Part shown: positions 1-26,077 of the stretch, piece by piece
Numbering within the stretch: the stretch's first letter is position 1
Layout: the number at the start of each line of letters is the position of its first letter
DNA from: Planctomycetes bacterium RBG_13_46_10
GTDB taxonomy: Bacteria; Planctomycetota; Phycisphaerae; Sedimentisphaerales; Anaerobacaceae
Length of the DNA: 26,077 nt
Direction: 5' to 3'
Assembly (NCBI GenBank): GCA_001824645.1
Contig: MHYD01000065.1
Location: forward strand, 8,645 to 34,721
The notes under the pieces: model-generated
What the model was told of the DNA's origin: nothing
Seen by the model: the letters and a program-made list of their open reading frames with translations, nothing else
The model's database searches: none
Translations under genes and position numbers: made by a program

Positions 1-48
1 TGTTCAAGAAAAGACTGTTATTCGATTTAATATAGGCTTTCGCGACAG

Positions 49-267
49 TTATTCTACTGCTCTTTTAAGCCACGCTTCCCGCCAATAGTGGAAGCACGAC
101 CTATCACATCCATAGAATTCCGAGCCTTTGCACATCACACCTTCAAGCAAAACAGTGTTTTTCATTTTTCTAAGTTTGCCATTACTCTCGAGCAGTATCG
201 TTTCGACTCTCCTGAAAACACTGTATGTTTTGCCACAGTAATCTTTCATCACACGCATCCACAACAT
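49..267 (-). pseudogene. 5'-truncated paralog of the Cys-rich EPS-cluster hypothetical protein at 2063-2641
   Basis: Manual alignment with 2063..2641 gives about 38/70 identities (LWM..M...CG, KNTVLL.GVMC, C.RSCFH.WREAWL.RA). An in-frame TAA lies 5 codons upstream of the ATG, and the N-terminal LxPGExVxVKSxEEI..TLD segment of the paralog is missing. Confidence 0.65.
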
Positions 268-344
268 TTCATATCCGGATTACTTAGGAATGTTGTCCGA
301 CTCCTCGATATCACCTCGTTTTATTGGGCATCCTAATCACTAGT

Positions 345-421
345 CCTTTGCTCGGCCAGCTTCGCTAATTCATGCATCGTAAAGATATGAAATCAAACTC
401 TTTGAGCAATCATTGGAGCTT
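345..421 (-). pseudogene. Degenerate second copy of the 3' end of the polysaccharide deacetylase gene
   Basis: Minus strand reads KLQ*LLKEFDFI, then after a frameshift HELAKLAEQR. The intact gene reads KLQWLLKECDFV..CELANLTQQG (about 499-570). The first 36 nt match at 29 positions. Confidence 0.75.
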
Positions 422-441
422 GACTAACTTATGAACTCTGA

Positions 442-1332
442 TTATCGTAAAATTTTCAAACGAGGCAACATGAACGGTAAGGATAATTGTTTCTGATCAC
501 CTTGCTGGGTCAGATTTGCTAACTCGCATATAGGTACGAAGTCGCACTCTTTGAGCAGCCACTGGAGCTTCGGTAATGTGCTTTTAAGATTTACATAACA
601 TCTGAATCTTCGGATCGGGCTCAGCGGTAAACGCGGCTGATCCGGATCAAGTTCGCGGGGATGTATATAAACAATCAGTGGATAGCCTGCCTGATGGAGT
701 CTTTTTATGCCCCATTGAATAAGTCGTAGTGGAGAAAGTCTGAGATATCCTCCTCCAAAAAAGTACAATCTCAATCCAAGAACTTTAGTCGCCGCAACAG
801 GAACCTCAATGAGCGGCCCGGTTTCTGTTTGAATCATATGGGTCCCGACCGAAGTTGCAAACATGGAATTGTGTGCCCGAAAGCCCGGAAAAACACTTGA
901 ATCGTACTCGTATCCAACTTCTTTTATTATGTCAAAAGTCCAACTTGTACTCTTACTGATTCCGAATCCTGCAACTCGAAATCCGAGAACTTGTTTGCCA
1001 GTAATATCTTCTAAAGTTTTCTTTGCACGATCAATGTCATCTTTGAAAAGCTCGGCCCCAACCTTGTCAGGTAAAACATGATGGTAGCCATGGCTTGCAA
1101 TCTCATGTCCCGCATCGGAACATTCCCTCAATAGCGACTTATTTCTGTCGCCTATCCAGCCGAGCCAGAAAAATGTTGCTCGGACGTTTGCAGTATCGAG
1201 CATCTCAAGCAGGAGTCTGAGGTTTGTCTCCACGCGAGACTCCAGGGAATCCCACAGCATAACTTCGGGAGTTGCAGGGCTGTTCAGGATATGATACCAG
1301 TCCTCAACATCGATAGAAAACGCATTGAGCAT
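442..1332 (-). CDS. Polysaccharide deacetylase, XrtA/PEP-CTERM-system-associated type (NodB/CE4 domain plus DUF3473-like C-terminus)
   Basis: Motifs NAFSIDVEDWY, ATFFWLG, HEIASHGYHH, YDSS, GGGYLRL and YIHPRELDPDQP; full length at 296 aa. Confidence 0.9.
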   Translation of the reverse strand: MLNAFSIDVEDWYHILNSPATPEVMLWDSLESRVETNLRLLLEMLDTANVRATFFWLGWIGDRNKSLLRECSDAGHEIASHGYHHVLPDKVGAELFKDDIDRAKKTLEDITGKQVLGFRVAGFGISKSTSWTFDIIKEVGYEYDSSVFPGFRAHNSMFATSVGTHMIQTETGPLIEVPVAATKVLGLRLYFFGGGYLRLSPLRLIQWGIKRLHQAGYPLIVYIHPRELDPDQPRLPLSPIRRFRCYVNLKSTLPKLQWLLKECDFVPICELANLTQQGDQKQLSLPFMLPRLKILR

Positions 1333-1354
1333 AATGACCTCTCAGGGCCGTACC

Positions 1355-2059
1355 TCAGCGAGTGAAGGCACAACCGTTTAAAGCATAAGAAAATAACGCC
1401 GCCGCAACTTTACCGTTTGAATGAGCTAAAAATATCCTGCTGTTATTTGAAAAAGTATCCAGAATTGCGCCGAACAGCTTACGGGAATAACATGGTGTCC
1501 CAAGCTCTCGCATGCGGGTGGTCCACAGACGATAAAAGTCATCTAACAGCTCATACTGACCATTAGTAACAGTAATGCCGGATTTTTCCGCCTGCCGGAT
1601 GCGGTTTCTGATTTGTGGTCTTAAACCTTTCCAAACCTCCCCGGAATCGCAAGCCAAAGGCAGATGCATACAAACCTTGTCCGTTCGCAAATACATCTCA
1701 TAAGGCATGGCTGCGGTGTTTCTAAATTCAATTGTCTCACAATCATTACTGTTGGCAAGTTCAATAGCATGCTCATATAGCGCATCGCGAGCGGTAGAGT
1801 TCCGTACAAGCGGACCGCCGTAATCACAGAACGGCTGTGACACGAAACGATTGCCAAACAACTTACTGCGTATATGAGTCAAAGGAAGAACGCCGCAGAT
1901 ACTACCATTTTCATGAGCTACGAGATAATGCCCTCTGTGCCCGAAAATGCGCTCTATCATCACAGTCCATTCAGGAAGATGGCATAGTTTTGCTTGCGCA
2001 ATCCCACGAACAAAATCGTCACAGCGTACGTCGGGAGAATCGAGAACGGAAACGTTCAT
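1355..2059 (-). pseudogene. FemAB-like (GNAT-fold) protein, PEP-CTERM/EPS-associated type, C-terminally truncated
   Basis: Motifs GVLPL..IRSKLFGNRFVSQPFCDYGGPL, IRNRIRQAEKSG and MRELGTP. It is only 234 aa and stops at FTR-TGA. Family members are usually about 340 aa (general knowledge), and the deacetylase starts 22 nt later. Confidence 0.7.
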
Positions 2060-2062
2060 AGA

Positions 2063-2641
2063 TTATGCCTTATCGGTATCGGGTATGGCGTCTGAATCAT
2101 GAGGGGATTGGTCTTCTGTGGCTCTACGGAGCCATGCTTCCCTCCAGAAATGAAAGCACGATCTGTTACAGCTATAGAGATCCTCGCACATCACACCATC
2201 AAGGAGTACCGTGTTTTTGATGTTCCTGATTTCTCCTGTGCTTTCAATCATGATACGCTTGAGCCTTTTGTAGACTCTGAACTTCCTTCCACAGAACTTC
2301 TGCATCGTTGGCATCCAAAGCAATCCCCTATTCAATCCGTTCTCGTCAAGAGTTGCAGATATCTCCTCGTAGCTCTTCACCTGAACCAGTTCTCCCGGTT
2401 GAAGATTCAGGATATCTATATATGCGGCAGGCGCTTTTGCCTTGGAGTTACGGGATTTGTTTTTCGTACTTATCCCAAGCTTTTCTCTCATCTTGCGCAG
2501 TGTCAGGTCCAGGGCTCTCATCAGCCCTTTTCTTCTCAGGTGCCAGAAGAACTTATATACGCAGCTAAAATTCGGCGTCGGTATTGAGCTGGACACTAAA
2601 TCCTCAAGTAGCCCATGACATTTTTTATCACTATCAAGCAC
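2063..2641 (-). CDS. Cys-rich hypothetical protein of EPS clusters
   Basis: 192-aa ORF with LNLQPGELVQVKSYEEI..TLD..G.NRGL, FCG, VMC...SCNRSC and WREAWLRR; a paralog lies at 49-267. Confidence 0.8.
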   Translation of the reverse strand: MLDSDKKCHGLLEDLVSSSIPTPNFSCVYKFFWHLRRKGLMRALDLTLRKMREKLGISTKNKSRNSKAKAPAAYIDILNLQPGELVQVKSYEEISATLDENGLNRGLLWMPTMQKFCGRKFRVYKRLKRIMIESTGEIRNIKNTVLLDGVMCEDLYSCNRSCFHFWREAWLRRATEDQSPHDSDAIPDTDKA

Positions 2642-2714
2642 TCAACCAGCCCTCTAAATATGTCTATTGACTTTCCACCGCAGCTTTTAGCTTATATGAT
2701 CTTTGGCGAGGATT

Positions 2715-3494
2715 TCACAGCCATTTATTCGATTTTCGCTTTATGCAAAAACCAGACACCTTAACCGCAAAGAGAAATGTCCCCCAAAGCTTATGTGCAG
2801 CTCTGCGAGGCCTGTATATTAAGCCATGAAACCACTCAAGTCCATGTTCCTGAATCCAGTAAGGTGCCCACCTGGCATTGCCGGAATGATAGTCAAATGC
2901 CGCTCCAACACCGATCATCGCTGTTGCCGTAAGTCGCCCGATATGTTCTGACATCCATATTTCCTGTTTAGGTGCACCCAAACCAACCCACACAATATCC
3001 GGTTTTGTCGAGTTAATCTTTTCTACTATGCGATTATCTTCTTCCTCAAGAAGTGGTCTGAAGGGAGGGCAATATGTTCCGGCAACCTCAAGGCCGGGGT
3101 ACATCTCTGATATCCGTTCTGCTAGTTTATCAGCAACACCCTCGGCGCCCCCATAGAAGTAATGACGATATCCATATTGGCGCCCCCATTCGCAAAGTTT
3201 CAGCATTAGAATCGGTCCCGCCACCCGGCCATGGTGCGGATAGCCCAAAAGAGACGCCGCCAATACAATCCCTACCCCATCAGGTAGGATCATACTTGCC
3301 ATCTCTGTGGCCTTCCGCATTTTTGTATCATGGCTGCACATCATAACACTGTTCGGGTTGGTAATGGCGATGTAATGCCGCTTATAATGTTGTCGCCATC
3401 GCTCAATTGTTTCCAGCACAACATCGAAGGAAATCAAATCGAATCTGACACCAAGAATATCAAAACATCTGGCTCGAACAGCTTTATCTTTCAC
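2715..3494 (-). CDS. WecB/TagA/CpsF-family (GT26, WecG-like) glycosyltransferase
   Basis: Motifs TNPNSV, PDGVGIV, RVAGP, YFYGG, PPFR, PDIVWVGLGAPKQE, GVGAAFD and RAP-like RWAP...GLEW. GTG at 3494 is preferred over the track start 3572, which would overlap the upstream gene by 89 nt. Confidence 0.88.
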   Translation of the reverse strand: MKDKAVRARCFDILGVRFDLISFDVVLETIERWRQHYKRHYIAITNPNSVMMCSHDTKMRKATEMASMILPDGVGIVLAASLLGYPHHGRVAGPILMLKLCEWGRQYGYRHYFYGGAEGVADKLAERISEMYPGLEVAGTYCPPFRPLLEEEDNRIVEKINSTKPDIVWVGLGAPKQEIWMSEHIGRLTATAMIGVGAAFDYHSGNARWAPYWIQEHGLEWFHGLIYRPRRAAHKLWGTFLFAVKVSGFCIKRKSNKWL

Positions 3495-4707
3495 GAAGAA
3501 ATGCCTTTTCTGAAGATGCAGCCAAAAAACCTGAATTTGCGCCTCCTGGCCCCAGTTCAATAGCCTTTTCATAAACAGCCATCAAACGCTCGTAATATTT
3601 TTCGGGTGAATATTCCCGCAAAGCTTTTTCTCGTCCTGACTGGCCCATCTTGCGACACAAATCTGGCCTGTTCCAAAGATAACGCACTTTTTCAGCCAAG
3701 TCCTCAGAATTACCCGGCTCAAATAACAGCCCTGTGACTCCATCTTCAACGATCTCAGGCAGACCACCAATGCGGGAACAGATCACAGGCTTACCATGTA
3801 ACATCGCCTCGATCAGTACCGTTGGAAATCCCTCATAACAAATACTGCATAACACTATGATCCGGCTTCCCTCGTAAAATGCCTCCAATTCTCTACCATT
3901 TATGTAACCGTAGAACTTAAAATTCACAGGTGCTTCGCCAAGTAAATGCGGCATTCGCTCATAAGAACCAGCGACCTTAAATTGAATATTCTTGAATTTC
4001 TCCGCAGCTTTGATAAGAGTCGGCAAATCCTTCTCCGGGCTGACACGGCCAATGAAGACAACGTATTCTCCTAAACGATATGATTCTTTTTTATGGGCGA
4101 CAGAAACCATATTGGGTATGACAGTGATACGTTCTGGTGGAATACCTTCGGAAATTAGTTTGTTACGCTGGAATTCTGTCAGGACGACAAATTTAGTTAC
4201 ATTGTCTGTAAATAAACGAAATTTCCTTGCAGTATAAGTGCGTAACGCGTAGCCGAGGCTCTTAAATAAGCTACCTTCACAATTGCGAAGAATACACCAG
4301 TATTCTTTCCCAACTCTGCACTTTTCGCAGACCTGGCCATTAACCATGTGCAAACCATTGGGACAAACCAATCGATAGTTGTGTACAGTCATTACGACAG
4401 GAACGCCAGCTCTTCGACACTCACCGAGAACAGACGGCGATATCAGAGGAAAGACGTTATGAACATGAACAATAACCGGTCTGTATTGGACTAAGAGTTT
4501 CCTCATAGCCTTTTTCGACGAAAAGCTGTATATGCCGCTAAAAAAGGCCCAGATTTTGCCAAAACGCATCTTGAGAATTTCTGCACTGCTGCGTGTGAAT
4601 TGTAGCACTTCGTGCCCCTGTTCCACAAGGATCCGTGATGTGCTCTCTACAACGGCTTCCTCACCGCTAAAATTGCCGTACACATTGTGAATAAGTACTA
4701 TTTTCAT
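3484..4707 (-). CDS. Glycosyltransferase family 4
   Basis: Motifs SGEE..V, VHVHNVFPLISPS, TVHNYRLVCP, FIGRVSPEK, EGFPTVLIEAMLHGKPVI and GGLPEIVEDGVTG; ATGA overlap with the upstream gene. Confidence 0.92.
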   Translation of the reverse strand: MKIVLIHNVYGNFSGEEAVVESTSRILVEQGHEVLQFTRSSAEILKMRFGKIWAFFSGIYSFSSKKAMRKLLVQYRPVIVHVHNVFPLISPSVLGECRRAGVPVVMTVHNYRLVCPNGLHMVNGQVCEKCRVGKEYWCILRNCEGSLFKSLGYALRTYTARKFRLFTDNVTKFVVLTEFQRNKLISEGIPPERITVIPNMVSVAHKKESYRLGEYVVFIGRVSPEKDLPTLIKAAEKFKNIQFKVAGSYERMPHLLGEAPVNFKFYGYINGRELEAFYEGSRIIVLCSICYEGFPTVLIEAMLHGKPVICSRIGGLPEIVEDGVTGLLFEPGNSEDLAEKVRYLWNRPDLCRKMGQSGREKALREYSPEKYYERLMAVYEKAIELGPGGANSGFLAASSEKAFLRER

Positions 4708-5873
4708 GCAAGAGGTTTCCAGAACTTGCCTAAATCTATAGCTAAATTTTTCAGAGTGTATTTATCGGCTATGCCCAATGAAACCTTATCTGCTTCTTTA
4801 AGGGCCAATGCACTATTCATAGCCTCGGCAAACTGCTTTGGGTCGCGCCCATCAATAACGAAGCCGTTTGCACCCTCAACAATCATATCTCGCGCACCAC
4901 TTACAGCCGTAGAGACAATCGGTTTCCCGCAGGCCAACGCCTCAAGCATAGCTACGGACCACCCTTCCTTGAGTGAGCCTACTACATACAAATCAGATGC
5001 GTTAAGATACTTTACTACCGAATCAGCACCTACGAATCCCGTAACAATTATTGAGCTTTCAATTCCTAACTCTTGTGCCTTATCATTCAGCTTTTGACGG
5101 TCCTCACCGTCACCGACAAAAATAAGTTTTGTATAAGGGTTTGATCGCTTTACCACTTTGAACGCTTCCAGAAGAAAATCCCAGCCTTTGACAAGATTCA
5201 ATCGCCCACAGGATACAATAATGTTATCAGTTTGAACAATTCCAAGTTCAGCACGAACGACATTTTTATCCAACGGTTTGAAGACATCAGTATCAACACG
5301 GGTCGGGAACTTGATCACCCTTTCACTATACAATTCCCCGCAGCTTTTATCAACTAAATCGGCAATCGCCTCATCATCTGCACTTGCCAGGATTGTATCA
5401 ACATTCCTTAGAGTAGAGAAAAGCTTCTTTTCGTATAGCCCGGCAAACATTTTCCCCCACCCGTATCGTGGCATCTGAAGCGGATTTTCAACTCCGGGGA
5501 AACAGTAACAAATACTTCTCCATCCCCATGTATGGACAGCAATAAGTATTTCAGGCGATTGAATAAAAACACATTTAATCCCTTTAGATAAAATCTGTTT
5601 ATTGAATTTTCTTACCGCCAAGTAACCCGTAATTCTAGCTGGTATTGAAGGCTTTTTTCCCCTAACTTGCCTGTGAGCAAAAGCAAAATAATCATAATCA
5701 ATGCCATCAATGTCTTTCTTAATCCATTTGCCGACAGGCGTGTCATCTGTAGAAACACCAACCAAGGCAAGGCGATTTCCAAAAGCCATCATCATCTGTC
5801 GAGCGAATGATAATTGCCCACCTATAGGAAACGAAACAAAATCGCATGATTCAATTAAGAGAGCATTAACCAT
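4704..5873 (-). CDS. Glycosyltransferase family 4
   Basis: Motifs CGRLNLVKG, VGDGED, EGWSVAMLEALACGKPIVST and GANGF. Confidence 0.92.
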   Translation of the reverse strand: MVNALLIESCDFVSFPIGGQLSFARQMMMAFGNRLALVGVSTDDTPVGKWIKKDIDGIDYDYFAFAHRQVRGKKPSIPARITGYLAVRKFNKQILSKGIKCVFIQSPEILIAVHTWGWRSICYCFPGVENPLQMPRYGWGKMFAGLYEKKLFSTLRNVDTILASADDEAIADLVDKSCGELYSERVIKFPTRVDTDVFKPLDKNVVRAELGIVQTDNIIVSCGRLNLVKGWDFLLEAFKVVKRSNPYTKLIFVGDGEDRQKLNDKAQELGIESSIIVTGFVGADSVVKYLNASDLYVVGSLKEGWSVAMLEALACGKPIVSTAVSGARDMIVEGANGFVIDGRDPKQFAEAMNSALALKEADKVSLGIADKYTLKNLAIDLGKFWKPLA

Positions 5874-5958
5874 TGCGAAATTACTCTACAAATGATTGCG
5901 TGCATGTTATCGGATACGTCACAATCTAATGTAGTCTATATATTCCTTCCATATTGCA

Positions 5959-6780
5959 TTACCTATGATCTTGCCCAATCACTTTACATCTCTCCGGCCA
6001 ATTCCATAGATAAATGCTTTCCACATCACATTTTCTATATTTTGGAAGTAGCTTCATCACCCCGTTCCAAGCAAGCGCGAAGCTATGCAAGAGGTATTTT
6101 GTGATGCCCGTGCTATATATATTGGCCGGAAGCAGCGGCCCCCCTTCGCTCCCAACTGTAATCTTAGACAAACCTACCTGCTGGAGGATTCTCCTCATCG
6201 CTGTTTATGTCATTATTGCGAAATTGTGAGTCTGTAGAATCTCCGGAACAGTCAACTTAATCCACGTGTGCACTATCGGGACCGCGAAATTGGGCACTGT
6301 AACGAGAACGATTCCACCAGGAGCCAAAAAACGACAGTGGCAATGAAGTACTTCAATCGGATCTTGAAAATGTTCTAAGAGTCCGAAAGAAACAATCATC
6401 TGATAGATTGGAGGTAATTCGATTGTTCGTATGTCTCCATGGTAAACAGTGGCAGGAATTCGTTTTGCTTTGAGTCGCGCTCGGCACATTTCGATACCAT
6501 CTATCGAAAAATCGATCCCATGGAGACGATGCTGCGGCCGAAGTCGATAAATCCTCTCCAGCATTGTTCCAGGAGCACAACCCAGTTCCAGAACATCTAT
6601 AGAATCTCTCTTGCCCAAAGCATCAAGTTGACGGCACAGAAAACGATTCAGCTTCCACTGCCATTTATGGCGTATCCATGCCATCACACTATCGCTTCGT
6701 GGAAGCATCGACCAGACCGTGTCCCAGTGATCGGGATCTGTTAAATCACCTTTATGGTATTTTGGCTCTTGCTCAACCAT
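5959..6780 (-). pseudogene. Class I SAM-dependent methyltransferase interrupted by an in-frame TAA at 6205-6207
   Basis: Motif I VLELGCAPG, HGIDFS, and SFGLLEHF..P..VL. Track ORFs 6205..6780 and 5959..6198 share a frame (ATG ACA TAA ACA GCG ATG AGG). Confidence 0.7.
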
Positions 6781-7023
6781 CGTACAAATATCTAACGCAT
6801 TGTGCGAGTTTCTTATCGCAATCTTTGTTTTTAGTTCAAGAACAAGGTTTAAATTTCATTTGCTGGCCAAAATACTAAAAATCAGCCTCCTTTTCAGAAC
6901 AAAAACGCTGTTTCCAAAAACTTGCACAACGCGTAAATATCTAACCAATTACAAACTGCTGTAATCCAGATTTAAACTAATATTCTCATAGAGCAAAGTT
7001 TTACCGGGTGTAAGACTTGTATC

Positions 7024-8295
7024 TTAATAAATGCGCTTTTGCCGCACATCCAATACGGAAAGAGATCCAATTTTAACTTGCGGAATTAAGGCAGAGGTCT
7101 GTGCCAGAATACCATATGAACAACCGGCAATAACACAAAACATTATGTTCTTAGGAACAAATGTTCCTCCACCAGAAAGCAGTGTTATAATAAAAAGGAC
7201 TATCGAAGCGCAAAGCAGAGAATAGAACTCCTCTCTGTTAGAGTAAAATCGCGCGCACTGCCGTAAGAGCACAACGTAGAAAGAGCACAGAAAAGCCAGG
7301 CCAAACATACCGTAATTCAACAGGATATCTAGGAATTCCAAATGTGTCCCCATGGCTACACCAAATAGGCTCTCTGTCTTGTCGTAAAACAGACCTGGCT
7401 CACCAAGCATCTTCTGTGGCACACTGGAATTACAAAACATATTCCAACCGAGTGAAATCAAGGTTACACGACCAGAACCACCTACATCTGTGACTCGTTC
7501 CCGCATCGCTGCACCCCATGGCGTGAGATTGAGGAATACAGCTACGGTGAGTATCAGAACAGTCACAGAGACTATTGGCTGGCATGCCAGGACCCTACGA
7601 TCTCTGAAATCGACCAACACAGCGGCGCTGAAAGCGACCAAGGTTGCTAAAAACGATGTTCTGCGAAGAGTGCAGATACTCAGTAACGTAGCGGTTAAGA
7701 AAATAACAATTCTGCCTCTATGCAACACATCATAAACAAAGACGGTCGAAGCCATTGTCAACATCTCGGATATCCCAGCAACGGCTCCACGACTTCCTCC
7801 AAGAACATATGTCGTACCATATTCTGCAGATGTGCCACCCTGGACAAAGTAATAATACACTTGGATTATGCCCGTCGTGAGAATGACAATGACTGCTCTG
7901 CGTTTGATCCAGGTAATGTCGATCATGTTAGTACGGGCCAATGTGACGGATACGACATACGCAAACAGGAAATAACTCATATGGCCTAGAGATATTAACG
8001 GATATGTGCGAAATATCACTGTGCTCGATGCCAGGATATATACCATATAAAAAGTGATGATTTTCGCCGGGGTGTTAAAGGCAGATAACAATTGTGTTGA
8101 ATTCAAGCCCAGTGCCAACAATATGCCAATCGCAAGCAGAATGCCTTTTATCAACTGCAATGACAATAATCCAGAGGTCGTTTTGTCAACCGATAAAGCA
8201 TCAATCACTGGTGTGAGGACAATACACACTGATAGCCACGTACGAATAAACTTGCCTCTATGCCGGTCTTTCCTTTCCACAATTGCCGAAACCAT
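7024..8295 (-). CDS. wzy: O-antigen polymerase/ligase family membrane protein (probable Wzy)
   Basis: About 10 hydrophobic segments; TLRRTSFLA, GSGR..LISLGW and HLEFLDILLNYGMFG resemble Wzy_C; located among the glycosyltransferases. Confidence 0.7.
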   Translation of the reverse strand: MVSAIVERKDRHRGKFIRTWLSVCIVLTPVIDALSVDKTTSGLLSLQLIKGILLAIGILLALGLNSTQLLSAFNTPAKIITFYMVYILASSTVIFRTYPLISLGHMSYFLFAYVVSVTLARTNMIDITWIKRRAVIVILTTGIIQVYYYFVQGGTSAEYGTTYVLGGSRGAVAGISEMLTMASTVFVYDVLHRGRIVIFLTATLLSICTLRRTSFLATLVAFSAAVLVDFRDRRVLACQPIVSVTVLILTVAVFLNLTPWGAAMRERVTDVGGSGRVTLISLGWNMFCNSSVPQKMLGEPGLFYDKTESLFGVAMGTHLEFLDILLNYGMFGLAFLCSFYVVLLRQCARFYSNREEFYSLLCASIVLFIITLLSGGGTFVPKNIMFCVIAGCSYGILAQTSALIPQVKIGSLSVLDVRQKRIY

Positions 8296-8440
8296 TACGA
8301 CTTGATCCTCACAAAGACCTGCCGAATTAACGATTCGATATTAACGGAGTCAAAAAACGAAGAACGCTGGTTTGGTAGGATATAATACTCCCTATCAAAA
8401 ACACTGCCGGATCACCATATTTCGATAGTACAGGTGTCGA

Positions 8441-9676
8441 TCAATGTTCATAACTATTTCTTGTTGTAGAACGGCCGAGTACTGTCTCGAAGACCTGTAT
8501 GTACCTCCCCGCCACGAACCGAGCGCTGAATTCGTCTTGAAGCTCGGTAGACCCCTCACCTCGGAAGATGTCATCCTTGGCATGCGTTCCAAAAAGGATC
8601 CGGAGCCCAGCAGCAATCTCCTTTGCGTTGTGGGAAACAGCCATGCCTGGACTGTAGCGCTTCATATAGTCTCGCACCGCACTGATATGTGGTGTGATGG
8701 CGAGAATCGGTAGTCCCGTCATCACATAGTCTCCAAACTTACTTGGCAGAAAGACGCTGCGTAACATCGCTGCTTCAAGCAACAGTAAGCACCCTGCATT
8801 ACGTGCATATTCCTCTGCAGCATGAGGATTCATATGGCCTGCAAAATGGATACAGTCCTCCAGTCCTGCAGCATGCACCATTTCTCTGAATTCGGGACAC
8901 ACATCGCCAATACAAAGGAGTCCCGGAAAACGATAGTCACGTTCGTTTTTGAGAAAATTAATGCCTTCCAGTAGGGCAGATGAGCAACGTTGGCGGGCAA
9001 TTCCTCCAACATGAATCAACCATCCGCTATATTCATGTTCTATCGCCATCGGTTTCAAGTTTGATATAGTTCCGATGTGTGGAATTGCCACAGTTTTACC
9101 TGCTATTTGTACTCCAAGCTCCGATTCGAAAATCCCCACCATGTATGGACTGGGAAGAATGATGGCATTTGCTTGACTCAGAATCAACCTTGCCTTACCT
9201 CTATCATAAGCATCTATCAGAGCATTTCGGCAATATCTGTAGGGTGTTGGAGAGATGCATGCTGGACAAGGATCGCTGAAATATGCAACCCATTTCACAT
9301 CGCGTTTTTTCCCAAGATCAAGGACAACTTGATGGGACTCAATAGGCGAAGAAACTGACATTATTATATTAGGGCGAAATTCCTCTATCGAGCGCTTTAC
9401 CTCTCGCACACAATTTCTTATCCAGTGCCGATGATATAATAAATTTCGTGCCTTTGATATTAGGGCACCCGTTTTGCCAGAATGTGCAATTTCCTGATAT
9501 GGTATGTACTTTATCCCCGACATATGCGGTCGTTCATCGCTATCTTTGATACCTGCTATCACCCGCACATCAACACCGGCATCGGCAATGGCTTCCGCCA
9601 CCTTACCGCTCTGCAGGGCTTGTGCTGAATTATTCGGAGGGAAAGATTTGGAGATAATCAATAGACTTAGCCCCAT
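8441..9676 (-). CDS. Glycosyltransferase family 4-like
   Basis: N-terminal LLIISKSFPP, YFSDP and LPSKFGDYVMTGLPILA, typical of GT-B/GT4 enzymes. Confidence 0.82.
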   Translation of the reverse strand: MGLSLLIISKSFPPNNSAQALQSGKVAEAIADAGVDVRVIAGIKDSDERPHMSGIKYIPYQEIAHSGKTGALISKARNLLYHRHWIRNCVREVKRSIEEFRPNIIMSVSSPIESHQVVLDLGKKRDVKWVAYFSDPCPACISPTPYRYCRNALIDAYDRGKARLILSQANAIILPSPYMVGIFESELGVQIAGKTVAIPHIGTISNLKPMAIEHEYSGWLIHVGGIARQRCSSALLEGINFLKNERDYRFPGLLCIGDVCPEFREMVHAAGLEDCIHFAGHMNPHAAEEYARNAGCLLLLEAAMLRSVFLPSKFGDYVMTGLPILAITPHISAVRDYMKRYSPGMAVSHNAKEIAAGLRILFGTHAKDDIFRGEGSTELQDEFSARFVAGRYIQVFETVLGRSTTRNSYEH

Positions 9677-9738
9677 ATTTACTCACTCCATGCGATAGGT
9701 TGTTTTCGCATCACGTCGCCCGATTGTATCATATATCC

Positions 9739-9855
9739 TCACAGGCTGTAGAGTTCGTGGATTTGTTCTTCCGTCAGCGCCCGGCTGTAGATGCGAAAAT
9801 CGTTCATCGAGCCCGGGGCAAAATAGCCGGATGAATGACCTATCAAATGCCTCGT
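9739..9855 (-). pseudogene. Relic C-terminus of a LamG-like jellyroll (Laminin_G_3) domain
   Basis: A frame absent from the track reads *TRHLIGHSSGYFAPGSMNDFRIYSRALTEEQIHELYSL*. This matches the IG...F.G..D..RIY.RAL...I..LY C-terminal pattern of LamG-like domains; there is no credible start for this frame. Confidence 0.7.
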
Positions 9856-9927
9856 TCATAACTGGGAATAACTCACCTCCTTGACCCGTGACAGAGGTGT
9901 AGCCGCGCGTTTCCTGTACTTGGCCAA

Positions 9928-11985
9928 TCAGCCCCATGTATGTGTTCCATTATCAAAATGAAACATAATCTGCTTCTGGCGCCGGACGATTTGTTTCCCA
10001 AAAAAGGGCCGGAGAATGTTTTTCGGATACTGATTTAGCCAGAGATACCAACCATGTGAACCCCAGCCTTTTGAAAAAAACACGGTATAATCGTACGGTA
10101 CTAGTGCCTTGAAATAATCCTCATCGTATGAGTTAATATGCTCCGTGCCCAGCGTTAAGGTTTCCCTATAGGGGGTTATGATAAACAGGTCATGGCACTT
10201 GGTCAGCAAATGGGCTGCTACTCTAATGTCGTCTGATAGATGCTCGAAGATATTGGATGCAATAATAACATCCACCTCCGGGACATCCGCATAGTCACCT
10301 TGGATAAACTGCGCAAAACTGCCGTATCTCTCTGTACACTTCGTAATTGCTACTTCGGATATGTCCATCCCAATCAGCGAAGCATGTGGATATGCAGCTC
10401 GATACACAGGTATGGCGTCACCGAGGCCGCATCCGAAATCCAGGATCGTGCCTGAGAAGTCAGACGCAATCTTTAAGTACTTTATTTGCATTTCTGCGAA
10501 TTGCTTGGTCTGAGCCCGCCCAAGTTTTTCCTCCCAATCTCCCGTTACGAATCTGTTCTCCCAATAATCTTTTGTATTAATGTTCATAATTCCCCTATGT
10601 TTATCAACAGTGCACACGCCGGTGTGTGAAGCTGCCTTAGCCGCAGTCAGAAGATAGTAGGCAAAGCCAAACACCCAGATTGTGTGGAAAACATAACCCA
10701 CCGCCCTAGCGATAGCCAAACCCAGAGAGCCGTTATCAACAAGGAGCAGCGTGCCCAAGATGAATGTGAAAGCCCAGCCGAGATTCATAGCGAATCCGAC
10801 CCACATCTTTCCAGATGCCGCAATAATCTGCCCAACGGGGGTTTGGATGGCGAGCAGTCCGGTCGTCAAGAGAACAACAACCAGAGTCGGCCAGCCGCTC
10901 TTAAAACCCTCGCCGTAGAGATTCATTATGTAAGGACTGGCGATGCTCGCCAATAGAGCAAGTGGTAACACTAATAGCCCGTTCACCTTAATCGCGAGAA
11001 CCATTGTCTTCATCGTCTGGTTTGTCTCTTTTTGGCCAAGGCGTTCCGAGAGAACTGGTAAAACAACCTGCCCCAGTAAACCCGGAAGAAACATGAGCAT
11101 TACATACCATTGATTGGCTGCATTGTATATCCCCATCTCACCATAGCCATCGGGCTGATTTACCAATAATGCGCTGCATATCCAATCAATGGGGCCAACC
11201 ATTGAACCAGCTAACACTGCCGGCAAACTGAATCTCCATAGAACGGGGAGTTCCCGGCTGCAATCCCCAAAGGCGAAAAGGACGTTGTATCGCCTTGCCT
11301 CTTTACGCAGGGCTAAATGGTTGAGCAGCCAGTTGACGCCGAGGTTAATTGCTAATGCCCAAACCGCTCCGGTAAGGCCGCCGAAATATGCCCCGCCTAC
11401 CAGAATGGGAAAAGAGATCAGGCCGACAAAAAGATTTACATGAGCGATGGTTTTGAAGGCCTCAAACCCCGACAATGCGCCGGTCTGCGCCCCGTTGAGG
11501 GCGTTGATGAACAGTATCAAGGCGCCGATTCGCAATACGCCGGTTAGATGCGGGGCGTTGATCGTGTGCACGGCCAGCAAAGGGGCGAAGATAAACAGCC
11601 CCAGAGCCATCAGGCCACCGGTTAACATGGCGACCAGCCAGGATAGGCTGATAATCCGTCCGGCTCGTGCTGGGTCACTGCTGCGGAATTCCGCAACATG
11701 CTTGGTGGCGGTTAAGCCGAGGCCAAACCCGGCAAACACACCGAACATGCCAACTGTGGACTGTATAATTCCCAATTCACCAAAACCTGTCTTGCCCAGC
11801 ATACGGGCAACGAGAACAGAAGCAGCAAACATCAAGCCGCGTGAGATTACGGCCCCGGCCATCGACCAGAACACTCCTTTTGCCAACCTGTATCCTATCT
11901 CAGAAGCTTCCACACGATTTAAGGCAGGATGCAGGAAATCCGGACAGCAGGTATATATCGCCTTCTTGACGCCGATATTTAGCAT
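9928..11985 (-). CDS. wzx: Wzx flippase (aa 1 to about 445) fused in frame to a class I SAM methyltransferase (aa 467-685)
   Basis: Multi-TM N-part with ARMLG..GFGELGIIQST and GEMGIYNAANQW. C-part has ILDFGCGLG, GMDISEVAI and SNIFEHL. An internal ATG at 10587 is preceded by AGGGGA. Confidence 0.85.
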   Translation of the reverse strand: MLNIGVKKAIYTCCPDFLHPALNRVEASEIGYRLAKGVFWSMAGAVISRGLMFAASVLVARMLGKTGFGELGIIQSTVGMFGVFAGFGLGLTATKHVAEFRSSDPARAGRIISLSWLVAMLTGGLMALGLFIFAPLLAVHTINAPHLTGVLRIGALILFINALNGAQTGALSGFEAFKTIAHVNLFVGLISFPILVGGAYFGGLTGAVWALAINLGVNWLLNHLALRKEARRYNVLFAFGDCSRELPVLWRFSLPAVLAGSMVGPIDWICSALLVNQPDGYGEMGIYNAANQWYVMLMFLPGLLGQVVLPVLSERLGQKETNQTMKTMVLAIKVNGLLVLPLALLASIASPYIMNLYGEGFKSGWPTLVVVLLTTGLLAIQTPVGQIIAASGKMWVGFAMNLGWAFTFILGTLLLVDNGSLGLAIARAVGYVFHTIWVFGFAYYLLTAAKAASHTGVCTVDKHRGIMNINTKDYWENRFVTGDWEEKLGRAQTKQFAEMQIKYLKIASDFSGTILDFGCGLGDAIPVYRAAYPHASLIGMDISEVAITKCTERYGSFAQFIQGDYADVPEVDVIIASNIFEHLSDDIRVAAHLLTKCHDLFIITPYRETLTLGTEHINSYDEDYFKALVPYDYTVFFSKGWGSHGWYLWLNQYPKNILRPFFGKQIVRRQKQIMFHFDNGTHTWG

Positions 11986-13109
11986 ATATTATTGTCCGCA
12001 ATAGCCCGGACTATCCTTTCGCAGGCCTTGCCATCGCCGTAAGGATTCACCGCATTGGCCATAGCAATATAAGACTTCTCATCGGTGAGTAATGTCGAAA
12101 CTTCATCAACGATCATTCTTCTGTCAGTCCCAACAAGCTTGACTGTTCCAGCCCCAACCGCCTCCGGTCGCTCTGTGGTATCTCGCATCACCAACACGGG
12201 CTTGCCGAGGCCGGGCGCTTCTTCCTGTACGCCGCCCGAATCCGTTAAGACGATTCGGCTCCGATCCATAAGGGCTACAAACGACATATATGCCAATGGT
12301 TCAATTAGATAGATATTGCTGCGGCCTGATAAAATATCGAATACCGGTTTTCTCACGTTCGGATTTAAATGCACAGGATAAACGAAAGCTGCATTAGAGA
12401 ACCGCCTTGAAAGCTCCGATATAGCTCCACAGATACTCTCAAAACCGGCACCGAAGTTTTCGCGCCGATGGCCGGTGATAAGAACCACAGGCTTATGACT
12501 ATCTCCATTAAGTAGTTCCACCGGCAAGCTCGGTATAGCGGGTGGATTCTTCCGCACCTTTTCAATTGCGATATGCAGCGCATCGATGACGGTGTTTCCG
12601 GTTATGAAAATTCTGTCTTCGGGTATGCCCTCCCTCAAAAGGTTCTCCTTGGCCCGTTGGGTAGGGGCAAATTGCAGGTCCGCAAGATGGCTTGTCATCA
12701 GCCGGTTGATTTCTTCGGGGAATGGAGAGAACTTATTCCACGTCCTCAAGCCCGCCTCCACGTGACCGATAGGAATCCTGTTATAGAAAGCCGCCAGCGC
12801 CGCACAAAATGTTGTTGTAGTATCGCCCTGGACAATTACGATGTCGGGCCTGTGCCTTGCTACGTAGCTGTCTATTGCAATCACAGCCCGAGAAGTAAGC
12901 CCAGCTAATGTCTGGTCGGGCTCCATAAGATCCAGATCAACATCAGGGACAACCTCGAAAACATCCAGAACCTGATCGAGCATCTGACGGTGCTGTCCGG
13001 TGACGCAGACATGCGGCTGAAACTCCGAATGCCTCTTAAATTCCAGGAACAAAGGACACAGCTTGATAGCCTCCGGCCGAGTACCAAAAATTAGAGAGAC
13101 TTTTTTCAT
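11979..13109 (-). CDS. wecB: UDP-N-acetylglucosamine 2-epimerase (non-hydrolysing)
   Basis: Motifs FGTRPEAIK, TGQHRQML, VQGDTTT, HVEAGLRT, PFPEEINR, TGNTVIDAL, HRRENFG, TDSGGVQEEAP, RDTTERPE and NPYGDG. Confidence 0.97.
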   Translation of the reverse strand: MKKVSLIFGTRPEAIKLCPLFLEFKRHSEFQPHVCVTGQHRQMLDQVLDVFEVVPDVDLDLMEPDQTLAGLTSRAVIAIDSYVARHRPDIVIVQGDTTTTFCAALAAFYNRIPIGHVEAGLRTWNKFSPFPEEINRLMTSHLADLQFAPTQRAKENLLREGIPEDRIFITGNTVIDALHIAIEKVRKNPPAIPSLPVELLNGDSHKPVVLITGHRRENFGAGFESICGAISELSRRFSNAAFVYPVHLNPNVRKPVFDILSGRSNIYLIEPLAYMSFVALMDRSRIVLTDSGGVQEEAPGLGKPVLVMRDTTERPEAVGAGTVKLVGTDRRMIVDEVSTLLTDEKSYIAMANAVNPYGDGKACERIVRAIADNNIC

Positions 13110-13116
13110 TGTAGTA

Positions 13117-13151
13117 GCAGCGGTTAGTTTTTAGCGAATAGCTTATAGCGA
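13117..13151 (+). repeat. Heptamer array A1 (gcagcgg ttagttt ttagcga atagctt atagcga)
   Basis: AG core recurs with exact 7-nt period; the array lies 7 nt upstream of the wecB ATG. Confidence 0.85.
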
Positions 13152-13256
13152 AGTCGAGTAGCCAAGATGACGAGTAGGCGAGAATACGAGCATGCGAGAA
13201 AACGGGTAAAAAGAAGAAGACAAGTATACGAGAAGACGAGAAGTCGAGAAGGCGGC
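13152..13256 (+). repeat. Degenerate octamer array with CGAG core
   Basis: CGAG or variants at 13155, 13163, 13171, 13179, 13187, 13195 and 13203, then after a 2-nt phase shift at 13221, 13229, 13237, 13245 and 13253. Confidence 0.85.
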
Positions 13257-13294
13257 TTTTAGCTAATGGCTATGAGCTATGCGCTAATCACTAC
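13253..13294 (-). repeat. Heptamer array A2 (minus strand gtagtga ttagcgc atagctc atagcca ttagcta aaagccg)
   Basis: 7-nt period; inverted relative to A1 (18/21 match); overlaps the antitoxin stop codon. Confidence 0.85.
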
Positions 13295-13496
13295 TTAGTA
13301 GGTAGCCATTCCGCTTTAACTCTTCCATGACATCTGCATGAGGTATAACCGGCTCTTCCCGCCTCTCAGCAACAACTGCCAAATCTTGCAGATCCTCGAT
13401 AAGCTCTTCATACTCCTCAATAGGCAATATGACAGCTTTTTTATTGCCGTTGACGTCTATTACATATTTGGGATTCAATTTCGGTGCGGAACGCAT
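13284..13496 (-). CDS. Small antitoxin-like protein (RelE-partner type), without an adjacent toxin
   Basis: 70 aa; YVID..G.KKAVILPIEEYEELIEDLQDL...ERREEP.I...V..EL is the pattern of small type II antitoxins usually found upstream of RelE/ParE toxins. Confidence 0.7.
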   Translation of the reverse strand: MRSAPKLNPKYVIDVNGNKKAVILPIEEYEELIEDLQDLAVVAERREEPVIPHADVMEELKRNGYLLSSD

Positions 13497-13600
13497 AACA
13501 TCAACCTTAAGTTTTTCAGTTCTTAGTTTTGGCCAATCGATCCGGTATAACTTTTTTACCTATCGGCAAATATGCCCTGATTCCACTCGTACAAGGCTTG

Positions 13601-13629
13601 ATTATAACGCAATTCTTCAAAACCTGCAA
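13601..13629 (-). promoter_or_regulatory. Sigma70-type promoter TTGCAG-N17-TATAAT
   Basis: -35 at 13629-13624, perfect -10 TATAAT at 13606-13601, 17-nt spacer; about 100 nt upstream of the antitoxin ORF. Confidence 0.6.
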
Positions 13630-13695
13630 TTAAATTCCAGCCGACCAATATTCGCCGATTGTTTTCGCTGATTGAGCCTCCAAACTACACACCGT

Positions 13696-13709
13696 ACGCT
13701 AACCGCTGC
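13696..13709 (-). repeat. Two-unit heptamer remnant A6 (gcagcgg ttagcgt)
   Basis: Overlaps the WecA-like stop codon; 13699-13710 is the perfect reverse complement of 13116-13127. Confidence 0.6.
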
Positions 13710-15150
13710 TTATTACTTTGTGCTCATCGATCAGTCTGCCAAACAGCGTTGCTCGGTGGCCGGCGGATTCGTATGAGCCGTTGACCGTGACGGCTATTTC
13801 AAACTCTATTGGCCCGGCCTTATCGTGATTGCGGAGCGGGATAGTCATAGTAACGACAACAGAGAGGTCCGGCTGAGCTTTGGTTGTTCGCCAGACTTCG
13901 GTGCAAACCGTTCCATCTTTGCCTTTGGTCTTTAGAGAGACCCAGGCGAAGTCCATTTGCTGGGCGGCTCTGCAGACCGCGGACCACCACTGGTCATAAG
14001 TGCGAGCGTTACGAAAATGCAGCTGGACATCCTCGAAGCCTCGTGTCTCCTCGTGTTCCTGGTTGCTTATTGCATATTTTCGCTGGAGGCCCTCAATTGT
14101 TTCTTTTAACCGGACCGAGCCGACGAGCTGGAATGCAAGCAGCAGCAACAATAAAATGCAGAAGAAAACAACAAGCGAGCCAATATTACGAGTGACCATC
14201 ATAAACATCCCCAGGCCGGCGGCTATTAGGGTCACTATATATATCGTCACAACGACGAGGCGTTGATTGAGGCCTAAATCGATGAGTTTGTGGTGGAAAT
14301 GCCTGCGGTCGGCGGCGAATACGGACCGGCGCTCGATGAAACGCCGGAGCATTGAAAAGAGTGTATCGAAAATCGGCACCCCCAGTGCCAGCAGCGGCAG
14401 GGCCAGGCCGACCATAACGGGCGATTTACTCGAGCACAGCACGCTGGAAGAGGCAATTGTGAAACCCAGGAATATACTGCCGCAATCACCCATAAAAATC
14501 TTTGCCGGACTGAAGTTGTAAAACAAAAAACCGCTCAAGCTGCCAAGAAGAGCAAGCATCAATACAGCCATAACAACCTGGCCGTTATGAATGGCAAGTA
14601 TGGCAATCACTCCACAGGCGATAGCGGAAATCCCGGCGGCGAGACCGTCGAGACCATCGCTGAGGTTCACGGCGTTGGTGATACCCACAATCCAGAATAT
14701 CGTCAATGGCCAGGAGAACCAGCCGAAGTTTAGCGTAAGCTGCTCGGTGATAGCGACCGATTCTATCCTGACACCAGCGGTACAGACAGCGATAGCAGCA
14801 GCTATCTCGGCGAGAAACTTTATTCTCGCCCGCAGGCCCTTGGTCTTAATGTCGTCGATCAACCCGATAAAAAATATGAAACCGGCAGCTGAAAGCAGAA
14901 CGGTAAGTTCAGGCAGGATATTGCGGAAGGTATCGCCGATAATGTTCGACAAGAACAGCACGGAAATGCTCAGAGGCATCATCGAAAGAAATATCGCCAC
15001 GCCTCCGATATGCGATATAGGTTTCGTGTGAATGTGCCGCGGACCCGGAACGGCGACGATTTTCAGCCGGCGGGCAAGCCAGATAACAACCGGCGTTATC
15101 ACCAGCGCAAGAAAAGCAGAGCCAAGATATACACACAAATAGGTTTTCAT
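13699..15150 (-). CDS. wecA: MraY/WecA-family polyprenyl-phosphate HexNAc-1-phosphate transferase with C-terminal extension
   Basis: Motifs H..PISHIGG, GLIDD, NAVNLSDGLDGLA, NF.PAKIFMGDCGS, PIFDT and DRRHFHH. Confidence 0.9.
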   Translation of the reverse strand: MKTYLCVYLGSAFLALVITPVVIWLARRLKIVAVPGPRHIHTKPISHIGGVAIFLSMMPLSISVLFLSNIIGDTFRNILPELTVLLSAAGFIFFIGLIDDIKTKGLRARIKFLAEIAAAIAVCTAGVRIESVAITEQLTLNFGWFSWPLTIFWIVGITNAVNLSDGLDGLAAGISAIACGVIAILAIHNGQVVMAVLMLALLGSLSGFLFYNFSPAKIFMGDCGSIFLGFTIASSSVLCSSKSPVMVGLALPLLALGVPIFDTLFSMLRRFIERRSVFAADRRHFHHKLIDLGLNQRLVVVTIYIVTLIAAGLGMFMMVTRNIGSLVVFFCILLLLLLAFQLVGSVRLKETIEGLQRKYAISNQEHEETRGFEDVQLHFRNARTYDQWWSAVCRAAQQMDFAWVSLKTKGKDGTVCTEVWRTTKAQPDLSVVVTMTIPLRNHDKAGPIEFEIAVTVNGSYESAGHRATLFGRLIDEHKVISSG

Positions 15151-15152
15151 GA

Positions 15153-15194
15153 TTAGCTATTAGCGGTTAGCGATTAGCGGATAGCGTTGAGCTA
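15153..15194 (+). repeat. Heptamer array A3 (ttagcta ttagcgg ttagcga ttagcgg atagcgt tgagcta)
   Basis: Six phased units fill 42 of the 47 nt between the NusG-paralog stop and the wecA-like start. Confidence 0.92.
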
Positions 15195-15197
15195 AGA

Positions 15198-15746
15198 CTA
15201 TATCGGCTCCAGCAGGTCGGAGTCGATTTCCACTACAGCGCCCTGGCCGAGGATGGTGACTTCAAGGACCATGCGGGCTTTTGCATCTTTTCTTTTGATT
15301 ACCACACCTTCGATTCCCATCATGGGGCCTGAGATGATTCTGCAGCGGCGGCCTATAGGAAGACGGGGATAATTGTCAATTACGGCCTTGCTCAAAAGAG
15401 CCTTCTCTATTCGCAAAAGCTCTTCGATCAGGCTTTCCTGGTCAGCAACTTCTATCGTTCGGGAGACGCGATTCGTTGTCAGGGCGGTATAGCGGTCCTG
15501 CTCTGTGCCGCAGAAAAACACGTATGATTTGAAAAGAGGTGACATAATGTGCCGTTTGCGGCCGCCGGAGAAAATGACCTTTTCACGCATAGGAAGAAAG
15601 TAGCCTATACCGTGGCTTAACATGTCCCATGCAAAGGCCTTTTCGAATCTCGACTTTGTATAAGCCGCCCACCACGTACCGGTAAAATCGGCAAGGGATT
15701 GGACGTCCGGTGTTAAAATAGCCGGATTTTCAGATAACTTAAGCAT
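15198..15746 (-). CDS. NusG paralog (UpxY/RfaH/LoaP-like transcription antiterminator)
   Basis: NGN domain W..AYTKSRFEK...FLP...PLFKSYVF; KOW motif G.RCRIISGPMMGIEG. Confidence 0.92.
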   Translation of the reverse strand: MLKLSENPAILTPDVQSLADFTGTWWAAYTKSRFEKAFAWDMLSHGIGYFLPMREKVIFSGGRKRHIMSPLFKSYVFFCGTEQDRYTALTTNRVSRTIEVADQESLIEELLRIEKALLSKAVIDNYPRLPIGRRCRIISGPMMGIEGVVIKRKDAKARMVLEVTILGQGAVVEIDSDLLEPI

Positions 15747-15749
15747 TTT

Positions 15750-15784
15750 TTAGCCTTTAGCAATTAGCTCTTAGTGATTAGCGG
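15750..15784 (+). repeat. Heptamer array A4 (ttagcct ttagcaa ttagctc ttagtga ttagcgg)
   Basis: Five phased TTAG units; overlaps the last codons of the four-helix-bundle gene and ends 3 nt before the NusG-paralog ATG. Confidence 0.92.
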
Positions 15785-16136
15785 TCTTTCGAACGGTCTT
15801 AATGAAGGTTGTCAGCATTTTCCTGATTTCTACAAGCTCGACTGAGGATTCCTTGTAACTGCTGTCATCAAGGAGACCAATATTATTAGCAAGCAAAATC
15901 AGATAATCAAGTTCGCTTGCCGAACAGGAGGCTATCTCCATGAAACGAGCCAGTTCAGTGTCGGTATTTCTGCCACAACCTTCTGCTATATTTGTTGGAA
16001 CTGAAGCAGCCGCACGACGAATCTGGCTTATTAGGCCGTATGTTTCCTCTCGTGGAAAAGAGTCAGTGACTTTATAAATCTTTATTGCTAAGCAGTGTGC
16101 CTTATGCCAAACTTTTATATCACGAAAGTTTTTTAT
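15771..16136 (-). CDS. Four-helix-bundle protein (TIGR02436 / '23S rRNA IVS protein' / bAvd-like), non-canonical or damaged start
   Basis: Missing from the ORF track. Reads IKNFRDIKVWHKAHCLAIKIYKVTDSFPREETYGLISQIRRAAASVPTNIAEGCGR...ELARFMEIASCSASELDY...KTANH*. In-frame candidate starts are ATA (16136) or CTG (16163). Confidence 0.88.
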   Translation of the reverse strand: MKNFRDIKVWHKAHCLAIKIYKVTDSFPREETYGLISQIRRAAASVPTNIAEGCGRNTDTELARFMEIASCSASELDYLILLANNIGLLDDSSYKESSVELVEIRKMLTTFIKTVRKTANH

Positions 16137-16167
16137 TTCATATTGGTATTGATTAGGATTCAGTAAT

Positions 16168-16195
16168 TAGCTAATGGCTATCAGCTAATCGCTGC
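16168..16195 (-). repeat. Heptamer array A5 (minus strand gcagcga ttagctg atagcca ttagcta)
   Basis: 7-nt period; opposite orientation to A4 and A3; upstream of the four-helix-bundle gene. Confidence 0.88.
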
Positions 16196-16205
16196 CGTTA
16201 TTTCT

Positions 16206-16234
16206 GCGCGCACTCCGTTCCCCTTAGTGCACGC
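16206..16234 (-). other. RNA stem-loop GCGUGCACU-N11-AGUGCGCGC
   Basis: 9-bp stem whose only non-Watson-Crick pair is G-U on the minus (mRNA) strand; no U-tract follows. Confidence 0.45.
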
Positions 16235-16318
16235 GACAAATTTCTCTATTCTCTCAACCTTCTTCCACAAAATCCCAACATCCTTGAGAAGGCCGAGTCA
16301 TATTATCTTTAAGACGCA

Positions 16319-18850
16319 CTAAGGCGTCGTATTTCCTTCGGCTACAGGTTCGGGCAGGACGGAAAGTTGCTCAATGAGTCTCTTCGCCGGCTCGAATTGT
16401 GGACGAAGGCGCAGGCATATCCTTGCCTCATGGATCGCCTCGGGTGCCTTGCCTGTCTCTGCGTAGAGTCTCGCTAATTCAAATCGCCATTGGACCTGGC
16501 CGTAATCCAAATCCAGAGCCTTGTTGTAATATTCCATAGCCGCTTCATTATTTTTATCTCTTCTGTAAACATATGCAAGAGAGGCATATACAGAAGCTGA
16601 AGCATCCGGGCCGGAACATATTTCTTTTAGCAGCTCTACTACCCGGGCTTGTGCCTTCTCAACTATGTCTTTGTGCTCTTCTATATCCGCAAGAGCATTG
16701 GCTACATAGCTTAGCCATCCGGTATTATCTCCTGCAATAGCTACCGCCAGATCGGGTCGTCCCACGCGATTGATGTATACATCAACAACGTTACGAAAAA
16801 ATCTGCCGTCAAGCTCAACAGCCCTGCTTAGCTTTTCAAATGATGCGTCGATTTGTTGTTCTTCTGTATCGAGAAGGCCGGCGGCAAAACAGACTGTAGG
16901 GTCACAAGGTGCGAGCTTAAAGCCTTTTCGGATACGGTCAGCGCCGTTAGGATCATCCTGAATCAACATCTCAAGCTGTCCGACTATGCAATAGCTTGCC
17001 CCATACGTCGGACAGAGTTGCCGTACTTTATGGAAATCATCGACTATACGGTCCACAAATTCCTTTACTGGTTCGGAGATAATAAGCTCGCCGGTATTCG
17101 GATCGGTAGTTCTGCTTATAGACCTCCAGCGGTAGACGTTAAGCCAGTGCCGATACTCAACGTTGTCAGGCTGATAATCGGCGGCTTTAGCCGCATGTGA
17201 AATCAAGTTTATGTATTCTTCGTCGCTGCCCTGCCAGTTTTCCGCCGCCAGGTTCTGTTCGGCAGCGAGAGCTTTATTCCAGTTCGCCTGGGCAAGCCGG
17301 GCCGTATTGGCGCTGAGCAGAATCCAGGCCCAAACTCCTGATACACACACCAATCCGGCAATGCGCAAGCCTCTTGATAATCGCAGTGCAGTTGCAGTTG
17401 TGCTAAATAGATGGCCTTTTTGTCCAGGCAGTGCTAAGCCCAGCATAAGGGCACAAAATACGGCAGAGAGGAATCCGTTGGCCGGCAGGTGCTGACCAAA
17501 GTCGCTTAAGCTGTGGAGTAAAATTGCCAGCAGCCCAAATCCAAGACCATAAGCCGCCGAGCGAATCGGCACGGATGCGGCTTTTACATTGCGAACATAC
17601 GCTATCCATACCAGGATGCCAAAGACAACCAGAGCTAACAGGCCTGCAATGCCCGTCTCCTCGGCAGCCTGGGCATACTCGTTTTCTGCATAAGCAGCGA
17701 GAGCTGCGATCATTGAGCGGTCGAACATTGAAAATACAACGGAGTGCGTACCCAGCCCCGTTCCAAAGAGGGGGAACTTTGCCCAGGCAGTCGAAATGTC
17801 CTTCAAAATCTGCCAACGGCCTCCTTCCGCCTGCTGTAACTCCTGAAGAGTGGCGAGACGATCATAAACAGCGTCGAAACCTATATAGAGTACACAGATA
17901 AATGCCCCAAGTGCCAGCAAGGCGATTATCCAACCCTGGCCTTTTAGAGACTGTCGCCAACTGAGGATCAACACGGTAAAGGCTGCTGCGATAAACATAC
18001 TTACCATACCACCTCGGGTCAGTGACAGGAAAATCGTAGCTGCTCCGAGAATGATCATTGCTGTGAGCAACCATAGAGTTTTTGCCTCAGACGAGCCAAG
18101 GTATTCGATGACAACAGCAGGGGTAACTTGCTTACCTGTGAATATCTCGTGGGCTTTAACTAATATAAGTGCAAGAGCCGCTCCAATTGATAAATTCATA
18201 AACTGGCCATAGTGGCTATGATTGGCAAAAGGACCGGAATTGGCCCGCCCCCTCTCAAGAGGTACGAGCCAGTATATTTTCCCATTGCCGAGCAGGTCCT
18301 GTGCAATCGCCAGTAAAGCGATTGCACCGCCAATAATGGCGATTGCGCCTAAAAGCCGTTTTATCTGGTCCGGTCGGCGGTATACATTTACAACCACGAA
18401 AAAAACTGCTGCTACGGCTAAAACTAATCGCAGATTCTGTTTTGTGGCGTTTGGATAAAAGCTAAGAGTCATCGAGCTGAGAAACTCACTCGAATTGGGC
18501 AAATCACTAAGAAGCTCTTGCTTCGTCGCAGCAGTGTTCGGCGAAATTATGCTTACCAAGCTCGTTGGCAGGTGAATAAGCTGAAATACAGCTACAAGAA
18601 TAAACAGGGCCACCGGTATATAAACCCAGGACCAAATAATGCGCAGATTTTTTTCAAAGACAAGCTTCAACAAAAAGCAAACGGAAATTGCTGCCGCTAT
18701 GACCAATACGATCTCTTCGCTCCAGGCATGCACAGCGCCGAACGCAAGAGGCATAAATGCGAGAAGCGATATCAGCAGCCACTCAATCACATTATCGAAT
18801 CTGCTCATGCTATCTTCCGTAATACTGAGATCGATTCGGCGTTCTTTCAA
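16319..18850 (-). CDS. O-antigen ligase family (Wzy_C) membrane protein with C-terminal TPR region
   Basis: Motifs GPFANHSHYG, LSLTRGG, GRWQILKD...FPLFGTGLG.H and ENEYAQ..EETG; TPR-like end (AMEYYNKALDLD..., LARLYAETGK..EA). Confidence 0.88.
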   Translation of the reverse strand: MKERRIDLSITEDSMSRFDNVIEWLLISLLAFMPLAFGAVHAWSEEIVLVIAAAISVCFLLKLVFEKNLRIIWSWVYIPVALFILVAVFQLIHLPTSLVSIISPNTAATKQELLSDLPNSSEFLSSMTLSFYPNATKQNLRLVLAVAAVFFVVVNVYRRPDQIKRLLGAIAIIGGAIALLAIAQDLLGNGKIYWLVPLERGRANSGPFANHSHYGQFMNLSIGAALALILVKAHEIFTGKQVTPAVVIEYLGSSEAKTLWLLTAMIILGAATIFLSLTRGGMVSMFIAAAFTVLILSWRQSLKGQGWIIALLALGAFICVLYIGFDAVYDRLATLQELQQAEGGRWQILKDISTAWAKFPLFGTGLGTHSVVFSMFDRSMIAALAAYAENEYAQAAEETGIAGLLALVVFGILVWIAYVRNVKAASVPIRSAAYGLGFGLLAILLHSLSDFGQHLPANGFLSAVFCALMLGLALPGQKGHLFSTTATALRLSRGLRIAGLVCVSGVWAWILLSANTARLAQANWNKALAAEQNLAAENWQGSDEEYINLISHAAKAADYQPDNVEYRHWLNVYRWRSISRTTDPNTGELIISEPVKEFVDRIVDDFHKVRQLCPTYGASYCIVGQLEMLIQDDPNGADRIRKGFKLAPCDPTVCFAAGLLDTEEQQIDASFEKLSRAVELDGRFFRNVVDVYINRVGRPDLAVAIAGDNTGWLSYVANALADIEEHKDIVEKAQARVVELLKEICSGPDASASVYASLAYVYRRDKNNEAAMEYYNKALDLDYGQVQWRFELARLYAETGKAPEAIHEARICLRLRPQFEPAKRLIEQLSVLPEPVAEGNTTP

Positions 18851-19680
18851 CGGTCTATCTCCTTTTGATCGCAGAGTGAAAGAGGAAGTATATCCCGGCC
18901 ATTTATCACCCTTAATGGATTCTCGATGCAGACCAGATGAGCCAGTTCTTTACCCAACTTGTCGCTAATGTGCCTAAACGCAGTTCTCATTCTGGGTTTG
19001 CGAGAGTCTATATCATGTGAATCGGTCGCTACAAGTGCTGCCCGGCCAGAAGTTAGAAAATCCCATGCGGCCCGTTGTGCTTCCGGTCCAAAATCACCTA
19101 ACAGACTGGATGCAGTGATTTGAAAGTGCGCTGATTGATCAAGCCAGTGCAGTAGCAAGTTTGACTGAGCTGCTGTAGGAAGGATTCTTTCAGCATGCGA
19201 GATTATTGATTGGATGTCCATAGAGGCAAGTTCTATCAGGAGCGGTTCGATATCTATAAAGACCTGATACGGAAGTTCAAGAAGCAGGTATTTACCGCCG
19301 TCGGCAAGTGTAAGAATTCTGTCAGACTCAAGGAGCTTGCATATTCTCTCATCTACCCGAACCTCGCCTCCGGGAACAACTTCAACCGGGATTGCGTTGT
19401 TTTTGAGTGATTCATTCAGGTTGTTAACAGCTTCTCTCACAGTTGCCGCTTCATTAAAACTCTCAAAACGACCGAGCTGGTGCGGTGTTGCTACTATGGT
19501 AGCTATTCCTTCGGCAGCCAGCATCCTGCACAGTGCAAGTGCCTCTTTCATTGTGGAAGGGCCATCATCAAGGCCAGGCAAACAATGGCAGTGGATATCG
19601 GTGAATCTCTCCCACTTGTTGTTCACATATAGACTGCCATTTTCACCATCAATTAAGTTTTCCCTCACAGAGTCTGTCAT
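18847..19680 (-). CDS. cpsB: PHP-family protein-tyrosine phosphatase (CpsB/CapC/YwqE type)
   Basis: Motifs DIHCHCLPGLDDG, ATPH, HAER and ATDSH; adjacent to Wzc. Confidence 0.92.
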   Translation of the reverse strand: MTDSVRENLIDGENGSLYVNNKWERFTDIHCHCLPGLDDGPSTMKEALALCRMLAAEGIATIVATPHQLGRFESFNEAATVREAVNNLNESLKNNAIPVEVVPGGEVRVDERICKLLESDRILTLADGGKYLLLELPYQVFIDIEPLLIELASMDIQSIISHAERILPTAAQSNLLLHWLDQSAHFQITASSLLGDFGPEAQRAAWDFLTSGRAALVATDSHDIDSRKPRMRTAFRHISDKLGKELAHLVCIENPLRVINGRDILPLSLCDQKEIDR

Positions 19681-19689
19681 TTGCCATTC

Positions 19690-21957
19690 CTAATCAATTG
19701 CCTTTGCATCCAAAGCAGAATCTTTCACGACTCCATCTGGCCTTCTATCTCCAGTCTTTTTCTTTTTGCGGTCGTCGCCGTAGTAGTATCCGTAAGAGCC
19801 GTAGTAGCCATAGTGGCCTTTCTTTGGAACATCGTTCACAACCACCCCGAGGACGTGAGCACCGACGCTCAACAGGCCATGCTTGGCTTGTAGGCAATTC
19901 CTTCTGGTCGATTTTTCCGCTCTCAGTACCAATAGCGTTATATCGCAGATCGCGGCAAGTATCTGGGCGTCGGTTACAGGCATAACGGGCGGCGAATCAA
20001 TCACGATGCGGTCATATTTGTTTGAAAGACGCTCAAGGAGTTTAGCAAAGGTATCGCTATTTAGTATCTCAGCAGGATTAGGCACTTCCGGCCCGCAGGC
20101 TAACAGATCCAAGCCTTTAACTTCGGTTTGATGGATAGCGTCTTCCAGTCTCGCAGCCCCGGCAAGTACGCTGCTAAGCCCTCGATTCTCATGGTTGAGT
20201 TTGAAGATTCTATGTTGCATTGGCTTTCGGAAATCTGCATCAAGAATGAGGACCCTTTGCCCCGCCTGTGCCATTGCAATGGCCATGTTGCTTGCCAGGG
20301 TGGTCTTGCCATCAGCCGGCATCGGCGAAGTGACCAATATGGTCTTTGCCTCGTCTTTGGGTGCACCGAAGAATACGGCTGTGCGTATCGTGCGATAGGC
20401 TTCTGCCCAATTGGATTTTGAATCCAGATATGTTTTCCGGCCCCGGTCTGTAACGCTTTCCCGTCGGGACATAGATGGCACGACGCCCAGAACCGGCATA
20501 CTTAGAACAGCTGAAATATCTTCTGCAGAATGGAGCGTCTGGTCCATAAAATCGCGAAGCAGACCCAAACCGCCCCCGAGCATAAGACCCATTACCAGTG
20601 CCATTGCCATGTACTTGGCCTTCTCGGGTTTGGATGGTTTGTCCGCAGGACGCGCGTACTCGAGAATACTTATGTTAAGGGCCCCAACGTCTTCGGTGAC
20701 GCTGAGCTCTTTCATCCGGTCGTTGAGAATGTCGCAATCCTTTTTCGTCTGTTCCCAGTCTGACTGCAGCAGTGTGTACTTATTGATCTGTTGATTGAGC
20801 GCAACGGCTTGTTTACGCTGGTCTTCATAGTACTTGGCGATCTGATCTTCCGTTTCTTTCGCAGCTAAGGACTCTTGTTTTGACACAGCAAGCTGGGCCT
20901 GTGAGAACTCGTCATCCAGATTGGCAATCTGCGCTTTTGAGCGGCTAATGTCACTCTCAATCGCTATAACCACAGGGTGGCCTGGAGTCATCTGTCGCAA
21001 ACTGCCTGCAAGGCGATCCTGCAACTCATCGAGTCTGGATTTGATTTTCGCTTTTTCACTGTCTTGGGGGATATACATACCCCTGGCCCGTTGTGCTTCG
21101 ATAAACTGCTGGAGCTTAACAGGATCACTGACCATCTCTTTCGTGGATTCATAGGCCGAGTTTCTCTCGATGGTTTTAAGCTTAGCCTCTGTCAAGAGTG
21201 TGGACCACCTTTGAAGCTGTTCGATTAGAATATTACCCCGGCTATCCTCGAGGACTATATCCGGGTTATCATTCTGAAAATCCAAGAGTTTTTTGAGCGT
21301 TTCTGACAGCTCTTTGTCTCGTTTAGTCTTATCGGCTCGAAGGATTTTTAAGATTTCACTTGAGGTGCTGCGTTTTTGAGTTGCATGATACGTTATATAG
21401 GAATCTATGACCGTATTTACCAGCTGAGCAGCTTCATTCGGATACGGCGAATCGTATGATATACTGATGATATCATCTTTTTTTCCTACGGTAGCATTCA
21501 GGGTTTTTTTAAGATAAGAAATGTGGTTGTCCACCTCGGAAAATGTCTGCATCTGCTGTATGCCGGCAGTATCAAGAACGGCGGTCAGGATAGGTGTGGA
21601 TTTAAGCAATTCGGCCTGTGTGTAGAGGTAGTTCTTGGATTGGGTCATGACACCCTCTTGCGTCTCAGCAAAAATCTTCGGACCGCTCTGTTCAACGTAA
21701 ATCCTGGAAGTGCTGGTGTAAACAGGCGTCACCTTGGTCACGTAGATCAAAGCTGCTGCCAGAACCGCAACCGTGGTCAACAGCACAATCCATCGGCTGC
21801 GCCACAGGATCAGAACCAGACTTTCGGACATCATTTGCGTAGGTAGAGGCATTCCCACATGCGAATTCGCCAGTCCTGCGTGTCCGTTATTTTCCTGCTG
21901 GTCTATCATATTGTGTCCTACGATCTCTGTTTGGCCAAATTCATTGTTTGTCTCCAA
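19690..21957 (-). CDS. wzc: Polysaccharide co-polymerase/tyrosine autokinase Wzc
   Basis: Two TM segments flanking a coiled-coil region; Walker A SPMPADGKTT, A' LILDAD, B IVIDSPP; C-terminal Tyr cluster HYGYYGSYGYYY. Confidence 0.95.
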   Translation of the reverse strand: METNNEFGQTEIVGHNMIDQQENNGHAGLANSHVGMPLPTQMMSESLVLILWRSRWIVLLTTVAVLAAALIYVTKVTPVYTSTSRIYVEQSGPKIFAETQEGVMTQSKNYLYTQAELLKSTPILTAVLDTAGIQQMQTFSEVDNHISYLKKTLNATVGKKDDIISISYDSPYPNEAAQLVNTVIDSYITYHATQKRSTSSEILKILRADKTKRDKELSETLKKLLDFQNDNPDIVLEDSRGNILIEQLQRWSTLLTEAKLKTIERNSAYESTKEMVSDPVKLQQFIEAQRARGMYIPQDSEKAKIKSRLDELQDRLAGSLRQMTPGHPVVIAIESDISRSKAQIANLDDEFSQAQLAVSKQESLAAKETEDQIAKYYEDQRKQAVALNQQINKYTLLQSDWEQTKKDCDILNDRMKELSVTEDVGALNISILEYARPADKPSKPEKAKYMAMALVMGLMLGGGLGLLRDFMDQTLHSAEDISAVLSMPVLGVVPSMSRRESVTDRGRKTYLDSKSNWAEAYRTIRTAVFFGAPKDEAKTILVTSPMPADGKTTLASNMAIAMAQAGQRVLILDADFRKPMQHRIFKLNHENRGLSSVLAGAARLEDAIHQTEVKGLDLLACGPEVPNPAEILNSDTFAKLLERLSNKYDRIVIDSPPVMPVTDAQILAAICDITLLVLRAEKSTRRNCLQAKHGLLSVGAHVLGVVVNDVPKKGHYGYYGSYGYYYGDDRKKKKTGDRRPDGVVKDSALDAKAID

Positions 21958-21963
21958 GCCTCC

Positions 21964-23715
21964 TTAGTCCCAGACAGTATCCAAGCTCGTGTACGTGCCG
22001 ATATTGACCCTGAATACCCTGTCCAGAAACACCGCGGTACGTGTTCTTGGTGTATGTTCGACATCCACGATATCACCAGGCCTTATTAAGTTATTTGCGG
22101 CATCTGTAAGCCGTGAACCATCTTTAATTGGAAAAACCGCACTTACAATTGTACCATCGGGATTTAAGCGGTGGACGGTCACGTAGCGAGGATCCGCAAC
22201 ATCATTCAGGCCGCCAGCAAAGGCCAATGCCTGTACGAGGTTATAGCGGACGTCGGGTGGATAAGGGAAATTACCTGGTTTGTTCACGAGTCCAATAACT
22301 GTAACGAGTAGCGGCTGCAACGGTTCAACGATGACACCATCTCCATCCTGGAGCACAACATCCGCGAAGGGTATATTAAGTCCCTTGACCGGGAGAACAA
22401 GGGGTTTGGATTCTTGAAATGTACCTTGATTGGCGATTCTTTCAGTTCTTGGCTTTCTGTCCCTGTCGGCTATTTTGGACTCCTCTTGTTGCCTGTCACT
22501 GGCGCTTTGGCGGTATTCAAGCAACTTTCTTTTTGCCGGAGGATTTAGCTTTTGCTCCAGGCTGGTATTAGAGACTCGAGATTCTGCCGGGGCCAGATTC
22601 TCTTGGAGAGCTGAACTTGCGGTTAGCAGGCTGCTAAGGTCTATGTTCGAATCTGTACCTTTGTCTCCACCTTTATATTTGCCAAACTTGGCGGTGAGTG
22701 ACTCTTTCAGTTCATTGAGCTTTTGTTCTATGTCAACGATTGAAACAGGCGGCCCGGTTCGTGCCAACTTATCCAGCAGAAGCAATCTTTCACTTTTGTC
22801 TGCGAGGTCTATTTGATCAGTGAGCAGACTTTTTTCATCTTGCCTTATAGTCAGTATACCAATTGTGCTCGATGGAGCTTCCTGCTGAAAATACAACTGA
22901 ATCTTGACTTCATCTGACCCGGGATAACGGCTGGTGAATTCCACTTCTTTGGTATTCTTTAGATTAAGAGGCTTAGGGGCATCCTTGTCGCCGATAGTTA
23001 CATCCTGGTTGCTATGATTTATTTGTATAACAGAAGCCCCATCATCGACTATGCCCTCCGCTTCCATCAGCAGCGATACAAGAGACATCTGATCGTTGCG
23101 CAGCGAATATACTCCCGGTTTATTGACAGCTCCGGTGATAGAAACTGTAACTGTTTTGTACTCCAATACGCGGGCAAATACGGTGGGACGGGTAACGACA
23201 TATTCAGGATGATAAGCATCGGTAACATCTGATTCGATCTGCGAGAGAGTTCTTCCTTTGACTTCTATTTGACCTATAATTGGAAGCGTGATAGTTCCGG
23301 TTTCGTGGACCCGGCATATGTATGGCGTGGACTGTTCAAAACGTCCTCCTCCCTCGGCTGTAACGACCTGCAAGATGACTGGCATGGTCAGTTCCAGGAC
23401 GTCACCAGGTACGATATGATATTCCCCTCCGCCTATCTTGGCCTTGACCAACCGGTCCATATCAACGGATGGCCCGCCTGGACCGGCCATCTCGAATTCA
23501 AGTAACTGCCCTGAAGAAGGCAATTGGACCCTATCACTACACCCAACTAACCAGACACATAAGAGAATCGTTAGAATTGTATCACGCAATGCCTGAGTTT
23601 GCGATACGGAGATAAAATTCCTCAAGTTCTTAACGAAGTTCACTTTGATCCACCTCATACGCCCACTGCCCAGCGTCGTCATCCTCGAGACACCGCTGCA
23701 ATCAAAGCCACTCAA
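21964..23715 (-). CDS. wza: Polysaccharide export lipoprotein Wza (Poly_export plus SLBB domains) with a long internal insert
   Basis: Lipobox LVGC; Y.IVPGDVL, GTITLPIIGQI, SITGAVNKPG.Y and VIGLVNKPG.F. The exact start codon is uncertain. Confidence 0.9.
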   Translation of the reverse strand: MSGFDCSGVSRMTTLGSGRMRWIKVNFVKNLRNFISVSQTQALRDTILTILLCVWLVGCSDRVQLPSSGQLLEFEMAGPGGPSVDMDRLVKAKIGGGEYHIVPGDVLELTMPVILQVVTAEGGGRFEQSTPYICRVHETGTITLPIIGQIEVKGRTLSQIESDVTDAYHPEYVVTRPTVFARVLEYKTVTVSITGAVNKPGVYSLRNDQMSLVSLLMEAEGIVDDGASVIQINHSNQDVTIGDKDAPKPLNLKNTKEVEFTSRYPGSDEVKIQLYFQQEAPSSTIGILTIRQDEKSLLTDQIDLADKSERLLLLDKLARTGPPVSIVDIEQKLNELKESLTAKFGKYKGGDKGTDSNIDLSSLLTASSALQENLAPAESRVSNTSLEQKLNPPAKRKLLEYRQSASDRQQEESKIADRDRKPRTERIANQGTFQESKPLVLPVKGLNIPFADVVLQDGDGVIVEPLQPLLVTVIGLVNKPGNFPYPPDVRYNLVQALAFAGGLNDVADPRYVTVHRLNPDGTIVSAVFPIKDGSRLTDAANNLIRPGDIVDVEHTPRTRTAVFLDRVFRVNIGTYTSLDTVWD

Positions 23716-23932
23716 ATTATTATAATTTTTTAAATGCGCGAACTAAATAGAGGTGTTCTTAAGCTCCATCTATAAAACCATTTAGACATATAACGAAAAT
23801 ACCCAACATCTTGGCAATAGTTGCCTTATATGAGTATCCGTTCACGTTTTGGCAGGTGGATAATAAGAGTCCTGTAATATATGACCCGTTACTACCGGTC
23901 CGCCCTCTCCTCAATAGCTCATGCTTCTTTTA

Positions 23933-24301
23933 TTAGTCTTGTAGTCCTGGCGGAATAACAGGCGGTACACCCGGCGCCCAATTACTACGCACAGACCGTC
24001 TGCCTGGTATGACAACGGGCGGATTACCGTTGTTGTTGCCATTGTTTCCGTTGTTGGCGGAGGCTCTTGGTGAGCGTGCAACTCGCGCAGTTGAAATCGA
24101 AACCACTTTAGGCGCAAGCGTAACTCTTTGCAACAAAAATGGATCGAAGACACTTATGACATTTACCGTCGCGACTTGCCCAGTAGCTACGTCCGCTTCC
24201 GCAGCAAATGCTGGAATCCCAAATACTGTAATCATTAACAGTACCAGAATTCCTAATAGAAACATACCTTCAAGACCAAACTTATTTTCCATGTTCTTCA
24301 T
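23933..24301 (-). CDS. Small secreted Pro/Asn-rich protein of unknown function
   Basis: AAGGAG Shine-Dalgarno before ATG 24301, preferred over the track GTG at 24316; hydrophobic signal ending in AFA; low-complexity C-terminus. Confidence 0.7.
   Translation of the reverse strand: MKNMENKFGLEGMFLLGILVLLMITVFGIPAFAAEADVATGQVATVNVISVFDPFLLQRVTLAPKVVSISTARVARSPRASANNGNNGNNNGNPPVVIPGRRSVRSNWAPGVPPVIPPGLQD
24024..24056 (-). repeat. Asn/Gly codon microrepeat (NNGNNGNNNGN)
   Basis: AAC/AAT/GGx run inside the 23933-24301 ORF. Confidence 0.7.
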
Positions 24302-24415
24302 AATTAACTCCTTCACGAAACAAGATTATAAGTATACGTTTTATTATATTATCACTTGCCACTAAACGTTTCTGAATGTAGTTATTTATAAATTTGATTC
24401 CTCATACTCTATACT

Positions 24416-25546
24416 CTAAAGCGATTTTTTAGCCACAATTGAAGTTTCGATGGAATTTACCCGGTTATCGAGGCCCAGACCTTTCTCTTTGGGTAGAACC
24501 GACTCCAACTCTCTAAGAACGTTAAGCATCTCTCCTGCATACAGGTAGTAGACTGCACCTTCTCGGGAGAGTAGTTCCGAGATTATACCGTCAGGACTTA
24601 CGCTACCCAGCAGCACCTCATGGGCAGAAAGAATCGCCGAGGTCAGGTTCGGATCGTTCGGGTCAGGATTAGCACTATAAGCGGCAATGAGACCACGTGT
24701 TGCAAATATCGTGTCTTCGGTGTAGCCGCTGATTTGTGTTTCGTCTGAATTGCCGTCGCCGTGATCAAATCGCCAATAAAAGCTACCTGTACCTGACTCC
24801 CCATCTGGTACCTGGTGACTTAACAAAAGGCCTGGTAGGTCTTTCAGCCTCTTCATATTCCAGTAAGGAGCGCCGGTACCAAAAGGATCGATAAGTGTAT
24901 CATCCAGTGGACCAGTTTTCGCCAGCGCCCACATGGCTATGCCCAACGTAGTTACAGGAAGGGCGCAAGAGTCATCTACATGGGAGAGCCAATTGATTAA
25001 TCCTTGTCGCCATATCTCCAAATCCTTCGCATTGACATAGTTTGCAGCAACGAGAAGATTTGCAAGGCTAATTACAATCTCAGATGGGTCACGTCCGGAG
25101 TGAATAGAAATATAACCATATGTCCCCCCGTCGAAGCCATACTTGATTTGGAAATAGAAGTAGCTTACTGCTGATCGCCAAACGTTATCGAGCGGGTCAT
25201 CTGCGATGGCACTTAAACGTGTGAATGCCAAGGATTCATCAGCATAGAAACTACCTTGAGCTGTCCTGAAAATATAATTACCACCCAGTTGCGCTGAATC
25301 CTTATAGGCGCTTTCGCCGGTCAGCTCGTAAGAATCGATCATTCCGGCAACGATTGAACCGGTGAAGGTGGCCTCTTCAGGCCAACTACCAATGTCAGCA
25401 CCATCTTTTATCTGCTCAGCTTCGAGTCTGTCCGCAATTGCCGTGATTGCACCATTAAGCGTCAACGCCAAGGCAGGATTTGCAAGAAATACCAAAATTA
25501 GCAGTGTGCTAATAGCTCCTAAAAAGACATGCGTGCTTTTCGTCAT
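24416..25546 (-). CDS. Secreted protein, probable alpha/alpha-barrel with QW-like motifs
   Basis: GGAGG Shine-Dalgarno before ATG 25546; signal peptide ending in PALA; LEAEQIKDG...GSW and LLSHQVPDG...GSF resemble prenyltransferase/squalene-cyclase repeats. Confidence 0.75.
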   Translation of the reverse strand: MTKSTHVFLGAISTLLILVFLANPALALTLNGAITAIADRLEAEQIKDGADIGSWPEEATFTGSIVAGMIDSYELTGESAYKDSAQLGGNYIFRTAQGSFYADESLAFTRLSAIADDPLDNVWRSAVSYFYFQIKYGFDGGTYGYISIHSGRDPSEIVISLANLLVAANYVNAKDLEIWRQGLINWLSHVDDSCALPVTTLGIAMWALAKTGPLDDTLIDPFGTGAPYWNMKRLKDLPGLLLSHQVPDGESGTGSFYWRFDHGDGNSDETQISGYTEDTIFATRGLIAAYSANPDPNDPNLTSAILSAHEVLLGSVSPDGIISELLSREGAVYYLYAGEMLNVLRELESVLPKEKGLGLDNRVNSIETSIVAKKSL

Positions 25547-26077
25547 AACCACTCCTCCAGATTTTCTTGGAAAGCCAAATCTTTCCTATCAAGCCATCTT
25601 GCCTAAAAGTTTGAACAACAATGGCCATACAATGGATCCTTCCCCAAAGTCTGTAATAGAATCGACTCCTTCAACAAACTCTGTTACGAACATCCTAATT
25701 GTGTCTGAACCTTAACAACACCTTTGATTACTATTCTATACAGTTATGGCAATGGCAGTCTATTGTGGTGACTACGTATATATACATTTAACCGCATTAT
25801 TAGGCTAAAAAAGGCGATATTTTTTGTAAAAAAAACCAAATTTTTTAAAATTCCCCCTTGACAATTGGAGAATGACAGACTTTTTTCAACAGCTTTTTGT
25901 AAGGTTTTGAGTTTTCATTCGCATAATACTTGCTTATCTCTCAAGGATCAGTATAAAGAGATTTCTGTTAGTTTTAATCCGAAGAAGAGTTTGTTTTTTT
26001 GTAAGCGTTCACGCGGAATTGTTTAGACCGCCTTCTGGATTTATTAACGATGGAACAGCAATATCGTTCAAATGACA

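Follow-up and report, generated by a model that had tools for sequence, protein, structure and literature searches.

Why should tandem heptamers of a single type occupy successive gene junctions in one stretch of a bacterial polysaccharide operon, facing in opposite orientations on either side of small accessory genes? The question arose in a window of 26,077 nt (the whole stretch of DNA analyzed) from Planctomycetes bacterium RBG_13_46_10 (GCA_001824645.1 MHYD01000065.1:8645-34721), in which a first-pass annotation had described six arrays with one consensus at gene boundaries of an EPS operon. We consider it rather probable, taking the explanation as a whole and including the putative processing of RNA stems, that these TTAGC arrays form the arms of heptamer-hairpin elements, three in number, and constitute the cognate repeat of a local PF05635 gene.

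Array census and layout

Arrays were called wherever TAGC or GCTA recurred at period 7 in three or more units. Exactly five such arrays of at least three units were retrieved from the window, all of the TTAGC type, all at gene boundaries, and all within a span of 3.1 kb (Table 1). A core-free array caller returned the same five period-7 arrays and none besides, with no TTAGC array at the other module boundaries of the window. When the scan was extended to the 1,932,364-base genome (a 68% complete assembly of an uncultured sediment bacterium), as had been proposed, zero TAGC/GCTA arrays were found elsewhere; the five around the four-helix-bundle gene are the complete set. No TAGC/GCTA arrays with periods of 4 to 6 or 8 to 12 were present in the whole genome. 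By our own arithmetic, the chance of five arrays falling within one 3.1-kb stretch is on the order of 1e-10.

In the orientation of the mRNA (minus strand), the UUAGC type is represented by A5 and A2 and the GCUAA type by A4, A3, and A1, which reproduces the order and orientation originally given. The GCUAA-type arrays had been placed directly before core-gene starts, and A4, A3, and A1 do end 0 to 6 nt 5' of the start codons (ATG) of the NusG paralog, wecA, and wecB, respectively. For three genes, namely the four-helix gene, the antitoxin gene, and wecA, the stop codon falls inside an array unit. Five of the six described arrays were recovered, while A6 is only a two-unit relic in the window. 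A promoter had been assigned to the interval between A6 and the antitoxin gene; a sigma-70-type scan finds none there, and a promoter/terminator scan of positions 12900 to 16500 gave nothing above shuffled sequences. No Rfam family was matched in the whole window.

TABLE 1 Features of the array-bearing region, listed in mRNA order (window coordinates)
Feature	Position	Strand	Period-7 array call	Description
Leader box	16204..16231	-		Conserved, imperfect hairpin; identity 26/28 (G008), 21/28 (G010), 19/28 (G014)
A5	16160..16193	-	16170-16187	Upstream arm of cassette, ~4 units, UUAGC type in mRNA
Four-helix-bundle gene	15771..16136	-		PF05635 / TIGR02436 (23S rRNA IVS protein, Avd-like)
A4	15747..15785	-	15751-15768	Downstream arm of cassette, 5 units, GCUAA type
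NusG paralog	15198..15746	-		Specialised; best match UpxY family, under its cut-off
A3	15151..15197	-	15154-15185	Fills nusG-wecA spacer; one UUAGC unit, then 5-6 GCUAA type
wecA-like gene	13699..15150	-		Glycosyl-1-phosphate transferase (Glycos_transf_4); stop codon TAG inside A6
A6	13697..13711	-		Outer remnant of left arm of post-wecA hairpin
Antitoxin gene	13284..13496	-		Orphan, RelB/Phd-like; stop codon TAG in first unit of A2
A2	13255..13293	-	13262-13286	Inner part of left arm, UUAGC type; 21/25 to reverse complement of A1
Octamer array	13150..13251	-		Hairpin loop, ~12 units, nnnCUCGn in mRNA
A1	13116..13153	-	13132-13149	Full right arm, GCUAA type; ends 6 nt before wecB ATG

Heptamer arrays are not confined to this core. 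The genome also carries about 90 period-7 arrays with other cores, and in a comparison of repeat periods only period 7 was enriched. The two most abundant heptamer families, CTCGATn (14 arrays) and ACAGnAn (21 arrays), are dispersed, and both match the arms of resident PF05635 genes. Every one of the five PF05635 genes in the genome (5/5) is flanked on both sides by heptamer arrays in inverted orientation, and each gene has an array core of its own. The cassette grammar proposed in the first-pass annotation is not peculiar to this EPS operon; the locus represents one local clustering of a cassette family that is widespread. Unlike the dispersed families, the TTAGC family is restricted to one operon of this 68% complete genome, a difference that simple mobility does not explain.

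The cassette, the spacer array, and the hairpin after wecA

The first of the three proposed elements would be an arm, a gene, and an inverted arm (A5 to A4), inserted between the leader box and the start of the NusG-type antiterminator. In profile searches, the encoded four-helix protein matched PF05635 (E value, 2.7e-36) and TIGR02436 (2.4e-38), and it matched PDB entry 2GSC (XCC0516) at 4e-18. The Avd models bAvd (1.5e-6) and DivGenRetAVD (1.7e-6) both scored below their cut-offs. Its profile matches comprise PF05635 and bAvd only, with no transposase or nuclease domain. A4 overlaps the stop codon of the gene and extends as far as the NusG-paralog ATG. In the window, this copy has lost its ATG: the start codon is ATA, compared with ATG in three sister strains (change at 16134).

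Orthologous loci, whose comparison the annotation had suggested, vary in the presence of arrays and cassette at the leader-nusG site, which occurs in three states. The site is empty in two genera (10 nt from leader box to the NusG-paralog ATG in G008 and 11 nt in G014), carries arms only in one (55 nt in G010), and carries arms plus gene in the window. The leader box lies 10 to 25 nt before the start codon in relatives, and the cassette has pushed it about 460 nt upstream of the ATG. No recombinase, nuclease, or transposase that could act as an agent of movement was found in or near the element, and no integrase was found in the 26-kb window or on the sister contigs. Readings of the locus as an integron, a transposon, or a diversity-generating retroelement (DGR) were rejected for lack of an integrase, transposase, or reverse transcriptase.

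A3, a mostly one-armed array filling the nusG-wecA spacer, would be the second element, with its last unit abutting the wecA ATG. The corresponding spacer in other genera holds different, unrelated heptamers. We rejected the possibility that A3 and A4 are a single arm split by nusG, because relatives show the leader box and the adjacency of nusG and wecA to be ancestral. In sister strains, A3 is one unit shorter owing to a 7-nt deletion at 15160 (runs X1 and X2), showing that array length changes, in either direction, in steps of one whole unit.

The third element would be a gene-less hairpin right after wecA, with an octamer array as its loop. When reverse complemented, A1 corresponds to A6 (12/12) followed by A2 (21/25); the match to A6, which comprises about two units in the window, falls at the inner end of A1 (13116-13127). 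A6 is the two-unit relic of an array, and the left arm formed by A6 and A2 was later split by an insert (approximately 13297-13698) that carries the antitoxin gene. No toxin-sized frame follows this gene, and a query of public assemblies for proteins identical to the antitoxin returned no record. A2 and A1 enclose the octamer array and are closed in the minimum free energy (MFE) and centroid folds. Sister strains retain a full array at the A6 spot and an intact TTAGC hairpin after wecA, and their TTAGC arrays are kept at the same junctions.

The sister strains also bear on a different reading, that the arrays are short homologies or attC-like sites through which polysaccharide-locus modules are exchanged between strains. 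Identity of 98.4% over 8,041 nt ends at 13707, within A6, with no similarity beyond; the end of the block conserved with the sister strains thus lies at an array. The genes that follow wecA form a different set in each of three strains, the first variable gene has a GCUAA-type array before it in L064 as in the window, though the genes differ, and the antitoxin insert is situated between two TTAGCG units. However, polysaccharide loci that have no special site commonly show breakpoints where the last conserved gene ends, and L063 and L064 diverge from each other about 430 nt further on, away from any TTAGC array. With TTAGC arrays at no other module boundary of the window and no integrase or other recombinase in the 26 kb, we regard exchange through the arrays as quite improbable. 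Relatives carry other genes after wecA, which precludes comparison of an orthologous wecA-wecB interval. The annotation's more general suggestion, that small genes enter and leave at the arrays, is borne out by the three-state leader-nusG site, the antitoxin gene in the split arm, and the end of similarity at A6; gain or loss of the element takes place where one gene stops and the next starts.

Arms of PF05635 relatives and pairing of the arrays

Flanks of PF05635 genes were surveyed at 166 loci. Period-7 arrays occurred in 106 upstream and 116 downstream flanks, compared with 3 to 17 for periods 5, 6, 8, and 9. Eighty close relatives of the protein, from at least 13 phyla, were then set against 88 other family members from the same order. 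The motif T(T/C)AGC was present upstream in 30/80 close relatives and 0/88 other members (Fisher, 6e-12), and GCT(A/G)A was present downstream in 38/80 and 1/88, respectively (Fisher, 3e-14). No locus displayed a clean opposite pairing of the arm types, with opposite-type arrays in only a few flanks. Protein identity correlated with arm similarity (Spearman, 0.48; Mantel, 0/500), and arm state required 18 changes on the protein tree, compared with 40.5 (minimum, 34) for shuffled labels. The downstream arm begins at the stop codon of the gene in 76/116 loci, and in 71/116 a same-strand open reading frame starts no more than 25 nt after it. Arm core and orientation follow the protein clade across phyla, showing that gene and arms behave as one unit. 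A link between the arrays and the four-helix protein, as first proposed, is thereby supported indirectly; nothing points to the NusG paralog as a binding protein.

These data leave little room for neutral simple-sequence repeats produced by replication slippage and unlinked to the neighboring genes. Unit number does vary between near-identical strains, and some bacteria are known to have more heptamer repeats than expected (PMC4692102). Yet inverted complementary pairs surround one gene family, enrichment is seen at period 7 only, conservation of the core goes with the protein clade over at least 13 phyla, and five arrays of one core fall within 3.1 kb of a 1.9-Mb genome. The neutral reading is already contradicted by the genome scan and the cross-phyla data, and we consider it extremely improbable.

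According to the explanation that we favor, complementary arms would pair once transcribed within the operon, giving stems of about 20 to 27 bp. RNase III, whose gene is encoded in the genome, would then cut these stems by analogy with the 23S rRNA IVS holding PF05635 genes. Such cuts would free the passenger, and only a short leader would remain in front of the downstream gene. Duplex prediction is consistent with the pairing step: duplexes between a UUAGC-type and a GCUAA-type array had energies of -27 to -35 kcal/mol (z, -4.4 to -7.1), compared with z values of about 0 to -1.7 for GCUAA-type arrays paired with each other. The A5:A4 duplex reached -27.2 kcal/mol (z, -5.9), and MFE and centroid folds close it around the four-helix gene. 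Folds of the whole region were no better than those of shuffled sequences (z, -0.5 and -1.6). G.U strand asymmetry of the arm duplexes was evenly divided among 86 loci (sense, 42; antisense, 43); the sense and antisense duplexes are equally stable, so that G.U pairs give no sign of the transcript having been under selection. A DNA-level role of the arms as terminal inverted repeats fits equally well. Of the stems said to loop out passenger genes, A5:A4 and A2:A1 are indeed complementary and fold around passenger DNA, but the pairing signal is not specific to RNA.

Either UUAGC-type array can pair with any GCUAA-type array, and the best duplex of all is A5:A3 (-35 kcal/mol). This would suit an operon-level device, in which the arrays are kept for alternative long-range pairings within the single transcript, or for binding of the four-helix protein to its own heptamer at every junction, and thereby control how nusG, wecA, and the first variable gene are processed or translated or how stable their RNA is. 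Such a device would also accommodate GCUAA-type arrays that abut three start codons, a TTAGC family found only in this operon and retained by sister strains at these junctions, an arm core that tracks the protein clade with fixed orientation, and the additional same-type arrays near the cassette in 6/80 relatives. Nevertheless, the operons of G008 and G014 function without an array at the leader site, other genera have unrelated heptamers in the spacer, the arrays persist in this strain although the protein has lost its start codon, and the G.U asymmetry test found no RNA-specific signal. We judge a device of this kind to be unlikely.

Under the favored explanation of hairpin elements cognate to a PF05635 gene, the most economical guess is that the four-helix protein recognizes its own heptamer. 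A broader and more speculative version, which strikes us as doubtful, holds that the protein recognizes this heptamer in RNA or DNA, that the operon arrays are its working sites, and that PF05635 proteins and their arrays form a widespread, clade-specific system that processes or regulates operons and rRNA. This version would also explain why gene-less heptamer hairpins are found dispersed in the genomes of many bacteria.

Relation to known repeat and cassette systems

Since the 1990s, three puzzles have been treated separately, namely what PF05635 (S23p) proteins do, where rRNA IVSs come from, and why heptamer repeats are in excess in bacterial genomes. The present locus connects a protein family with the heptamer repeats of bacteria, neither of which has been explained, and places the gene-in-heptamer-hairpin design, as in rRNA IVSs, inside an ordinary operon. 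This suggests that many heptamer repeats annotated as regulatory may be relics of such cassettes. For polysaccharide loci, the present case shows such elements at the boundary between conserved and variable genes and in the leader that precedes the antiterminator gene.

The intergenic heptamers of Xanthomonas, Nostoc, and Geobacter likewise consist of tandem 7-nt units with four to five conserved positions, are mostly intergenic, often form convergent opposite-strand pairs, and vary in length between relatives (PMC4692102, PMC2700814). They have been read as G-quadruplex formers or regulator sites, with no link drawn to PF05635 (PMC4692102, PMC2700814). The window arrays fit this class, which is descriptive rather than a mechanism; here, however, the repeat core is tied to the clade of the resident gene. 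A literature search, which covered few subscription journals, found no papers linking non-rRNA PF05635 genes to heptamer arms.

REP/REPIN sequences and their RAYT genes share with this locus a single-copy gene flanked by a short palindromic repeat that is also present as gene-less hairpins. The protein here is a small four-helix bundle and not a Y1 (IS200/IS605-like) transposase, and within the 68% complete genome the TTAGC family occupies one locus, whereas the CTCGATn and ACAGnAn families are dispersed. Integron cassettes (attC) differ in that no integrase is found among the genes of the window or the sister contigs. Avd is a nucleic-acid-binding accessory protein of DGRs and a distant sequence relative of the four-helix protein within the same fold family. 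Unlike in a DGR, no reverse transcriptase or template/variable repeat pair occurs nearby, and the neighbors are all polysaccharide-synthesis genes.

The closest published system is the ORF-bearing 23S rRNA IVS of Coxiella burnetii (helix 45) and Leptospira (PMC4990558). The Coxiella IVS holds an S23p open reading frame in a 28-bp stem, with tandem heptamers that vary in number among strains, and is cut by RNase III (PMC4990558). RNase III cleavage is known there and only predicted here, where the RNase III gene is present. The two also differ in setting, as the window elements occupy the leader and spacers of a polysaccharide operon rather than an rRNA helix, with no Rfam match in the window, and gene-less and one-armed arrays of the same core stand at neighboring junctions. 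In both systems, an S23p/PF05635 protein is encoded in the loop of a long terminal-inverted-repeat stem, tandem heptamers with a strain-variable number of units lie beside the open reading frame, and this frame is decayed in some strains. Moreover, the GACAGAn family of the present genome matches the Coxiella unit, GACAGAT.

Oriented heptamer arrays and their pairing

The TTAGC array observation is real and lies far beyond chance. TAGC or GCTA units at 7-base spacing form five arrays of at least three units in the window, and a scan of the whole 1.93-Mb assembly retrieved just these five at period 7 and none at the other periods from 4 to 12. A core-blind caller returned precisely the same five period-7 arrays in the window. 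The first-pass annotation had counted six arrays; the remaining one, A6, has only about two units in this strain. The order and orientations proposed there were correct.

In the mRNA sense, A5 and A2 are UUAGC-type arrays and A4, A3, and A1 are GCUAA-type arrays. Every predicted duplex between the two types lies at −27 to −35 kcal/mol (z, −4.4 to −7.1 versus shuffles), with no such duplex between two GCUAA-type arrays (z of ∼0 to −1.7). A5 can also pair with A2, as TTAGCTAA is self-complementary. In both minimum-energy and centroid folds, the four-helix gene lay in the loop closed by A5:A4 and the ∼100-nt octamer array in that closed by A2:A1, in keeping with the earlier suggestion that the arrays bracket passenger DNA. 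Whole-region fold energies were no better than those of shuffles.

Arrays, genes, and other features of the region (all genes on the minus strand)
Feature	Position	Strand	Order in mRNA
O-antigen-ligase/TPR protein	16319-18850	minus	1
Leader box	16204-16231	minus	
A5	16160-16193		
PF05635 four-helix-bundle gene	15771-16136	minus	2
Start codon of four-helix gene	16134-16136	minus	
A4	15747-15785		
NusG paralog (best match, UpxY family)	15198-15746	minus	3
A3	15151-15197		
WecA-like transferase	13699-15150	minus	4
WecA C terminus (..SSG)	13699-13710		
A6	13697-13711		
RelB/Phd-like antitoxin (70 residues)	13284-13496	minus	5
A2	13255-13293		
Octamer loop	13150-13251		
A1	13116-13153		
UDP-GlcNAc 2-epimerase (wecB)	11979-13109	minus	6

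The remaining window genes encode glycosyltransferases, methyltransferases, and a flippase. None of the window genes encodes an integrase, transposase, or reverse transcriptase, and no enzyme able to move the element is encoded nearby. The four-helix gene begins with ATA in the window versus ATG in three sister-strain contigs. As the vicinity of the expected start offers no alternative in-frame ATG, GTG, or TTG, translation of the window's copy may be poor, or the copy may be in decay.

Three elements and their states in related genomes

The six arrays represent three elements: a cassette (A5, the four-helix gene, and A4), a hairpin after wecA, and A3. The reverse complement of A1 matches A6 (12/12) and then directly A2 (21/25); thus, A6 and A2 are a single left arm split by an insert of ∼400 nt with the orphan antitoxin gene. 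In the ancestral structure, the octamer array was the loop of a hairpin located immediately downstream of the wecA stop codon; at this exact position, sister strains carry a TTAGC hairpin that is intact and has a loop of 6 nt. A3 occupies the nusG-wecA spacer: a single UUAGC unit comes first, and five or six GCUAA-type units then lead up to the ATG. The octamer loop comprises ∼12 octamers (GAnnnCGA on the plus strand); period-8 arrays are scarce in this genome (10 in total, 2 of these in the loop). The end of wecA in the window is replaced by array plus insert, with a repeat unit providing the stop codon, and the last two WecA residues differ from the ..SKV ending of the sisters (L063:8030-8041).

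Three public contigs with an identical NusG paralog (L063, L064, and L065) show 98.4% identity to the window across 8,041 nt. Their A3 has one unit fewer, a 7-nt deletion that is also present in two sequencing runs. Similarity to the window ends wholly at 13707, within A6, beyond which the three strains with sequence there have three different gene sets. In one sister, a GCUAA-type array abuts the ATG of the first variable gene, which encodes a flippase and not WecB. The sisters also share a ∼430-nt non-coding stretch following the hairpin (L063/L064/L065:8130-8450), missing from the window, that contains several copies of a ∼15-nt ATTGTAAAGTCACAT-like motif. Ahead of the first variable gene of L063 (8560-8790 and 9476-9880) are more repeat arrays, including an ACGGTGn-type hairpin, and a PF13366 (PDDEXK_3/GxxExxY) gene split into pieces of 74 and 48 residues.

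Within the family, four further genera have orthologues of the NusG paralog (55 to 79% identity), each preceded by a 28-nt leader box. The distance from box to ATG is 10 nt in G008 and 11 nt in G014, where the site is empty; 25 nt in G005, with no array or gene seen; 55 nt in G010, with a ∼41-nt TTAGC-type hairpin lacking a gene; and ∼460 nt in the window, with arms plus gene. The units of the G010 hairpin match the outer ones of A5 and A4; thus, the gene and inner units were inserted into, or deleted from, the hairpin center. These leader-site states, and the end of sister similarity within A6, bear out the proposal that arrays mark sites of insertion and strain-level replacement. The nusG-wecA spacers of other genera carry different heptamers, namely, ACCTAAT-type (G010), GAAAGnT (G014), and a GGCATTA/TAATGCC hairpin (G005). 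The leader box itself is an imperfect hairpin (GTGCAC...GTGCGCGCA), conserved immediately ahead of the UpxY-like NusG paralog in five genera and missing before more distant NusG paralogs. It may be the cis element for the action of this operon-specific antiterminator.

A widespread association of heptamer arms with PF05635 genes

A gene within heptamer arms is a design of general occurrence, with the repeat belonging to the gene. In the window's genome, each of the five PF05635 genes is enclosed by inverted heptamer arrays, and no two of them share a core (CAGGAGA, TTAGCnn, TAGGGnn, CTCGATn, and GTTACGn). This genome has ∼90 period-7 arrays versus 10 to 24 for periods 6, 8, and 9, and its two most abundant heptamer families have matches in the arms of PF05635 genes resident there. 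One abundant family, GACAGAn (C70:15264, C53:35677, and others), has the unit of the Coxiella burnetii tandem heptamers, GACAGAT.

We compared two sets of loci, one for the 80 proteins closest to that of the window (50 to 60% identity, one genome per species) and one for 88 further PF05635 members encoded in 40 genomes of the window's order. Across 166 loci, period-7 arrays were present in 106 upstream and 116 downstream flanks, versus 3 to 17 for periods 5, 6, 8, and 9. In-phase T(T/C)AGC occurred upstream of 30/80 close relatives versus 0/88 others (Fisher, 6e-12), and in-phase GCT(A/G)A occurred downstream of 38/80 versus 1/88 (Fisher, 3e-14). The clean opposite arm pairing was found at none of the loci, with opposite-type arrays in just a few flanks. 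Arm similarity followed protein identity (Spearman, 0.48; Mantel, 0/500), and arm state changed 18 times on the protein tree, versus 40.5 (minimum, 34) with shuffled labels. Carriers span at least 13 phyla.

The upstream arm ends a median of 30 nt before the start codon, the downstream arm begins at the stop codon in 76/116 loci, and a same-strand open reading frame (ORF) starts within 25 nt past it in 71/116. Additional same-core arrays >150 nt from the gene were found in 6/80 relatives (e.g., in Planctomycetales, Anaerolineales, and Pseudanabaena genomes), so the multi-array layout of the window is unusual, not unique. The cis-acting cassette grammar first proposed for this operon is right in part, in that the arrays bracket passenger DNA and mark sites of insertion and strain-level replacement; they nevertheless belong to a widespread cassette family, of which they form a local cluster, rather than to an operon-specific system, and a role for the NusG paralog is without support. 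On one contig from another family of the order (G029:C11), ∼650 nt of intergenic DNA (L026:5240-5900) consists nearly entirely of successive heptamer arrays with at least five cores, and two fn3-domain genes there are also flanked by TTAGC arrays. A PF05635 gene on that contig (L027:2180-2659) has GCTAA-type units upstream and AAGCnnT downstream, opposite to the window's clade.

Possible mechanism and relation to known systems

The four-helix gene and its arms are passed on, by inheritance or transfer, as a single unit. The element occupies stop/start junctions in the orientation of the next gene and undergoes gain or loss; its arrays change length by whole units, and its arms can be broken by later insertions. 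In the operon transcript, the arms would pair into a stem, which RNase III would cut by analogy with the Coxiella 23S rRNA intervening sequence (IVS), in which the same gene family lies within a 28-bp stem with tandem heptamers and RNase III cleavage has been shown (PMC4990558). The window's genome has an RNase III gene. Selection on the sense transcript predicts that G·U pairs stabilize sense over antisense duplexes; sense duplexes were not more stable (42 versus 43 of 86 loci). Without such a difference, the arms may equally well act at the DNA level, as terminal inverted repeats. We further guess that the four-helix protein might recognize its own repeat, the best argument being that the 5-nt core is kept with the protein (at 50 to 60% identity and across phyla) beyond what pairing alone needs.

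Our literature search found no publication uniting heptamer repeats with PF05635 gene insertions. Convergent pairs of heptamer repeats are described in Xanthomonas, with the link to the S23p family (PF05635) not drawn (PMC4692102); those of Geobacter are annotated as putative regulator sites (PMC2700814); and a further study remarked on PF05635 genes inserted in cas operons, with no mention of repeats (PMC3936711). Among described systems, the ORF-bearing 23S rRNA IVS comes nearest, sharing the gene family, inverted arms, and heptamers; ORF decay is reported in Coxiella, and the window's four-helix gene is possibly decaying likewise. In contrast to the IVS, the window's element does not occupy the defining rRNA location; thus, it works like an IVS but is not one.

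What the first reader, a model, noticed from the sequence alone, without database searches (positions are those of the whole stretch)
13131..13287. A2/A1 inverted repeat encloses no gene: a possible empty cassette site
Seen: ttagcgaatagcttatagcga (13131-13151) versus the reverse complement of 13267-13287, ttagcgcatagctcatagcca, gives 18/21, with mismatches only at the variable unit ends. The 115-nt loop holds only octamer repeats. Inference: it has the same bracket architecture as the four-helix gene but with the passenger lost or never acquired. It is also where the toxin partner of the antitoxin would be expected.
Basis: partly seen in the sequence, partly recalled or inferred. Interest (0 to 1): 0.65.

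Follow-up and report, generated by a model that had tools for sequence, protein, structure and literature searches.

The report
Gene-less heptamer hairpin replacing a toxin gene
Two mirror-image runs of a 7-base repeat form a gene-less hairpin just upstream of wecB, where a related contig carries the ParE toxin gene of the neighbouring antitoxin; it is an ordinary member of a repeat class that is very common in this bacterial lineage, not a vacated slot for the four-helix gene.

Summary
13131-13151 and the reverse complement of 13267-13287 match 18/21, and the loop is a period-8 tract.

The arms belong to the TTAGCNN heptamer arrays that also flank the four-helix gene. In the 1.9-Mb draft genome, TAGC-core runs of three or more units occur only in this locus. 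Arm A2 matches arm A5 at 20/21.

The "empty cassette" reading is only partly right.
- A gene did lie here. In metagenome contig L081 the same antitoxin (97% aa) is followed by an intact ParE toxin. Homology with the window stops at the last antitoxin codons and resumes at CTAACCGCTG, so the hairpin occupies the toxin's place.
- That toxin has no such arms in L081.
- A relative that lacks the four-helix cassette at the orthologous site (L073/L074) has no arms at all.
- Gene-less inverted heptamer arrays are the commonest form in this genome and order.

So this is a hairpin element, not a vacated four-helix slot.

Its likely role is a long imperfect stem in the operon mRNA, acting as a processing or insulating site. 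This is inferred, not shown.

At the DNA level the arrays vary by whole units between strains, and one lies at an allele breakpoint.

The scan has described the four-helix/heptamer cassette before on other DNA. Inverted heptamer arrays are already in print.

The parts
13131..13151 (-). Arm A1a. It is the downstream (GCUAA-type) arm of the hairpin in the mRNA. It has three heptamer units, in phase with the units at 13117-13128.
   Evidence: The unit phasing was read.
13117..13128 (-). A1b, the right outer inverted repeat (CTAACCGCTGCT on the mRNA strand). It forms the last units of the A1 array. It is complementary 12/12 to the 3' end of wecA, and its core CTAACCGCTG is conserved in L081 at 7512-7521.
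13152..13266 (-). The 115-nt loop. It is a period-8 tract reading (CUUCUCGN)n on the mRNA strand. Composition is U 47, C 37, G 16, A 15. It is predicted to be unusually unstructured.
   Evidence: TRF. MFE -6.9 against shuffles -11.9 +/- 2.6, and all 200 shuffles fold at least as well. (composition); about 70% alignment to an octamer tract in L108.
13267..13287 (-). Arm A2, the upstream (UUAGC-type) arm. The array extends over about 13259-13290 and overlaps the antitoxin stop codon.
   Evidence: A2 matches A5 at 20/21.
13284..13496 (-). Orphan RelB/Phd-type antitoxin gene of 70 aa. Its last codons differ from L081, starting at window position 13299.
   Evidence: PF18506, E 8e-8..
13497..13698 (-). 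Leader or spacer of the toxin-antitoxin module. It is 90% identical to L081.
   Evidence: A metatranscriptome contig covers 13470-13640.
13699..13710 (-). A6, the left outer inverted repeat (AGCAGCGGTTAG on the mRNA strand). It encodes the last codons and the stop of the wecA-like gene. The 98%-identical strain L072 diverges at 13707.
11979..13109 (-). wecB (UDP-GlcNAc 2-epimerase). Its start codon lies 21 nt downstream of arm A1a.
   Evidence: PF02350, E 1.6e-123.
13699..15150 (-). WecA-like initiating glycosyl-1-phosphate transferase.
   Evidence: PF00953; about 575 related metagenome stretches.
15151..15197 (-). A3, a GCUAA-type array that fills the upxY-wecA spacer. It differs by whole 7-nt units between strains.
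15747..15782 (-). A4, the downstream arm of the four-helix cassette.
15771..16136 (-). Four-helix-bundle gene (PF05635). The start codon reads ATA here and ATG in L072.
16155..16197 (-). A5, the upstream arm of the four-helix cassette.
   Evidence: (I1).

Best explanation
The feature is a gene-less hairpin element. It consists of two short arrays of the locus-specific TTAGCNN heptamer in opposite orientation (A2 and A1), around a 115-nt period-8 pyrimidine-rich tract. It lies in the spacer between an orphan RelB-type antitoxin gene and wecB, inside a co-directional exopolysaccharide operon of a Planctomycetota-like sediment bacterium.

History (shown by comparison). A relB/parE module with a 10-12-bp terminal inverted repeat (AGCGGTTAG ... 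CTAACCGCT) sits next to the 3' end of wecA. In this genome the parE toxin gene, about 258 nt, has been replaced by the 170-nt segment A2 + octamers + A1a.

Origin of the arms (inferred).
- A1a is in phase with the CTAACCG CTG units that end the module in L081, and is read here as an upstream extension of them.
- A2 is a near copy of the upstream arm of the four-helix cassette, and of the post-wecA arm of sister strains.
- So the arms most likely spread locally by slippage and gene conversion. They are not what is left of a cassette that lost its gene.

Mechanism (inferred, not shown). On the polycistronic mRNA the arms form a 21-bp imperfect stem. A further 7 bp can extend it, and the duplex is about -28 kcal/mol. 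The stem closes an unstructured loop and ends 21 nt before the wecB AUG.
- By analogy with the heptamer-bearing stems of 23S rRNA intervening sequences, which RNase III cuts, and with intercistronic REP hairpins, it most likely acts as a processing site or an exonuclease barrier.
- That would uncouple wecB from the upstream transcript.
- A1 can instead pair with A6 and loop out the whole antitoxin segment.

At the DNA level the arrays change by whole units and mark a point where alleles of the locus diverge.
For: Identity and class:
- Heptamer phasing and the inverted match are confirmed.
- TAGC-core arrays are unique to this locus in the own genome.
- Period 7 dominates short tandem repeats in the own genome: 343 arrays against 103 of period 6 and 87 of period 8.
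- Of 18 strictly defined inverted heptamer pairs, 15 have loops of 0-111 nt (one pair overlaps by 4 nt).
- TAGCNNN x4 arrays occur in 74 of 301 genomes of the order. In the places read they are intergenic, and several are short-loop inverted pairs: L008, L014, L015, L021, L027, L035.
- Inverted heptamer-array pairs between co-directional ORFs are in print for Xanthomonas: 70-75 pairs, mostly transcribed, with the same orientation rule (PMC4692102).

History:
- L081 6795-7255 is 90% identical to window 13763-13299.
- Homology ends at GAATGGCTACCTA and resumes at CTAACCGCTG. An intact ParE ORF lies between these points in L081.
- ParE follows the antitoxin in 22 of 33 related loci.
- Independent toxin decay is seen in L154 and L162.

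Local spread of arms:
- A2/A5 match 20/21, and A2 shares ATAGCCATTAGC...TAAAAGCC with the post-wecA arm of L072.
- There is a clean 7-nt indel in A3 between strains that are 98% identical, and a further one in L074.
- L072 diverges at window 13707, inside A6.

RNA folding:
- The arm duplex is -27.9 kcal/mol, against -11.1 +/- 3.0 for shuffled arms.
- The stem appears in both the MFE and centroid folds.
- The loop is less structured than all 200 shuffles.
- RNase III cuts the heptamer-bearing stem of the Coxiella intervening sequence (PMC4990558).
Against: - There is no transcript or cleavage data for this site. RNA runs hold only the antitoxin leader of this or a related module.
- The whole 196-nt region folds no better than shuffles (z -0.48).
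- In the 626-nt transcript model the MFE structure uses A6:A1 rather than A2:A1.
- No homologue of the A2/A1 pair exists, so covariation cannot be tested.
- The element is young and present in one lineage only, which fits a neutral by-product as well as a function.
- The middle of the octamer tract is not bridged by independent contigs.
Confidence: 0.45

Rival explanations
1. Neutral by-product. The arrays are selfish or mutational debris that expanded into the dead DNA of a decayed toxin gene. The hairpin has no role in expression.
For: - The element is absent from every relative found.
- Arrays change by whole units between near-identical strains.
- The genome carries 192 period-7 arrays of many sequences.
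- Ordinary genes can look 'bracketed' simply because neighbouring spacers hold arrays of one family: C44 44880-45808 and C2 3929-5088.
- Arm complementarity is no higher than the family baseline.
Against: - Arrays keep a strict orientation rule relative to genes here, in relatives and in Xanthomonas. The sense-type array follows stops and the complementary type precedes starts. That suggests constraint at the transcript level.
- The GCUAA array in the upxY-wecA spacer is retained at the same position in several diverged relatives: L072, L073/74, L086, L102, L120.
Confidence: 0.3
2. One reading: an empty cassette site. The bracket once held, or is ready to receive, a passenger such as the four-helix gene.
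For: - The array family is the same as in the four-helix cassette, and A2/A5 match 20/21.
- The four-helix gene occupies different junctions in relatives: wzy|upxY in L072 and L090, upxY|wecA in L080, and after wecA in L098 and L144. So cassettes do come and go in this locus.
- A frameshifted copy exists in L144.
Against: - The orthologous empty site in L073/74 has no arms, so arms and gene come and go together.
- The loop shows no trace of a four-helix gene.
- The gene that occupied this place in a relative is parE, and there it has no arms.
- Gene-less pairs are the commoner form.
Confidence: 0.1
3. Rho-dependent attenuator. The 115-nt C-rich, G-poor, unstructured loop is a rut-like site that makes wecB expression depend on the operon's NusG-paralogue antiterminator (UpxY/RfaH-like).
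For: - The loop has C/G = 2.3 and 73% pyrimidine.
- It is less structured than all 200 shuffles.
- A NusG paralogue is encoded 2 kb upstream.
- A conserved candidate recruitment motif lies upstream of that gene.
Against: - In L108 a related octamer tract occurs as a purine-rich run followed by a pyrimidine-rich run. Pyrimidine richness may therefore be a by-product of being half of a hairpin.
- The tract is enclosed by a stem that would hinder Rho loading.
- There is no experimental data.
Confidence: 0.1
4. Invertible promoter (inverton). The 21-bp inverted repeats flank a 115-bp switch that turns wecB on or off.
For: The geometry fits: inverted repeats around about 100 bp, directly upstream of a polysaccharide gene, in an operon with a UpxY-like gene, as in Bacteroides capsule loci (own knowledge).
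Against: - No promoter-like site lies inside 13110-13290 on either strand.
- No recombinase is found in the 26-kb window.
- The same architecture occurs with zero-length loops elsewhere in the genome.
- Only one orientation appears in independent contigs. This is weak evidence.
Confidence: 0.03

Closest known systems
Inverted pairs of intergenic heptamer repeats (GGGAATC arrays of Xanthomonas; Rehm et al. 2015, PMC4692102). Related: TAACTGA arrays of Beggiatoaceae, Cyanobacteria and Bacteroidetes (MacGregor 2015, PMC4679880).
   Same: - The units are 7 nt, with 2-5 units per array.
- The arrays lie between co-directional ORFs.
- One array follows a stop on the sense strand, and the partner precedes the next start on the other strand.
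- Unit number varies.
- There is potential to form a stem-loop.
   Different: - The unit sequence differs (TTAGCNN, not G-rich), so no quadruplex is expected.
- In this genome the family is confined to one locus.
- The loop is itself a period-8 repeat.
- Here the element can be shown to stand in the place of a deleted gene.
ORF-bearing intervening sequences of 23S rRNA (Coxiella burnetii helix 45, Warrier et al. 2016, PMC4990558; also Leptospira), and the heptamer-armed four-helix-bundle cassettes found earlier in this scan.
   Same: - A long imperfect stem built from inverted arrays that contain tandem heptamers.
- Heptamer copy number varies between strains.
- The same arm family flanks a PF05635 gene 2.5 kb upstream in the same operon.
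   Different: - There is no PF05635 ORF in the loop.
- The element lies in an mRNA spacer, not in rRNA.
- RNase III cleavage has not been tested here.
REP/BIME-type intercistronic hairpins of enterobacteria (own knowledge).
   Same: An imperfect palindrome between genes of one operon, with a proposed role as an mRNA 3'-end protector or decoupler of neighbouring cistrons.
   Different: - It is not a dispersed family of near-identical copies. This sequence is unique in the genome.
- No RAYT-type transposase was looked for.
- The arms are built from tandem heptamers.
relBE/parDE type II toxin-antitoxin modules.
   Same: - The flanking gene is a RelB/Phd-type antitoxin.
- Its relatives are followed by ParE.
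   Different: In the window the toxin gene is missing and is replaced by the hairpin.

Membership tests
Inverted intergenic heptamer-array pair (as in Rehm 2015) | Tandem 7-nt units in each arm | tested here: met
   TRF on the genome reports period 7 with 3.0 copies (A1) and 2.6 copies (A2). The units were also read directly.
Inverted intergenic heptamer-array pair (as in Rehm 2015) | Two arrays of one unit family in opposite orientation, close together | tested here: met
   The arms match 18/21 and are 115 nt apart.
Inverted intergenic heptamer-array pair (as in Rehm 2015) | Located between co-directional ORFs: the sense array after a stop and the complementary array before the next start | tested here: met
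   A2 overlaps the antitoxin stop. A1 ends 21 nt before the wecB ATG. Both genes are on the minus strand.
Inverted intergenic heptamer-array pair (as in Rehm 2015) | Unit-number variation between strains | tested here: inconclusive
   This is met for the sister array A3, which shows 7-nt indels. No second allele of A1/A2 was found.
Heptamer-armed four-helix-bundle cassette / 23S IVS-like element | A PF05635 ORF between the arms | tested here: not met
   No ORF of 40 aa or more lies in 13152-13266. Neither blastn nor an HMM finds a trace.
Heptamer-armed four-helix-bundle cassette / 23S IVS-like element | Inverted arms able to form a long stem | tested here: met
   The predicted duplex is -27.9 kcal/mol.
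Heptamer-armed four-helix-bundle cassette / 23S IVS-like element | Excision of the stem-loop by RNase III | not testable with these tools
   No RNA data cover the site.
Type II relB/parE toxin-antitoxin module | Antitoxin gene | tested here: met
   PF18506 with E 8.2e-8 and PF02604 with E 1.3e-5.
Type II relB/parE toxin-antitoxin module | Toxin gene directly downstream of the antitoxin | tested here: not met
   It is absent in the window. It is present in L081 and in 22 of 33 related loci.
Invertible promoter (inverton) | A promoter inside the segment and a site-specific recombinase | tested here: not met
   No promoter-like site lies in 13110-13290. No recombinase domain is found among the window's proteins.
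Intrinsic terminator | A G+C-rich stem followed by a U run | tested here: not met
   None was reported at the site. The stem is followed by AAAAACUAACC.
REP/MITE-type dispersed element | Many near-identical copies in the genome | tested here: not met
   The arrays and the octamer tract are unique to this locus.
Integron attC site | Core sites RYYYAAC/GTTRRRY and an integron integrase | tested here: inconclusive
   GTTAGCG has C at a purine position, read from the sequence. The integrase was not searched for.

The most novel reading that the evidence does not exclude
The TTAGC-type arrays form an operon-wide pairing code. Any upstream-type array (A5, A6, A2) can pair with any downstream-type array (A4, A3, A1), with predicted duplexes of -22 to -36 kcal/mol. 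One polycistronic transcript could therefore loop out different segments and have them excised by a double-strand RNase. The possible segments are the four-helix gene, the four-helix gene plus the antiterminator, the antitoxin segment, or only the octamer loop. That would be a splicing-like choice of which cistrons stay linked. The same arrays would also serve as break points for swapping modules of the polysaccharide locus between strains.
Probability: 0.1. Interest if true: 0.75.

Novelty: new member of a known kind. Interest (0 to 1): 0.35.

Why it matters
Short 7-base repeats fill the spaces between genes in several bacterial phyla, and nobody knows why. This locus gives a rare dated example.
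- A hairpin of such repeats has taken the place of a toxin gene.
- Sister arrays differ by exact units between near-identical strains.
- One array marks the point where two alleles of a surface-polysaccharide locus diverge.

The locus also shows that a pair of arms without a gene should not be read as a vacated four-helix cassette. At a truly empty orthologous site the arms are missing too. If the stems are cut or block RNases in the transcript, they would be a general way of setting the relative expression of genes in long operons of poorly studied bacteria.

Tried and rejected
- Rfam at permissive thresholds on 12900-16400, and on L072 and L108, gave no match.
- The upstream region of wecB in four order-level relatives (L002-L005) shows no synteny, no arms and different neighbours.
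- Exact-protein look-ups for wecB and the antitoxin found nothing on record.
- No sequencing run holds more than 28% of the sampled words. The RNA runs cover only the antitoxin leader, so no transcript ends are available for the hairpin.
- A strict period-8 CGA x4 pattern is found only at this site. The related L108 tract was found only by low-stringency alignment.
- The L108 fold is not better than shuffles (z -0.58). I therefore do not claim that the octamers form a selected hairpin.
- PF13366 (GxxExxY) genes of this genome were checked as a possible trans-acting nuclease for hairpins. Their flanks are direct repeats of another unit, not inverted, so no link was made.
- A fuzzy-regex motif scan timed out and was replaced by a Hamming scan.
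- Chance, intrinsic terminator and inverton readings were considered and rejected. See the rivals and the membership tests.

Full report
**Setting.** All genes of the window lie on the minus strand and form an exopolysaccharide locus.
- The gene order is Wza-like exporter, Wzc-like kinase, CpsB-like phosphatase, Wzy-TPR, a four-helix-bundle gene (PF05635), a NusG paralogue (UpxY/RfaH-like) and a WecA-like initiating transferase.
- These are followed by a RelB-type antitoxin, WecB, a Wzx-methyltransferase and glycosyltransferases.
- The window is contig C65 of a draft genome of 1.93 Mb. The draft is 68% complete, has 93 contigs and is 43.8% G+C.
- Its NusG paralogue clusters with Planctomycetota proteins.
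- The closest record for the antitoxin is a Planctomycetota MAG.

**The observation.** It is correct.
- 13131-13151 and the reverse complement of 13267-13287 match 18/21.
- The 115 nt between them is a period-8 tract: TRF 13150-13251, 12.5 copies, consensus GAAGACGA.
- There is no credible ORF between the arms.
- It is the only inverted pair at 18/21 or better within 300 nt in a 7-kb neighbourhood.
- Runs of three or more TAGC-core heptamers occur nowhere else in the genome. All eight matches lie in this locus, at about 13131, 13262, 15154, 15751 and 16170.
- The match itself carries little extra information. Every upstream-type array of the locus (A2, A5, A6) matches every downstream-type array (A1, A3, A4) at 12-17/21, or 15-17/21 among the full arrays A2-A5.
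- Predicted duplexes for these pairs are -22 to -36 kcal/mol, against -11 +/- 3 for shuffled arms.

**The class it belongs to.** Period-7 arrays are the dominant short tandem repeat of this genome.
- There are 343 TRF rows of period 7, against 103 of period 6 and 87 of period 8. Of the period-7 rows, 192 have 2.5 or more copies.
- A strict search found 18 inverted pairs. Fifteen have loops of 0-111 nt (one pair overlaps by 4 nt), one holds a four-helix gene, and two merely span ordinary genes.
- Each of the five PF05635 genes of the genome is flanked by inverted arrays, and each has a different unit.
- Across the order, TAGCNNN x4 arrays occur in 74 of 301 genomes. In the places read they lie between genes, and several are short-loop inverted pairs.
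- PF05635 genes occur in 235 of 301 genomes. In the 30 loci fetched they are almost always bracketed by inverted heptamer arrays whose sequence differs from locus to locus.
- Earlier agents of this scan have described this cassette repeatedly on other DNA.
- Inverted heptamer pairs without a gene are in print for Xanthomonas (PMC4692102).
- Heptamers in the stem of an ORF-bearing 23S intervening sequence that RNase III cuts are in print for Coxiella (PMC4990558).

**What stood here before.** A search of metagenome contigs with the WecA-like protein returned 80 loci that share the module wzy-(four-helix)-upxY-wecA. Three comparisons matter.

(i) L081.
- L081 6795-7255 is 90% identical to window 13763-13299. 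That block covers a wecA 3' fragment, the 200-nt leader and the antitoxin (97% aa).
- Homology stops at GAATGGCTACCTA, the last antitoxin codons, and resumes at CTAACCGCTG.
- Between those points L081 has an 86-aa ParE toxin ORF that overlaps the antitoxin stop (PF05016, E 6.7e-14).
- The window has A2 + octamers + A1a there instead.
- The toxin in L081 has no A2/A1-type arms.
- Both sequences keep the same outer inverted repeat. It is AGCAGCGGTTAG / CTAACCGCTGCT in the window, and a 10-bp core at L081 6861-6870 / 7512-7521.
- Read in 7-nt phase, the window's A1 is CTATAAG CTATTCG CTAAAAA CTAACCG CTGCTAC. L081 has only CTAACCG CTGGAGT. I therefore read A1a as an upstream extension of the module's terminal units.
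- ParE follows the antitoxin in 22 of 33 related loci from many phyla.
- The closest of these, L154, has an internal deletion of parE followed by a gene-less hairpin of another heptamer.

(ii) L072.
- L072 is 98% identical to the window from 20158 down to 13707 and then diverges, inside A6.
- Downstream it carries a TTAGCNN x5 arm, about 650 nt without an ORF longer than 58 aa, and a GCTAANC arm that abuts the ATG of a wzx gene.
- The post-wecA arm and the start of this noncoding stretch are conserved in L073, L074 and L109.
- A2 shares ATAGCCATTAGC...TAAAAGCC with that arm, and matches A5 at 20/21.

(iii) The wzy|upxY junction.
- The window and L072 carry arm - four-helix gene - arm there.
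- L073/L074, at 78% identity, carry neither gene nor arms, only 30 unrelated bases.
- An empty site is therefore armless. This agrees with earlier checks in the scan that arms and gene travel together.

Two things are right: a gene once lay here, and this is the toxin's place. The bracket idea is not supported.
- The arms are not the remains of that gene's cassette.
- They are not conserved as a pair in any relative.
- Gene-less pairs are the norm.

Relatives do carry a gene here, but the arms are not conserved as a pair.

**How it probably works (inference).**
- In the mRNA the arms pair. The stem is present in both the MFE and centroid folds, and a 7-bp extension is possible.
- The stem closes a loop that is less structured than all 200 shuffles, with C/G = 2.3.
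- The stem ends 21 nt before the wecB AUG.
- No U run follows the stem, and no promoter-like site lies in the loop.
- The closest tested analogue is the intervening-sequence stem cut by RNase III. REP-type intercistronic hairpins are a second analogue (own knowledge).
- I therefore favour a role as a processing site or exonuclease barrier that decouples wecB from the upstream transcript.
- A1 can pair alternatively with A6. The model of the 626-nt transcript prefers that pairing.
- A neutral origin with no function is nearly as likely.

DNA-level behaviour is shown rather than inferred. Whole-unit indels occur in A3 between strains, and an allele breakpoint lies in A6.

**Limits.**
- There is no RNA evidence at the site.
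- There is no second allele of A1/A2.
- The centre of the octamer tract (13154-13222) is not bridged by independent contigs.
- The relationship of the octamer tract to the one in L108 rests on a 70% alignment of low-complexity sequence.

Noticed in passing
window 16206-16236 (minus strand): A motif of about 31 nt, GTGCAC-N5-GGGGA(A)CGGAGTGCGCGC, lies upstream of the NusG-paralogue gene, or of wecA where that gene is missing. It matches with 4 or fewer mismatches in 63 of 80 related metagenome loci. In most it sits in the spacer upstream of upxY or wecA, and a few weak matches lie elsewhere. At 1 mismatch it is unique in the own genome. It is a candidate recruitment (ops-like) site or leader hairpin for the operon's antiterminator. 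The four-helix cassette is inserted just downstream of it.
   Followed up: partly
window 16134-16136: The four-helix gene has no ATG, GTG or TTG start. The codon that is ATG in the 98%-identical strain L072 reads ATA here. The gene is either silenced or uses a rare start.
   Followed up: partly
window 15151-15197; L072 4958-5000; L074: The upxY-wecA spacer consists of GCTAA heptamers. It differs by exactly 7 nt between the window and L072, and by a further 7 nt in L074.
   Followed up: yes
L072 6453-7153; also L073, L074, L109: In sister strains the wecA-downstream junction carries a TTAGC arm, about 650 nt with no ORF longer than 58 aa and no Rfam match, and a GCTAA arm abutting the next start codon. 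This is a large gene-less bracket. Its arm and the first 220 nt read are conserved down to 78% identity.
   Followed up: partly
L081 6430-7660: The relB/parE module is flanked by two direct copies of a wecA 3'-end fragment, each about 90% identical to the window's wecA. The contig's own wecA is only 70% identical. This suggests repeated recombination at the wecA 3' end. A DUF433 gene lies between.
   Followed up: partly
L154 3190-3390 (Planctomycetota MAG): The closest database relative of the antitoxin (83% aa) has an internal deletion of parE: its first about 10 nt and last about 20 nt are kept. It is followed by a gene-less hairpin of CAAAGGN/CCTTTGN heptamers.
   Followed up: no
G000 C12:60754-60879, C38:4142-4272, C59:1379-1539, C73:10627-10769: Four copies of a hairpin element have CGAAATC/GATTTCG heptamer arms and a partly conserved 76-111-nt loop. 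This is a dispersed family, unlike the TTAGC arrays.
   Followed up: no
L108 2575-2890: The wzy-upxY spacer of this relative holds GCTAA heptamers and the conserved motif. After them comes a purine-rich period-8 tract, about 70% alignable to the window's loop, followed by a pyrimidine-rich tract.
   Followed up: partly
G000 C67:7057-7395 and C78:4964-5311: Two PF13366 (GxxExxY, PD-(D/E)XK) genes are flanked by direct, not inverted, repeats of CACGGATT-like units.
   Followed up: no
L098 1752-1790: In one relative wecB follows wecA after only 29 nt. The spacer contains one TTAGCGA unit and one GCTAAG unit. wecB appears truncated after about 44 codons, and a four-helix gene lies 1.1 kb further on.
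   Followed up: no
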